A program made the position numbers and the translations under genes. From Candidatus Zhuqueibacterota bacterium (GTDB lineage: Bacteria > Zhuqueibacterota > Zhuqueibacteria > Thermofontimicrobiales > Thermofontimicrobiaceae), in NCBI GenBank assembly GCA_049322915.1, contig JBMOPW010000014.1, positions 376,983-440,982 of the forward strand: DNA of 64,000 nucleotides. Direction: 5' to 3'. The first letter of the stretch is position 1; each line of letters opens with the position of its first letter. The notes under the pieces are model-generated. The model was given only the letters and a program-made list of their open reading frames with translations, searched no databases and had not been told where the DNA came from. Positions 1-64,000 of the stretch are shown one piece after another.

Positions 1-987
1 CACATTGTTCAGTCCTTTGATCCGGGCGGCGTATTTGATTTGCAATTCGCGATTATCGCCGGCCAATTCTTCCAGCGCTTTGATGTTCTTTCTGAAAGTC
101 TCAATCTGTTCCGGATAGGTTTCATTCTGCCACAGGTCAATTGAAAAAGAGCAGCGGTAGCGCATGGTGTTGCCGGGATAGCCAATGACCATCGTGAAGT
201 CGTTTTCATTAACGCCGTCCAAAGAAACTTTCAGATATTTTTTGGGTTTGAATGGGACGTTCTTTTCGGAGTAATCAGCCGGCTTGCCATCAGGGCCGAC
301 ATAGGCGCGCATGAAAGAAAAATCGCCGGTGTGGCGTGGCCACATCCAATTGTCGATGTCGCCGCCATATTCTCCAACAGAGCGCGGCGGTGCGTAGACG
401 ATGCGGACATCTTTCAGCGTCAGATAGGTGAACAGATAGTAATGGGTGCCGCTCAACATTTCGACGATCTGGGCAGAGATGGTTTCGTCTTCTTCGTACT
501 TCTTCAAAAGCTCGCGTTTGATATTTTCAATGGTTGTGTAGCGCTCGCCATAGGGCATGTCATCATTGACATGCTTCAAAATTTCGGCGGTCACGTCCTG
601 AAATCCAGTGCAAATTCGCGCGTTGTAGCCTTTGGCCGGTAGCTCTTCTGCCAGCGTCGCCGCTAAAAATCCCTTGCGGATGAAATCCTGGTCAGCACTG
701 CTCTGGCGCTGAATTGCGCCAAACGCGACATGGTGGTTGGTGATGATGAGACCCTGGTCAGAGACGAATGACCCTGTGCCGCCGCCAATCTGTACTATCG
801 CATCCGCCAGACTGACGCCGTCAGGATTGTAAATTTGTTCCGGCGTCAGTTTCAGGCCATGCGCCTGCATTTGTTTCCAGGGAAGCTGTTTGAGGGAATT
901 CAACAGCCACATCCCTTCGTCCGCATGAATGAGCGTGACGCTTAACAGACAGATCAGTACGATCTGAATGACCAGTTTTTTTTGCAT
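1..987 (-). CDS. S46 family dipeptidyl peptidase (DPP7/DPP11-like), 5' part only, runs off the window edge
   Basis: Manual translation from ATG at 987 (GGAG upstream): signal peptide, then ADEGMWL, GGTGSFVSDQGLIITNHHVA, GGDIDNWMWPRHTGDFSFMRAY and GYPG. Not in the ORF track because the stop lies outside the window. Confidence 0.93.
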   Translation of the reverse strand, partial: MQKKLVIQIVLICLLSVTLIHADEGMWLLNSLKQLPWKQMQAHGLKLTPEQIYNPDGVSLADAIVQIGGGTGSFVSDQGLIITNHHVAFGAIQRQSSADQDFIRKGFLAATLAEELPAKGYNARICTGFQDVTAEILKHVNDDMPYGERYTTIENIKRELLKKYEEDETISAQIVEMLSGTHYYLFTYLTLKDVRIVYAPPRSVGEYGGDIDNWMWPRHTGDFSFMRAYVGPDGKPADYSEKNVPFKPKKYLKVSLDGVNENDFTMVIGYPGNTMRYRCSFSIDLWQNETYPEQIETFRKNIKALEELAGDNRELQIKYAARIKGLNNV

Positions 988-1093
988 ACAGTTGCTCCTA
1001 TGTTTGTGGGTTGGGTGAGTGATGACACAAAGAATTGACGATATGGAGAATTTGAATTGCATACTCGTATGGTGCTTGTGAGAGAAAAAAATT

Positions 1094-1302
1094 GGAAATT
1101 ATTCAGGTTAGCTGATTCAGAGTCCAGGGTTCAAATTTAGAATCATTTCATGATGTATATTTTGTAAAGGAATAGTCGTAACTGTACAGCCATTAAGCGG
1201 CTGGTTAGCTGACTGGTTGATTTTTGAACACCACGATCAATCGTGGGGTTGGTACAATTTTAAACCAACGCCATGCTTCAGCATGGTCACCTGAGTCGTT
1301 AC
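1094..1302. mobile_element. Decayed MITE-like element with an inner element (about 1178-1302) carrying REP-like hairpins
   Basis: 1094-1198 aligns by eye with 41083-41188. Inner ends are GTAACTGTACAG and CTGAGTCGTTAC. Internal palindromes CCACGATCAATCGTGG and CCATGCTTCAGCATGG. Confidence 0.6.
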
Positions 1303-1492
1303 AAAAATTTGATGTATTTCCTACGGCGCAGTCGGGTAGAAGTTGCAGGGAAAAATTGGAGGACTGGGTACAAGTCGGAAATAACAACTGGCAGCAGGGC
1401 GGTCGAGGCGCGCGAATTCTGGCACACCATCGGAGCAGCAATGCGCGGCGCAGCGGACTCGGTTTCTTGCCGCTGATGGAAAGCCAATCGCG

Positions 1493-2041
1493 TTACAGGC
1501 GATCGATGATGCCGAATTGCCCGACTGCTTCACGGTAAGTTCGTTGCAGGTTATGCTGAAACCCGCTTCCAAATTCAAGTCGGTAGCGGCTGAAAATGCC
1601 GTCGGTGATTATTTTATTCAAAAAGGGCATGAGAACCGCTCCGATATAAATAGGCATCGGCTCCGGAAAGATGTCGGCGAATTCTTTCGTAAGTCCGACC
1701 ACTGAATAGGCTTTGCCGGGGATCAGATTGGAAAGGAAAATGGTGCCTGCACCTGGTTCATCGAAAATGAAAAAGCGGCCGGTCACCGAGCGCTTCCAGC
1801 TATGGATGACATCCAATTTGAAATCGGAGAAGCCGGAGGGATTTTTAATAATGAATTGGTCGATCAGGTTTGGCTGGGAGAATAGCGCGAGGTGGATGGA
1901 TTTCAACTGGTCGCTATCCAGGTCGTGCAATCCGTCGATGGTGAAAATGTGCGGTATGATTCGGCGCTGGTTATTGGTGAACAGCAGCAGATTGTAGTAC
2001 AATTCAAAGAAATAATTTGCTTCATCTTTGGATAGAATCAT
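1493..2041 (-). CDS. Hypothetical protein, about 182 aa
   Basis: Start moved to ATG 2041 (MILSKDEANYFF) to avoid overlap with the upstream gene. Protein-like composition. Confidence 0.75.
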   Translation of the reverse strand: MILSKDEANYFFELYYNLLLFTNNQRRIIPHIFTIDGLHDLDSDQLKSIHLALFSQPNLIDQFIIKNPSGFSDFKLDVIHSWKRSVTGRFFIFDEPGAGTIFLSNLIPGKAYSVVGLTKEFADIFPEPMPIYIGAVLMPFLNKIITDGIFSRYRLEFGSGFQHNLQRTYREAVGQFGIIDRL

Positions 2042-2054
2042 AAGCACGTCTGGT

Positions 2055-2783
2055 TTATTTGCCGACGCCACAGCATTTTTTATATTTTTTACCGCTCCCG
2101 CACGGGCAGGGATCGTTGCGGCCAATGCGCGGTTCGTCGCGGCGATAGGTCTCTATTTTTTTCAATGCAAAAAGAGACGGATCGCTCGCGGAGACTTCGG
2201 CCGGGGTTTTGCCGCCCAATGTCGCGCGCGGAGTGGCCATCCATTGGTTGTTCAATTCCTGAAGCTGAACCTCATTGGGCATGGACGCGATGTCAATTCC
2301 CTGCTCCTGGCAATAGACACCAAAATCGGCGATCAACGCGCCCTGCGGGGATTCCATGATCTTTTTGACCTGATTCATATCGACGCCCCGGGGTAGCTTC
2401 ATGCTGCTGAGCGCTTCCATTTCAGAACTCAGTTGCGACAGATCGACCTGCGACAGGTCCACCGGCGCCTCTATCGCTTCTTCGACAGGAATCGCCTCTT
2501 CCGCGCTCTCGGTCACATCGAGCGTCTCCTCCACGCTCTCCGGCGGGGGGCCGACATGCCGCTGGATGGCTGAAAGAATGACAGTCAGTTTCTCGGCGTC
2601 CAGCTCCGCATTGTCCTGCCGGAGTTGCCCCACGATCCATGGAACGGTTTCGCCATCGGTTAATAATTCCCTGATGTCGTCCGCTTCGAATCGATCGATG
2701 GAAAATTGTTCGCAGAACTGGGTCAGTTGCTGCATCAATTCATTTAAACCTGGCTCGAATGTTGGAAGGTTTGTCAGATCCAT
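2055..2783 (-). CDS. SEC-C motif metal-binding protein
   Basis: C-terminal [19 protein letters not shown] and an acidic N-terminal region. Confidence 0.9.
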
Positions 2784-2792
2784 AGTAGTACC

Positions 2793-3305
2793 CTAATTGT
2801 CCGTGATCAACGTTGATTCAGGAGATTGGCGAAATGTGAGAATCCCCAACAAGATAGCGCCGCAGGTGATGAAAATATCAGCGGCATTGAATACCGGCCA
2901 ACTGAAACGATCATAGTAATGCAGGTGAATGAAGTCGATAACATACCCCCGCGCCAACCGCTCCAACAGATTGCCCAGCGCGCCGGAAAATATTAGCGTC
3001 AGCGACACCAGCCACCAGAGCGATTGATGGCGCACCTGCCAGGTGAGGACGGTCAGAAATATCATCGCGACCAGCGACAGCGAGTAGATGAGCCATTTCC
3101 GCAGGCCTGATTCCAGGGAGTGCAGCATGCTGAACGCAATCGCCTCGTTTTCTGTGTAGCGCAATTCGACAAAATTCTCGATGATCGTGACGGGCCGGGC
3201 GTATTCCAGCCGTTGTTTCGCCAGCCATTTGGTCGAAAGGTCGCAACTGGTGCAGAAGATGAGGATGGCCAATAAGAGTAAAATCTTTATTGTTCGTTTG
3301 TTCAA
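2793..3305 (-). CDS. lspA: Lipoprotein signal peptidase II
   Basis: DLSTK, NEAIAFS, GALGNLLER, VIDFI and FNAAD motifs. Likely TTG start at 3305 with GAAGGA upstream. Confidence 0.92.
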   Translation of the reverse strand: MNKRTIKILLLLAILIFCTSCDLSTKWLAKQRLEYARPVTIIENFVELRYTENEAIAFSMLHSLESGLRKWLIYSLSLVAMIFLTVLTWQVRHQSLWWLVSLTLIFSGALGNLLERLARGYVIDFIHLHYYDRFSWPVFNAADIFITCGAILLGILTFRQSPESTLITDN

Positions 3306-3377
3306 ATCATTTTCCTTCGCAGGTTCGAATGTATATTTAATGCGTTGCTTCGGAGTTATTCCTGGTTCGTGCGCTGC

Positions 3378-3406
3378 AATGTACAAAAAAAAATCCAAAA
3401 AATCAA
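3378..3406 (-). promoter_or_regulatory. Putative sigma70 promoter of lspA
   Basis: TTGATT-N17-TACATT on the minus strand. Confidence 0.45.
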
Positions 3407-3525
3407 TACTGTAAATTGCCGGAAACATGCTCGCCAGCCAGCGGGCATCAGTTGAAACTCGCGGATAGCGATGCGGCATATCAGCGCTGGCATCGCCGGA
3501 TTGATCAGCTACAAGTCACACGAAT

Positions 3526-4191
3526 TCATGCGCCGGCTTGTTTGTTGAACCGGCACAGAGCCGAAAGGGGACACGCCTCGCAGCGGGGCTTTCGGGCCAG
3601 GCAAATTGTCCGGCCCAACGCTAACAGATTGAGGTGCAGTGAGTACGATTTACCACCGGGCACGAGAGGCCGCATCATCCAGAACGTTTTCTCCGCCGAA
3701 GTCCCGGCCGGAACAAGCCCAACGCGCTGACAAATCCGATGCACGTGCGTATCCACCGGAAAAATATCCACCTGACATGAAAACAGCAGCACCACGGAAA
3801 TTGTCTTCACACCCACGCCTTTTAATTGACAGAATTTTTCAATGGCCTCGTCCGGGTTCATGCCGCAGAGACCATCCAGGCTGAAGCCGCCGTATTCCCC
3901 CTTTATCCATGTGAGGATTTCCTGAATGCGCTGACTTTTTTGTCGGGCCAGACCGCCGGGACGAATCGCCTCTTCCACCTCTTTGGCGTCGGCTGTCATC
4001 ACGCCTTCCCAGGTTGGAAATTTCTCCTTCAGTCGCGAATAGGCCGTGTCGCGGTTTTTATCATTGGTGCTCTGCGAAAGAACGGTCAGGATCAGATTGC
4101 TGAGTGGATCCATCGGAGCGTCTCTCCCCGGAATCCCGAATTTCTTCTCCAGCGCGGTCACAATATCGATGGCGAGATCTCTCAAATCCAA
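3526..4191 (-). CDS. nth: Endonuclease III (HhH-GPD glycosylase)
   Basis: LKGVGVKT helix-hairpin-helix, PVDTHVHR, and a C-x6-C-x2-C-x5-C iron-sulfur motif. Confidence 0.9.
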   Translation of the reverse strand: MDLRDLAIDIVTALEKKFGIPGRDAPMDPLSNLILTVLSQSTNDKNRDTAYSRLKEKFPTWEGVMTADAKEVEEAIRPGGLARQKSQRIQEILTWIKGEYGGFSLDGLCGMNPDEAIEKFCQLKGVGVKTISVVLLFSCQVDIFPVDTHVHRICQRVGLVPAGTSAEKTFWMMRPLVPGGKSYSLHLNLLALGRTICLARKPRCEACPLSALCRFNKQAGA

Positions 4192-4313
4192 CGTGTTGAA
4201 TTCCTTCCTCTGTAAATGCTGTCCGAACGATCCGTTGACATCTTCTTGTAGCTTCGTGACTTGCTTCCTAGTGGCAAGAATACATGCCTGCTGAAGATGC
4301 TGTTTTTCTCGTC

Positions 4314-4343
4314 GCTGAAAGCTGAGAGCTGAAAGCTAATAGC
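4314..4343. repeat. Heptamer tandem repeat, four units
   Basis: GCTGAAA GCTGAGA GCTGAAA GCTAATA GC, intergenic. Confidence 0.7.
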
Positions 4344-4352
4344 TTTTTTAAA

Positions 4353-4655
4353 TTATTGAAATTCCAGTTTCAAGCCGGCAGCCAGGTTCCTGTCGGTGAC
4401 AGCGACAGTAGCGACCGTTTCGTGTCCGCACATTTCGCCCAGCGCATCTTTTGTCGAGAAAAGGATCATGGGGATATTCAGTCGCCGGCAGTCGAATTCG
4501 ATTTGCTGCTTCAATTTGTCCGGCGCGTCCAGGGCGACGATGGCCAGCGCGATGCGTTTCTTTCTGAGTAGCAGTTGAACCGCCGATTTTCCAATGATGA
4601 GGGTTCCGGCTTTTTGCGCCAGGTGCAGCAATGACATGATTTTTTCATTGTTCAA
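4353..4655 (-). CDS. ylxQ: L7Ae-family RNA-binding protein (YlxQ-like)
   Basis: SLLHLAQKAGTLIIG ... ALDAP ... TKDALGEMCG ... VAVTD. TTG start overlaps the end of ylxR. Confidence 0.85.
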   Translation of the reverse strand: MNNEKIMSLLHLAQKAGTLIIGKSAVQLLLRKKRIALAIVALDAPDKLKQQIEFDCRRLNIPMILFSTKDALGEMCGHETVATVAVTDRNLAAGLKLEFQ

Positions 4656-4914
4656 GTAAGTTGATCCATTGATATATTTCCCGGTAAAGCGACCGGGGGA
4701 CTTCGCAGCGGAACGAGGCATTGAATCCCCGTTTTTTCTCAGCCATCTGAACACAGGCTCGCCTGGGACAGACATAGGCGCCACGACCAGGTTTGTCCTG
4801 GTTTTCATCGATTTCGAATTGGCCGGTTTTTGTTTTGACAATCCGGAGCAATTCAGATTTATGTCTGGCCTGACGGCATCCCACGCAGACTCTGTGCCAG
4901 TTTGGCTGCGCCAT
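4645..4914 (-). CDS. ylxR: YlxR/RnpM family RNA-binding protein (DUF448)
   Basis: RVCVGCR ... KSELLRIV ... PGRGAYVC motifs. Confidence 0.92.
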   Translation of the reverse strand: MAQPNWHRVCVGCRQARHKSELLRIVKTKTGQFEIDENQDKPGRGAYVCPRRACVQMAEKKRGFNASFRCEVPRSLYREIYQWINLLEQ

Positions 4915-4925
4915 TCCTGCCTCGC

Positions 4926-7900
4926 TTAGCGAAGATAAATTAATTTGACTGTGTTCGAACGCATCAGGCGATTCGCCTGATGCATTTGCACCTGAGCAAA
5001 GTACACGCCGCTGCCGCAGGACTGGCCATGCGTATCCCGGCCATCCCAGAAAATTTTATGCACGCCCGGGGCAACAATATTCACCGGGATACTCACCACG
5101 ACCTGTCCCCGCAGATTGTAAACCGCCAACCGCGCATCGCCCGGCAGACTCGCTTCGATTTCAATGACTGTGACGGCATTGAAGGGATTGGGGACGTTGG
5201 GCCGAATTCGCAGCGACTGAACCGGCGCATGGCTGGCGCTTTTTCCCTCAACAATTTCGGAAGCGGCCCGCGACTGAATGCAAATATCATCGATGAACCA
5301 GCCGGCCATAGGCCTGGTCTGACTGGAGTCTGTTGCTAATCGAAAACGCAGCAGCAGAGAATCATCGCCGACGCCTGCAAATGGGTCTAAATCCACGAAC
5401 ACCTGACGCCAGTCATCCTGCGTCCCGCTCAAAGCCTCGCCGATGAACTGCCAGTTAGCCCCGCCATCCAGGCTGATCTCGGTGAAGCCGAAATCAACGC
5501 CGGCCTCGATATCATACTTTGTCCGGAAATGAAGGACGAATTGGTACAGCGAAGACCGTGGAATGGCGCCGTCTGCGTAAAGACTGGCGTTGGAATCGTT
5601 GGGATAGGGCGCGCCCGGCCCGGTCGAGATGCAATAGCTGCCGGAAAATGCTTCATTATCATCGAGCGCCCACGAGTCAGAATCCGAGCGCCACAGCGTG
5701 AGGCCATGCTCGAAATTTTCAAAACCGACGGCATAGGATTGAATGTCCGAGACGGCGCGGTTCGGAACAGTAGCGGCGTCGTACGCGGACACGTAATAGC
5801 GCACCGTATCCCCGACAGGAATCCCGGCCGGAATGGCGCCGCTGAACCAATGCGGCTCGGCCAGCGTCAGCGGCAGACTGTCGGCCCCGGTCGCGGCCGC
5901 CCAATGAAGCCATACCGAATTGGGAGCGACTGCAAGATTGTCCTCCACAAAAACGCGAATGGGTCGGGATGCCTTTTGCAGAAAGATATCAGGAAGCGGA
6001 CTGAAAAGAATGGTCGGCGCCGTCTGATCCGATCCCAACAAAAATATGAACGGCGCTGCCTCGCCGGTGACCGGCAGTGTGTGCTGATAATAGGGTGACT
6101 TCATTCCAAAATAATAGCGAACTTCGCCGACAGGAGAATTCAGTCGGATAAATTTCTGGAACTGCGAAAGGCTGACCGGAGACATGGGTGATTCTTCGTA
6201 ATCACTCATGGCGTCGGTCTTCCAGAAGAGGGAGAGCGAATTGATATCCGAGACGCGCGGCGAAAGGTCCACGGTGAAGCAGATCGAGTCTGGCGAAGTC
6301 TCGCTGTCCGCCAGGGGCGTGTGAAGCATTGGCCCCATTGCATTGAGAATCCTTTCCATCAGCTCCCGGCGGATTCTCGACGGGGCAGTTGGATCCGCGT
6401 TGCGGGAAGCATCGGCGGCCTCAAATCCGAACCCGAGGTTCAGTACGCGATGCGACTTTTCGAAAAACACACCAGCGCCCCTGTCCGAATCGTACCGGAA
6501 GCAGGAGACCGCATCCGGCATGGGTTCCAGCCAATCCGGGAATTGGAAATGGGGAGGGATATCCGGCTGGTAAATGGTGAACTCCAGCCCCTGGCCCGGC
6601 GTGCCGGGGATTCCCTGAACCAAAGCCGATCGGCTGTGATCTTCGCGGTAGTCGCTGTGCAGGTAGTGTTGATAAAAATCCACGCTCGATTCGGAGAACT
6701 GGTTATTGCCGTCTCCGCCCGGATCCGCCAGGTCCCAGCCGATATCCTGCCCGGAGAGGAACAGATGACCTCCCTGATTCAGATAATCCTGAAGCGCCAT
6801 GCGGTCTTCCGGAGACAGGCTGGGAAAAGCCCACTCGCAGAACCAGATCACCGTTGGAAAGTGGCTCAGAGTCCGGGCCGGCGGAGTACCCAGCCGGGAA
6901 TGATCCCAGATCAGAAATGGGACGTTGAGCGAGGAAAGCGCGGTGGAATAAAAGCCCTCCACGTTTCGATAGCCATCATCGTCGTCGACCAGCAGCACAG
7001 CGCGTTTGCCGATCATCACGGAGATGGTGTCGCTGCCAACCTTGCCCTGGTCGGTGCGATGCTGGCAGAGTAACTGTGCGACGTGCGGCTCAGCGTTGGA
7101 CGAAATGGCAAAGCGCAGGATATTGTGCACGGCAAAAACGGTATCCGGGGGAATCTGATTCAGTCGCGAGTAGCCTTCGGTGATGCGGATCTGGTCATCG
7201 CTGGTGGTGAGCGTCACTTCGAGAAAAGACGCCGGGCTGATCGAGTAATTCCGAAACCACAGATCGAGTCCAATTTCTTCTCCCCGCTCGATGAGAAAAT
7301 TGCCGTTGCCCCATACCGCATCGGATACGGCCGCTTTGAAGAACTCGATGTTAGCCGGGATTTCATCCTGGACGTCTTCGGTCAATGCGCGATAGGCATT
7401 GACCCGGCCGGCGCCCAACAAATTGGTATAGCCGGGATTGACCGGGTCGATTGGGTCGGCGGTCAAAATCAATTGCCGTTTCAATTGCAGGGCATTGAAT
7501 GTGGGGAACTGGCTTTTCATCAGTCCCAGTACACCAGCCACGACAGGGCTGGCCATGGAACTGCCGGACATCTCTCCGTAGCTGCCGCGGTCGACGGGGA
7601 TGGTGCTCAAAATTCCGGGCCTGCCTGTGCTCTTGTCGCCGCCGGGAGCGGACAGGTCAATGAATGTCCCATAAGTGGCGTAGCTGGCTTTTTCATCGCG
7701 ATCGTTCACAGCAGCCACGGCCACCACGTGGACATAGCTGGCCGGGTAAAAATTGGCGTTCATGTTGGTATTGCCGCCGGCAGCGATGATGATGCAACCC
7801 CGATGAGCGGCGTAGTCGATGATGTCCTGTTCGAACTGGGAGTATGCGCCGGACCGTCCCCAGCTCAGATTGATGATATGCGCGCCATTATCCGCCGCGT

Positions 7901-8699
7901 AAACAATGCCCTCGTACCCGCTGGAGATCTGATAGGTATCATTGTCAGCCGCGACTTTGATCGGCAAAATGGAGCAGTTCCAGCCTGCGCCGGCAACGCC
8001 GGTAATATTGTCGGTCACGGCCGAGGCGATGCCTGCGGTGTGAGTCCCGTGGACGGCGATGCCGGATGGATCTGTTCCGTGACCCGGATTATTGTCGTTA
8101 TCGCCGAAATCCCAGCCGTAAAAGTCATCGGTGTAGCCATTGCCGTCATCGTCAACTCCGGCGCTGCCCGACGCTTCCACCAGGTTGATTCGAATGTTGG
8201 CGGCTAAATCCGGATGATGAAAATCGGTGCCGTTATCGACAATGGCAATGACGGTCGATTCAGAGCCTTTTTGAATGTCCCAGCCCATGAATAGTCCGAT
8301 CTGTTCCAGATGTGACTGGCGCGAAACCAATGTATCGTTGGGAATTGTCCCTTCGACGTAGGAAATATATGTGGGTTCGACATATTCAAAAATATGTGAA
8401 TCGAAAATGCCTGCGGCGAATTCTTCCGGGGGAATGGATTTCGGGAACACGATTTTGTAAAATCGGGAAAGGTCGGGGTGTTCCGTGGCCTGGAAAATTT
8501 TCCCGATGGCAGAAATCGGCAGGTTGTGACCGGGCGCTGCTGATAACTGATTCAGCATCGAAATACTTTTACCGGCCTTCACCTTTGCGACAACGGTCCC
8601 CGGGACAGTCCTGTCCCCCTGATATGGCTGCGAGTCCCTTGCCATTCCATGCCGGAACAGGAATAAAAATACCTGGGCGATTATAAATACTCTTTTCAT
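4926..8699 (-). CDS. Secreted S8 subtilisin-like serine protease with multi-domain tail and T9SS/FlgD-like C-terminal domain
   Basis: Catalytic triad motifs IAIVDNG, HGTHTAG and GSSMASP. C-terminus NVPNPFN ... WDGRD ... SGVYF. Confidence 0.93.
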   Translation of the reverse strand: MKRVFIIAQVFLFLFRHGMARDSQPYQGDRTVPGTVVAKVKAGKSISMLNQLSAAPGHNLPISAIGKIFQATEHPDLSRFYKIVFPKSIPPEEFAAGIFDSHIFEYVEPTYISYVEGTIPNDTLVSRQSHLEQIGLFMGWDIQKGSESTVIAIVDNGTDFHHPDLAANIRINLVEASGSAGVDDDGNGYTDDFYGWDFGDNDNNPGHGTDPSGIAVHGTHTAGIASAVTDNITGVAGAGWNCSILPIKVAADNDTYQISSGYEGIVYAADNGAHIINLSWGRSGAYSQFEQDIIDYAAHRGCIIIAAGGNTNMNANFYPASYVHVVAVAAVNDRDEKASYATYGTFIDLSAPGGDKSTGRPGILSTIPVDRGSYGEMSGSSMASPVVAGVLGLMKSQFPTFNALQLKRQLILTADPIDPVNPGYTNLLGAGRVNAYRALTEDVQDEIPANIEFFKAAVSDAVWGNGNFLIERGEEIGLDLWFRNYSISPASFLEVTLTTSDDQIRITEGYSRLNQIPPDTVFAVHNILRFAISSNAEPHVAQLLCQHRTDQGKVGSDTISVMIGKRAVLLVDDDDGYRNVEGFYSTALSSLNVPFLIWDHSRLGTPPARTLSHFPTVIWFCEWAFPSLSPEDRMALQDYLNQGGHLFLSGQDIGWDLADPGGDGNNQFSESSVDFYQHYLHSDYREDHSRSALVQGIPGTPGQGLEFTIYQPDIPPHFQFPDWLEPMPDAVSCFRYDSDRGAGVFFEKSHRVLNLGFGFEAADASRNADPTAPSRIRRELMERILNAMGPMLHTPLADSETSPDSICFTVDLSPRVSDINSLSLFWKTDAMSDYEESPMSPVSLSQFQKFIRLNSPVGEVRYYFGMKSPYYQHTLPVTGEAAPFIFLLGSDQTAPTILFSPLPDIFLQKASRPIRVFVEDNLAVAPNSVWLHWAAATGADSLPLTLAEPHWFSGAIPAGIPVGDTVRYYVSAYDAATVPNRAVSDIQSYAVGFENFEHGLTLWRSDSDSWALDDNEAFSGSYCISTGPGAPYPNDSNASLYADGAIPRSSLYQFVLHFRTKYDIEAGVDFGFTEISLDGGANWQFIGEALSGTQDDWRQVFVDLDPFAGVGDDSLLLRFRLATDSSQTRPMAGWFIDDICIQSRAASEIVEGKSASHAPVQSLRIRPNVPNPFNAVTVIEIEASLPGDARLAVYNLRGQVVVSIPVNIVAPGVHKIFWDGRDTHGQSCGSGVYFAQVQMHQANRLMRSNTVKLIYLR

Positions 8700-8817
8700 T
8701 GATATGAGAATTTATGGTCATTACGAAAATTTCGTTCTTTGTAATTTGTTTAAACGAAACGGAATTACAAAGGTTCATCGGCCAGTGAAGCGATGGCGCG
8801 TGGAAGGCCGTTATCGG

Positions 8818-9027
8818 CTACCGGATCAAAATCATTTTGATGCTCCTGGAAAAATCACCGGCCTGAATGCGGCAGAAATAGACGCCGCTGGGACAATCGC
8901 CGGCGTCCCAGATTTTTGCATAGGAATTGGCTGACTGCTTTTCATTGACCAGCTCGGCAACTTGCTGGCCTCTGATGTTGTAAATACCCACCTGCACCCG
9001 GGCCGGTTCGGTTATGGTGTAGCGGAT
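8818..9027. repeat. Near-identical sorting-domain DNA repeat (other copies 11036-11281 and 13280-13476)
   Basis: Manual alignment: 2 mismatches in 210 nt against 11036-11245. 11085-11281 versus 13280-13476 has 4 mismatches in 197 nt. Confidence 0.95.
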
Positions 9028-10956
9028 GCAGGTTTCGGCATTGAATGGATTAGGGTAGTTTTGGCTTAGAATAAAAAGTGACGGTGAAATCTCAATTGCA
9101 CAATTTTCAATAGAATTGATGGGAGTAAAATATCGGAGTGCATTCCCGACGACGCTTGTTATATTGGGTTCTGTCCAATAATCACCCGGCTGTGCTTGCA
9201 GGCAAAGTTGATCAAAGGACAAGAAAACAGTGGATGAATGAGGACCAAATTTATGAATTCCCATTGCCCTTCCCTGGGCAGAATCGGTGAAGCAAACCGT
9301 TGCCGCATCCGTCGGAATAAAGGCGTCCGCCCAATTGGTAAAGCCCAACTCATACTTACAATTTAAATAAAGCTTCAGGCTATCGCCTATAAACTCAGCC
9401 AATTCACCGCTAATCCAGTCATTTTTTACAGGGTTGATCGGAAACGGATCAGTCGCGATATCGTGTCCTGCGCCTCCAATATATTCAATGCCCAAATATT
9501 TATAATGCCAATCGTCCGGGGCGAATGTAGTGTCATCTTCCATTTCCCAACCGCCGCAGAGAAATCCTGCCCAATCCTGGGACGACCAAAACAGGCATCT
9601 GTACTTGGACTCCAATTCCCCTGATTCAAACCAGGCGCCAACAACGTCATCGTTCATCCATGCCGGCGAGTATGCATCTATCTGAACGAGATAGTTGTAT
9701 TGATTAATTAAGTCCGGTGTGAGTGGTCCGTCGGTTAATCCAATCCATGCATCGTAGGAATATGGCGTCCCATATTGATCTACCCACAGATTGTCATAGT
9801 AGGGATGGAGAATAATGGACGCATCATAGGATGTCCCGTCATCGTTATAAAATACTAACAGTTCATGCATCTTCTTGAAATAGCGAAATGAATATGCACC
9901 GCTATTCGCGACATGTCCACTTTTATCGACCGCTTGAAACTCATAGGTCAGTACATCGCCGGGGTCCATGTAACCAGCAGGTAAAACGGCCTCCCACGTT
10001 CCTTCTATATCTGTACCACTGACCAGGTACATTTTCAAAGTGGAATAATCCCCATCATTTATCTTATAGAAAAGTCTGGCAGAGTCTATTCCTGCCTTGT
10101 CTGGTGATTGTGCATCTAAATCCCAAATGTGACATCTCAATGGCTTTGGATTAGAATTAAGAACGGTACCGTAGGTTTCGGGATTTAGCCACGGTACAGG
10201 GGGATATCCAAATATTTCAACGACAATCAGCCAGGCGCAGGAGTAATTTCGAACCACCCATTGTGGTTCAAAGTCTCCCCAACCTAACTGATAATACTTG
10301 GCTAAACGCAAACCATCATTTTCTCCATTATAGGCCATGGCTTCATTCCCCATGTAATTGCCACCATACGGAACAATAGAAATTATGAATCCTTCACCAG
10401 GATCAAATACATCGCTACCCATTTCAGTCCACACTCGTTCTCCATCAATAATGGGCACAGAAACATTGCCCCACAATTTTTCACCTAAAATTGAGTCATA
10501 GCCAAGAGAATCTTTAACTGGGCAACCACCATTGTTCCATTTTTCGGTCGGAAAGTACCATGGATGCACTCGTTTGTGTATCATTAAATGGAATCCCTCT
10601 GCAATAGGGATACTGCCCCATGCATGCCCGGTAATTCCCACGGCACGAATGTAAAGAGAAGCTGATAATTCATAGTAGGATGAAAGGGTATCGCCGGACA
10701 TGACTCCAAAGTTCGTGTCATAAGTAGGGTAATGTGAAATTGTGTCTGGAACTCCGAGTTGAAAATTAGATAGAGAATTTTGAAGAGAAATTGTTTCATT
10801 ATTCAATAATTGTTTTAACTGCTTCTTTGAAATGGGAATCACATCGCTTTTTACACCCGGCGTGGTTGGTTTCAGAATGGCATATTTTTGAGCAGACAAA
10901 TTTGAAGCGAAGAAGAAAATGGGTAATAAAACAATACTCGTAATAAATATTTTCAT
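8818..10956 (-). CDS. Secreted T9SS-type C-terminal domain protein, paralog 1
   Basis: Signal peptide ending SAQ, C-terminal QNYPNPFN ... SGVYF ... KMILIR, GGAGG ribosome-binding site. Confidence 0.9.
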   Translation of the reverse strand: MKIFITSIVLLPIFFFASNLSAQKYAILKPTTPGVKSDVIPISKKQLKQLLNNETISLQNSLSNFQLGVPDTISHYPTYDTNFGVMSGDTLSSYYELSASLYIRAVGITGHAWGSIPIAEGFHLMIHKRVHPWYFPTEKWNNGGCPVKDSLGYDSILGEKLWGNVSVPIIDGERVWTEMGSDVFDPGEGFIISIVPYGGNYMGNEAMAYNGENDGLRLAKYYQLGWGDFEPQWVVRNYSCAWLIVVEIFGYPPVPWLNPETYGTVLNSNPKPLRCHIWDLDAQSPDKAGIDSARLFYKINDGDYSTLKMYLVSGTDIEGTWEAVLPAGYMDPGDVLTYEFQAVDKSGHVANSGAYSFRYFKKMHELLVFYNDDGTSYDASIILHPYYDNLWVDQYGTPYSYDAWIGLTDGPLTPDLINQYNYLVQIDAYSPAWMNDDVVGAWFESGELESKYRCLFWSSQDWAGFLCGGWEMEDDTTFAPDDWHYKYLGIEYIGGAGHDIATDPFPINPVKNDWISGELAEFIGDSLKLYLNCKYELGFTNWADAFIPTDAATVCFTDSAQGRAMGIHKFGPHSSTVFLSFDQLCLQAQPGDYWTEPNITSVVGNALRYFTPINSIENCAIEISPSLFILSQNYPNPFNAETCIRYTITEPARVQVGIYNIRGQQVAELVNEKQSANSYAKIWDAGDCPSGVYFCRIQAGDFSRSIKMILIR

Positions 10957-11035
10957 CGCGCTTTTCCTCCATTTTTAGGTAGGTCTTAGTTTTGAAAGAG
11001 GGTCTCCATCCGGGAGCTGAAGACCATTTTAGGCG

Positions 11036-13150
11036 CTACCGGATCAAAATCATTTTGATGCTCCTGGAAAAATCACCGGCCTGAATGCGGCAGAAATAGA
11101 CGCCGCTGGGACAATCGCCGGCATCCCAGATTTTTGCATAGGAATTGGCTGACTGCTTTTCATTGACCAGCTCGGCAACTTGCTGGCCTCTGATGTTGTA
11201 AATACCCACCTGCACCCGGGCCGGCTCGGTTATGGTGTAGCGGATTGTCGTTTCCGCATTGAATGGATTGGGGTAGTTTTGGATAAGGTTATATTCCTGA
11301 TTTTCAAATATAGCTTTCTGTCCCAAAGAAGTGTTTGAAAAAAACCAGTCCAGCGCATCGTTGACGATACTAACACTATTGGGTTCTGTCCAGTAATCAC
11401 TTGGTTGTGTGGTGAGGCAGGCAGGATCGAAAGTTAAAAACACAGTTTTACTGTTTGCATATTGTTTGTAAATTCCCATTGTCCTGCCCATTTCAGAATC
11501 CATAAAACATGTAATTGCTCCCTCGTCTTTGATAAATGCGTCAGCCAAATCCTCCCAACCCAGGTTGGACGAATTCAGATAAAGTTGAAGGGAATCACCA
11601 AGAAAAGCAGCAAGACGTTGGCTGATAGTGCTTTTAGACGCCGGCTTAATGTGAAAGGGATCAGCAGCAATATCGTGCCCGGCGCCGCCAATGTATTGCA
11701 TGCCAATATATTTATTGTGCCAGTCATCCGGAGCGAACGTGGTGTCATTTTCAATTTCTTTACCGCCGCACAATTTGCTTGCCCATTCCTGCGACGACCA
11801 GAAGTAACATCTGTTCCCTGATTCCAGCCAGGCGCCAATGACATCATCGTTCATTGTTGCCGGCGAGTACGCATCAAGTTGAATGAGATAATTATACGGA
11901 TATATCAATTCAGCGGTGAGAGGCCCATCCGTTAATCCGACCCATAAATCATAGGATAATGCGGCGCCATCGTGAAACCAGAGATTGTCATAGACAGATG
12001 AAACGACCCAGGAGCCATAGGAATTCTCATCGGCGTTATAAAAAACAAGTACTTCATTTCGTTTCGTAAAATATCGGAAGGAATTTTTCTGGGATTTCCC
12101 GACTCTGCCCTCTTTATCGGTGGCCCTGAACCAGTATGTCAGGTTGTCCCCTGGATTCATGTAGCCAGCCGGCAGCACAATTCCCCAGTAGCCGTCTTCG
12201 GTTGTGCCGCTGACGAGTTGCATGTCTAAAGTCGCGGTAGTTCCATTATTTATTTGATAATGAAAAGTGGCGGATTCGATACCATAGGTTTCCGGCAGTT
12301 GCGGATCATACGCAGTGATATGGCATTGCATCATTTTTGTATTGGAATTGAGTACGCTGCCATAGTTCATCGGGATTAATTTTGGAGTTGGGTAAAATTC
12401 AACAACAATTTTCCATGTGCAGGAAAAACCGCGAACGACCCATTGGGGCGCATGCTCATGCCGTCCCTCATGGTAATATTTGGTTAATTGTGCATCCAAT
12501 TTCGATCCTTGATAGGTATCGACATAGGTTCCCATAGAGCCATCGCCAAAGGGCGCCACAGATACGACAAAGCCGTCGCCTTCACTGTTGGGAGTTGCTC
12601 CGAGAGCGCTCATATCTGACCAGAAATACTCTCCCTCTTCAATGGGGACAGGCAGATCGCCCCACATTTTTTCTCCCAGCATCGTGTTGTAATTGAGCGC
12701 TTCTTTGAGATAGCAGGCTTTGTCAACATTCCATAAGTCCGGCGGAAAGAACCAGGGATGCGCTGGTTTATGAATCATCAAATAATAACCACTGGCGATC
12801 ACTTCATTTCCCCAGCTATCGGCAATGATTCCGATAGCGTGAATATAGCACGATCCGGGCGGTTCGTAATATGAAGAAAGCGTATCCCCGGGCCCGACGC
12901 CAAGATTGTATCCGAATGTGTTGCAATGCCACAGCGTATCCAGGTCGGTGAACTGAAAATTGCTTTGATCGAGGGGCAAAGGCGTCCTGTTTTTTTGCAG
13001 CAGCATCGTCACCTGTTTTTCTGAAATGGGGATGATGTCGCTTGGAATCCCGGGCGTGGTTGGCTTGAGCATGCCGTAAATTTGAGCGGAGAGATCAGAA
13101 GCAAGGCCAATAATGAGAATGAAAACAAGACTCATGAAATATTTTTTCAT
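11036..13150 (-). CDS. Secreted T9SS-type C-terminal domain protein, paralog 2
   Basis: Colinear with paralogs 1 and 4 (LKPTTPG, LGEKMWG, FWSSQEW, KTVFLTFD) and has the same C-terminal domain. Confidence 0.9.
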   Translation of the reverse strand: MKKYFMSLVFILIIGLASDLSAQIYGMLKPTTPGIPSDIIPISEKQVTMLLQKNRTPLPLDQSNFQFTDLDTLWHCNTFGYNLGVGPGDTLSSYYEPPGSCYIHAIGIIADSWGNEVIASGYYLMIHKPAHPWFFPPDLWNVDKACYLKEALNYNTMLGEKMWGDLPVPIEEGEYFWSDMSALGATPNSEGDGFVVSVAPFGDGSMGTYVDTYQGSKLDAQLTKYYHEGRHEHAPQWVVRGFSCTWKIVVEFYPTPKLIPMNYGSVLNSNTKMMQCHITAYDPQLPETYGIESATFHYQINNGTTATLDMQLVSGTTEDGYWGIVLPAGYMNPGDNLTYWFRATDKEGRVGKSQKNSFRYFTKRNEVLVFYNADENSYGSWVVSSVYDNLWFHDGAALSYDLWVGLTDGPLTAELIYPYNYLIQLDAYSPATMNDDVIGAWLESGNRCYFWSSQEWASKLCGGKEIENDTTFAPDDWHNKYIGMQYIGGAGHDIAADPFHIKPASKSTISQRLAAFLGDSLQLYLNSSNLGWEDLADAFIKDEGAITCFMDSEMGRTMGIYKQYANSKTVFLTFDPACLTTQPSDYWTEPNSVSIVNDALDWFFSNTSLGQKAIFENQEYNLIQNYPNPFNAETTIRYTITEPARVQVGIYNIRGQQVAELVNEKQSANSYAKIWDAGDCPSGVYFCRIQAGDFSRSIKMILIR

Positions 13151-13230
13151 CGCACTTACCTCTTTTCAGTGTGAAAGTTAAATTATATGAACTGGTCACC
13201 AGGTCAGAAATGGTGACCGTCCTGATTCGC

Positions 13231-15432
13231 TCAGCGAATCAAAATCATTTTGATGCTATTTGAAAATTCCCCGGCGTTGATGCGGCAGAAATAGACGCCG
13301 CTGGGACAAGCGCCGGCGTCCCAGATTTTTGCATAGGAATTGGCTGACTGCTTTTCATTGACCAGCTCGGCAACTTGCTGGCCTCTGATGTTGTAAATAC
13401 CCACCTGCACCCGGGCCGGCTCGGTAATGGTGTAGCGAATTGTCGTTTCCGCATTGAATGGATTGGGGTAGTTTTGTTCGAGTTGAAAGTGAGTCGCCGC
13501 AGCCGGCTCAGGGTAACAGGCGACGGATACCGGCGTGCCAAACCAGGTCAACGCGGCGTTGAGGATGCTGTAGACATCGGTCTCGATGTGGTAGGCGCCG
13601 GTTGATTCATCGTAATTGGGCGCCATGTCCGGGTAGGCAGTGTCCAGCGCAAGCTGGTCAAAGGTGAGAAACACAGTTTTATTGCCGGCGTACTCGTTGT
13701 GAACGCCCACGACTTTTTTCCCGGTCCCATCGAAAAAGCAGGCGCTGGCAGTCCCGGCGTCGGACACGGAAATCGCATCGATGAAATTGGGAAAATCGAG
13801 TTCGTAGTAGGGATGGTAATAGAGCACGAGCGAATCGCCCAGAAACGTATCGATGGGCCCGCTGAGAAAATCGGCCGAATCCGGAACGATTTTGAACGGA
13901 TCCATCTGCGTATCGATCCCGCTGATATTTATATCCTGCGGCCCGATCCGTTGAATTCCCAGATACATGGCATGCCAGTCATCCTCTGCAAAGACCGAGT
14001 CTCGCCCGGCGTTGAGACAATACCCCCATTCCTGGGATGACCAGAATAGGCGCCGGCTGCCGCTCGCCAACCAGGCGCCGATGACATCGTCGTTCAGCGT
14101 GGCCGGCGTGAATCCATCCACCTGGACAATATCATTGTAAAGTGCAACCAGGCCTTCGGTGAGAGGCCCGTCCTTTGCGCCGCTCCAGACGTCATAAAGA
14201 TGCTCGCTTCCGGAGAAATAGAGCGACTGCAGGGATTCTGAATAGTCAGAAATATCATTGAAAAAAGCCAGCAGTTTATACCGTTTCAGGAAGCAGAGGA
14301 AGGAATGCTCCCCGGACGTGGCTGTCTGGCCGGCTCTGTCGGTCGCGCTGAAATAAAAGTACAGCGTCTCCCCGGGATGGATGTAGCCGTTGGGCAGGTC
14401 GGCGCGCCAGTTGCCGTTGGTGGCAGTCCCGGCGTAGCGATGCATGTCTATTGAATTGTAAGAACCGTCGTTCAATCTGAAATGGAGCCTGGCGCTGGCA
14501 ACGCCGGCTCGCGCCGAATCAGCCGCATCGTAATCCTGAATGGTGCAGGTGAGCGCTTTGGCAGAGGCGTCGATCACGGTGTAAACAGGGAGAGTCGGCG
14601 TAATCGCCGGCGGTGAATTTTCAGCATATTCCACAACAGCGAACATCTGCCACGTGTAATGGCGAATGTACCAGCCCCATTCTCCGGCTGGCCCTCCGCC
14701 CGGATTGGCGTCGGTATTGTCGTAAAATTTGAGCCCGGGATAGGGCGGGCCATAGTCCGCGGTCGCCAGGATATCCTGCCGGCCCCGGGACGACCAATCA
14801 CGACCGGCCACTGTATAGACAATGGCAAACCGCTCTCCGGCGTTGATGACCGGCTCGGCTTCAAAATCGGCCAGCGCCACTTTGAGCCAGTAGTTATCGT
14901 TAGGGATGGAGACAGAAACGCCGGTCGCGCCGCCCCACATCAGCTCTTTCAGAGGATCGTAACTCCAATCGCTGCCTTTCCAGGAGCCATCGCTGCTGGT
15001 GGTCCCGCAGGCTTCCTGGCCCGTGCCGTAATAGCCGATCCAGCCGGATTCGTCGACCGCGACATCGGGAATGCCCTCTGGGAAGTCGGTTTTGTACAAT
15101 TGCAGCGCGCCGTAGTTGTGATAGCCGCAGCGATAAAAATAGATCCAGACTTCTTTGACAGTGCAGGTCGCCGCTGACTCGAACCATTCGAAAAAGACAT
15201 CCTGACTCCATCCGCCAATGAGGTAATTGTAATCGCCGGGATAAGGCCCCAGCGTGTCAATGGCATCGTTCTTGAAATGGAGTAACTCGGACGTGGCAGC
15301 GATCGTCGGTGAGTGACGCAGTGGGTGTATTTCGCTGGAGTGAGGCCGCAACAGGCCAGTGTGCTGAGATTGTGAAGCGATCGGGCAAAGCAAAAGTGCA
15401 AACAGACTTACCGTTTTTATCTTGATTTTCAT
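13231..15432 (-). CDS. Secreted T9SS-type C-terminal domain protein, paralog 3 (most divergent N-terminal half)
   Basis: ATG 15432 with GGGAG upstream. Shares DGPLT, LNDDVIGAWL, FWSSQEW and the C-terminal domain. Confidence 0.88.
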   Translation of the reverse strand: MKIKIKTVSLFALLLCPIASQSQHTGLLRPHSSEIHPLRHSPTIAATSELLHFKNDAIDTLGPYPGDYNYLIGGWSQDVFFEWFESAATCTVKEVWIYFYRCGYHNYGALQLYKTDFPEGIPDVAVDESGWIGYYGTGQEACGTTSSDGSWKGSDWSYDPLKELMWGGATGVSVSIPNDNYWLKVALADFEAEPVINAGERFAIVYTVAGRDWSSRGRQDILATADYGPPYPGLKFYDNTDANPGGGPAGEWGWYIRHYTWQMFAVVEYAENSPPAITPTLPVYTVIDASAKALTCTIQDYDAADSARAGVASARLHFRLNDGSYNSIDMHRYAGTATNGNWRADLPNGYIHPGETLYFYFSATDRAGQTATSGEHSFLCFLKRYKLLAFFNDISDYSESLQSLYFSGSEHLYDVWSGAKDGPLTEGLVALYNDIVQVDGFTPATLNDDVIGAWLASGSRRLFWSSQEWGYCLNAGRDSVFAEDDWHAMYLGIQRIGPQDINISGIDTQMDPFKIVPDSADFLSGPIDTFLGDSLVLYYHPYYELDFPNFIDAISVSDAGTASACFFDGTGKKVVGVHNEYAGNKTVFLTFDQLALDTAYPDMAPNYDESTGAYHIETDVYSILNAALTWFGTPVSVACYPEPAAATHFQLEQNYPNPFNAETTIRYTITEPARVQVGIYNIRGQQVAELVNEKQSANSYAKIWDAGACPSGVYFCRINAGEFSNSIKMILIR

Positions 15433-15605
15433 GTGACCAACTCCCAATGTCGGTTTTGTTTTCTATCAACAAAACGAGCGTCAGGCTGAGAGCAGTGTAG
15501 CATGGCAGGAACTCATTTTCCTCAGGTCCAGCGCCCGCCGGCGCTTTTGGTGGGAAGATTTTTGTTTCGATTGCAAAATCACTGACTTCCAGAATCATTT
15601 CGGCT

Positions 15606-15645
15606 AAAAAAAACCGTTGAGGAGATACCGCCCTCCTCAACGGTT
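15606..15645 (-). terminator. Rho-independent terminator after paralog 4
   Basis: Perfect 13-bp stem AACCGTTGAGGAG/CTCCTCAACGGTT followed by a T-run on the minus strand. Confidence 0.85.
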
Positions 15646-15681
15646 AACAAATTCACTTACCCTATAAAACGAGATCAAAGA

Positions 15682-17814
15682 TTAGCGCAACAGCATCATC
15701 TTCATTGTTTTGCTGAAGTCACCAGCATCGATACGATAGAAGTAAACACCGCTTGCCATATCTTTGGCATTCCATGTAACATGGTAAGTTGCAGGAGCTT
15801 TATGTTCGTTCACCAAATCAGCGACTTTCTGGCCCAGGACGTTGTAAACGCTAAGTTTCACGAGACCTGGCTGAGAAATGCTGTAGGTAATTTTGGTTTC
15901 CGGATTGAACGGATTGGGATAGTTCTGATTCAGGCTGTAGCTTGTGACGACACCAGGAGTGGTCTCTTCAACATCGCTGCCTAAGCCGAACCACAACAGG
16001 GATTTTCCAATGATACTGGAAACATTGGGCTCTGTCCACCAATAGCCTGGTGCTGTATCCAGGGTTAAAGGATCGAAGGTCAGGAACACTGTCTTCGAGC
16101 TTGCTTGTTCTGTGTGGAGACCCATGGTTCTGCCCTGAGCTGAATCTGTGAAGCATACAACAGCGTGGGAAGCAGCAGTCACGGCGTCACCCCAGTTTGT
16201 CCAGCCAAGTTCATAATTGGTGTTGATGTACAGGGTCAAACTGTCAGCCAGGAACGCAGCCAGGTCGCCGGTAATTCCATCGCCGGCAGCCGGGACAACC
16301 GGGAATGGATCAGCAGCAACGTCATGGCCTGCGCCACCGACGTATTCCAGACCCATGTACATATTGTGCCAATCATCAGCGGCAAAGGTGGAGTCATTAG
16401 CAGCACCCCAGCCACCGCAGAAGTAGCCGGCCCATTCCTGAGAAGACCAGAACAGGTTTTTGTTGCCAGCGGCAAACCAGGCGCCAAACACGTCGTCGTT
16501 GAGCGTGGCCGGTCCAAATACGTCTAATTGGACAATATAATTATACTGGTCAATCAGCGTGCTGCTGACAGGACCATCGGCAAGGCCAACCCACACATCG
16601 TAGGTATATGGAGTGCCATCCGCGGCTAACCACAGATTGTCATAGTAGGGATGGAGAATGATAGACGCATCGTACGATGTGCCGTCATCATTGTAGAACA
16701 CCAGCAATTCGGTTGTTTTGGCGAAGAAACCGTAGGAGTTTTCCGGGCTTGTGGTGGCCATTCCAGCTTTATCGGTTGCATCCCAGTAAAAGGTCACAAT
16801 ATCACCGGGGGTGATAAGATTCGCCGGAACGGTGGCTTCCCACATACCATCTGTGTCTGCTCCACTTGCTAACGCAGCAGCGACAGCGGTGTAAGCGCCA
16901 TCATTGACTTTGTAGTACATATTGACGGTGGCAGCGCCAGCCTGAGCCGGGTCATTGGCGTCGATGTCAGTAACATGAACTGCAAGCGTTCTGGCATCGG
17001 CTGACAACACGGTGGAATAGGTAGTCGGAGTAACCGTCGGAGCCGTGTTCTGGTAGAATTCAACCACTAACAACCAGGTACACTGGTAGTTACGAGCCAC
17101 AAATTGAGCCTGATGGCCGCTCCATCCAGCCTGATAGAATTTCGCAACGCGAGGGACATCGCTCACGCCAGTATAGTTCTGGGCGTCTGTGCCCATATAA
17201 GCGTTGGATTCGCCAAACGGAACCACAGAAACGACAAAGCCTTCACCCTCGCTATCGGGTTCATAGCCTAAGAAAATCATTTCTGTCCATACTCTTTGTC
17301 CGTCAACAACGGAAGCAGGGAAATCACCCCACATTTTCTCGCCCAACAGAGTGGCATAGCCCAATGAGTCTTTGGTCGGGCATCCAGCGCCGGACCATTT
17401 TGCATCAGCAAAATCCCAGCCATTAGCAGCTTTGTGGATCATTAAATTGAAACCGCTGGCAATGGGATTGCTGGTGCCCCATAGCTGTCCAACAATACCG
17501 ATGGCTTTGATGAAGCATGCGGCTGACGGTTCGTAATACGAAGAGTTCGTATCATTGACCGCGACGCCCCAGTTCACATCGGTTGTGGTGCTATGGGCAA
17601 TGGTATCAATAACACCCATGTGGGTGGCGTTGAACACCAAGTTTGCGTTCAAATCATTTTTCATTAATTGATCGAGTTGCTTTTTGGAAATTGGAATGGC
17701 TTCGCTTTTTACGCCTTTGGTGGTGGGTTTCAGGATGGCGTATTTTTGGGCGAATACGCTTGTAGTAAACGCTACAAGTAAAACTAAAACTAATAGCAAT
17801 GTGTACCTTTTCAT
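15682..17814 (-). CDS. Secreted T9SS-type C-terminal domain protein, paralog 4 (first in transcription order)
   Basis: ATG 17814 with GGAGG 9 nt upstream, signal peptide ending VFAQ, C-terminal QNYPNPFNP ... KMMLLR. Confidence 0.9.
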   Translation of the reverse strand: MKRYTLLLVLVLLVAFTTSVFAQKYAILKPTTKGVKSEAIPISKKQLDQLMKNDLNANLVFNATHMGVIDTIAHSTTTDVNWGVAVNDTNSSYYEPSAACFIKAIGIVGQLWGTSNPIASGFNLMIHKAANGWDFADAKWSGAGCPTKDSLGYATLLGEKMWGDFPASVVDGQRVWTEMIFLGYEPDSEGEGFVVSVVPFGESNAYMGTDAQNYTGVSDVPRVAKFYQAGWSGHQAQFVARNYQCTWLLVVEFYQNTAPTVTPTTYSTVLSADARTLAVHVTDIDANDPAQAGAATVNMYYKVNDGAYTAVAAALASGADTDGMWEATVPANLITPGDIVTFYWDATDKAGMATTSPENSYGFFAKTTELLVFYNDDGTSYDASIILHPYYDNLWLAADGTPYTYDVWVGLADGPVSSTLIDQYNYIVQLDVFGPATLNDDVFGAWFAAGNKNLFWSSQEWAGYFCGGWGAANDSTFAADDWHNMYMGLEYVGGAGHDVAADPFPVVPAAGDGITGDLAAFLADSLTLYINTNYELGWTNWGDAVTAASHAVVCFTDSAQGRTMGLHTEQASSKTVFLTFDPLTLDTAPGYWWTEPNVSSIIGKSLLWFGLGSDVEETTPGVVTSYSLNQNYPNPFNPETKITYSISQPGLVKLSVYNVLGQKVADLVNEHKAPATYHVTWNAKDMASGVYFYRIDAGDFSKTMKMMLLR

Positions 17815-17967
17815 AAATTCCATCCTCCAGCTAATTTAAGGATTGTCTTTTAATAAACTTCCGTTCTAAAAGATGTTACTTCGGTGGAACGAATTTTCTT
17901 TCCCTGCAACCTCCTTTCATAGGGTAAGGAAAAAAAAGTGGGTAAGTGATAATTTTAAAGGCTGTTT

Positions 17968-17996
17968 AATCTAAATAAATTTTTTTAAAATTGCAA
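17968..17996 (-). promoter_or_regulatory. Putative sigma70 promoter of paralog 4
   Basis: TTGCAA-N17-TAGATT in an AT-rich region. Confidence 0.55.
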
Positions 17997-18570
17997 CAAA
18001 AAAGTAAAGTTTTTTTATGCAAATTTTATGTAATCATGGACTCACGCCCGGGCACGACATTTCTACAAATTTGATGCCTGAAAAAATGAGTGTGACAGAC
18101 GGGTATAACTTAAATAAAATTAAGAGAAGAAAATTCAGGAAATGCTCCCGGCGAACCGGGTTATGCAACGTTGTTCATAGATGTGTAGAAAGAATTTGCA
18201 CATGATTGTATCATGGTTTTCATGCGATGCGACTCGAAATTATAAGGGTCAATCGGCAGTGTACTGCCAACATCATGGCGTTCAACAGTCGGCGTTTTTC
18301 TACAGGCCCGGAAATGGAGTCGCATCAGGAGAGAATGAGCCCGGTGACAGGTAGTCTGGTCGTCGCTGATGAATCATGTCGTGATTCCGAACGGTCAGCT
18401 ATCTGTCGTCTTTACAAGATTACACATGGCAGGTGACGACTGACCGGGATCGGCTCTTCCCTGCCATGCTGGTTCCGGACGGCGGCCATTGCGATGCAAC
18501 AGAAGGGCCGGGTGGTAAAACTTCACAACCCTGATACATGCGACACACTGCCAATTCTCCGGATGAACGG

Positions 18571-19068
18571 TTACAGCAGTTTTATCTTTTTGATGATGCG
18601 TTTCAGGGATCGACCGAATTTCGCCTGCCGAATTTCCAGTCGTCGCTCCTGTCCCTCGCCGATGCTTTTTGTTTCGATGCCGTCGAAGTCCTTCAAATAG
18701 TCGTGGACAATAAATCGCTCGAAGTTATCGAGATACGGCAGCATGATGGTCTCTCCGCTGGCCAGCACTTTATCCGCTGCATCTTTGGCCAATTTTTTGA
18801 GATTCCCGACCGGGAACACTTTTAGCACATAGCTCTCACCCCGGCGATACGTCTTGGTGACGTATTCCGGTTTTGAATCAAAAAAGCCATGAATTTTCTT
18901 GCGTTCAAATCCATTCAGATTTTCGATGCTGACTGGCTCCAATGTATCGCGGAGCCTTTTTTGGGCATCGATCAGAATCTGGTCAATTTTGGCCAGGCTT
19001 TCCCTGGATGGCTCACTTCGTTTCCCCCTGAAAGAGGAATTTCTTTGTTGATTTTTCATAGTCGTCAA
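18571..19068 (-). CDS. Tandem R3H-domain nucleic-acid-binding protein
   Basis: Two RxxxH motifs (FERKKIH, FERFIVH) and a KhpB/Jag-like TKSIGEGQERRL segment. Confidence 0.8.
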   Translation of the reverse strand: MTTMKNQQRNSSFRGKRSEPSRESLAKIDQILIDAQKRLRDTLEPVSIENLNGFERKKIHGFFDSKPEYVTKTYRRGESYVLKVFPVGNLKKLAKDAADKVLASGETIMLPYLDNFERFIVHDYLKDFDGIETKSIGEGQERRLEIRQAKFGRSLKRIIKKIKLL

Positions 19069-20504
19069 AGCGCTATACCTGATTTCAATTTTAATTTATG
19101 AATTAATAGCTCGTGTATATTGCCAAATGCCCCGTTGCTCATGATCAGAATGTGATCACCCGGACGCGCATGGCCCGCAAGATAATCGACTATTTCCGGA
19201 ACAGATGGCACGTAGTGAGCTTCGTGATTTCTGAGTTGTATTTTTTTGATCAGCGATGATATTGAAAGGCGCTTCTCCTGTTTGACTTTCTCCGGCAGAT
19301 GCAGCGGCGCAAGGATTGTGACATCGGCATCGTCGAACGCGGCAGCATACTGATCTTCCATGATTTTGTTTTTTGCTGTGGCCGTGCGCGGTTCGTACAC
19401 CGCCCAGATTTTTTTATTCGGATAGCGACAGCGCAAACCGTTGATCGTGGATTTCACCTTGGTTGGATGATGGGCGAAATCGTCGTAAATGGAAATATCG
19501 TTGATGACCGCCTTCACCTCGAGCCGCTTTAAAATGTTCTGAAACAGCGGCAGTCCCTGAATAATCTTGTCTGCGGGCAATCCGTAGAAATGGGTTGCGC
19601 CCACTGCCGCTAATGCGTTACTGATGTTGTGATAGCCGGTGAGCGGCATGGACACCGAGGCGAAGAGCGCATTGTTTTTGAAAATATCGAATGTTGTCTG
19701 ATCCGGGGAAAACTGTATGTTTTCGGCGCGCCAGAAAGCGTCGTTGTTGACGCCAAAGGTCTGGACCGGCGCGAGCGAGTACGGGATCAGTTCCGCCAAT
19801 ACCGGGTCGGCCGCGTTGGCCAGCAACAGCCCATTGCCCGGGATGAGATTGATGAAGCGTCGAAACGCTAATTTGTAAACGTCGAAATTATCGTAAATAT
19901 CGGCATGGTCGAATTCAATGTTATTGATGATGGCTACTTCAGGGAGATAGTGAAAATACTTAGCAGCCTTGTCGAAAAAGGCGGTATCGTATTCATCGCC
20001 TTCCACCACGAATAAATTGGATGCCCCCACTTTGAAGCCCTGATTGAAATTTCGGGGGATGCCGCCGATGAGAAAGCCGGGGTCAGCGCCGCCGAATTCC
20101 AGCAGCCAGGCGGTGAGGGAACTGGTCGTTGTCTTCCCGTGCGTGCCGGCAACGACGATGTTGTTTTTGCCGAGAAGAAAAAAATCCTTCAGTGCGGCAG
20201 CCATGGAAGTGTACGGAATTTTTTCATTCAGCACGGTCTCCACTTCCGGATTGCCTCGGGACATGGCATTGCCGATAATGACCAAATCCGGGCGGGACGA
20301 TAAATGTTCAGGCTTAAATCCCTCGAATATTTTAATACCCTGCGACTCCAGAAACGTGCTCATCGGAGGGTAGACATGGTCATCGGACCCGCTGACCTGA
20401 TAGCCCTGCGATTTCAGCATCGCCGCGAGCGAGCCCATCGCTGTGCCGCATATCGCGATGAAATAGATGTGTTTAATTTCGCGCGTTCGCATGTCTCGAA
20501 TCAA
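19065..20504 (-). CDS. mpl: Murein peptide ligase
   Basis: IAICGTAMG, VYPPMS, GNAMSRGNPE, GTHGKTTT, EGDEYDTAFFDK and DDFAHHPT. Confidence 0.95.
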   Translation of the reverse strand: MIRDMRTREIKHIYFIAICGTAMGSLAAMLKSQGYQVSGSDDHVYPPMSTFLESQGIKIFEGFKPEHLSSRPDLVIIGNAMSRGNPEVETVLNEKIPYTSMAAALKDFFLLGKNNIVVAGTHGKTTTSSLTAWLLEFGGADPGFLIGGIPRNFNQGFKVGASNLFVVEGDEYDTAFFDKAAKYFHYLPEVAIINNIEFDHADIYDNFDVYKLAFRRFINLIPGNGLLLANAADPVLAELIPYSLAPVQTFGVNNDAFWRAENIQFSPDQTTFDIFKNNALFASVSMPLTGYHNISNALAAVGATHFYGLPADKIIQGLPLFQNILKRLEVKAVINDISIYDDFAHHPTKVKSTINGLRCRYPNKKIWAVYEPRTATAKNKIMEDQYAAAFDDADVTILAPLHLPEKVKQEKRLSISSLIKKIQLRNHEAHYVPSVPEIVDYLAGHARPGDHILIMSNGAFGNIHELLIHKLKLKSGIAL

Positions 20505-21025
20505 TTTCCAATCGTTAAAAGAATGTCCAGCAAATCCTGTTCAATGCTCACCATCGGATTTTCCACAATTCGGCCCAATTCTTTGTCGCCCTGAAAAACG
20601 ATGAATGTCGGCACGAATTCTATCTGGTTTTTTTCAGCCAGTCCTTCCAGATCCCGTTTGGTTCGGTCCAATCCAATCAGGGAATAGCCGAGATTGCTGT
20701 TACCTGTCTGTTCCATGATTTTCAGGAATCGCGGAACCTGGCGTTGGCAATCCGGGCACCATGTCCCTAAAAATACCACAATAGTTGCCGCATGCGGAAA
20801 TTTTCTTAATTGAAGAATGACCGCTTCATCCGGCTGATACATATCGCATTCGGATTGATATTCGGGGAGTTGCTTCAAGAGTTGTTCGGCCGACAATTTT
20901 CCGGTCAGAATAATTTTATTGGATTGCGGAGCAGGGCGTGAATTTGAAGTGCCTTTTATTGGTCCTGAGCAGGTGACGAAGACCGCAGCCAGAATCAACA
21001 TGACGTATGAATGGAATGTCTCCAC
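20501..21025 (-). CDS. Thioredoxin-family protein, probable lipoprotein
   Basis: FLGTWCPDC, VPTFI and ELGRIVENP. Lipobox-like FVTC. Confidence 0.88.
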   Translation of the reverse strand: METFHSYVMLILAAVFVTCSGPIKGTSNSRPAPQSNKIILTGKLSAEQLLKQLPEYQSECDMYQPDEAVILQLRKFPHAATIVVFLGTWCPDCQRQVPRFLKIMEQTGNSNLGYSLIGLDRTKRDLEGLAEKNQIEFVPTFIVFQGDKELGRIVENPMVSIEQDLLDILLTIGN

Positions 21026-21277
21026 GGCTATCCCGGATTAATATGGTTCGTATTGGCTTCGCAGTATGAGGGAACGCCCGCATCATTCGGGCGGATCGAA
21101 TCGGTTACTTAGAGCTGCGTTGAATTATCGAGTATGTCCATAAAAAACCACTGCATTGCGCCGGAAGGATTGCGACAGTCAAGGCAGTCGTCGAAATCCA
21201 TGTTTCAATCCGCTCACTGACGGACGTTTCGGCGTGGTACAGCGCCATGCAGGTGAAAGTTTAAAATGCATGTCAAA

Positions 21278-21367
21278 AAAATTCTGACCCACGAAATACA
21301 CAAAAATCCACGCACATTGGACTTACATAACATCCGTGTGTTTTCGTGTTTTTCGTGGGCAGATTTT
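21278..21367. repeat. Intergenic palindromic element built of ~9-nt CACGAAA-like units
   Basis: CCCACGAAATACACAAAAATCCACG pairs imperfectly with CGTGTGTTTTCGTGTTTTTCGTGGG. Confidence 0.75.
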
Positions 21368-21402
21368 GATTGGAACATACGGTTCAGATTTTCACAAGGT
21401 AT

Positions 21403-22221
21403 TTAAAGTGAACTGCTCTGTATCCCATCCTTGTTCAGCAACAGGGTAACGACCTCACCTTTTTCGCCCAATTGGCCAAGATCTACACCATTCAAGTACA
21501 GTCGGATTCCACCGCCATTCCCAATGCGAAGCAGGTATTTTTCTTCCGCTTCCCAGTTCGCATTGCTTCCTGTATCGAAAATATAATCTTTGGCAGCACT
21601 GTCATCAACGGCAATTTGTACCCATGTTTTCTCGAGTGTTTTTACTTCCAGCGAGAGCTTTTTATTCATCGTAAACAGCTTGCTGGCAATGGACATTGCC
21701 GATGTGTCCAGGTTGTTTTTATGGATTGTATTTCCCAGCGCCGTACCGGTTGAATCTGATAGGTACGCTGCCTGGTCTGTGTCCCCATTCATCAAAGAGA
21801 AGAGGATGAATATGACACTGACAAGTCCCACTCCCAACCAGATGAATTTTTTCTGGCGGAGATAGGGCCCAATGGATGTCCTGACTTTGGCAATTGCATC
21901 AGGTTGTTTTTTTGGTGAAGACGCGATTTGAACTTCGTTTTCTAAAAGGGTATCGGTTCTTGTCTTCCCCCTGGAAATGATTGCATCATACTCGACCAAA
22001 ATTTTTTGAGCGTCCTTGCCCAGCTCTTTCACATATACTTTCAGAAAGTTCCGGACGAAAAGTTCCGGCAGATAATCAAACCTGCCACCTTCCATGTGCT
22101 TGAGAAAGTTGATGTTAATTTTAGTCTGACTTGCTACTTTTTCCAAAGACAATTTTTTTAATTCACGTAACCTTCTTAGATTCTCACCCAGTTGCATCAA
22201 CTCTTTTTCCTTTTCCTCCAA
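21403..22221 (-). CDS. rodZ: RodZ-like protein (HTH, transmembrane helix, DUF4115)
   Basis: N-terminal HTH (LGENLRRLRE ... FVRNFLKVY), one TM, C-terminal RIGNGGGIRLYLNG. Confidence 0.88.
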   Translation of the reverse strand: MEEKEKELMQLGENLRRLRELKKLSLEKVASQTKININFLKHMEGGRFDYLPELFVRNFLKVYVKELGKDAQKILVEYDAIISRGKTRTDTLLENEVQIASSPKKQPDAIAKVRTSIGPYLRQKKFIWLGVGLVSVIFILFSLMNGDTDQAAYLSDSTGTALGNTIHKNNLDTSAMSIASKLFTMNKKLSLEVKTLEKTWVQIAVDDSAAKDYIFDTGSNANWEAEEKYLLRIGNGGGIRLYLNGVDLGQLGEKGEVVTLLLNKDGIQSSSL

Positions 22222-22316
22222 TTTTTTCCTTCCTCCTCAAAAAGGATTTTTTACCCATGCAACAGTTTAAAAAAATGAATGGCTACCAAAAATAGTATGC
22301 TCTTTGTTTTTTACGA

Positions 22317-22913
22317 TCACCTCCTGTCTGTTAGTATTCTTTTTAACGCAAGGTACAGTTTTGTCACCGGCAAACCCATGACATTGTAATAGCAGCCGTT
22401 GATGGATTGGACGAACACTGCGCCTTCATCCTGAATTCCATAGGAACCGGCTTTGTCCCGCGGCTGACCGGAGTCGATATATTTTTCAATTTCCGACGTT
22501 TCCAGGTCACGAAATCGAACATCGGTGACTTCATAATCCGAGTGAATTTTGTGATCCGGCATTGTGATGATGGAAAATCCCGTATACACCTGATGCCGGG
22601 CGCCGCTCAGCATGCTGAGCATTTTATAACTGTCCGCAGCATGGATTGGTTTACCCAAAACCTGTCCGTTCATCACCACGACAGAATCCGCGCCGATGAT
22701 AATTCCCTCCGGGATATTTTTCGCCACCTCTTCCGCTTTGCGCGTGGCGAGCGTTTGCACCAATTCAATGGGCGCTAACGCAGAACAATCGTTTTCATCA
22801 ATACTGCTGGTACAGACCTCGAAATGAGACACAACTTTTTTGATCAGCTCTATTCTACGCGGCGATTGAGATGCTAACACGATTCGAATAGACGCCGTAT
22901 TTAAAAATGCCAT
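22317..22913 (-). CDS. maf: Maf family nucleotide pyrophosphatase
   Basis: LASQSPRR, IGADSVV, LGKP, DKAGSYGIQ and NVMGLP. Confidence 0.95.
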   Translation of the reverse strand: MAFLNTASIRIVLASQSPRRIELIKKVVSHFEVCTSSIDENDCSALAPIELVQTLATRKAEEVAKNIPEGIIIGADSVVVMNGQVLGKPIHAADSYKMLSMLSGARHQVYTGFSIITMPDHKIHSDYEVTDVRFRDLETSEIEKYIDSGQPRDKAGSYGIQDEGAVFVQSINGCYYNVMGLPVTKLYLALKRILTDRR

Positions 22914-23327
22914 AAAAAAATTCTTGTGTTACGGAGATGAAAAAAAGCGAGTTTTTCAACCGTTATTTCTACTTCAACTGATAAAAAAACTCTATTCGGA
23001 TCCGGATTTCCATCGATCATTTAATGGGCGAAAAATTCAGTGTTAAAAAACGGGTCTTAGTAAAAATCAACGAGTTTTTCCCGATGAAAAAGGCATTAAA
23101 TTTTTCGCTGCAACACAATTACTATATACTTATTTTTTATACAAAAATCAAGTAAAAAATTTAAAGAAATTTAGTGCATATCTGAGCGAAATTCTGAAGG
23201 TCGGCGGCGATGTTGCCCTGCTGAATTTTGAAGCGATGGCAACATGAAGGCAAGGATGATTGTAAATGCAATGATAGCGTTCCGCTGAACCAGCATCCGG
23301 CGCATGAATAATCAGAATGATAGGATG

Positions 23328-23503
23328 GAAATTCAGTGACTATTCGGCTGCGAAGCACAAAGAAAAAGAAATCGAAAAGTATGAGCTGTGAGAAGCTGAA
23401 TTTGGTTTTAAAAAAAGTTGAATAAGAAATTTACATCTTCGTGTAACTTGGTGATCCAGAGTCTTTGCGGTAAGAAAAGATGCCTGAATAGTGACGAAAT
23501 TCA
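23328..23503. mobile_element. MITE-like element 23336-23495 with a perfect 8-bp target duplication
   Basis: Ends GTGACTATTCGG and CTGAATAGTGAC. GAAATTCA at both 23328-23335 and 23496-23503. Interior resembles 41167-41300. Confidence 0.8.
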
Positions 23504-23514
23504 GACGCCGAATT

Positions 23515-24060
23515 TCATCGCTCGATTCCATCTCTGGCCGGAGTGCCCTGATGATAGTAATGTTTCACTTCCACCATTTCTGTAACCAGGTCCGCAATAT
23601 CCACTAATTGCTGGGGCGCGTAGCGGCCGGTCAGCACCAACTCCATGGCGTCGGGCCGGGACTGGACCAGTGCGATGACCCGGTCAAGTGGGATCAATTT
23701 GAAATACAGCGCCACATTGATTTCATCGAGAATGATGATGTCAAATTCACCGGAGTTCATGGCCCTGGTCGCTGCCGAAAGGCCTGCGTCCGCTAACCGA
23801 ATATCTTCATCCGTTGGCTTATCGACGTGGACAAAGGTGTCCTTCCCGAACTGCTCGATGGTAATTTCCGGAATCCGTCCGGCAGTGACGAGTTCACCGT
23901 AGGGTTGGCCTTTCATGAATTGGGCGATGTACGTCCGAAGACCCCGACCGGCCGCGCGAAACGCCAGACCCAGCGCTGCGCTCGTCTTGCCTTTCCCGTT
24001 GCCTGTATAGATATGGACCCGCCCGGTCGAAAGATGCGCTTTCGAAATGTCTGCCTGCAT
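23515..24060 (-). CDS. cobO: Cob(I)yrinic acid a,c-diamide adenosyltransferase (CobO/BtuR)
   Basis: YTGNGKGKT, AQFMKG, ILDEIN, LTGRYAP and ADLVTEM ... KHY. Start moved to ATG 24060. Confidence 0.93.
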   Translation of the reverse strand: MQADISKAHLSTGRVHIYTGNGKGKTSAALGLAFRAAGRGLRTYIAQFMKGQPYGELVTAGRIPEITIEQFGKDTFVHVDKPTDEDIRLADAGLSAATRAMNSGEFDIIILDEINVALYFKLIPLDRVIALVQSRPDAMELVLTGRYAPQQLVDIADLVTEMVEVKHYYHQGTPARDGIER

Positions 24061-24244
24061 GCTTTTTCTCTGATGAGTATTATTGAGCGGATTGTCGGAG
24101 CGATGAACTGGGACAATCCATTGGAACTGCCGACGGCATTCGGATGACTTGCGTTCGAATGCATTGAAAGCTGCCGATTCCCGCATTTCAAAACGATTGG
24201 CAATCGGCGTTACTGCAACGCGCGGCCCGAAGACAGTCGTTCTG

Positions 24245-24940
24245 TTATCGTTCGCCCAGATAGTATTTGAGCGAGATGCCAATGGTGAAATACGTGTCGT
24301 AGCGGTTTTCTCTGGTGTCCAAAGTCTTTCCGTCCGCGTCGACATAAGTGGTTAACGTTTGGCCTGTTGTATGCAGGAGCATGAATTGGCTGACGAATCC
24401 CACTAACAGATTTTCGCTGAAGGCATCGGTATAAATTCCGGCTTCAATCAATCCGCCAGGTCCGTGACGTTTCCGGGGGCGCTTCAATTCGCCGTAATAG
24501 GGATCGGAAAGCTTGGTCTGAAACCAATAATAGGCCACTCCGGCGCCCACATAGGCGTCCAACTGATCCTTCACCTGAAAGCGGTAACGCGTGGTGAGGG
24601 GAAATCCGTACACATTTACGACCTCCTGTTCCAGCGTGGGGTAGTAACTGTAGGGATCGATTACAGTCACCCACTCCGGATCGTGCGGCGACGAATTCCC
24701 AAAATCAAACGCCAGGTGCGCAATCTCCAGGTTTTTGGTCAACTGATAACCGAGGCCAAATCGCAGCGCAAAGCCGGTGAGAACATCGTCGCCCGTTCCG
24801 GCCATGGGAATCCGAAGTCCAAAGAGAAACTCGCTCGTGAATTTATTGGGATGCTCAAAATTGGAGACCTTCATTTGAGCGGATAAATTTATAAAAAAAC
24901 AGAGAATCACTGAGACAATAATGAGCGGTAATTTTTTCAT
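24245..24940 (-). CDS. Putative outer-membrane beta-barrel protein
   Basis: Signal peptide, alternating hydrophobic strands (YVGAGVAYY), terminal strand IGISLKYYL. Confidence 0.7.
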   Translation of the reverse strand: MKKLPLIIVSVILCFFINLSAQMKVSNFEHPNKFTSEFLFGLRIPMAGTGDDVLTGFALRFGLGYQLTKNLEIAHLAFDFGNSSPHDPEWVTVIDPYSYYPTLEQEVVNVYGFPLTTRYRFQVKDQLDAYVGAGVAYYWFQTKLSDPYYGELKRPRKRHGPGGLIEAGIYTDAFSENLLVGFVSQFMLLHTTGQTLTTYVDADGKTLDTRENRYDTYFTIGISLKYYLGER

Positions 24941-25123
24941 GTTGACACCTTAAAAAAAATTATAGAGTCATCTGTATAGCGCTATCTGGTTTAGGATTCA
25001 TTCAGCTGTACGAGCATGACTTAAAAGATAGTGATGATGCGCAGCAGCGATTTGAAACCATCGGGATGGTTCACAAAAAATTTGGACTGGATTTGGCCTG
25101 CCGTCACATCATTGGGTGAAATA

Positions 25124-25152
25124 AATATAGCGCGAACCGTCGCAAATTGCAA
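25124..25152 (-). promoter_or_regulatory. Putative sigma70 promoter
   Basis: TTGCAA-N17-TATATT upstream of the beta-barrel gene. Confidence 0.5.
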
Positions 25153-25386
25153 GCGAAAAAATAGTGTCATTTTAGACGGTGGGATGCATGAAAAGTTGGC
25201 TGGAAATTTTCTCCCAACCGCACCAGCGATGGCAGCGTGGGTGTTGCCAGAGACGGAATGTTCGGAGAATCGATTTAATTCTATGGTCAAAAAATAAAAA
25301 TGTCACGCGCCTGGAAATTTTAAAAACAAAGATGCGTGACATGAATATCGGATTTTATGGTGATCAATCAGGAGGATCAAATCGAT

Positions 25387-27738
25387 TTAGCCGCACTCAG
25401 AATAACCGCAAGCGCGGCATACCATACACCCACCCTCGTGCTCGATCTGTCCGCCGCATTCCGGACAGGCGCCTCCGCTGGTGGTGTAAATGGACGGATC
25501 GTCCTGCATGTTGAGATATTTGCCAATGGCTTTGGACACGGCATCGGCGCACGAGAGGACTTTTTCGTTGCCCAATCCGCTTGGTTTGTGGCACGTGATG
25601 CCCATGAGCGATTTGCGGACTTCATCCGGGGAGACGCCATTGCGCCAGGCTAATGAGATGAGACGACCAATGGCTTCGGATTGGCTGGCGGCGCAGCCGC
25701 CGGCTTTTCCGATTGTATTGAATAATTCGATAGGCCCCTGTTCGTCCTCGTTGATGGTGATGTAAATCGAACCACAGCCGGTGCGAAGGCGCAATGTTTT
25801 TCCGGTCAATACCGATGGCCTGTTTCTTCTGATAGGTTCGACGGTGACGACCTTCGGAGCAGTTGCCGACTTGCCTTTGTTCAACACCTGAACATCGCGG
25901 CTGCCATCGCGATAAATGGTCACGCCTTTGCAGCCCAACTCGTAGGCGCGTCGATAGGCATCATTCACATCCTGCAATGTGGCGTCATTGGGAAAATTGA
26001 CCGTCTTGGAAACGGCATTGTCCGTATATTTTTGAAATGCAGCCTGCATCTGAATATGCCATTCCGGAGAGATGTCGTGGGACGTGATGAAAACCTGGCG
26101 TACGTGTTCGGGTATATCATTGAAGTCCTGAATGCTTCCCTTTTCGGCGACGCGTTTCATCAGATCATCGCTGTAAAAACCCTCATCACGGGCGACTTGC
26201 TCGAACAATGGGTAGACTTCCAGCAGCTTGTCATCATCCATCACATTGCGGACAAAGCTCAGTGCGAACAGCGGTTCGATGCCTGAAGAGCAGCCGGCAA
26301 TGATGCTGATGGTGCCGGTCGGCGCGATGGTCGTTCGTGTGGCGTTGCGATATTCCGGGCCATCCGGAAAGTAGACGCTCTTTTCATAATTGGGAAATGG
26401 ACCGCGCTCAGCGGCTAATTCCTGTGATTGCCGATTAGCTTCCTGAAAGATAAACTTCATGATGTCGCGTGCCGTTTGGATGGCGTCCTCGCTGTTGTAA
26501 GGAATGCCCAATTTGATCAGCATGTCGGCGAAGCCCATTATTCCGAGACCGATCTTCCGATTGCCTCTGGTCATTTTTTCGATCTCGGGCAGAGGAAATT
26601 TATTTTTATCAATGACATTGTCCAGAAACAGCACCGCCGTCCGGATCGTCCTGCGCAGCTTGTCGAAATTGATGCTTTTATTTTCTACCATCAGCGACAG
26701 GTTGATAGAACCTAAATTACAGCTTTCATAGGGCAGCAGGGGTTGCTCGCCGCAGGGATTGGTGCTTTCGATCTGACCAATTTGCGGCGTTGGATTGTCA
26801 AGATTAATTTTATCCAGAAATACGATACCCGGATCTCCATTTTTCCAGGCCATGGTAACAATTTTATCGAAGACGTCGCGCGCTTTCAGCCTGCCGGAGG
26901 GCAGCTTGGTGCGGGGATTTATCAGATCATATTCGTCATTATTTTTCAGCGCCTGCATAAACGTATCCGTGATGCCAACGGAGATGTTGAAATTGTTCAG
27001 CGCGTCATTATCCTGCTTGCAGGTGATGAAATCCAGAACATCCGGATGATCCACGCGGAGTATGGCCATGTTGGCGCCACGGCGAGTGCCGCCCTGTTTG
27101 ATGGCCTCTGTGGCCGCATCAAAAACTTTCATGAACGAGATCGGTCCGCTGGAAACTCCTTTTGTGGATTGGACAATATCCCGATTGGGTCGAATGCGGG
27201 AGAAGGAAAATCCGGTTCCACCGCCGCTTTTATGAATCAGGGCGGTGTGCTTGATGGTCTCGAATATGCTTTCCATGGAATCTTCCACTGGCAGCACAAA
27301 ACAGGCAGAGAGCTGTCCCAGTTTTCTGCCGGCATTCATCAGGGTCGGCGAATTGGGGAGGAATTCCAGTGAGGCCATGGCTTGGTAGAACAGTTCCTCG
27401 GCGCTGGCTAAATCGGCGTTTTCGTCATAAATGCTATTGGCCGACGCGATGAATTTCGCGATACGTCTGAACATCTGTTCGGGCGTCTCCACGACTTTGC
27501 CATTTTTATCTTTTATTAAATATCGCCGTTCCAACACTTTCAATGCATTTTCGGACAGCACTGGCTTTAGATCAGGTTTCATTTCAACAGGTTCAGTTTC
27601 TTTGTGGAAAGGTTTTTCCGATGAGATTTTCAATTGGATGCTTTTTGAGTTGTCGTTTGTGACGGATGCGGTGGAGTCGATTTCCAATTCATCAAACAAG
27701 TTTATCGTGCTCGATTCACCGATGTAAATTTTGGGCAT
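25387..27738 (-). CDS. nrdJ: Class II (adenosylcobalamin-dependent) ribonucleotide reductase with TSCPD and zinc-ribbon tail
   Basis: PNSPTLMNAG, SACFV, QGGTRRGANM, TNPCGEQPL, IAPTGTIS, VSKTVN and terminal CPEC/CRAC. ATG 27738 has GAGGTG upstream. Confidence 0.95.
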   Translation of the reverse strand: MPKIYIGESSTINLFDELEIDSTASVTNDNSKSIQLKISSEKPFHKETEPVEMKPDLKPVLSENALKVLERRYLIKDKNGKVVETPEQMFRRIAKFIASANSIYDENADLASAEELFYQAMASLEFLPNSPTLMNAGRKLGQLSACFVLPVEDSMESIFETIKHTALIHKSGGGTGFSFSRIRPNRDIVQSTKGVSSGPISFMKVFDAATEAIKQGGTRRGANMAILRVDHPDVLDFITCKQDNDALNNFNISVGITDTFMQALKNNDEYDLINPRTKLPSGRLKARDVFDKIVTMAWKNGDPGIVFLDKINLDNPTPQIGQIESTNPCGEQPLLPYESCNLGSINLSLMVENKSINFDKLRRTIRTAVLFLDNVIDKNKFPLPEIEKMTRGNRKIGLGIMGFADMLIKLGIPYNSEDAIQTARDIMKFIFQEANRQSQELAAERGPFPNYEKSVYFPDGPEYRNATRTTIAPTGTISIIAGCSSGIEPLFALSFVRNVMDDDKLLEVYPLFEQVARDEGFYSDDLMKRVAEKGSIQDFNDIPEHVRQVFITSHDISPEWHIQMQAAFQKYTDNAVSKTVNFPNDATLQDVNDAYRRAYELGCKGVTIYRDGSRDVQVLNKGKSATAPKVVTVEPIRRNRPSVLTGKTLRLRTGCGSIYITINEDEQGPIELFNTIGKAGGCAASQSEAIGRLISLAWRNGVSPDEVRKSLMGITCHKPSGLGNEKVLSCADAVSKAIGKYLNMQDDPSIYTTSGGACPECGGQIEHEGGCMVCRACGYSECG

Positions 27739-27818
27739 AGCACACCTCAGCCTCATGGTTGTTGAAAAGCATAAAGTTACGAATATTAACTGATTTTTCT
27801 TGTTCACGTTGGCCACTC

Positions 27819-27847
27819 AATATACAATGCTGGGATGAAATTGTCAA
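27819..27847 (-). promoter_or_regulatory. sigma70 promoter of nrdJ
   Basis: TTGACA-N17-TATATT. Confidence 0.7.
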
Positions 27848-27863
27848 GGAAAATTTGGAAGAA

Positions 27864-27911
27864 AGTCTATATTTTGTATTGACTCAAATCAATAAATACA
27901 ATATCTTGATA
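27864..27911. promoter_or_regulatory. Tandem NrdR-box candidates
   Basis: agtCTATATTTTGtat and ataCAATATCTTGata, 32 bp apart, upstream of nrdJ. Both resemble the acaCwAtATaTwGtgt consensus. Confidence 0.7.
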
Positions 27912-27962
27912 TTTAAAGAAGTTGGAGATTAAAGTTAAAAAAGATTCATTTTGAAAATTCCC

Positions 27963-27991
27963 TTGACTTGAAATCAAATAATATTTATATT
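27963..27991 (+). promoter_or_regulatory. sigma70 promoter of the rib operon
   Basis: TTGACT-N17-TATATT. Confidence 0.65.
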
Positions 27992-28046
27992 AGGCAAATT
28001 TAACAACGTGGAAATATTTCAGGTTAAACGATCTCTTTGAGGATGT

Positions 28047-29147
28047 GTGACTGAGAAACAGATTTTGAAAAAGGTGCTGCAGTTGGCCAGAAAGGGCAGA
28101 GGCAGAGTCAGCCCGAATCCGATGGTGGGATCGATCATTATCAAAGACGGTGAAATTGTCGGGCAAGGTTATCACCGCTGTTTCGGAAAAGATCACGCAG
28201 AAGTTGAAGCGCTCAAAGATGCCGGGGAGCGCGCGAAAGGCGCGACCCTGTACGTGAACCTCGAACCGTGCTGTCATCACGGCAAAACGCCGCCGTGCAC
28301 CGACGCCATCATTCGGGCCGGGATAAAAAAAGTGGTGGTCGGTATGGTCGATCCCAATCCCCTGGTCAACCAGGGCGGTATTAAGATTTTGCGCAGCCAC
28401 GGGATAGACGTCGTGACCGGCGTGGAGGAACAGGCGTGTCTGAATTTGAATCGGGCGTTCGTGAAGTACATTCAGACCGGCCTGCCCTGCGTGACCGTCA
28501 AATTTGCGCAGACCATCGACGGGCGAATCGCCACAAAAACCGGCCATTCCCAGTGGATATCGTCGTTTAAATCGCGGGTTGAAGCCCACCGCATTCGCAG
28601 CGAGAACGACGCTATCATTGTTGGAATCCACACTGTAAAAGCGGATGATCCGCAGCTCACCGTCCGGCACGTTCGCGGCGTCAATCCGTTCCGAATTGTG
28701 CTGGATAGCCATCTGAAAATTCCTCTCACCAGCAAGCTGCTGACGGATGAATTTGTCTCCAAAACAATCATTGCCACGATTGAAACAGAGTCCCCGGTGA
28801 TCGACGCATTGAAACAGCGAGGCGCGCACGTGTGGCCCATCCAAAGCGATTCTCAGGGACGAATTTCCCTGCCGCATCTGCTTCAGAAAATCGGGCAGGC
28901 GCGCATGAGTTCGGTGATGGTCGAGGGCGGCGCGCAGGTGGTCACCTCGTTTCTGAAAGGAAAATTAGCGGATCGAATCATCATTGCTGTCGCGCCAAAA
29001 ATTTTGGGCAGCGGCATTGATTCCGTGGCGGAACTCGATGTGCTGACTGTAGACGAGGGAGTGCTGCTGGAAAATGTCTCTGTCAAAAAAATAGCCGGCG
29101 ATTTGCTCGTCTCCGCGGATTTGAAGTATAACAAGGACGCGAAATAA
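28047..29147 (+). CDS. ribD: Riboflavin deaminase/reductase
   Basis: PNPMVG, HAE, LEPCCHHGKTPPC and VEGG. Confidence 0.96.
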   Translation: MTEKQILKKVLQLARKGRGRVSPNPMVGSIIIKDGEIVGQGYHRCFGKDHAEVEALKDAGERAKGATLYVNLEPCCHHGKTPPCTDAIIRAGIKKVVVGMVDPNPLVNQGGIKILRSHGIDVVTGVEEQACLNLNRAFVKYIQTGLPCVTVKFAQTIDGRIATKTGHSQWISSFKSRVEAHRIRSENDAIIVGIHTVKADDPQLTVRHVRGVNPFRIVLDSHLKIPLTSKLLTDEFVSKTIIATIETESPVIDALKQRGAHVWPIQSDSQGRISLPHLLQKIGQARMSSVMVEGGAQVVTSFLKGKLADRIIIAVAPKILGSGIDSVAELDVLTVDEGVLLENVSVKKIAGDLLVSADLKYNKDAK

Positions 29148-29151
29148 GACC

Positions 29152-29787
29152 ATGTTCACTGGCATCATCGAAGAAATTGGCACGGTTCGAAACGTGCAGC
29201 GCCGCGGGTCCGGGATCATTCTCGAAATTGGTACGACGATCCTTTTGGATGATTTGAAAGTGGATCAAAGTGTGTCCGTGAATGGCGTGTGCCTCACCGC
29301 GACCGCTGTGAGCGATTCATCTTTCACCGCGGATGCAGTCGCTGAGACATTGGCGAAATCGACGCTGCAGCATGTGAAAAAAAATGATCGCGTCAATCTG
29401 GAACGGGCGCTGCGATTTCCGGATCGGCTGGGAGGACATCTGGTTCAGGGACATGTGGACGGAGTAGGCGTGATCCGAAATTTTGTACACCAGCCCCAGG
29501 GCAGCACGCTTGTCGTGGAAATCCCCGGCGATTTACAGCGATATACAATCCCGAAAGGATCCATTGCCATGGATGGGGTGAGTTTGACCATTGCGGAAAA
29601 GTCATCCAATGTGCTCACTGTGGCGGTCATCCCCCACACGCGACAGCGTACCGTGTTCCAATTTAAAAAAGTCGGGGATGAAGTGAATATCGAAGTCGAT
29701 CTACTAGCCAAATATGTTGAGCAATTCCTGACCAAACAGGGCGAAACAAAAATCACCCTCGATTGGTTAAAGCAGCAAGGTTTTTAG
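29152..29787 (+). CDS. ribE: Riboflavin synthase
   Basis: MFTGIIEE, VNGVCLT, GGHLVQGHVD and VNIEVD. Confidence 0.96.
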   Translation: MFTGIIEEIGTVRNVQRRGSGIILEIGTTILLDDLKVDQSVSVNGVCLTATAVSDSSFTADAVAETLAKSTLQHVKKNDRVNLERALRFPDRLGGHLVQGHVDGVGVIRNFVHQPQGSTLVVEIPGDLQRYTIPKGSIAMDGVSLTIAEKSSNVLTVAVIPHTRQRTVFQFKKVGDEVNIEVDLLAKYVEQFLTKQGETKITLDWLKQQGF

Positions 29788-29822
29788 CCTGCATTATTCA
29801 TAGTATTATTAAAGGAGGCTGG

Positions 29823-29952
29823 CTAACCTGAATGGTACTCTTTTTAGAATAAATGTATAAAAACTGAGTTTCAAAATAGCTTAGCCTTTAGTTAATTGAA
29901 AATCTGAATGTTGACTCAAATTCTGAGCAAGTTCATGAATAATTCAGGTTAG
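29823..29952. repeat. Small element bounded by 11-bp inverted repeats
   Basis: CTAACCTGAAT ... ATTCAGGTTAG between ribE and ribBA. Confidence 0.5.
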
Positions 29953-30034
29953 AGGACAATGGCAAGGATAAAGATGTTGTGAGCGATGCAACTGAATGAA
30001 AAACACGGTATGAAAATTAGATGAAAGAAGCATC

Positions 30035-31258
30035 ATGCATACGTTTAACACCATAGAGCAAGCAATTGAAGATTATCGGGATGGGAAAATTCTCATCGTT
30101 GTGGATGATGAGGACAGGGAGAACGAAGGCGATTTTATCATGGCCGCGACAAAGATCACACCGGAAAAAGTGAATTTCATGGCGAAATACGGGCGCGGAC
30201 TGATTTGCGTCCCAATGACCGAAGAACGGCTGGAGGAACTGGAATTGCACTCCATGGTTCAGCACAATACGGCGCTGCACGGGACGCAGTTCACCGTGTC
30301 TGTAGATGCTGCAAAGAATATCGCCACTGGCATCTCCGCTCTGGACAGGGCGCACACGATAAAACTGTTGGTCGACCCGGTGACCCGCCCGAATGATCTG
30401 GCCCGTCCCGGACATATTTTTCCCATCAAAGCAGAGCCGGGCGGCGTGCTCAGCCGGGCCGGCCACACCGAAGCTGCAATCGATTTGGCGCGACTCTCCG
30501 GGTTGTATGCCGCAGGGGTGTTGTGCGAAATTATGGATGACGACGGCACCATGGCCAAGGTGCCGGAATTGATGAAAGTCGCACACAAACACGATCTGAA
30601 AATAATTACCATTCGGGATTTGATCGCCTACCGGCACCGAACAGAACATTTGGTCGAGCGAAAGGCGGTCACCAAATTTCCAACCAAGTATGGAAATTTC
30701 ACACTGTATTTGTACAAAAGCGCTATCGACGAACATCATCATCTGGCTGTGGTGAAAGGTGATGTGAGCAATGGCGAGCCGGTGATTGTGCGCGTCCATT
30801 CGCAATGCCTGACCGGCGATATTTTGGGATCGCTCCGATGCGATTGTGGCGATCAACTTCACAAGGCCATGGAGATCATCGAAAAAGAGGGCCGTGGAGT
30901 GCTGCTCTACATGCGCCAGGAGGGACGGGGCATTGGTTTATCCAATAAAATTTTAGCCTATCAGTTGCAGGACAATGGCAGAGACACTGTGGAAGCGAAT
31001 GAGGAGTTGGGTTTCAAGCCGGATCTGCGTGACTATGGAATTGGCGCTCAAATTTTATCCGACCTCGGCATCAAGAAAATCCGACTGCTCACGAACAATC
31101 CTAAAAAAATCGTTGGATTGAAAGGCTATGGGCTGGAAGTTGTGGAGAGAATTCCTGTGGAAATTCCACCCAATGAATGCAATGCCCATTATTTGCAAAC
31201 CAAGCGGGACAAGTTGGGCCATTTGATTCTGAATGGTGATTCTAAATTCTGCGACTGA
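30035..31258 (+). CDS. ribBA: Bifunctional DHBP synthase / GTP cyclohydrolase II
   Basis: [32 protein letters not shown] ... RCDC, QEGRGIG and LTNNP. Confidence 0.97.
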
Positions 31259-31475
31259 GAGTGTCGCATCAGCCCATATCACTGCCGGCAATTCTTAGTG
31301 GAGACCGCGTTGATGCGGAGCGTATTGTGAGAAGCGTCAGCGGAATGCGCCGGGGTTTCAGACGTTCGATCAACGTAGCGGAGATGTATCGTGATGTTTG
31401 AGCAAGTGCAATCTGCCGTATTCGATGGGCGCGCTCTGCGCATGAATGATGTTTATACTTAGCGATGGAGGTTTT

Positions 31476-31940
31476 ATGCCTACAATATATCAGGGCAAAC
31501 TGCTGGGCAAGAACAAGAAATTCGGTATTGTGGTGAGCCGGTTCAACGAGTTCATTTCCTCAAAATTACTGGCCGGCGCGCTGGATTGCTTTCAGCGGCA
31601 TGATGTGAGCGACGACGACATCGATATTGCCTGGGTGCCGGGTTCATTCGAAATACCGCTCACCGCGCTGCGAATGGCGCAGAGCAAAAAATATGGTGCT
31701 GTCCTCTGCCTCGGTGCGGTCATTCGCGGAGCAACGCCGCACTTCGATTATATCGCCGCTGAAGTGTCCAAAGGCATTGCTCAGGTAAACATGCAGACGG
31801 GTGTGCCCACTGTGTACGGAGTTATCACGGCCGATACGATTGAACAGGCAATTGAACGCGCCGGAACCAAGGCCGGCAATAAAGGCTGGGACGGCGCCAT
31901 GACTGCGCTGGAGATGGTAGACCTCTTCAACAAAATGTAA
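31476..31940 (+). CDS. ribH: Lumazine synthase
   Basis: [22 protein letters not shown] and GNKG. ATG 31476 follows GGAGG. Confidence 0.97.
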
Positions 31941-32029
31941 TCGTTTATTTTTCAAAAAATGAAGGCGTCGTTCGCTGATCCGATCGGATTGATGATGACC
32001 CATGATGCTCACAAATAAGAATTTTATCT

Positions 32030-34246
32030 ATGAATAAAAAATACCTGCTCACCTGGCTGGCACTTCTGGCGTTCACTCCCATCCTGTCAGCCGGGGTTGG
32101 TGATTGGATAACCTTCACCAGCCAAAACGATGTTCGCGATATTGCAGTCATTGATGACAAAGTCTGGTGCGCCACGAACGGCGGTGTATTTCATTATGAA
32201 ATTCAGACCGGCGAATTTTATCAATTCAACAACACCAATGGCCTTTCTTCTGTGGATGCACGCGCCATTAAAGAGGATAATGCCGGGACCATCTGGCTTG
32301 GCTTCGGCGATGGAGCGCTGAATGCATTTGACCCGGCGACGGGACAATGGACAGAAGTGAATGATTACAAAGGCTATTTCATTTTCGACATTGAAACGTA
32401 CGGAGACTCCCTGCTCATTGCGCTGGATATTGGGATCAGTCTGTACGATATTCGAAAAAGTGAAGTAAAAGAGACCTATAAAAATCTGGGATGGAAACAG
32501 GCGGATGGCAGTCCTGCCGTTGATATTGCGGTGACCGGAATCGTGATTGTCGGTCGGGATATCTGGGCGCTGTGCGAACTGGGCGTGGTGAAGTCCAGTT
32601 TCGATCTGGCCAATTTGATGGCTCCGGAAAGCTGGACCAACTACACCACGGAGCAGGGGCTTCCCAGCACTACCATGAAGTCGATCCAGGTTCACGAGGG
32701 TTCTGTCTTCATTGCGACCGATTCCGGCGTCGCTGTATTCCGGAATGGTAGCTGGGTGACGATCAATTCGAATTTGCCCGCTTTGAACATCATTGACCTC
32801 AGCTCCAATGGGACAAAATTAATGGCTGCCAGCCAGAGTCAGGTCGTGGAATGGAATTCCACCTCCGAAATGTGGCAGGTGATAGGGGCGAAGATTAGCA
32901 CCATCAGTTGTCTGTTTGTCACCGGACAGGACGACATCTGGGTTGGTCGCAAAAAAGGCGGCAGCAGCAAAGGTTTTGCGCACTACGTTTCTGAGACAGG
33001 AGTCTGGCAGGAACTGGTGGCCCCGGGACCTCCCGGCAATGAGTTCAACTGCCTAGCTGTGGACCAGGAAGGCATTCTCTGGTGCGGTTCAAATAGTGAC
33101 GGCATTTTCAGTTTCGATGGCCAGACCTGGCGGCAATTCGACACGAAAGCGGGATTGCTGAGCAATCGGATAAAATCCGTATCCATCGATTCGCACAATC
33201 GAAAATGGTTCGGTACGGTTGGTGGGGGCCTCGCCCTCATCGATGAAAACGATAGCTTATCTGTATTTTACAAAGAAGTACTATCCGGCATTGCTGAAGA
33301 CGCCAACTTCGTTCTAATTTCCGACGTGAAAGTCGATGTGTACGACAATGTCTGGGTGCTCAATTCCGCCGCTGTCAATAGCAACATCATTGCGGTGTAT
33401 ACCGCGGCGCGTGACTGGCAGTACTTCGCGGAGCAGGAAGGATTTCTCAGCATGTTTGTGAACACCGTCTCCTTCGATGCAAATCATCGAGTCTGGATCG
33501 GTTCCGAGGAAGGTGTGAATGTGCTCGATTACAATAATACGTTATTCGATAAAACAGATGATGATTTGTCCGGAACCCTGCAGGTCGTCGATGGATTGGA
33601 AGCGAATGTGGTCAAAGATCTGGCAGTTGACTCCGACAATATTGTCTGGATTTCCACGAGCGGCGGAATGAATTATTGGGATCCGTCCACCAATCCGCCC
33701 AGCGTTAAGACACAAGCCGGCTTGTTGAGCAACACCATCAACGCCATCGAAGTGGACATTCGAAATAATAAGTGGTTCGGAACCTCGGAGGGAGTGAGTC
33801 TGCTGGCTTCTGATGGATACACATTGACGCATTACACGACGGAGAATAGTTCGTTGGTCAATAACAATGTCACATCATTTGGATTTGATGCGGAAACCGG
33901 ACGTGTTTACATTGGTACGGCGAACGGACTGTCCTGCCTTGAGACGCCCTTTTCGCGGCCTCGGGAAAATCTTGACCAGGTCACTTTCGGGCCCAATCCT
34001 TTTATGAGCAATGGTAACCAGGAGTTTATCATTTCGAATTTGGCCGACGATGTAGCCATAAAATTTATGACAGAGAATGGCATGGTGGTCCGTTCTCTTT
34101 CCAATAATGAAATTTTTGGTTCGCAGGCCAGTTGGGATGGGAAGAATGATAATGACGAGTTTGTGAGAAGTGGTGTGTACGTCTTCATCATTTACAACGA
34201 AGAGACTGGATTAAACCGAACCGGCAAGGTCGCCGTGATTCATTGA
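32030..34246 (+). CDS. PorZ-like beta-propeller protein with T9SS-like C-terminal domain
   Basis: Repeated propeller blades (W.GT..G, GL.SN.I..I..D) and C-terminal GPNPF ... WDGKN ... SGVYVF ... KVAVIH. Confidence 0.8.
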   Translation: MNKKYLLTWLALLAFTPILSAGVGDWITFTSQNDVRDIAVIDDKVWCATNGGVFHYEIQTGEFYQFNNTNGLSSVDARAIKEDNAGTIWLGFGDGALNAFDPATGQWTEVNDYKGYFIFDIETYGDSLLIALDIGISLYDIRKSEVKETYKNLGWKQADGSPAVDIAVTGIVIVGRDIWALCELGVVKSSFDLANLMAPESWTNYTTEQGLPSTTMKSIQVHEGSVFIATDSGVAVFRNGSWVTINSNLPALNIIDLSSNGTKLMAASQSQVVEWNSTSEMWQVIGAKISTISCLFVTGQDDIWVGRKKGGSSKGFAHYVSETGVWQELVAPGPPGNEFNCLAVDQEGILWCGSNSDGIFSFDGQTWRQFDTKAGLLSNRIKSVSIDSHNRKWFGTVGGGLALIDENDSLSVFYKEVLSGIAEDANFVLISDVKVDVYDNVWVLNSAAVNSNIIAVYTAARDWQYFAEQEGFLSMFVNTVSFDANHRVWIGSEEGVNVLDYNNTLFDKTDDDLSGTLQVVDGLEANVVKDLAVDSDNIVWISTSGGMNYWDPSTNPPSVKTQAGLLSNTINAIEVDIRNNKWFGTSEGVSLLASDGYTLTHYTTENSSLVNNNVTSFGFDAETGRVYIGTANGLSCLETPFSRPRENLDQVTFGPNPFMSNGNQEFIISNLADDVAIKFMTENGMVVRSLSNNEIFGSQASWDGKNDNDEFVRSGVYVFIIYNEETGLNRTGKVAVIH

Positions 34247-34324
34247 TAACTGCAAAATTTTCTAAGCCAACCATCACGCGCCTATTTTAAAGAGCAAGAC
34301 AAAATCGGAAGGTGACATTGCAGC

Positions 34325-36052
34325 ATGTTGAAAAGCCTTCATATCGAAAACTTTGCCCTGATCGACAAACTCGATATTGAATTTGAACCGGGTCTCAATA
34401 TTATCACCGGGGAAACCGGGGCTGGAAAATCTATCCTCATCGATGCGCTGGGTTCCACGATTGGCGAAAAAATCAGCAGTGAGTCACTGCGCAAAGGCTC
34501 GAACCGTGCAGTGGTGGAGGGCATTTTCTCCATCAAATGTCTGGATGAATTGAGAAGATATCTCAAAGATTCCAATCTGGAAGATTTTGACGACATCATC
34601 ATCCTCAGGAAAGAGATATCGGATAGCCTTCGCAATCGTGCATTTGTGAACGACTCGCCGGTGCCGAATACGAACCTGATTGACATCGGGGATCACCTGG
34701 TTGACCTTCATGGTCAGCATGAGCATCAGTCGCTGCTCAATGTGAATTATCACATCAAATACCTGGATGAATTTGGCGGGTTTCGGGTGCAGTTGGAACA
34801 GGTGGAGCGGAGTTATACGCAATTTACGCGGCTCAAAGAAAAATTAACTCTGCTGCAGCAACGGGAAAAAACGATTGCAGAAAAGCGAGATGTCTATCAA
34901 TTTCAGATTTCGGAAATTGATAATGTGAAACCGCTTCCCGGCGAAGACGCCGAACTGACGCAGGAAGAAAAAATACTGAAGAACGCTGAAAAATTATTCC
35001 AGACCGCGTCCGAGTTGTTCAGCGAATTGTATGAAAATGAGCAGTCCGTTTACGACCGCATTTCCGATGGCCTGAAAAAATTCGAAGAGCTGGTGGAAAT
35101 TGATGCCAGGCTTGCCGCAACCAAATCCGAATTCGAGGCCGCCCAGGTTGCCGTCGAAGAGGTTGCCAAGTTCATACAGCGCTATACAGATGATATCGAA
35201 TTTAATCAGGAACGACTGGAGGCTATTCGGGCTCGGTTGAGTCTGCTTTCCGGATTGAAGCGGAAGTATCACCGCTCATTGGAAGAGTTGGTTTCATTTC
35301 GGGAAAGTCTGGAACAGGAATTGCTATCGATTGAGAATCTGGAAGCGGAGATTATCGACGTCCAAAATAAAATTGAAGATGAACGAAGCCATCTGAGTCA
35401 ACTGTGTCTCGATCTTTCATCGCAGCGGTCGAAAGTTGCGGCGGAATTGGAAACGCTGGTGGTGGAGCAGTTGGGTCAATTGGGCATGAAAAACGCTAAA
35501 TTTAACATAACAATTCAGCGAACGCCGGATGAAAATGGCGCGGTACTGGTCGAGGGTGGCCATTACCGGGCCACTGCGCTGGGCATTGATCAGGTAGAAT
35601 TTTTCATCTCGGCAAATGTGGGGGAAGAAGTCAAACCATTAGCCAAAGTCGCTTCAGGCGGTGAAGTTTCCCGAATTATGCTTGCGATAAAATCGTCACT
35701 GGCGCGGGCGGACAGAATTCCCGTGCTGATCTTTGACGAGATTGATATTGGAATTTCCGGTCGCATCGCGCAGGCTGTCGGACTCAGCCTGAAACGGCTG
35801 TCCAAGACGCATCAGGTCATCTGCATCACGCACCTGCCCCAGATTGCCAGCATGGCGGATCAGCATTTTGTCGTCGAAAAATTTTCTGACGATACCTCCA
35901 CCCGAACGCGGGTTCGAAAGTTACAAAATAATGAGCGCGCATTTGAGGTTGCCAAACTTTTGGGTGGCGAATCCGTCAGCGAAACCCACATCAAAGGCGC
36001 CGTCGAATTGATCGAAGAAGCCAATAAATTCAGCGAGCAATTGAAGAATTAG
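34325..36052 (+). CDS. recN: DNA repair protein RecN
   Basis: TGETGAGKS, HGQHEHQ, ASGGEVSR, FDEID and ITHLPQIA. Confidence 0.97.
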   Translation: MLKSLHIENFALIDKLDIEFEPGLNIITGETGAGKSILIDALGSTIGEKISSESLRKGSNRAVVEGIFSIKCLDELRRYLKDSNLEDFDDIIILRKEISDSLRNRAFVNDSPVPNTNLIDIGDHLVDLHGQHEHQSLLNVNYHIKYLDEFGGFRVQLEQVERSYTQFTRLKEKLTLLQQREKTIAEKRDVYQFQISEIDNVKPLPGEDAELTQEEKILKNAEKLFQTASELFSELYENEQSVYDRISDGLKKFEELVEIDARLAATKSEFEAAQVAVEEVAKFIQRYTDDIEFNQERLEAIRARLSLLSGLKRKYHRSLEELVSFRESLEQELLSIENLEAEIIDVQNKIEDERSHLSQLCLDLSSQRSKVAAELETLVVEQLGQLGMKNAKFNITIQRTPDENGAVLVEGGHYRATALGIDQVEFFISANVGEEVKPLAKVASGGEVSRIMLAIKSSLARADRIPVLIFDEIDIGISGRIAQAVGLSLKRLSKTHQVICITHLPQIASMADQHFVVEKFSDDTSTRTRVRKLQNNERAFEVAKLLGGESVSETHIKGAVELIEEANKFSEQLKN

Positions 36053-36145
36053 ACTGTTTTTGATGTTGTTTTTAACTGTCAATATTTTAATGTGATAGAC
36101 ATAAAATTAAAGTAAGTTTTTAAAAGTTATTTTTTTGTAAAGTGG

Positions 36146-36174
36146 TTGCAATTTAGTTTTTTTTTCCCTATAAT
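36146..36174 (+). promoter_or_regulatory. sigma70 promoter
   Basis: TTGCAA-N17-TATAAT. Confidence 0.65.
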
Positions 36175-36351
36175 ATGTCTGCTCGGTAAATTCAGTGTAC
36201 GGAAAGACAAAAACGTTCAGGAGGTGATACACAAATCCATACCTTTGTTTTCCTTTCTGACTGATGAGGGCTCTATGGGCAAGGTATCATTAATTACATC
36301 GGTGATGTACACCGTGACGGGTAACAACGATTTTTTTAGGAGGATATTTTC

Positions 36352-37446
36352 ATGAAAAACACCAGGACTCTCATTAGTTCCTCCATTGTTTCGTTTGTCA
36401 TTGTCACACTGGGGCTGTTCATGCTGTGCATGAGCCGCGCGCCGCACGTGAACTATGATGAACCTCTCATTGATGGTGGTGGTGTTGCATCAGATTCTGT
36501 TCAAGTGAGCGACGAAGATTTTCTGAAATTGTTGGATGAGGCCTCAGGCGACAATTCGCAGCCAGATGACAATCAACAACTGGCAGAGGACAATTCGAAT
36601 AGCGGAGACGATAGCCAATTCTCTGATATTTGGAACGAAGGCACTGGAGAGAATACAGCTACGGAACAATCGCCGGAGAGCGGCGACGAGGGCATGGCGG
36701 AAATTTTACGCCTGCTTGAAATAGGCGACGATGCCGGCAATACATCTGCTGGCGAAGATGGTGGGCAGAAACTCACCGCAACTGAATATGGGGAAAGCGG
36801 TGGTTCATCTGAAAATGCCAGTCTTTCCTCCAATTCAGCGGATCAACTCACGGAAGAAATCGACCGGTTAGAGGGCGTGTTAGCAGATCGCAGTACTGAG
36901 ATTCAGAGCCTTCAGACCGAGATCGATGATTATAATAAGAAGATCGCCGAGTTCGATTCCGATGTCAGTTCCTCTGCCGCTTCGAATACGATTCAAAAAG
37001 CAAGCTATCAGGAAACGAGCGCATCGGAAGAGTCGGAAACCCGGGAATACGAAACGCATTCGCCATCTTTTTCCAGCGATGATTTTGAGACGAATTACAA
37101 TAGCGTAATGGAATTGTGCCTGTCGCGTCAATACCCCCAGGCCATCGACGGTTTTTACGCGTTGCTTCAGCAAAATCCCCATCATGACCTGGCGGACAAC
37201 TGCCAATATTGGCTTGGCGAATGCTATTACGCCCGGGGAGATTATTTCCAGGCTGTGGCTGAGTTCAACAAAGTTCTGGCATTCGAATCGCCGGACAAAC
37301 AGGACGATGCTCAATTGATGCTGGGCCTTGCTTTTATGAAGATTGGCGAGAGAAATATGGCGCGCTCGGAGTTGGACTGGCTTCTCTCCTGTTACGACGC
37401 CAGTGAGTATGTGAATAAGGCGAATTTTTATTTAGAAAGACTATAG
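36352..37446 (+). CDS. CpoB/YbgF-like TPR protein with long acidic linker and coiled coil
   Basis: N-terminal hydrophobic segment ending in Cys. C-terminal LADNCQYWLGECYY ... KQDDAQLMLG TPR region. Confidence 0.8.
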   Translation: MKNTRTLISSSIVSFVIVTLGLFMLCMSRAPHVNYDEPLIDGGGVASDSVQVSDEDFLKLLDEASGDNSQPDDNQQLAEDNSNSGDDSQFSDIWNEGTGENTATEQSPESGDEGMAEILRLLEIGDDAGNTSAGEDGGQKLTATEYGESGGSSENASLSSNSADQLTEEIDRLEGVLADRSTEIQSLQTEIDDYNKKIAEFDSDVSSSAASNTIQKASYQETSASEESETREYETHSPSFSSDDFETNYNSVMELCLSRQYPQAIDGFYALLQQNPHHDLADNCQYWLGECYYARGDYFQAVAEFNKVLAFESPDKQDDAQLMLGLAFMKIGERNMARSELDWLLSCYDASEYVNKANFYLERL

Positions 37447-37597
37447 AACGATTAAAGTGGGAAGAATCATAAGAACAGAAGCTTCCCACTTCTTATATTA
37501 TCCTGTACTTGACCTGCAATCGACGTGCTGCATCTGAGATAAATTCCAATTTCATTTTGAGTCAAGCGTTTTTTTTTATCAAAGGAATTATCAAGCC

Positions 37598-40500
37598 ATG
37601 GCTGATTTTGTACATTTGCATAATCATACCCATTATAGCCTGTTGGATGGCGCATGTAAAATTGACGATATGCTGGAAACAGCCAAAAATTTTGGCATGG
37701 ATGCGCTGGCCATTACCGATCACGGCAATATGTTCGGCGCGATTGAATTTTATAAAAAGGCGAACAAGGCGAAAATTAAACCGATCATCGGGGCAGAGGT
37801 TTATATTGCGCCGGCCAGCCGATTCACAAAGACGTCAGGCAAGTCAGGCGGGAGTGATACATCGTTTCATCTGGTTCTGTTAGCTAAAAATAACCAGGGG
37901 TACAAGAACCTGATGAAGCTGGTCTCCATCGGCTATCTGGAAGGATTTTATTACAAACCCAGAATCGATAAAGAAGTCCTGAAGCAGTATTCCGATGGGA
38001 TAATCGCCTTAACGGCCTGCCTGAAAGGGGAAGTGGCTCAAAAAATAGTGCGCGGCCAAATCGATGAAGCAGAGCGCGCGGCACTGGAATACCGTGAAAT
38101 TTTCAAAGATGATTTTTATCTTGAAATTCATCGCCACAACATCCCTGAAGAAGAGATCGTGCTCAACGCCATGACGGAGTTGAGCGCAAAGCTGAGCATT
38201 CCCCTCGTTGCCACGAATGATATTCATTACCTGAAAAAAGAGCACGCATTTGCACATGACATTTTGCTCTGTCTGCAAACCGGCAAAAATATCAAAGACC
38301 AGAATCGCATGCGATACACTACGGAGGAGGTCTATTTCAAATCGCCCGAGCAGATGAAGGAGCTGTTCCACGATTTTCCTGATGCGATTCAAAGGACGGT
38401 GGAGATTGCGAACAAGTGCCATCTAGAACTCGATACCAAAACGATTCACCTGCCGAGTTACACCGTGCCGGATGAGCACCAAGGTTCCACGCTGGATGAA
38501 TATTTGAGATACCTGACCGAGGAAGGCGTCAGAGATCGATATTCGGAGATCACCCCGGCGCTGCAGAAGCGCATGGACCATGAACTAGCCGTCATCCAGA
38601 AGATGGGATATGCCGGGTATTTTCTGATTGTCAAGGATTTTATCGATGCAGCACGGCAGCGGGATATTCCAGTCGGGCCGGGGCGCGGCTCCGCCGCCGG
38701 CAGTCTGGTGTCGTATGCGCTTCGCATCACTAATATCGACCCCATCGAATACGACCTGCTTTTTGAGCGATTCCTGAACCCGGAGCGGGTGAGCATGCCG
38801 GATATTGACATTGATTTTTGCTACGAACGCAGGGAAGAGGTCATCCAGTATGTGAAGGAAAAATATGGCGACAAAAATGTCACCCAGATCATCACATTTG
38901 GAACAATGGCGGCGCGCGGCGTGATTCGTGATGTGGGGCGCGTGCTGGAGATCAGTTTGTCGGATGTGGACAAGATCGCCAAATTGATCCCGGCTACGCT
39001 GGGCATGACGCTGGATAAAGCGCTGGAACTCGTCCCTGAGCTTCGGGATGTGGCCAAACAGGATGACGTACATCGGCAGCTCATTGAAAATTCCAGAATT
39101 CTGGAAGGGCTGGCGCGCCATTCGTCCATACATGCGGCCGGTGTGGTGATCACTCCCGGTGAATTGACGAATTATATGCCGCTGTTCAAATCGAGCCAGG
39201 GCGATGTCACCACGCAATTCGACATGAAAAGTCTCGACTCGGTTGGCGTCCTGAAGATGGACTTCCTGGGATTGCGCACGCTCACGGTGATGGACGATAC
39301 GTTGAAGCTGCTCAGAAAACGCGGCGTCGAATTAGACCTGGATGCATTGAATCTCGAAGATCCGGACACATTCAAAATCTTCGGCAACGGCGAAACCATC
39401 GGCGTCTTTCAATTTGAAAGTTCCGGCATGCGCGATTGCCTGCGACGACTTCAGCCGCAGCGCATCGGCGACCTCATTGCCATGAACGCGCTTTATCGGC
39501 CGGGGCCCATGGACATGATCGATGATTTTATCAATCGCAAGCATGGCCGAACGTCGATCGAATACCTGCATCCCATGCTGGAACCTATCCTGCGGGACAC
39601 GTACGGGGTGATGGTGTATCAGGAGCAGGTGATGCGCGTGGCAAGCGATCTGGCGGGATTCAGCCTGGGAGCGGCGGATCTGTTGCGCCGCGCCATGGGA
39701 AAGAAAGAGCACGCGCTCATGACCGAGCAACGGCTGCTGTTCGTTCAAGGCGCTGCAAAGAATGGCATCGATGAAAAGTCCGCCGATGAAATTTTCACGT
39801 TGATGGCAAAATTCGCCGGCTATGGTTTCAATAAATCGCACGCAGCCGGCTATTCTCTGGTCGCCTATCAGACGGCTTATTTGAAGGCGCATTATCCAGC
39901 GGAGTTCATGGCCGCCAACATGACCAGTGAAATGAACAACACCAGCCGCATCGTGATTCTCATGGAGGAATGCCGGCGGATGGGAATTCAAATCCTGCCG
40001 CCGGATGTGAATGAGAGCTCCATCGAGTTCACCGTGGTCGGCAATAGCATTCGGTTCGGACTCGGCGCCGTGAAAAATGTGGGTAAAAATGCTCTGACTT
40101 CCATCCTCAATGCCCGTGAGAAAACAGGTAAGTTCAAGACAATTTTCGACCTGTTTCAGGAGATTGACACCCGGCTCGTGAATAAAAAAGTGCTGGAAAG
40201 CCTGATCCAGGCTGGCGCGCTCGATTCGCTGGATGGGCATCGCGCTCAGCTCGTGGCAAGTCTGGACCTCGCGTCCGGCTATTGCCAGAGTTTCGCTGCC
40301 CATCGGGCGAATGGTCAGACCAGCATTTTCGATGCCGGCGACAGCAATGTTGCCCTGGAATTGCCGCAGCTTCCCAAAGTCGAACCGTGGGGAAAATCCG
40401 AGCAGTTATCCAGGGAAAAGGAGTTGCTGGGATTTTATTTCTCCGGCCATCCATTGTCCAAATTTGATCTTGAAATGCAGATGTTTTCCAAGCAAACTCT

Positions 40501-41032
40501 GGCCGAGATTCAATCCCTGCCGGACAAAGCCCAGGTCAAGGTCGGCGCTATCATCACTCAGATTAAAAAACATTTTGATCGGAAAAATCGAACCATGGCC
40601 TTCGTGACCATCGAGGATCTCAGCGGCACATCGGAGATGATCATTTTCGCCGATGCCTATTCAAAATACCAGGAACTGCTGGTCGAAGACACGCTGGTGT
40701 TCGTGTATGGCAAGACGTCCTCAAAAGGGGATAATGACGATACAAAAATCCTCTGCGATGAGCTGATCCCGTTGGACAAAGTTTGGGATCGCTGCGCCAA
40801 GAATATCCACCTTTCATTGAAGTCCGAGACTACAACGAGCATGTTCATTCAACAGATAAAAGGGATTTTATCCAACAGCAACGGCCGTTGCGGCATTTAT
40901 TTCAATATTAAAACGCCGGAAAATGGTGAGTACGTTGTCAAATCCAAAAAGCTGATGGCCAGACCCTCGCCGGCGTTGGTTCATAAAATATCAGATTTGA
41001 TCGGGCAGGAAAATATTTCGATTGAATGTTAA
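37598..41032 (+). CDS. dnaE: DNA polymerase III alpha subunit
   Basis: HLHNHTHYSLLDG, GPGRGSAAGS, PDIDIDF and GYGFNKSH. Confidence 0.98.
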   Translation: MADFVHLHNHTHYSLLDGACKIDDMLETAKNFGMDALAITDHGNMFGAIEFYKKANKAKIKPIIGAEVYIAPASRFTKTSGKSGGSDTSFHLVLLAKNNQGYKNLMKLVSIGYLEGFYYKPRIDKEVLKQYSDGIIALTACLKGEVAQKIVRGQIDEAERAALEYREIFKDDFYLEIHRHNIPEEEIVLNAMTELSAKLSIPLVATNDIHYLKKEHAFAHDILLCLQTGKNIKDQNRMRYTTEEVYFKSPEQMKELFHDFPDAIQRTVEIANKCHLELDTKTIHLPSYTVPDEHQGSTLDEYLRYLTEEGVRDRYSEITPALQKRMDHELAVIQKMGYAGYFLIVKDFIDAARQRDIPVGPGRGSAAGSLVSYALRITNIDPIEYDLLFERFLNPERVSMPDIDIDFCYERREEVIQYVKEKYGDKNVTQIITFGTMAARGVIRDVGRVLEISLSDVDKIAKLIPATLGMTLDKALELVPELRDVAKQDDVHRQLIENSRILEGLARHSSIHAAGVVITPGELTNYMPLFKSSQGDVTTQFDMKSLDSVGVLKMDFLGLRTLTVMDDTLKLLRKRGVELDLDALNLEDPDTFKIFGNGETIGVFQFESSGMRDCLRRLQPQRIGDLIAMNALYRPGPMDMIDDFINRKHGRTSIEYLHPMLEPILRDTYGVMVYQEQVMRVASDLAGFSLGAADLLRRAMGKKEHALMTEQRLLFVQGAAKNGIDEKSADEIFTLMAKFAGYGFNKSHAAGYSLVAYQTAYLKAHYPAEFMAANMTSEMNNTSRIVILMEECRRMGIQILPPDVNESSIEFTVVGNSIRFGLGAVKNVGKNALTSILNAREKTGKFKTIFDLFQEIDTRLVNKKVLESLIQAGALDSLDGHRAQLVASLDLASGYCQSFAAHRANGQTSIFDAGDSNVALELPQLPKVEPWGKSEQLSREKELLGFYFSGHPLSKFDLEMQMFSKQTLAEIQSLPDKAQVKVGAIITQIKKHFDRKNRTMAFVTIEDLSGTSEMIIFADAYSKYQELLVEDTLVFVYGKTSSKGDNDDTKILCDELIPLDKVWDRCAKNIHLSLKSETTTSMFIQQIKGILSNSNGRCGIYFNIKTPENGEYVVKSKKLMARPSPALVHKISDLIGQENISIEC

Positions 41033-41075
41033 CAAGACCGATCCCGCCGTTGAATGAACTATCAGCCACAACGAT

Positions 41076-41365
41076 GATTTTTCGTAACTACTCAGGTTGG
41101 CTGGTTCAGCGTTCAGAGTTCAAGGTTAGAATCATCTCATTATGTCTATTTGGTAATTGAATATTCGTAATTGCTCAGCCACAAAGCTGAACGCGGTTTA
41201 AAAAAATGAATTGCCCAAAATACGAACGAATAAAATGTCATCTTCGTGTAACGTTGTGGCTTGGTGACTTCACGGCGAGACTACATGCCTGGAGAGCGAC
41301 GAAAATTCTCTTTAACCCTGAACCGGTAACCTTTAAACCTGGAACCTGAGTAGTTACGATTTTCC
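41076..41365. mobile_element. Nested MITE-like element (outer 41084-41357, inner 41167-41300)
   Basis: Perfect 17-bp inverted repeat TCGTAACTACTCAGGTT at 41082-41098 and 41343-41359. Outer flanks GATTTTTC/GATTTTCC, inner flanks GAATATTC/GAAAATTC. Subterminal heptamer runs. Confidence 0.8.
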
Positions 41366-41460
41366 TATGAATTGAACCACGGTGCATTTGCCAATATCTG
41401 GCCGTTTATTTTGAACCGCACAAGGAACGAACGCCTGAATGGATTGGAGCGGAGATCGCA

Positions 41461-42024
41461 TTGCGGAAGACAATTGACCGAGTGATAGGTTTGATACTGC
41501 ATCCGAATCGTACCTGGGACGAGATACACGCTGAACAGGCCACTGAAGCGGGAATCATCCGGAATTTTGTGGTGTATGTGGCCGCTATTCCGGCCATCTC
41601 CGGATTGCTGGGATCGTTGTCACTGCATTTTACATTCCTATCCTCGATGAAATGGGCTGTTGTCTTCTATCTCTTTGCCATCCTCGGAATCTGGTTTTCC
41701 GCTGAAGTGCTGCACATACTGGCCGTACAATTCAAGTGCGAAAGCAATCGCGTCCAATTTTTAAAACTGACCTCTGCTGCCTTCGCCGGCATTTTTGTCG
41801 GATTTGTATTTTTCATTGTTCCGGCAATATCTGGTCTATCAATACTGGGCGTGTATGGTTTTTATGTTTTCTGGATTGGATTCCCCCGGCTGGTGCATTG
41901 CCCTGAGGAGGCGAACTTCACGTTTTCCATCATTGGCCTCATCGTTTTGGCGCTTGTGCTCGCGGCGCTGTTTCTGTTCTCTGCATTGGTTAGCCAGACA
42001 TTGGTTCCCTTCCTTCGGCTTTGA
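41461..42024 (+). CDS. Yip1-family membrane protein
   Basis: RVIGLILHPNRTWDEI N-terminus and about five TM helices. Confidence 0.85.
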   Translation: MRKTIDRVIGLILHPNRTWDEIHAEQATEAGIIRNFVVYVAAIPAISGLLGSLSLHFTFLSSMKWAVVFYLFAILGIWFSAEVLHILAVQFKCESNRVQFLKLTSAAFAGIFVGFVFFIVPAISGLSILGVYGFYVFWIGFPRLVHCPEEANFTFSIIGLIVLALVLAALFLFSALVSQTLVPFLRL

Positions 42025-42279
42025 TGCGAAGCCCGAACGCTCTGTTCGAATGACCGCCGGGATGAATGCGATGAATCCGAAGAGATGCCAGGCATGATTT
42101 GAGAGCTGTTCTCTGTGCGACCACAAGCGCATATCGTTTCACCGAGTGTAATTACCACTAATTTCTTCAGAATATGAAGCTGTCAGGATTGATGTCTGTC
42201 GTTTGTAAAGCGCGGCAATTACCTCCGCCAGCGTCTGAAGATAAAAATTACGATTCGCGGAATCAGTTTTCAGTCGAAC

Positions 42280-42313
42280 AGGGACAGGCGAAGTGTGTAG
42301 CCGTCCCTTTTTT
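42280..42313 (+). terminator. Terminator-like hairpin directly upstream of the next ribosome-binding site
   Basis: AGGGAC(A)GGC ... GCCGTCCCT followed by a T-run. Confidence 0.55.
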
Positions 42314-42332
42314 CATACACCCCGGGAGGTTT

Positions 42333-42635
42333 ATGACAACCAAATCGAGCATTATCCTTATCGTGTCAGGCATGGTAATTTCCATTCCCATCACCTGGCT
42401 GCTGGTCAATCAGGTGGGCAAACTGGTGGCGCCGTTTAAAAAGGCGTATTTGTATTTAATCCTTCTGGTACTGCCTGCGTGGGAATCGCGGAAATTTCTG
42501 GTTGGCAGCCGGCAGGCGTTTGAGGAGACATTCTTTTATTTTTGGATTCTGTACACCATCGCCATGTTAATTCTATTCGTTTTCGAATATCAAAGGGCTT
42601 CAAAAAAGACCGACGGAAAGGGGCAAGGACTGTGA
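42333..42635 (+). CDS. Small hypothetical membrane protein, 100 aa
   Basis: GGAGG immediately before ATG 42333 and three hydrophobic segments. Confidence 0.7.
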   Translation: MTTKSSIILIVSGMVISIPITWLLVNQVGKLVAPFKKAYLYLILLVLPAWESRKFLVGSRQAFEETFFYFWILYTIAMLILFVFEYQRASKKTDGKGQGL

Positions 42636-42652
42636 CACATCAAGGTTTGAAA

Positions 42653-44251
42653 ATGAATGCCTCGCTTATTTTGCTCAATGGAAAATTCTGGACAGTCAAC
42701 GAATCCCGGCCCTGGGCTGAGGCCCTTGTCATGTCAAGGAATGAAATTATCTTTGTCGGCGCTTCGGCTGAAGCGCGGGCGTTTTCAGGCAGGGAAACAA
42801 AGGTCGTGGATCTGCGTGGTAGTTTTGGACTGCCCGGATTCAATGATGCGCATCTTCATTTTGCCGATGGATGCTATTCATTGGTGGGAGTGGATTTGCG
42901 GCCGGCTAAAAATGAGACCGATTTCGTCCAGCGGATCGCTGAATATGCCCGCAAGACGCCAGCCGGCACGTGGATCACCGAGGGCAATTGGGATCATGAA
43001 GTCTGGCCCGGTCAAAAGCATCCGACCCGGGATTGGATCGATGCGGTGACGCCGCAGCACCCTGTATTTGTCAGCCGCATCGATTATCACATTGCGCTGG
43101 CAAACTCGCTGGCGCTGGAACTGGCCGGCATCACAAAGGATACGCCCAATCCGCCGGGCGGTGAAATTGGCCGGGACCCAAACACCGGGGAACTGACCGG
43201 CATTCTCGTCGATAAGGCCTGGGATCTGATCTTCGCGGTGCGGCCGGTGGATGACGCAGCTCAGGCGCTGCCCACGTTCAAAGTCGGGCTGAATTATGCC
43301 GCTGAGCTGGGAATCACCAGCTTTCAGGACAATTGCACGAAACGGGATTTTCAGGCCTATCAGCTTTTGCATAAGCGCGGAGAATTAACCGCGCGAGTGA
43401 ACGCCTGGTTTTCGATCGATATGCTGGATCATTTCGAGCAAATTGGTTTTTTCGAAGATTTTGGGAATGACATGCTGCGCGTAGGGGTCATGAAAATTTA
43501 TGTGGATGGTTCCATGGGCGCGGGCAGCGCGTATTTTTACGAGCCATACACGGACAACCCCGCCACCTGCGGTTTGCTTCTCAATGACGAAGGCCAGTTG
43601 AATGAACTCGTCCTTCGCGCGGATGCCGCCGGTTTGCAGATCGCGGCGCATGCCATTGGCGACAGAGCCAACGAGATGATCCTCAATGCGTTTGAATTGG
43701 CCTTTGCCAACAACAAACCTCGCCAACGTCGTCATCGGGTGGAACACGCGCAGGTGGTCACTGACAGCGATATGGCGCGGTTCCGGGATTTGGGGATTAT
43801 CGCCTCCATCCAGCCGTCGCATTGTATCGACGACATGCACTGGGTCGAAAAGAGAATCGGCTCCGCGCGCAGCAATATCGCCTATCGCTCCGGTTCGTTT
43901 TTAGGGCATGGCATTCCATTGGCCTTTGGCACGGACTGGCCTGTGGAGTCGCTCGATCCTAAAATCGGACTGTACGCGGCTGTCACGCGGGAGGACATTC
44001 ATGGTGGGCCGGCTGGCGGCTGGCGGTCGGAGGAGAAAATGTCGCTGGACCAGGCCATTAAAAGCTATACTCTGGCGCCGGCGTTCGCTGAATTCTCCGA
44101 AGGGAAAAAGGGATCGATCGAGGTTGGCAAATTGGCAGATTTAGTGATTCTGGATAAAAATTTATTCGACATTCGGCCTGAAAAAATTTTGAGCGTCCGG
44201 GTGCTTTACACTGTCATGGACGGGAAAATCGTTTACCAGAGGGAGTCATAA
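42653..44251 (+). CDS. YtcJ-like amidohydrolase (Amidohydro_3)
   Basis: PGFNDAHLH, DGSMG, HAIGD, RVEHAQ, GTDWP and GKLADLV. Alternative GTG start at 42632. Confidence 0.93.
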   Translation: MNASLILLNGKFWTVNESRPWAEALVMSRNEIIFVGASAEARAFSGRETKVVDLRGSFGLPGFNDAHLHFADGCYSLVGVDLRPAKNETDFVQRIAEYARKTPAGTWITEGNWDHEVWPGQKHPTRDWIDAVTPQHPVFVSRIDYHIALANSLALELAGITKDTPNPPGGEIGRDPNTGELTGILVDKAWDLIFAVRPVDDAAQALPTFKVGLNYAAELGITSFQDNCTKRDFQAYQLLHKRGELTARVNAWFSIDMLDHFEQIGFFEDFGNDMLRVGVMKIYVDGSMGAGSAYFYEPYTDNPATCGLLLNDEGQLNELVLRADAAGLQIAAHAIGDRANEMILNAFELAFANNKPRQRRHRVEHAQVVTDSDMARFRDLGIIASIQPSHCIDDMHWVEKRIGSARSNIAYRSGSFLGHGIPLAFGTDWPVESLDPKIGLYAAVTREDIHGGPAGGWRSEEKMSLDQAIKSYTLAPAFAEFSEGKKGSIEVGKLADLVILDKNLFDIRPEKILSVRVLYTVMDGKIVYQRES

Positions 44252-44253
44252 CC

Positions 44254-45321
44254 ATGTCCGATTTTGGTCGCGAAGAATTTGATCGCTACTCGCGGCAGAC
44301 GAATTTCGTCGGCCTGGGTCGTTCCGAACAGGAATTATTGGCGAAAAGCCGCGTGTTGATTCTGGGCTGCGGCGGCCTTGGCTCAGCTTCGGCGTCGCTA
44401 TTGGCGCGCGCCGGGGTGGGCTATCTTCGATTGGCTGACCGCGATTTCATGGAATTGAGCAATCTGCAGCGTCAAATTTTATACGATGAACACGATGTCA
44501 AAGAAGGGCTGCCCAAAGTGATCGCTGCTCAGCGGAAGTTGCGCGAAATTAACGCCAATACAAGAGTCGAACCCGTGATCGCGGATGTGAATCGCACGAA
44601 TATCGAGTCGCTCATTGAGGGTGTTCATCTGGTGATAGATGGTTCGGATAATTTTGAAACGCGCTATCTTTTGAATGAGGCCTGCGTCAAACACAATGTA
44701 CCCTGGATTTATGGTGCAGCCGTTGAGTCGTACGGCATGTGCATGAATATCATCCCTCGGAAAACCGCCTGCCTCCATTGCGTCATGGAACACGTGCCCC
44801 GGCCAAATGCGACTCCAGCCAGCGAGACAGAGGGAGTTCTGGGGCCGATTGTCACCATGATCGCTTCGATTCAATCGGCGGAAGCGATGAAGATACTGAC
44901 CCATAAAATGGATGCATTGAATAAAGCAATCATCGTCATCGATCTGTGGCAGAACAGCTATCAGGCCATCGATATCGCCGCCCTCCGTGAGACGGTGAAT
45001 TGCCCTGTTTGCAGTCAGAGCAAATTTGAATATTTATCCGGTCGATTTGGAAATTTGTACACCAGAGTGGTCGGTCAAAACGCGGTGCAGATTATCCCGT
45101 TTGAAACCCAGAAATTGGATTTGCCCCGGCTGGCCATTGAGTTGGCGTCGCAGGGGAGTGTCAAAGTGAATGAGTACGTTGTCCGCATTGAAATTGACCG
45201 ATGTGAACTGTCGATTTTTCAGGATGGCCGAACTGTCGTCAGCGGGACCGCGGATACGGGCATTGCCCGGAATTATTACACAAAATACGTGAAGCAGTGT
45301 GTGGATTCCCATCAGCAATAA
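44254..45321 (+). CDS. ThiF/MoeB family adenylyltransferase
   Basis: RYSRQ, GCGGLG, DRDFMELSNLQRQ, DNFETR and two CxxC motifs. Confidence 0.92.
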   Translation: MSDFGREEFDRYSRQTNFVGLGRSEQELLAKSRVLILGCGGLGSASASLLARAGVGYLRLADRDFMELSNLQRQILYDEHDVKEGLPKVIAAQRKLREINANTRVEPVIADVNRTNIESLIEGVHLVIDGSDNFETRYLLNEACVKHNVPWIYGAAVESYGMCMNIIPRKTACLHCVMEHVPRPNATPASETEGVLGPIVTMIASIQSAEAMKILTHKMDALNKAIIVIDLWQNSYQAIDIAALRETVNCPVCSQSKFEYLSGRFGNLYTRVVGQNAVQIIPFETQKLDLPRLAIELASQGSVKVNEYVVRIEIDRCELSIFQDGRTVVSGTADTGIARNYYTKYVKQCVDSHQQ

Positions 45322-45354
45322 AAAAGCAGAATCCTGATTCAGGTTCTGCTTTTT
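45320..45354. terminator. Bidirectional rho-independent terminator
   Basis: AAAAAGCAGAA(T)CCTGA / TCAGGTTCTGCTTTTT. Confidence 0.85.
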
Positions 45355-45424
45355 GTATAAAAATTGGTTAGCCTGTAACCGCTTTCGGCAATAAAATCCA
45401 GCGAAATTAACTTCCTAATAAGAC

Positions 45425-45765
45425 ATAGAACACGGATGACACAGATGACGCGGATTCGCACGGATTTCTTTTGATTCAATAAGCAAAAAGATTTATAAAA
45501 ATCAATTCATTGTATCAAAATTTATGGCGAACTTAAATGACCAAATCTCAATGGATTCCATAAGTTTTTTATCTGCGTTCATCTGTGTCATCCGCGTAAT
45601 CCGCGTTCTATTTCTTTTTTGGAGGCTCAGTTCGCCAGTATTTTATAGAACACAGATGTCACAGATGACGCGGTTTCGCACGGATTTCTTTTTAGTCAAA
45701 TCTCAATGGATCCTAAAAGTTTTTATCTGCGTTCATCTGTGTCATCCGCGTAATCCGCGTTCTAT
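45425..45765. repeat. Two tandem palindromic elements (45425-45611 and 45645-45765) made of ~9-nt CACAGATGA-like units
   Basis: Each begins ATAGAACAC(G/A)GATG and ends ATCTGCGTTCATCTGTGTCATCCGCGTAATCCGCGTTCTAT. Copy 2 is 66 nt shorter internally. Confidence 0.92.
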
Positions 45766-45933
45766 TTCTTTTTGACTCTGGCTTGTCCAGGTTTATTTCC
45801 CATCAATGAAAATTGCCGGTAACTTTATAGCCTGTCAGGAATCCCTGCCATGCTGCCCGGTTTTGCCCTCCATGAACTTGAGAAATCAACACCCTGCTAA
45901 TTTCAATTGAATTAAAATCAGGTATCAAGTGAA

Positions 45934-46170
45934 TTAATTTTCAACCTGCGGTTGCTTCTTGCCCCGAGCTTTTTCGATAATGCGATTCAGCTCCGCCACT
46001 ATTTCATCGATATTCTCAAATCCCATCAATCGCGCTTGCAACTCAAGCGTTCCCCATGCGGGTCGCCCGCCTCAGGAGAAGCAGTATAAACCCAGATGAT
46101 GCAACGGATCAATCAACTCCGGATATTGATAGACTATTTCTGAAAAACTCGTCTGCTTGTTGATGTACAT
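45934..46170 (-). CDS. DUF1858-like protein with CxxU motif, candidate selenoprotein, 78 aa
   Basis: Manual translation MYINKQTSFSEIVYQYPELIDPLHHLGLYCFS(TGA)GGRPAWGTLELQARLMGFENIDEIVAELNRIIEKARGKKQPQVEN*. CAGGAG upstream. TGA at 46072-46074 occupies the second Cys position of the family CxxC. Confidence 0.8.
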
Positions 46171-46252
46171 CGTTCTGCTCCTGTCAGATCATATTTCAAG
46201 ATTTCGTTGATTAACCTATTCGATGGTGGAGCAGTGAAAAGGATTCAGGAAA

Positions 46253-47419
46253 TTATTTTTTCCCCCATTTTTTAAGAAGCGCCTGAGTGTCGCTGAAAAA
46301 TTGACTCTCCGCAGTGATGGCTGCCAGTTGGTTGGCCGCCAGTTCCCGCTGTCCGTTTAGTCCGTAAGCCAGCCCAAGATAATACACCACCCGATCCAAT
46401 CCGTTCAGACGGTATTTCGAGTTCACCGCATCTGCCTGTTGCAGTGAGGAAATTGCCTCCTGCAAATGTTTGGCTCTGACTTTTTTCTTTGTCTCTTTTT
46501 TCGAGTAAAGCGCTAAATGAGATAGCCCATTGTAAAAGTACAGATCCCGAAAATAGGGCGTGAACTCCGGCGCCACCTTCTTTGTCTCGAGGTCGGCCAT
46601 AGTAGCCTCGAGATTCTCGAAAATGTAAATGGCGGACTCGTATTCCTGAATTGTATAATAACCGACGCCGTTTTTGAAATCACGGATGAATGCGAACAGC
46701 AGGGGATCCCTGGTCGCTTCTATATCCTGGTCCACACCCCGAAATGTGCTGGAGTCGTATTCGTAGGGAATCCGTGTTTCAGAAAGAAACCGGGAGTAAT
46801 CATTCCTTTGAAAGAGTGAATCGTAGCTCAAAAGGAACAGAATGACCGCCGTGGAAACAGCGGAAATTAGCAGTGCGAAACGCGGCGATAGACGTGGAAT
46901 TTTCAGACTGTCCCGGAGGGACTCGAAACGATGTCTCCAACTCTCGGCTGGTCGGAGGGCATTGGTCATCGCTTCCGGTCCTGCCTGTTCCCGCGCATTC
47001 AGAATGTCGCGGAGAATGGCTTCGTTGTCCTTCAACTCAACGTGGGCCAGGTCGGCATCCGGTTCAGGGGATAGCTCCGGCAGGGCGCGCTGCAATTGAT
47101 CGAGAACGCGCTTGTAAAATAGCGGCGAATGAATAAGCCCGTGTCGGAATTGGCGCGCATCGCCTGCACTGAAATTGCCTGTGAACAGCCGCTCCAGCAA
47201 TTGTTCAACCTGACTGAACGACGCATCGGGCAAATTGGTCCGCGCTGGCTGCGCTTCGGCGTCCGCCGGCGGACTTGCATTTTCAATCAATTCAAAAAGC
47301 AATTGGTACAGCGGATTTCCCTCGCGAATTTTCCTGATGCTCTCCTGCGCGGAAAAATCGCTGTCGCCGTTCAAAAAAGCAGCTATCTCATGATGGAGTA
47401 TATCGCGTCGATTTTTCAT
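46253..47419 (-). CDS. Membrane-anchored anti-sigma-like protein with C-terminal TPR region
   Basis: Central TM (FALLISAVSTAVILFLL), TPR-like YFYNGLSHL and YYLGLAYGL. ATGA overlap with the upstream gene. Confidence 0.7.
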   Translation of the reverse strand: MKNRRDILHHEIAAFLNGDSDFSAQESIRKIREGNPLYQLLFELIENASPPADAEAQPARTNLPDASFSQVEQLLERLFTGNFSAGDARQFRHGLIHSPLFYKRVLDQLQRALPELSPEPDADLAHVELKDNEAILRDILNAREQAGPEAMTNALRPAESWRHRFESLRDSLKIPRLSPRFALLISAVSTAVILFLLSYDSLFQRNDYSRFLSETRIPYEYDSSTFRGVDQDIEATRDPLLFAFIRDFKNGVGYYTIQEYESAIYIFENLEATMADLETKKVAPEFTPYFRDLYFYNGLSHLALYSKKETKKKVRAKHLQEAISSLQQADAVNSKYRLNGLDRVVYYLGLAYGLNGQRELAANQLAAITAESQFFSDTQALLKKWGKK

Positions 47420-47823
47420 TTTGCTTTCATGTCCACGAGTTCTTTTTGTTTATAATAGTAATTTCTCATTACCTGGCTGAAGTCCTCAAAGCATCGATAG
47501 CAGGTATTGAGATGGCTGAAGATGCGTTCGCAATTGCCCTGCGCATTTTTTTTCGGAGAACCAAAGGCGAGAAATTCCAGATAGAAATCGATATGGCCGC
47601 CGAGAAAATTGGTCTCCCCGTTGCACATGGTGTCCGGTATTTCAGCAAATATATCGGCTGCATAGTCCCGCTGCTGAAGTTCGAGCATGCGATTTCGCAC
47701 CTGGGCCAATCCATCCGCTTCATGATCGGCCAGAATCGAAGGATGATTCGGCGCTCCGTTCGTTCGCTCATATTCCAGGTAAGCTAAAATTTGTCCAAGT
47801 ATTCGGTTTGAAATCATGTCCAT
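47416..47823 (-). CDS. Soluble protein with zinc anti-sigma (ZAS)-like HxxxCxxC motif
   Basis: SHLNTCYRC motif, and it lies directly downstream of an ECF sigma gene. Confidence 0.7.
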   Translation of the reverse strand: MDMISNRILGQILAYLEYERTNGAPNHPSILADHEADGLAQVRNRMLELQQRDYAADIFAEIPDTMCNGETNFLGGHIDFYLEFLAFGSPKKNAQGNCERIFSHLNTCYRCFEDFSQVMRNYYYKQKELVDMKAK

Positions 47824-47883
47824 TCTGTCGGGTTATTTCCGGAATTTAGGTTGTGTCACGTTGAACGAACCGTCCCCCTTCAT

Positions 47884-47919
47884 TTATAGAGACGGATTTC
47901 TGATAAATTCTCTCGACAC
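47884..47919 (-). promoter_or_regulatory. Putative ECF-dependent promoter, copy A
   Basis: GTGtcGAGAGAAT-N15-CTCTATAA, matching copy B. Confidence 0.65.
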
Positions 47920-47920
47920 C

Positions 47921-48562
47921 TTACTCCTTTTGCCCTGGAACATTGAGTTGCTGCCGGATCCGGTTGACGACAACATCGACAGCGTGCGGCTCCATGCTTT
48001 TCAAACAGGGATGATTCTTTTGCATGGGCGCTGAAAAATCGGCCCAGACATAGAGGAGAAAGACGTGAACATCCCGTTCGAGGTTGCGCTTTTTCGCGCC
48101 CGATGCGCTGCGCAGCCTGGCGACGATGGCTTCGTAAAGCTCCCAGCGCGTGTCAAAATCCAGGTCAATGAGATATTCAATGAACGTATCGATTTCCGTC
48201 TCCGAGAGGACCCGGGTAAAATGGCTTTGAATGAAACGACCGGTGGACCGGCTGCAAATAGTCGCCAGCCAGGATAAAAACATCTTTTCATTATCCCGCG
48301 CGCGGAAATCCTTCAGTGCTTTGCATGCATTGTTGCACAACACCATGATCACTTCAGAAAAAATATCGTTGACCGTCTCGGAATACTGGATATTCAATCG
48401 GGGCACATTCCATTTCCTGCAACTGCGCGCCACGTGATTATAAATGAACAGCTTGTACCGTTCAATGAATTGCCGCCATGCATGTTCATAGTCTGCACTG
48501 TCCGGGTGACTGCAATCATCGATCAACTGCTGAAATGAAAAGGTTGGGTCGTTCTGATTCAT
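47921..48562 (-). CDS. ECF sigma-70 family factor
   Basis: Region 2-like AWRQFIERY ... VNDIFSEV ... FLSWLATICSR. Divergent region 4 (ERDVHVFLL ... AVDVVVNRIRQQL). Confidence 0.78.
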   Translation of the reverse strand: MNQNDPTFSFQQLIDDCSHPDSADYEHAWRQFIERYKLFIYNHVARSCRKWNVPRLNIQYSETVNDIFSEVIMVLCNNACKALKDFRARDNEKMFLSWLATICSRSTGRFIQSHFTRVLSETEIDTFIEYLIDLDFDTRWELYEAIVARLRSASGAKKRNLERDVHVFLLYVWADFSAPMQKNHPCLKSMEPHAVDVVVNRIRQQLNVPGQKE

Positions 48563-48915
48563 CGAAGTGGGTATCTGATTTTATAATCTTTCATAGACTC
48601 AAGAGAGAGTTCAATGGTATTCTTAAGAGTTTGCCTGTTGATAAAACAGCGCCGGCGGCTCGGAAATCAATTGGATGAGTTGTCACTGTACCGAACGCAC
48701 TGAAATGCCCGCGCGCCTATTTTGATTGATCCGAGATCAGCATTCCGGCAGCAGACGTTGTGGCTTTTCAAGGATGAAATGGCTGTTTGAGTAGTGCGAA
48801 CGCCGAAGTTGTGAAGAAAAAACAAAAAAACTGCCTCATCATGTCCGTTAGAATATTTCAAAAAGTTAAGCAGCTAATAGATTGATTTTTAACCTCGGAA
48901 TAAAATTTTGAAATG

Positions 48916-48944
48916 AATCTATTAAATATTCCATAAAAAAGCAA
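48916..48944 (-). promoter_or_regulatory. Putative sigma70 promoter for the ECF gene
   Basis: TTGCTT-N17-TAGATT, back to back with promoter copy B. Confidence 0.45.
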
Positions 48945-48967
48945 GAAATTTTTGATACAATGACGTT

Positions 48968-49003
48968 GTGATGAGAGAATATCGGGCCAACCTCGCTCTA
49001 TAA
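48968..49003 (+). promoter_or_regulatory. Putative ECF-dependent promoter, copy B, upstream of the EPS operon
   Basis: GTGatGAGAGAAT-N15-CTCTATAA. Confidence 0.65.
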
Positions 49004-49120
49004 CATTAGGCGAAAGTTACAGCCCTATGCTGAAATCCCGACTCAGCCAGGCTGGGAATTGAATGGGGCAGAATTATGTTCGATATTTCAGGGAAACGCC
49101 GGATAGAGAATGAGTCGACT

Positions 49121-49900
49121 ATGAATAAAATGAGCCTGCAGGTGATACTGTTCGTCGCAGTTCACGGATTCGTTTTGATGAACTGTCAGCCATATTATCC
49201 TGCAATACCAGATACAGATAGTCCCGGCAAAGTCGGACCGGCGCGTGCGTCGATCAAGCTACCGGTCGCCCAGAAGGCGTCGCCGGTGAAATCTGCCACA
49301 AAAAACGTACAGCCGGAGTACCAGATCGAAGTCGGCGATGTCATCGAAGTGAAATTTTTTTATCAGGATGATCTCAATGAAATTGTCACGGTTCGGCCGG
49401 ATGGGCGAATTACGCTGCAGCGCATCGGCGCGATTTACGCGTTGGGAATGACGCCGTCGCGGTTGCAGGAAATTGTGACGATCAAATACGCTGAGATCAT
49501 CAAGGAGCCGGAGGTGACCGTTTTCATTCGGAAATTCAGCGACTTACGAGTCTACGTCATGGGGGAAGTCAAGAATCCCGGCGGATTGATCTGGCAACCG
49601 AATCAGACCATTGCGCGAGCAGTGGCCGAGGCTGGTGGATTCAGCAAGGACGCCAAATATTCGAGCATCCTGTTACTGAGATTGGACCGCGACCATCTCC
49701 AGGCCATTCGGATCAATCTGAAGGAATTGCTCCGGGGAGGTAATCTGTCGCGCGATATCCGGCTGAAACCCAATGACGTCATTTTCGTCCCGTCCCGATT
49801 CATCACTCATGTGAAAGAGTTCGTGACGAATTTTTACGACGTCATTCTCCCGCCTCTGGATATGTATTATCGGGCAACGGTTCTTGACAGGATTTATTGA
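49121..49900 (+). CDS. Polysaccharide export lipoprotein (Wza/OPX family)
   Basis: YQIEVGDVIEV, VRPDGRITL, SLBB-like VYVMGEVKNPG, and a lipobox-like LMNC. Confidence 0.92.
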   Translation: MNKMSLQVILFVAVHGFVLMNCQPYYPAIPDTDSPGKVGPARASIKLPVAQKASPVKSATKNVQPEYQIEVGDVIEVKFFYQDDLNEIVTVRPDGRITLQRIGAIYALGMTPSRLQEIVTIKYAEIIKEPEVTVFIRKFSDLRVYVMGEVKNPGGLIWQPNQTIARAVAEAGGFSKDAKYSSILLLRLDRDHLQAIRINLKELLRGGNLSRDIRLKPNDVIFVPSRFITHVKEFVTNFYDVILPPLDMYYRATVLDRIY

Positions 49901-49909
49901 GGTGCAGGA

Positions 49910-50641
49910 ATGATTGATTTGCCGGAAAATGACAGGCGTTTTGTGAATGAGTTGCCGAGTCGGATGGAGCAGTTTCTGTCGCGGGCTGAGCAGTGGTCAG
50001 ACGCCAAAGACAGCCAGCGGCGATTGAAGCGAATATTGGATCTCTGCCTGGCCAGTCTGTTCATCGTGCTGCTGCTGCCGTTATTTCTGCTCATTGGCAT
50101 GTGCATCAAAGCCACGTCCCGCGGACCGATTTTGTTTCAGCAAACCCGGATTGGATTCCACGGTCGTAAGTTCACGATACTGAAATTTCGTACGATGCGC
50201 GCATCCACCCCGGGCAGCGATCATGAGCAACTCATCAGAAAATTGTTAGCCCCGGATAGTGGCGCGTCGCAGGACAGTGTGCAGGGATACAAAAAACAGA
50301 TTGACTCCCATGTCACCCAAATTGGTAAGTTACTGCGCAGAACAAGCCTGGATGAATTGCCGCAGCTTATCAATGTGCTCCGAGGCGATCTGAGTCTGGT
50401 AGGTCCGCGCCCGCATCCGGTGTATGAAGTGGAAAATTACAAAGACTGGTACCACGAGCGATTTCAGGTGATGCCGGGAATGACCGGATTGTCAAAACTG
50501 AAATTGCGTTGCACGCCGCAGAACTACGATGAGTCCATGCGTTTGGATCTGGAATATATTCGTACCTGGTCCATTGGCCTGGATGTAAAAATTTTGTTGC
50601 AGACAATTCTGCTGGTGCTGCGAATGAGTAGTGCGTATTAG
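49910..50641 (+). CDS. Priming sugar transferase (Bac_transf family)
   Basis: KRILD, KFRTM, SLDELPQLINVLRGDLSLVGPRP and PGMTG. Confidence 0.95.
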   Translation: MIDLPENDRRFVNELPSRMEQFLSRAEQWSDAKDSQRRLKRILDLCLASLFIVLLLPLFLLIGMCIKATSRGPILFQQTRIGFHGRKFTILKFRTMRASTPGSDHEQLIRKLLAPDSGASQDSVQGYKKQIDSHVTQIGKLLRRTSLDELPQLINVLRGDLSLVGPRPHPVYEVENYKDWYHERFQVMPGMTGLSKLKLRCTPQNYDESMRLDLEYIRTWSIGLDVKILLQTILLVLRMSSAY

Positions 50642-50673
50642 TCAGTCAATTCATATAGTTCAGGAGATTTCAC

Positions 50674-51672
50674 ATGTATTTTCGAGGAAAGAAAGTTCTG
50701 GTGACCGGGGGCGCCGGATTTATCGGCTCCAATCTGGTGGACCGACTTGTTGAAGAAAATGCAGAGGTAATGGTCTTGGATGACCTGTTCACAGGAAGAG
50801 TCGAGAACATCAAATATTTTCGAAACATCTCCTTTATTCATGGTTCGGTGACCAATGAAAGTCTGGTGTATCACCTCGTCAAGCAGGCAGACATTGTATT
50901 CAATCTCGCGGTGCGGAATATCATCGTCTCGCCGAAGCAGCCGGGCGAAGATTTTGCAGTCAATGCCATGGGGACTTTTCACATTTTGAATGCGGCGCTG
51001 AAGAGCCACGTGGAGCGTGTGGTGTACACATCATCCGCGTCCGTGTATGGAAATGCCCGGCATCTGCCGGTCTGCGAGGACGATATGCCCTCAATTTTAA
51101 CGCCGTACGCTGCCAGCAAAATGTCCGGGGAAAATTATTGCTCGGCTTACTACGAAATGTACAACCTGCCGGTCACGGTGCTGAGGTACTCGAATGCGTT
51201 TGGAATAAACCAGTCGCCGAGCAATCCCTATTGCGGCGTCGTTTCGAAATTTTTCAATGCGCTGATGAATAACCAGCCGTTGCGGATTTTTGGCGATGGC
51301 GTACAGACCCGGGACTTCACGTTTGTCGGCGACATTGTCGATGCAACACTGCTGGCGGCGCAATCGCCAAAGGCCATCGGTGAGGTGTTCAATGTAGCGA
51401 CCGGGATCGAAACCAGCATCCAGCAACTGGCCAGCCTGATTATGCGGGTGGTGCGAGAATTCCCTGAACCGGAGCATACTGAGAAGCGGGACATTGATAC
51501 CATTCGCCGGCGTGTTTTGAACGTGGAGAAAATCCGGCAGAAGTTACACTGGAGTCCGGCCACGTCCCTGTTCGAAGGATTGAAAAAAACCTATGACTGG
51601 CTGTGCGAAATCCGCGACATCACCCAGGAAAATGTGGTGTTCAAAGATACGGTGAATAAACGGATTCAATGA
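50674..51672 (+). CDS. NAD-dependent nucleotide-sugar epimerase/dehydratase
   Basis: TGGAGFIGS, YAASK and GDGVQTRDF. Confidence 0.94.
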   Translation: MYFRGKKVLVTGGAGFIGSNLVDRLVEENAEVMVLDDLFTGRVENIKYFRNISFIHGSVTNESLVYHLVKQADIVFNLAVRNIIVSPKQPGEDFAVNAMGTFHILNAALKSHVERVVYTSSASVYGNARHLPVCEDDMPSILTPYAASKMSGENYCSAYYEMYNLPVTVLRYSNAFGINQSPSNPYCGVVSKFFNALMNNQPLRIFGDGVQTRDFTFVGDIVDATLLAAQSPKAIGEVFNVATGIETSIQQLASLIMRVVREFPEPEHTEKRDIDTIRRRVLNVEKIRQKLHWSPATSLFEGLKKTYDWLCEIRDITQENVVFKDTVNKRIQ

Positions 51673-51766
51673 TCGTAATGCGCTGCCACCTCGGACTTAG
51701 CGCGACCGAACCCAAATTCAGTGAGCGGCAATTTGAACTGAAAGAAATGAAACACATGAGGATACC

Positions 51767-53068
51767 ATGAATCACGTCGCATTTTTGAAAGACCGATTGG
51801 ACTGGCAACGGCGCAGCCATGTCAGCCATCGCATGATGAGCATTTTGAAACGATACGGTATCGGCGATCAGCGCATGATGCTGGCTATTTTCAGGTACCT
51901 GAAATTAGTGACGAAGTATGGAGCTGTTCCGACCTTTCCTGTGACCGCCCAGGTGGTGGCCCGGCACAGCGAGGCCATTCGCCGATTCCAGGGAATGGGG
52001 GCTGAGTTTGCAATTCACGGCTATACGCATGTCGATTATACCATGCTATCGCCGGCCGATGTGACTGAGCATTTAAGCAAAGCTGTGGAAACGTTTGTTA
52101 CCCACGGCATTCACTACAGTGGCTTTCGTTTTCCCTATTTGAAACGCAATCCCGGCCTGTTCAGCCGGTTGAGCCAATTTGGTTTTTGCTGGGACAGCAG
52201 CGACACTGCGGATTTCGACCCTGTGCCGCAGCGTCTTTTTCCTGAGAAGGATTGGCAATGCTACGAGTTCATGCGTCGGGATTATGGTCGGACGCACATG
52301 CTTACCCGTTCCCCGCTGCCTGTTTTGAAGGACAATGTGCTGGAAATCCCGGTCGCTCTGCCGGATGATGATTTGCTGGTGGACCGGCTGCTTGTCGAAG
52401 ACGTCTCGTTCATTGCAGCGTGCTGGAAAAAGATGCTGCTCACATGCTTTGAGCATGGCGAGTTATTCGTGCTGCAGCTTCACCCGGAGCGGTTTTTCAT
52501 CTGCGAACCGGCGCTGGAAGTCCTGCTGGAAATGGCGTTTCGGGCGAAATCGAAAATCTGGTCAGCCAGTTTGCAGGCGATCCACGATTGGTGGCGCGAA
52601 AAAGAGACGTTCCGGGCAGTCGTGCAGAGCCTCTCCGGAACAAGGTATGCGGTGAAAATTCACTGCACCGACCGCGGGACGCTATTGATCAAAAATGCAC
52701 GTCGCCTGAATGCCGGCGAGCCGTTGTTTGAAAACTATTACCCGACAGGCGACAGGCAATTCGAAATGGAGTGCCTTGTGAAACCGGTGATTGGCCTCTC
52801 GGACAATTCTCCTGCGTGGTTGGTGGAGCACCTTCGCGAGTCCGGGTTCATCTTCGAAATGGCGCGGCCGGAGATGCAGTACGCCGTTGATTTGACAACA
52901 GATACCGGCAGCAATTCGCTGACAATTCAGAAATTGGATCAGCGCATTCAGCAATCGCCGCATCCGCTGCTGCGGTTCTGGCGCTGGCCCAATCAGGCCC
53001 GCTGCGCCCTTTCCATCACCGGCGATATCGATTGCCTCTCGTCCATGGATTTTTACAGCCGTTTATAG
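51767..53068 (+). CDS. Polysaccharide deacetylase family protein with C-terminal extension
   Basis: TFPVTA, EFAIHGYTH, GFRFPYL, DSS, EIPV and LHPE. The catalytic-loop-like ITGDID lies at the C-terminus. Confidence 0.82.
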   Translation: MNHVAFLKDRLDWQRRSHVSHRMMSILKRYGIGDQRMMLAIFRYLKLVTKYGAVPTFPVTAQVVARHSEAIRRFQGMGAEFAIHGYTHVDYTMLSPADVTEHLSKAVETFVTHGIHYSGFRFPYLKRNPGLFSRLSQFGFCWDSSDTADFDPVPQRLFPEKDWQCYEFMRRDYGRTHMLTRSPLPVLKDNVLEIPVALPDDDLLVDRLLVEDVSFIAACWKKMLLTCFEHGELFVLQLHPERFFICEPALEVLLEMAFRAKSKIWSASLQAIHDWWREKETFRAVVQSLSGTRYAVKIHCTDRGTLLIKNARRLNAGEPLFENYYPTGDRQFEMECLVKPVIGLSDNSPAWLVEHLRESGFIFEMARPEMQYAVDLTTDTGSNSLTIQKLDQRIQQSPHPLLRFWRWPNQARCALSITGDIDCLSSMDFYSRL

Positions 53069-53080
53069 GAGCGCTTTGTT

Positions 53081-54139
53081 GTGAGAGTTGAAATCATAAA
53101 TCCCCTCGAATCGCTTGCATGGGACCACTTTGTGGCTGAGCATCCGCTGGCGACCATTTACCATCTTTCGGCCTGGGCGCAGGTCCTGGACGCATCATTT
53201 CTGCACATCGCGCCGCGGTATTTTGTCCTGCGTAATGAGGCCGGCGGCATCGAGGCCGGTCTGCCGCTGTTTCTGGTGAAAAGCCGCATCCTCGGCAATC
53301 GGCTGGTCTCCATTCCATTCACGCCCCACTGCGATCCACTGGTGCAGGCACACGAGCAGTGGAAGGAATTGACAACTGCCGCAATCGAGTATCTGCGCGA
53401 CATTCGAGGCAATGCACTGGAACTGCGGATGCTCGCCTGTCCTGACTTCGCAGGCAGCCGCCGCTGGAGCAGCGACACCACGTATCGGACGTACGAGCTT
53501 GAATTGACCGATCGCCCGGAATCGCTCTGGCAGAATTTTCACAGGGATTGTGTGCAGCGCGCGGTGAAAAAAGCAATGAAGCGCGAGGTGCGTCTTGTCT
53601 GGGGCGAGTCGGTGCGCGACCTGCACACATTCTGCGAGCTCCTGGTCTCGACCCGGCGCGCGCATGGTTTTCCGCCGCAGCCGTTTCGGTTCTTCCAAAA
53701 TATGTGGCATGAATTATATCCTCTCGGCAAAATTGCCCTGGCTCTGGCAGTCGTTCAAAAGCGGGTGATTGGCGGCGTGCTGCTGCTCAAACATCGGGAT
53801 CGGGTTCAATACGAATTTGTCGCCTCGGATAAACGCGGATTGGAAATGCGGCCCAACCACTTCCTTGTCTGGGAGTCCATTCAAATGGCGTGCCGCGAGG
53901 GATATCGCGTATTCGATTTCGGAAAGACGCCGGACGACAATCCCGGGCTCGTTCAATTCAAAGAGCGCTGGGGCGCGGTCGCCAGGCCTCTGCTGTATTG
54001 TCGCTATTCAACCCATGAACAGGAATCGGCATTTTCCAATAAGCGGCCGGCCTATCGCTGGCTGCAAAAGTATTTTCGTCACGCGCCAGCGCCGCTGTCC
54101 AAATGGAGCGGCGCGCTGGTGTATCGTCATATCGGATGA
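53081..54139 (+). CDS. FemAB-like GNAT family protein
   Basis: WDHFV ... ATIYH ... W, RLVSIPF, RPNHFLVWE and FDFGKT ... GLVQFKERWG. Confidence 0.88.
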   Translation: MRVEIINPLESLAWDHFVAEHPLATIYHLSAWAQVLDASFLHIAPRYFVLRNEAGGIEAGLPLFLVKSRILGNRLVSIPFTPHCDPLVQAHEQWKELTTAAIEYLRDIRGNALELRMLACPDFAGSRRWSSDTTYRTYELELTDRPESLWQNFHRDCVQRAVKKAMKREVRLVWGESVRDLHTFCELLVSTRRAHGFPPQPFRFFQNMWHELYPLGKIALALAVVQKRVIGGVLLLKHRDRVQYEFVASDKRGLEMRPNHFLVWESIQMACREGYRVFDFGKTPDDNPGLVQFKERWGAVARPLLYCRYSTHEQESAFSNKRPAYRWLQKYFRHAPAPLSKWSGALVYRHIG

Positions 54140-54145
54140 GGAATT

Positions 54146-55351
54146 ATGGACCAGTTCAAAACGAATCGGGGAGAAAAATCGCTGCGCGCCGGGACTGGCG
54201 CCCTTGTCTGCGGTGGGCATTTTCAGGGATTGGGGGTCATTCGAAGTCTGGGACGAAAAGGCATCCCGGTAACGCTGATTGACAACGAGATGAGCATCGG
54301 CCGATTCTCCCGCTATCTTTCGGATTTCCACCGCTGTCCGGATGTGCGGGATGAATCCGAATTCCTTCAGTTCCTGATTGATCTGGCGCTGAAGGCTGGC
54401 AAAAAAGGCTGGGTGATTTTCCCGACGGACGACGAAACCGTGTACGTGCTGTCGCGATTCAGGGAGGAATTATCGCCCCATTTTCGCATCACCATCCCCG
54501 GCTGGGAGGTGATCCGCTACACGTACGAGAAAAAGAATACCTATCAGCTCGCCCAATCCATGGGAATCCCGATCCCGAAGACATGGTACCCCGGGGATGA
54601 GAGCGCGCTGGCTTCATTGCCGCTGAATTTCCCTGTGCTGTTAAAACCGTCCGTTGTGAAAAAATTTTTCAATGTGAGAAAGAAAAAAGCGTTCATTGCC
54701 CGGAATTCCGAACAGCTCTCGGTCATGTATCGCGAGATGGCCGCGGTGATTCCCGCGGATGAAATTCTGGTGCAGGAAATGATCCCCGGCGGGCCGGAGC
54801 ATTTGTACTCCTTCTGCCCGTTGGTGAATAATGGAAAAATCGCAGCCCAGGTGACGGCGCGCCGGTCGCGTCAGCATCCCATGGACTTGGGGCACGCCAG
54901 CACATTTGTGGAGACGATTCATATTCCGGAACTGGAGGCGACCAGCGCCCGATTGCTGAATCGCATCGGCTACGAAGGACTGGCGGAAGTGGAATACAAA
55001 TTCGATCCAACGACCGGCGAATACAAGCTGCTGGACATCAATACGCGCGTCTGGGGATGGCATACGCTGGCCATTCGCGCCGGCGTGGATCTGCCGTATC
55101 TGCTGTTTCAGACCATGCTCGGCGAACCGGTGACTGCGCCGGACTTTCAGGACGGGGTGCGCTGGATTCGGTTGATGACCGATGTGCCCACGGTCTTTTT
55201 TGAAATAATCAAAAGCCGGATGCAGATGAGCGTCTATCTCAAAACGCTGAGGCGTCCGATGGAATTTGCAGTGCTTTCCAAGGACGATATCCTGCCTTGC
55301 CTGGCTGAACTCGTGCTGTTGCCTTATCTTTATTACAAGAGGGGATTTTGA
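54146..55351 (+). CDS. ATP-grasp carboxylate-amine ligase (D-aspartate ligase-like)
   Basis: GLGVIRSLG, PTDD, PVLLKP, QEMIPG and EVEYKFD ... LLDINTR. Confidence 0.88.
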   Translation: MDQFKTNRGEKSLRAGTGALVCGGHFQGLGVIRSLGRKGIPVTLIDNEMSIGRFSRYLSDFHRCPDVRDESEFLQFLIDLALKAGKKGWVIFPTDDETVYVLSRFREELSPHFRITIPGWEVIRYTYEKKNTYQLAQSMGIPIPKTWYPGDESALASLPLNFPVLLKPSVVKKFFNVRKKKAFIARNSEQLSVMYREMAAVIPADEILVQEMIPGGPEHLYSFCPLVNNGKIAAQVTARRSRQHPMDLGHASTFVETIHIPELEATSARLLNRIGYEGLAEVEYKFDPTTGEYKLLDINTRVWGWHTLAIRAGVDLPYLLFQTMLGEPVTAPDFQDGVRWIRLMTDVPTVFFEIIKSRMQMSVYLKTLRRPMEFAVLSKDDILPCLAELVLLPYLYYKRGF

Positions 55352-55352
55352 A

Positions 55353-56219
55353 ATGACTGTTTATCTTTTTGGCATGAGCATCTCGACCGCCGCGCTGCTC
55401 GTCATTCCGCTTGGCCTTGTCTGGCAATTCACAGGCCGGCACATCCGGCGGCTGCTGCTGGCCGAAACGCTGATCACTGCCGCGTTGCTGCTGAGCATTC
55501 ATCCCGGAGGGAGCGGCACAGGCCGATTGGAATTGGCGCTGATTGCCCTGTGTTCCAATGGACTGCTTACAGCGTTGATACTGGCGGTCATGTTTTTTCG
55601 GGATCCGGAACGGGATATCCCAAGTGTTTCCGGGGCCATTCTCTCTCCGGCAGATGGGCGGGTGGTTTACGTCAAAAGAATCATTGGCGGCGAAATACCG
55701 ATTGCAGTCAAAAAAGACTGTTCCATGAAGTTGACAGAATTTGCCGACGCGGAATTCCTGACCGAAGGCGGCTATCTCGTGGGCATTGGCATGAGCGTGA
55801 TGAATGTGCACGTCAATCGCGCGCCCATCGCTGGTGTCATTGCGCTGATTCGGCGACGGCCCGGCAAATTCCTGTCATTGAAAACGGACGAGGCGCTGCG
55901 GGAAAATGAGCGCGTCACCACGATCATCGACAATGGCGATATGAGGGTGGGCGTCATCCAGATCGCGTCGCGGCTGGTGCGGCGAATCGTGTCCTATCTG
56001 CCTGAAGGCAGTGATGTTGCGGCCGGCGCGCGCATCGGCAGAATCCGATTCGGGTCCCAGGTCGATGTGGTGATACCGCAACGGGAAGGTTTGAAAGTGA
56101 ATGTAACGCCAGGTCAGGAGGTGCAGGCCGGCGCCTCGATTCTGGCGATGGCTGAGATGAAAGCGCACGTGGAACGGAAATCTGAAAAAATGGTGGCTGA
56201 GGCATGTTGTCGAACCTGA
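55353..56219 (+). CDS. Phosphatidylserine decarboxylase family proenzyme with extended membrane N-terminus
   Basis: FFRDPER, SPADGRV, NVHVNRAP, NER, QIAS ... RRI and the RFGSQVD autocleavage motif. Confidence 0.88.
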   Translation: MTVYLFGMSISTAALLVIPLGLVWQFTGRHIRRLLLAETLITAALLLSIHPGGSGTGRLELALIALCSNGLLTALILAVMFFRDPERDIPSVSGAILSPADGRVVYVKRIIGGEIPIAVKKDCSMKLTEFADAEFLTEGGYLVGIGMSVMNVHVNRAPIAGVIALIRRRPGKFLSLKTDEALRENERVTTIIDNGDMRVGVIQIASRLVRRIVSYLPEGSDVAAGARIGRIRFGSQVDVVIPQREGLKVNVTPGQEVQAGASILAMAEMKAHVERKSEKMVAEACCRT

Positions 56220-57544
56220 AATTGAATCGAAGGAAATTCATTCAAAGCGTGGGAGTGCTGCTGGGCGGGCTCACCACAGCCGGGCTGGAGTTCAAAGTCC
56301 AGCCAGGTGTGCAGAAATTGAATTTGTTTTTGAAGCGCGCGAAAAAGCCCTGCGCCGACCGGACTCCTTCGCATATTTTTGTGGCGCGCGGCCGGACGCC
56401 GGAGCAAAATATCGCCTGTGTCATCGACATGATGGGAGGCATCGGGAAAATCATCGGCAAAGACGACATCGTCATTTTAAAACCAAATGCCCAGTGGAGA
56501 GGCCACGGCGGCAGCAATACCGACGCCATCAAAGGGTTTATCGACCTGGTGCTGGGCATGGCCGGATTCCGGGGAGAAATTATCATCGCTGAAAATCATC
56601 ATGCTGCCGAGGATGACAGCCTGGGCTGGACGACGACTCAGCGCAACGGGCAATTCAATCTGAACGAACTGGTGCGCTATTTTAACGACAAAGGCTTTCG
56701 GAACGTGAGCAAATATCACTGGCACGACGCCGGTCCCAATCCGTACCCGCTGCAATTCCCCGGCGGTTATGGAAAGATTGTCGCCGGCCCGGATGAAGGG
56801 GACGGCTATGTCTGGACCAACGAGGTGTACGAATGGGAAGGACGGCGCAGCAAAATGACCTATCCCATTTTCACGTCAACCTACAGCAAGAAGACCATCG
56901 ATCTGAAGCATGGCGTCTGGAGGAACCGCGACTTCACCGGCCAGCCGGTGAAGCTGATCAATTTTTCCACATTGAATCACCACTCGAAGATATTCGGCGT
57001 GACAGCGTCCATCAAAAACTATCTGGGAATTGTGGACATGACCTGCGGTGTGCATGGCACAGAACCGGTCGGGTATTATAATTTTCATTACGTCGGTCTG
57101 GGCTGGTCAAAAGATCACAGTGTCGGTCGGTTTCTGGAAGCGAATCTGACGCGGCCGTCGATGCAGCAGTTCAAATTCATGATGAAAGCGATCCGCTATT
57201 TCGGCCCCGGCAACGGCGCCACTGGCGGCGCAGTCGGGCGCTTTATGCAGACCATTCGCAAGGCCGATTTGAATATCATTGCCGCGGAATACGTCGGCTA
57301 CGAAGGCCGATTGGAGCCGCCGATTCGAACGAGGACAGTGCTGGCGTCAATCGACCCGGTGGCGCTGGACTATTACGCGGCGAAACATGTGTTGCTTCCG
57401 CTGGGCGGCAGCAAGGCGAAATTTAACGATCCGGATTGGAAGGAAGGACCGTTCCGCAAGTTCCTGGAGCGGTGCCAGGGCGAGGGAGTTGGTACGTTAT
57501 GCGAAGAGGACATGATTGTGCTGGAGGAGAGTGTCGCAGTGTGA
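56204..57544 (+). CDS. DUF362 family protein with Tat signal
   Basis: NRRKFI, ILKPN, GVTASIKNYLG and ASIDPVALD. Confidence 0.82.
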   Translation: MLSNLKLNRRKFIQSVGVLLGGLTTAGLEFKVQPGVQKLNLFLKRAKKPCADRTPSHIFVARGRTPEQNIACVIDMMGGIGKIIGKDDIVILKPNAQWRGHGGSNTDAIKGFIDLVLGMAGFRGEIIIAENHHAAEDDSLGWTTTQRNGQFNLNELVRYFNDKGFRNVSKYHWHDAGPNPYPLQFPGGYGKIVAGPDEGDGYVWTNEVYEWEGRRSKMTYPIFTSTYSKKTIDLKHGVWRNRDFTGQPVKLINFSTLNHHSKIFGVTASIKNYLGIVDMTCGVHGTEPVGYYNFHYVGLGWSKDHSVGRFLEANLTRPSMQQFKFMMKAIRYFGPGNGATGGAVGRFMQTIRKADLNIIAAEYVGYEGRLEPPIRTRTVLASIDPVALDYYAAKHVLLPLGGSKAKFNDPDWKEGPFRKFLERCQGEGVGTLCEEDMIVLEESVAV

Positions 57545-57851
57545 CATTTGACTGGCAGAGAAATGCGGCGCCTGTTGAACATCCCTGGTAACGTGGATTT
57601 CCCCGGGTGATTTTGTGCGGAAGCAATGGTCGATTTCAAACGGAGAAGGATGAGAAAACTTTGGCTGTTGGGAAGCCGAAATACTTACCCTGATTCTCGG
57701 TCTTCTCCGCTCTTATGCCATTGTGAAATTATTGCAATCATGCCCGGTTTCGGGGCGATTGATGAGAGTGCGGCGCAGTATTTCGGCTCTTATTTAAAAA
57801 AGCAGAGGATGTAAATAGGGCGTTATTGAATTGATAAAGAAAGGCAGATGC

Positions 57852-59321
57852 ATGCGTTACAAACGGGTGTTACTGATAAATCCTTCGTTCCCCAAAGAAG
57901 GCGGCGAATTGCTGAGACCCTCGGCAGGCTTGGGTTATCTGGCCGAGTCCATCAAGAGCCGGGGGATCGAGTACGATGTGATCGATTTGAATCTGGGCTA
58001 TCGTTTCAGGCATCTGGTCAAAAAGATTGATTCTTTTCAGCCGGATTTTCTGGGCGTGACAGTGCTTTCGCTGGGCTACAAGGACGTGTATGCCATGCTT
58101 GGCCAATTAAAATCCCTGTACCCGCATATCCCGATTGGGGTCGGCGGCCCCCATGTGTCGCTGTTGAAGGAGAAGGTGCTCCGGGATTGCAGCGCCATCG
58201 ATGTAGGCGTTGTGTTTGAGGGAGAAAAAACGCTTGTCGAAATATGCCTTGGGCAAAAATCGCTGGCCGAAATACCGGGATTGATGTATCGTTCGGAACA
58301 GGGCATTGTCTACACCGGCCCGCGCGGGAACGATGACTCGCTGGATGAATTGCCTTTCCCGCGCTACGAGAAATTCGAGCTGCACAAGTATGTACACGAG
58401 CGCGTGATCATCTCCAGCCGCGGCTGTCCCTATCAATGCATTTTCTGCCCGAATAAACTGATCACGCCGGCGTTCCGGATGCGCAGTCCCCAAAATGTGG
58501 TGGAAGAGATCGAGTACTGGTACAACAAAGGATACCGTCAATTCAATTTTGACGATGATAATTTCAATCAGTCGCGGAAGCGCGTGGTTGAGATGTGCGA
58601 TTTGCTCCGGGAGCGAAACATGGAAGGTCTGCTGCTGCGCTGCTCCAATGGGCTGCGTGCGGATCGGCTGGACCGGGAAATTTTGCAGCGCATGTGGCAG
58701 GCAGGATTCCGCTATCTGGGCATTGGCGCAGATGGCGGCAATAACAAAGTGCTGAAGACTCTGCAGAAGGGCGAACGCATTGAGGATATTGAGAACGCGG
58801 TGAAATTAGCGACGGAGCTGGGCTTCGGAGTGAAGCTGTTCTTTGTGGTGGGAACGCCCGGCGAAACATGGGACGATGTGATGGATTCGGCCCGGCTGGC
58901 GCAGAAGTATCCCATTCAGCGCGTTCACTTCTACAATTTAATTCCATATCCCGGCACGAAATTATACCAGTGGGTTGATGAACATAAGCGATTCATCATT
59001 CCGCCGGAAGAATATCTGAATAATATTTCAGACCTGATTTATGTGCCTCTTTTCGAAACGCCTGAATTATCGCGCGAGCAGCGGATCGAGGCGCTGACGT
59101 ATTTGAAAGGCGTGTCCCGGCAGGTGAGCAAAAACGCCGTGAAACGGTTGTTCGAAAATTATCGCGGGCTGAACCTGGTTCTGGCATCGCTCTTTACGAC
59201 TGACCGGGTGCAGCGCTGGATTTTTCAAAATGTCCTGTTCAGAAAAATGGTTGAGATGATTCGCTATCAGAAAATAATGAGACAGAAAAATGATGAACAA
59301 GTCCGAGTTACAGGAATATGA
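57852..59321 (+). CDS. Cobalamin-binding radical SAM protein
   Basis: N-terminal B12-binding domain (GLGYLA, GGPHVS), SRGCPYQCIFC, DDNF and PYPGT. Confidence 0.93.
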   Translation: MRYKRVLLINPSFPKEGGELLRPSAGLGYLAESIKSRGIEYDVIDLNLGYRFRHLVKKIDSFQPDFLGVTVLSLGYKDVYAMLGQLKSLYPHIPIGVGGPHVSLLKEKVLRDCSAIDVGVVFEGEKTLVEICLGQKSLAEIPGLMYRSEQGIVYTGPRGNDDSLDELPFPRYEKFELHKYVHERVIISSRGCPYQCIFCPNKLITPAFRMRSPQNVVEEIEYWYNKGYRQFNFDDDNFNQSRKRVVEMCDLLRERNMEGLLLRCSNGLRADRLDREILQRMWQAGFRYLGIGADGGNNKVLKTLQKGERIEDIENAVKLATELGFGVKLFFVVGTPGETWDDVMDSARLAQKYPIQRVHFYNLIPYPGTKLYQWVDEHKRFIIPPEEYLNNISDLIYVPLFETPELSREQRIEALTYLKGVSRQVSKNAVKRLFENYRGLNLVLASLFTTDRVQRWIFQNVLFRKMVEMIRYQKIMRQKNDEQVRVTGI

Positions 59322-61404
59322 GGAGTTTTCGCAGCGCAATTTTTTGGAGGTAGTCCTCAAGCGCCGCTGGATGATTGCGATCCTGTTTTTCGCCATCTTC
59401 GGCGCCGTTGTCGTCGGGACGCTGCTGATGACACCGGTGTTCAGGACGACTGCCAAGATCATCCTGGAAAAGAAGCTGGAGCAGGAAAAGTACAGCCTGT
59501 TGAATTTGCCGGGCATCATCCGCGATCCCTACGATTTTATCGCTTCGGAAATTGAAATCATCAAAAGCCGGCCGGTGGCAGAGCGCGTGGTTCGGGCGCT
59601 GCAATTGGCGCGGCGCAGCGATCCGCAGTCAACCCGCGTTTCTGAAGCGAATAACCAGTTTCAGTGGGCGATCACGGATCTCGTTGAAAAGCTGGATGTA
59701 CAGAAAGTCAAGGACACCAACGTGATCACGCTGAGCTATTGCTCCGAAGACCCGATTGTGGCAGTGAACGTTGTCAATGCGGTGATTGAGGCGTACAAAT
59801 CCGAGCGGCTGAAGATCACGGAGCGCTCGGAAAATTCGGATTATCTGGAACGGCAAATCCGCTTTTACGACAATAAAATTTGCAGCCTGATGACGCTTTC
59901 GGCGGACGTGAAACAGGAATGGGAAATGCACTCCGCGGAGCAAAAAGCCCAGACACTGCAGAACAACCTGTCGATTTTTCAGGAAAAACTGGCAGAGACC
60001 CAATCCCGGTACGATGCAAAAAGAACGCGGCTCAGTAATTTGAAAAGACAAATATCCGATGGAAATGACTTCCTGGCGTTGGATGAAGAGATGAGTCCCA
60101 CATTGGTGAATCACATCAGCAAATTAAAAGAGCAGTTGCTAACGCTGGAAGTGGAAATCACCAGGGGACTGCAAAAGTACACGCCGAAGCATAAGCTGAT
60201 CATTCGGCTTGTCGAGGAGAAAGAATACCTTCAAAGTCTGTATCAGCAGTCGCTGAGGGATTATGTGAAAAGTGAAGAGGCGTATATCCGCGTCCTGAGC
60301 GAACAAATGCACGCCTACCAATCCAGATGTCAGGAGGTTTCAAGGCAGGTGGCGGCGCTTTCGGAGCCGGAGAAAACGCAGCAGATGATCGAGCGGGACC
60401 TCGGGAGCAACCGGGAAATTTACACGATGCTTGTGAAACAGCGCGGAGAAAATCAGATATCCAACTCGAAAAAAGGCGGTGAGATAACGGTGGAAATCGT
60501 GAGTCCGCCGGACCGACCGCTGCGCCCGGCGCGACCCAATAAGCGGCTCAATTTTATGCTGGCCGGCGTGTTGGGAATGATCATCAGCACCGGCGCTGCC
60601 TTTGGCGTGGAGTATCTGGAGCATTCCTATCGCATGATTCAGAAAAAGCAATTGATGCAACATCCGCATGTGACACTGCTTCCTGCCAGCTTCCTGAATT
60701 CCTCATTGAATGGCGGGAGCGACAACTCGTCCTATCAGGAAATTTTTCAGACGCGCCGGCAATTCACCTCCTGGCCAAAAGGAGGGGCGTCGATTGCTCT
60801 GGCCATTTTGTGCGGGCTCATCCTGATTGGCGCCGTTGGGTTGGCGATTAAAATTATGCCGGCGCAGCGAAACGATGGGGAGCAATGGCGCACTGAACCG
60901 ATGGACATGGGCGAACTGGTCGAGGAAAAATTTGTGGAGATAGAAAAAACGACGACTCTTTATGAATTGCTGCTGCGGGAATTCGGGATGATCCATTCCG
61001 AACTGGTGAATGAATTGAAACAGGCCAATCCCAAGATTACTGAATCAGTGATGATACCGGCCGGTGAAAAAGTGTATCTGCCAACAAGCGCTCTCGCCAG
61101 CGATACGCGATTGAAGCGATATGCGGTGCATGTTTTTTCATTGAGAAAATTCAAGGAAGCGATTGGCCACTATGTTCGCCTGACGCAGCAGGGGTACTAC
61201 GCAGCGCTGTTTTCGGTTCGCGATACGGAGGAGGGGCAGTTTTATAAAATAACCCTGGGATCATTTGCTGCGCGGAAACAGGCCGAGGGATTCCGGCGGG
61301 AACTCCTGGCCGGGAATCGTTTCAATTACGCAGCACTGTGGGATACGGGAGAGCTGTTCAATTCCGAAAAAGGAAAGTTGGCGCTATGTTATGTTGTGCA
61401 GTAG
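59290..61404 (+). CDS. GumC/Wzc-like polysaccharide co-polymerase fused to TM, LysM-like and SPOR domains
   Basis: Wzz-type N-terminus, long coiled coil, PPDRPLRPARPNK and TM2. No Walker A motif or Tyr tail. Third TM, then ANPKI ... IPAGEKVYLP and YAVHVFS ... YKITLGSF. Confidence 0.82.
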   Translation: MMNKSELQEYEEFSQRNFLEVVLKRRWMIAILFFAIFGAVVVGTLLMTPVFRTTAKIILEKKLEQEKYSLLNLPGIIRDPYDFIASEIEIIKSRPVAERVVRALQLARRSDPQSTRVSEANNQFQWAITDLVEKLDVQKVKDTNVITLSYCSEDPIVAVNVVNAVIEAYKSERLKITERSENSDYLERQIRFYDNKICSLMTLSADVKQEWEMHSAEQKAQTLQNNLSIFQEKLAETQSRYDAKRTRLSNLKRQISDGNDFLALDEEMSPTLVNHISKLKEQLLTLEVEITRGLQKYTPKHKLIIRLVEEKEYLQSLYQQSLRDYVKSEEAYIRVLSEQMHAYQSRCQEVSRQVAALSEPEKTQQMIERDLGSNREIYTMLVKQRGENQISNSKKGGEITVEIVSPPDRPLRPARPNKRLNFMLAGVLGMIISTGAAFGVEYLEHSYRMIQKKQLMQHPHVTLLPASFLNSSLNGGSDNSSYQEIFQTRRQFTSWPKGGASIALAILCGLILIGAVGLAIKIMPAQRNDGEQWRTEPMDMGELVEEKFVEIEKTTTLYELLLREFGMIHSELVNELKQANPKITESVMIPAGEKVYLPTSALASDTRLKRYAVHVFSLRKFKEAIGHYVRLTQQGYYAALFSVRDTEEGQFYKITLGSFAARKQAEGFRRELLAGNRFNYAALWDTGELFNSEKGKLALCYVVQ

Positions 61405-62558
61405 CATACTCGATTTACGAATACGATGGACGCGTGCGGCGGGAGACTGAAGCGCTGCTGCGCGAGGGATTCGCAGTGGACGTGATCTGTCTCGGTGAGA
61501 AGGGCAAGCCGGGCCAAGCCACAGTGGACGGCGCCAGGCTGCATCGGGTTCAGCGCCGAGAGGTGAATGAACGGTATCTGGTTCAGTACATATACCGGCT
61601 GGCCCGATTCTTCCTGATGGTTTTTTTCAAGCTGACTCTGCTGTCGCTGAAAAATCGATACGCCCTGATTCACGTCCATAATTTGCCGGATTTTCTGGTG
61701 TTCACGACCATCGTCCCGAAATTGATGGGCGCGAAGGTCATTCTGGACATTCACGATGTGCTGCCAGAATTTTATGCCCGGAAATTCACCGTCCCCATGA
61801 GCCATTGGTGCGTCCGGCTGCTCATGTTTTTGGAACGATTGTCCATGTGCTACGCCGATCATGTGCTGACGGTGACGGAAATCTGGCGCGATCGGCTGAC
61901 GGAACGGGGCGTTGCGCCGGAGAAGTGCTCGGTGATTCTCAATGCGCCGGATGAGCGGTTGTTCCCGCAAAGCACATTCCCCATCCGAAACAACGGCGCG
62001 CCCATCAAATTGATTTACACCGGCACGCTGAAGGAACACTCCGGCATCGATATCATTCTCCGTGCGCTGCATCGGATGAAGGGCGCCGGCGTTGCGGCGC
62101 TGCTGGATGTGTACGGAATGGGCGAAGAAAAAGAGCGGTTGCTGCGCCAGGTGGAATCCCTGGGAATTCAGGATATGGTGCATTTTCATGAGGCAGTGCC
62201 TATCTCGCACATGCGCGAGGTGCTGGCCCGGTCAGATATCGGTATCGATCCCAAAAAGGCCGGTATATATTCCGGAGAGACGCTGAGCGTCAAATCCATG
62301 GAGTTTTTAGCGACCGGCCTGCCGGCGATAGTCTCGAAAACCAGAGCTGCTTCATTGTATTATGACGATTCCATGGTGGCGTTTTTCCAGCCGGAGGAGC
62401 CGGACGACCTGGCGCGATCGATCATCGAATTGAGCCGGAATCCGGAGCAGCGGGAAAGGCAGCGCAGGAATGGCAGAAAATTCTTCGCCACCCATAGCTG
62501 GTCAGTCTATCGCAGCAAATACCTGGCGATTGTCCGCGACCTGGCGCCGGCGAATTGA
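61386..62558 (+). CDS. GT4 family glycosyltransferase
   Basis: DGRVRRE, HVHNLPD, DIHD and KSMEFLATGLPAI. Confidence 0.92.
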   Translation: MLCCAVAYSIYEYDGRVRRETEALLREGFAVDVICLGEKGKPGQATVDGARLHRVQRREVNERYLVQYIYRLARFFLMVFFKLTLLSLKNRYALIHVHNLPDFLVFTTIVPKLMGAKVILDIHDVLPEFYARKFTVPMSHWCVRLLMFLERLSMCYADHVLTVTEIWRDRLTERGVAPEKCSVILNAPDERLFPQSTFPIRNNGAPIKLIYTGTLKEHSGIDIILRALHRMKGAGVAALLDVYGMGEEKERLLRQVESLGIQDMVHFHEAVPISHMREVLARSDIGIDPKKAGIYSGETLSVKSMEFLATGLPAIVSKTRAASLYYDDSMVAFFQPEEPDDLARSIIELSRNPEQRERQRRNGRKFFATHSWSVYRSKYLAIVRDLAPAN

Positions 62559-62601
62559 GTCAACCTGCTAACTGAGCAAAATCAACCTGATGTGATCCAA
62601 T

Positions 62602-64000
62602 ATGCAATTCGAAACGCAGGCTACCCGGTTCAACAGGATTCAATGGGCTGAGGCATTAAGTCCCACCCTGTGGAGCCGAATTCATTGGAAATGGCAGCAT
62701 GGTATTTGGCTCGTCGCCGGACTACTGTGTGGCGCCAGCATTTTGGCCATTCTGAAATTCGAAAACGAGTGGCGAGCCTTCCTGCTGATCGGCGGTATCG
62801 CGCCATTCGTCTTCATGCTGAGCCGAAGCGTGAAGCGCCTGTGCCTCGCGCTGTTAGTCCTGTGCGTCCCCATCAATGCCGATGTGAATTTAATCTATCG
62901 GCCGCATCATGGCGGGGCCAGCGGACTGGGCATCCATCTGATCGACATCCCGCTGCTCTGCTTGTGCCTGTTCTGGCTGATTGAAATCGCCCGCAACCGA
63001 CGATTGGGATTCAGCCGGCTAACTCCCGCGATATTCCCGCTGTTCGGATTCTTTGTGTGCGCGTTGCTATCGATGCTCAACGCTGCAGATGTCCAATTCA
63101 GCCTGTTTGAAATCGTGCGACTGGTCGAGGCGATGCTGATATTTTTTGTCATCGCGCATTATGTCAACGAGGACAGGGAAATCCGCCTCATCCTTCTCCT
63201 TCTCGTCATCGGGTTGTTGCTGGAGAGCGCGATGGCATTTGTCCAGGGCTACCTGGGTCAATCCCTCGGGCTGTCGCTGCTGGGGGAGAGCGAGAAAATT
63301 GCGGAGCAGGAACTGGAAACTGTCGGCAGCGTCACGCGCGTCTGGGGCACCTTTGGCTCGTCCAATATTTTCGCGTTCTATTTGCAATGCATTGTGCCCG
63401 TTCTCATCGCGCTTCTTTTCAGTCGGTCGGTCGCGCCCTGGAAAATGCTATGGCTCATCGTGGCCATTGCCGGGACAATTGCCCTGCTGTTCACGCTTTC
63501 CCGCGGCGGCTGGATGGGATTTGCGTGTTCGATGCTGATCATCGCCGGGTTTCACTTTTTTCGCGGCAGGTTGACTATTGCCAAAGTGATGGCCCTCGTT
63601 GGCGTCGCCGGTCTGGCCGGACTCGTACTGTTCGGCTTTTCCGATTTGATCTGTGCGCGGCTTTTTTCCGATGACGGCGAATCGGCCTACCTCCGCGTTC
63701 CCATGATGCAGGTAGCCTGGGCAATTATCAAAGCGCATCCAATTTTGGGCATTGGCATTAACAATTACACCGTGGTGATGCGCTCTTACGATTCAACGGC
63801 GGAGCGGGTTTCGCTCTGGTTCGATTATCCTGTCCACAATGAATTCCTGCTGCTGGCAGCGGAGACAGGTATCTTCGGGCTGCTGTTCTTCATGGCGTTC
63901 ATGTATTTTCTCTTTAAAATTGGATTGTCGGCTGTAAAGCGTCATTCGAAGGCGCAGCTTACCAGCCATGTGGCCATTGGCATCATGGCCGGACTGTTCG
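62602..64000 (+). CDS. O-antigen ligase / Wzy-like polymerase, truncated at the window edge
   Basis: Manual translation shows many TMs, RVWGTFGSSN, TLSRGGW, HPILGIGINNY and VHNEFLLLAAETG. Confidence 0.9.
   Translation, partial: MQFETQATRFNRIQWAEALSPTLWSRIHWKWQHGIWLVAGLLCGASILAILKFENEWRAFLLIGGIAPFVFMLSRSVKRLCLALLVLCVPINADVNLIYRPHHGGASGLGIHLIDIPLLCLCLFWLIEIARNRRLGFSRLTPAIFPLFGFFVCALLSMLNAADVQFSLFEIVRLVEAMLIFFVIAHYVNEDREIRLILLLLVIGLLLESAMAFVQGYLGQSLGLSLLGESEKIAEQELETVGSVTRVWGTFGSSNIFAFYLQCIVPVLIALLFSRSVAPWKMLWLIVAIAGTIALLFTLSRGGWMGFACSMLIIAGFHFFRGRLTIAKVMALVGVAGLAGLVLFGFSDLICARLFSDDGESAYLRVPMMQVAWAIIKAHPILGIGINNYTVVMRSYDSTAERVSLWFDYPVHNEFLLLAAETGIFGLLFFMAFMYFLFKIGLSAVKRHSKAQLTSHVAIGIMAGLF

Follow-up and report, generated by a model that had tools for sequence, protein, structure and literature searches.

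The locus and its surroundings

The window, which is the whole 64,000-nt stretch of DNA that was analyzed, carries on its minus strand a short gene of the DUF1858 type whose reading frame contains a single in-frame TGA. The gene is bounded by an ATG with a Shine-Dalgarno-like sequence on one side and a TAA on the other, and a small hairpin is predicted a short distance 3' of the TGA. The features are as follows, in the direction of transcription after the gene itself:

45934..46170, minus strand: candidate selenoprotein gene, complete, 78 codons plus TAA; DUF1858-type single domain with a C30-F-S-U33 motif
46178..46182, minus strand: Shine-Dalgarno-like AGGAG, 7 nt 5' of the ATG at 46170
46170-46168, minus strand: start codon ATG, read from the sequence
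46081..46083, minus strand: TGC codon for Cys30, the first residue of CxxU; this Cys is invariant in all 30 aligned Sec and Cys forms
46072..46074, minus strand: in-frame TGA, codon 33, putatively read as selenocysteine (Sec); TGA in 18/18 order-level orthologs
46033..46049, minus strand: predicted bacterial SECIS core; stem CGCUUG/CAAGCG of 6 bp, loop AGUUG of 5 nt
45936-45934, minus strand: stop codon TAA, which ends the candidate selenoprotein gene

Translation of the minus strand gives a proximal part of 32 sense codons, the last three of which are TGC-TTC-TCC (C30-F-S), and a distal part of 45 sense codons, which begins with GGRPAWGTLELQARLMGFENIDEIVAELN after the TGA and continues until the TAA. 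The read-through product is 78 residues long, with GGRPAWGTLELQA directly after C30-F-S-U33. The first-pass annotation had described a ribosome-binding site, 32 codons, a TGA in C-F-S-TGA, and 45 further codons without naming a strand; every one of these elements is present, and the sequence places them on the minus strand. A plus-strand reading of 45934..46170 was tried and has no sensible frame. The annotation was also right that ORF calling misses the gene, as table 11 splits it into only two ORFs of 32 aa and 35 aa. Purine-rich motifs of the GGAG/AAGGA type occur at the equivalent upstream position in most orthologs, and a promoter and terminator scan of 45300-46400 returned nothing above chance on the minus strand. 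Over 46007-46179, a DNA contig from an independent study is identical to the window except at 46108, which makes an assembly error at this place less likely. A 272-nt contig (45805-46076) from a sequencing run presumed to be RNA does not connect the two sides of the TGA.

The neighbors of the gene in the window are three minus-strand ORFs, a converging ThiF-family gene (44254-45321), and an amidohydrolase. The three consecutive minus-strand ORFs lie upstream (213, 135, and 388 aa; 46253-48562) and have no Pfam match at E <= 0.001. This arrangement is common only to the same-genus genome, and clustering of the neighbors at other loci, in which locus counts are inflated about 2-fold by duplicate named-genome loci of the Sec clade, gave no common partner. 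A thioredoxin gene stands directly upstream on the same strand in 2/18 genomes, a class-V aminotransferase is upstream in 3 genomes, and a transketolase-like gene is downstream in 4. The candidate selenoprotein gene is probably monocistronic.

Two side observations concern the flanking ThiF-family gene. Between it and the candidate selenoprotein gene, at 45425-45775 of the window, there are two tandem repeat copies, which are direct repeats of 55-63 nt with 91-94% identity and 19-nt inverted arms. Pieces of the repeat, mostly 30-55 nt long, recur elsewhere in the genome at about 50 sites, with a total of 52 matches, and the repeat looks like a dispersed element of the REP/MITE type. The ThiF ortholog of the congener (4300-5356 of its locus) is split into two overlapping ORFs, which could be a frameshift or an assembly error.

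Recurrence of the TGA, the downstream hairpin, and the selenocysteine machinery

The read-through protein served as the query against the window's genome and 60 relatives, and stops inside the matches were counted. A match was found in 35/61 genomes, and the best match carries exactly one TGA in 18 of them, which are the window's genome and 17 of the 20 relatives from the same order (the congener, 11/12 other genomes of the family, and 5/7 other genomes of the order). The three same-order genomes without a match are 56%, 74%, and 82% complete. The TGA-form orthologs show 54-78% protein identity, and the TGA always falls at the aligned position, within CFSU in 17 genomes and within CYSU in 1. 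Outside the order, 17 of the 40 remaining class genomes have a match, and 12 of the 12 sequences extracted read C-L-x-C-G-E-P, with Cys at the second position of the pair; the lone "TGA" counted in a class genome (G049) is the own stop codon of that Cys-form gene.

Wider scans gave the same picture. Named genomes contributed 80 loci, 13 of which belong to the Sec clade, all with TGA and all duplicating sequences of the 18 orthologs; the remaining 67 are Cys forms from Ignavibacteriota, Bacteroidota, Kryptoniota, Calditrichota, and others. A single alignment column accordingly pairs 18 TGA forms with 79 Cys forms, which are more distant homologs, and the pairing of Cys and TGA that the first-pass annotation had proposed to look for is thus present. 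The metagenome scan produced 18 loci. True orthologs account for 11 of them, with TGA in 11/11, and 7 of these 11 are new distinct sequences. The other seven metagenome loci, which match the pattern with a real Cys codon, were rejected as spurious, high-GC sequences. No Cys version of the Sec clade was found in the metagenome scan or in a collection of 5.8 billion proteins. Such recurrence of a TGA with an open distal frame, in 18/18 orthologs and in 11/11 metagenome orthologs, is far more than chance would produce.

Beyond the TGA, the frame is open in 18/18 orthologs, with no stops or frameshifts. The alignment of the Sec clade has 22 invariant columns, 11 of which come after the TGA; the invariant post-Sec residues are G34, G35, P37, A38, W39, G40, L42, L44, A46, L61, and N62. 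Judged by this pattern, the distal part is under protein-level selection and is not decaying, decay of the distal half being what the first-pass annotation had named as the mark of a nonsense pseudogene. In a quick maximum-likelihood tree of 97 rows (IQ-TREE), which is unrooted and was built from few alignment columns with a quick search only, the 18 Sec forms are split off by a single long branch with an SH-aLRT of 100.

A second, weaker match without the motif TGA is present in 11/18 of the Sec-form genomes. The Cys paralog in the window's genome is 70 aa long and has the form CIRC. It sits on contig 32 in a row of genes on the same strand (1284-3081 of the locus), in which a 67-aa ORF without a family, the DUF1858 gene, an OsmC-like gene, an ECF sigma factor, and a Cys-rich 81-aa ORF follow one another. 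The Cys-rich ORF may be an anti-sigma factor, and the row as a whole may be an oxidative-stress module.

At the RNA level, we aligned a 75-nt stretch surrounding the TGA from each of the 18 orthologs. A conserved 17-nt hairpin, CGCUUG-AGUUG-CAAGCG (46049-46033), has a stem that begins 22 nt and a loop that begins 28 nt past the UGA. The hairpin is nearly invariant in the 18 orthologs, with a loop that reads A/C-G-U-U-G/A, and the 7 additional distinct metagenome sequences keep it as well (n = 25 in total). Standard pairs fill 97.2% of the 108 cells in the 18 orthologs, as compared with 19-56% when the partner is slid by 1-3 columns. In the same 18 orthologs no pair is altered on both sides, and shuffles reach the observed score; this covariation control is uninformative because the hairpin hardly varies, and in the absence of compensatory changes the hairpin is supported by conservation and not by covariation. 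The informative signal is that synonymous change is suppressed exactly over the hairpin. Third-position entropy across the hairpin codons T-L-E/A-L-Q-A is 0, 0.31, 0.31, 0.65, 0.80, and 0.31 bit, whereas four-fold sites elsewhere in the gene (V, P, G, G, P, A, G, G) have 1.35-1.93 bit. In the 12 Cys forms, from which the hairpin is absent, third positions of the matching T, L, and E/A codons are free to vary (1.86, 1.25, and 1.46 bit).

The consensus model of the bacterial SECIS, in the form summarized in PMC13188914, has a loop of 3-9 nt, a stem of 4-16 bp, a G within the first two loop positions that is often followed by U, a UGA-to-loop spacing of 16-37 nt, and a minimum free energy of <= -7.5 kcal/mol. 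The geometry of the hairpin lies inside these ranges, with a 5-nt loop, a 6-bp stem, a 28-nt spacing, and a G at loop position 2 followed by U. The 17-nt hairpin by itself folds at -6.5 kcal/mol, which falls short of the published limit of -7.5 kcal/mol; its 61-nt context folds at -23 kcal/mol (z = -1.94), and 9/200 shuffles fold equally well. The first-pass annotation had seen the SECIS in a GC-rich segment directly 3' of the UGA. That segment does fold, with GCGGG/CCCGC inside a UUCUCC/GGGGAA outer stem, but it is not conserved: as SECIS candidates, AGGCG/CGCUU and GCGGG/CCCGC retain only 2 pairs in RNAalifold, and third-position entropies there are 1.6-1.9 bits. The annotation had therefore picked the wrong hairpins, and the conserved element is the next one, at 46049-46033.

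The window's genome encodes the machinery for selenocysteine. The genes selA (561.6 bits) and selB (364.6 bits) are adjacent on contig 2, and selD is present twice, outside the window in both cases (contig 2, 57472-58398; contig 14, 562220-563146). One selD has an in-frame TGA in a KCAGU motif, as in a Sec-containing SelD, with a hairpin about 20 nt downstream; the other lies within a 736-codon open frame, which suggests a fusion protein. A tRNA-Sec on contig 34 (304657-304751) scores 63 bits with the Rfam model and is called SeC with anticodon tca by ARAGORN. All four genes whose presence the first-pass annotation had made a check (selA, selB, selC, and selD) are found in the genome, with all scores above curated cut-offs. 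Across the class sample, selA occurs in 55/61 genomes, and in 17/18 genomes with the TGA form, the exception being 73% complete. The portions of a KSB1 MAG survey that deal with these genes report selA, selB, and selD, state that selC is absent, and name no selenoproteins. The stated absence of selC probably reflects annotation limits.

Fold, proposed mechanism, and competing explanations

The read-through protein matches Pfam DUF1858 (PF08984) with 23.9 bits and an E value of 4.6e-5, the gathering score being 32.2. At E <= 0.01, PF08984 matches all 30 aligned Sec and Cys forms, and its gathering score is passed by 3 of the 14 other Sec-clade orthologs scanned (33.4-39.9 bits). The alignment profile matches the N-terminal domain of ScdA (9r7j, E 1.5e-4) and 2k53 (E 1.6e-4), and also 2k5e. 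In an AF2 model (pLDDT 82.1) the chain forms four helices, two of which (42-48 and 54-71) are supplied by the distal half; confidence is lowest in block 31-40, the loop after Sec (pLDDT 67). In a Foldseek search of the PDB, no match reached E <= 0.001, and 2K53 was the sole match with a probability of 1.00 (TM 0.71/0.78, E 0.098); in the alignments, C30 and U33 fall on the CxxC of both 2K53 and the Cys homologs. The protein is a divergent DUF1858 member, borderline by sequence and clear by its predicted fold, and the DUF1858-like CxxU assignment of the first-pass annotation agrees with the Pfam match, the profile matches, and the 2K53 fold alike. The protein also resembles the subfamily of NCBIfam TIGR03980 ("hybrid cluster protein-associated redox disulfide domain"), but we do not place it there, with 25.9 bits against a cut-off of 44.95 and no hybrid cluster protein among the 7 neighboring ORFs scanned. 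As a single domain of 78 aa that scores 13 bits with NF009777 (cut-off 259), it does not belong to ScdA/YtfE (RIC) either.

Very probably, in our view, the locus is functional and encodes a DUF1858-family selenoprotein of 78 residues, with the UGA recoded as Sec. In the mechanism that the anatomy of the gene suggests, codon 33 would be recoded as selenocysteine when SelB, carrying Sec-tRNA(Sec), binds the 17-nt hairpin that the mRNA forms 22 nt beyond the UGA and brings Sec to the ribosome. The product would be a small four-helix domain in which, according to the predicted fold, Cys30 and Sec33 come together in a loop or short helix between helices 2 and 3, and the two residues could cycle between the thiol/selenol and selenenylsulfide states. 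The gene would represent a Sec-only paralog lineage common to one KSB1 order, next to an ordinary CxxC DUF1858 paralog in the same genome.

What the protein does is a separate question, and we give an even chance to a redox role, in which it would serve as a small carrier or oxidoreductase during oxidative or nitrosative stress and would probably be recycled by thioredoxin. The thioredoxin gene upstream of two orthologs, the OsmC-like gene after the Cys paralog, and the published ties of DUF1858 genes to the NnrR and PerRB regulons would suit this reading. Since the neighborhood is varied and a thioredoxin gene is adjacent in 2/18 genomes, gene context lends this functional reading little weight. 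Another possible role, which we hold to be the less likely of the two, is that the protein is a genuine selenoprotein whose Cys30 and Sec33 form a metal, Fe-S, or small-ligand site for iron or NO handling instead of cycling between redox states; the pair might then ligate a metal or other ligand, by analogy with what has been suggested for the N-terminal domain of ScdA/YtfE. Among solved structures, the profile indeed matches best the N-terminal domain of ScdA, a protein of iron-sulfur cluster repair, and the UGG of the clade resembles the CCGG of ScdA in the profile alignment. In their relevant parts, three papers connect DUF1858 genes with nitrate respiration and with the regulons of NnrR and PerRB, assigning no biochemical function there, and induction together with denitrification or NO regulons would suit a ligand site. 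However, the protein has no di-iron hemerythrin-like domain, the ScdA_N model matches 2/30 members and those weakly, the nearest NCBIfam model is named for a redox disulfide domain, and the thioredoxin and OsmC neighbors point to thiol redox chemistry.

The remaining alternatives dispute the Sec residue itself. A standard amino acid (Trp, Gly, or Cys) might be inserted at the UGA, through a genome-wide reassignment like that of codes 4 and 25 or through local near-cognate suppression. The four matches in the collection of 5.8 billion proteins, all of which have W at the Sec position (4/4), would fit such a code, but they come from contigs of 556-1118 nt and are most simply explained as gene-caller artifacts, apparently from the use of a table with TGA as Trp on short contigs. 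TGA also terminates 14/35 long open frames in the window and 5/18 of the Sec-form genes, and as it ends so many ordinary frames, there is no general reassignment. Moreover, the codon aligns with a redox Cys and not with Trp or Gly, it is followed by a conserved hairpin that fits the SECIS rules, and the full Sec machinery is present in the genome. Together these points make a reading of UGA as another amino acid very improbable.

A slightly fainter prospect is that termination at the UGA is the normal outcome, yielding a 32-residue peptide, with the downstream conservation being regulatory and Sec at most a minor product. Bacterial Sec insertion competes with release factor 2, and the hairpin shows no covariation, both of which would be compatible with frequent termination. 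However, amino acid conservation reaches as far as L61 and N62, 30 codons past the hairpin, the DUF1858 fold is complete only with helices 42-48 and 54-71 of the distal half, and a 32-residue fragment would be without half of the domain. A nonsense pseudogene or a sequencing or assembly error with an untranslated distal half, to which the cutting of the gene into 32-aa and 35-aa pieces by ORF calling might point, is next to impossible given the same TGA in 18/18 orthologs of 54-78% identity and in 7 metagenome sequences, the 45 open distal codons that hold half of the invariant residues, and the independent DNA contig that reproduces the region; nor can the orthologs be copies of one contaminating sequence, as they differ at 22-46% of residues.

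Novelty and comparison with known systems

The recoded DUF1858 protein proposed here belongs to a family already on record. Tables in two reviews list the "DUF1858 domain-containing protein," with a CxxU motif and the exemplar WP_012065717.1, as a catalogued prokaryotic selenoprotein family (Zhang et al. 2022, PMC9312934; Zhang et al. 2026, PMC13188914), and the guess of the first-pass annotation that Sec forms might already be catalogued is borne out by them. Both reviews, in these entries, credit Zhang and Gladyshev 2008 and Peng et al. 2016 for the family; the name DUF1858 is absent from the main texts of Zhang and Gladyshev 2008 (GOS) and Peng et al. 2016 (ISME J). A full-text literature search for DUF1858 together with selenoprotein returned the two reviews only, and no description of a selenoproteome for KSB1 was found in the literature. 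The gene is a new lineage-specific member of this catalogued family, and what is new is a clade of Sec-only paralogs across one order of KSB1 (Zhuqueibacterota) that gene callers have missed. A bolder reading, to which we give less than even odds, is that the KSB1 clade goes back to a Cys-to-Sec conversion of its own, apart from the catalogued ones. The result would be an obligately Sec-dependent paralog (CFSUGG, the insertion, and a frozen 17-nt SECIS) that took on a distinct function and has existed side by side with the ordinary CxxC form from a time before the order radiated. In that case, the two paralogs together would amount to a natural experiment on the role of the Cys pair in DUF1858 and ScdA_N.

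Nothing here alters what is known in kind about selenoproteins. The practical consequence is for annotation: gene callers lose the gene in every genome examined, and the collection of 5.8 billion proteins holds only the 4 Trp-mistranslated entries, so that KSB1 proteomes are left without a conserved, putatively redox-active protein. For the use of Sec in KSB1, a tRNA-Sec and a conserved candidate client gene can now be set beside the selA, selB, and selD without selC in the relevant portions of the MAG survey. The invariant 17-nt hairpin is a compact candidate for the SelB-binding element of the lineage, and the presence of a Sec-only paralog and a Cys paralog in one genome could help to assign a function to DUF1858.

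The archetype of the bacterial SECIS is the element of E. coli fdhF. Compared with the consensus bacterial SECIS (the Zhang and Gladyshev model, as given in PMC13188914), the hairpin in the window has the same position within the coding region just 3' of the UGA, but it is very short, with an almost invariant core and a weaker fold. It is also unlike the SECIS of selD from its own genome in sequence, the selD hairpin having a GGA-type loop about 20 nt from the UGA.

At the protein level, the gene shares with the catalogued DUF1858 selenoproteins the Pfam domain, the Sec at the second position of the pair, and the small single-domain form, and it is set apart from them by the long branch and by its KSB1 host phylum. 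Relative to its own Cys relatives, the clade has a one-residue insertion after Sec, with UGGxPAWG in place of CGEPxWG. The stand-alone NMR structures of DUF1858 proteins, 2K53 (Clostridium thermocellum), 2K5E, and 2FI0, agree in length class, in the place of the CxxC, and, for 2K53, in fold; they have Cys where Sec is predicted here, and identity is about 21%. The ScdA_N domain (PF04405; 9r7j and 9j47) of ScdA/YtfE is a homologous helical domain, likewise with paired Cys followed by GG. However, ScdA has a C-terminal di-iron domain and no Sec, whereas the protein in the window would carry Sec in a single domain without the di-iron part.
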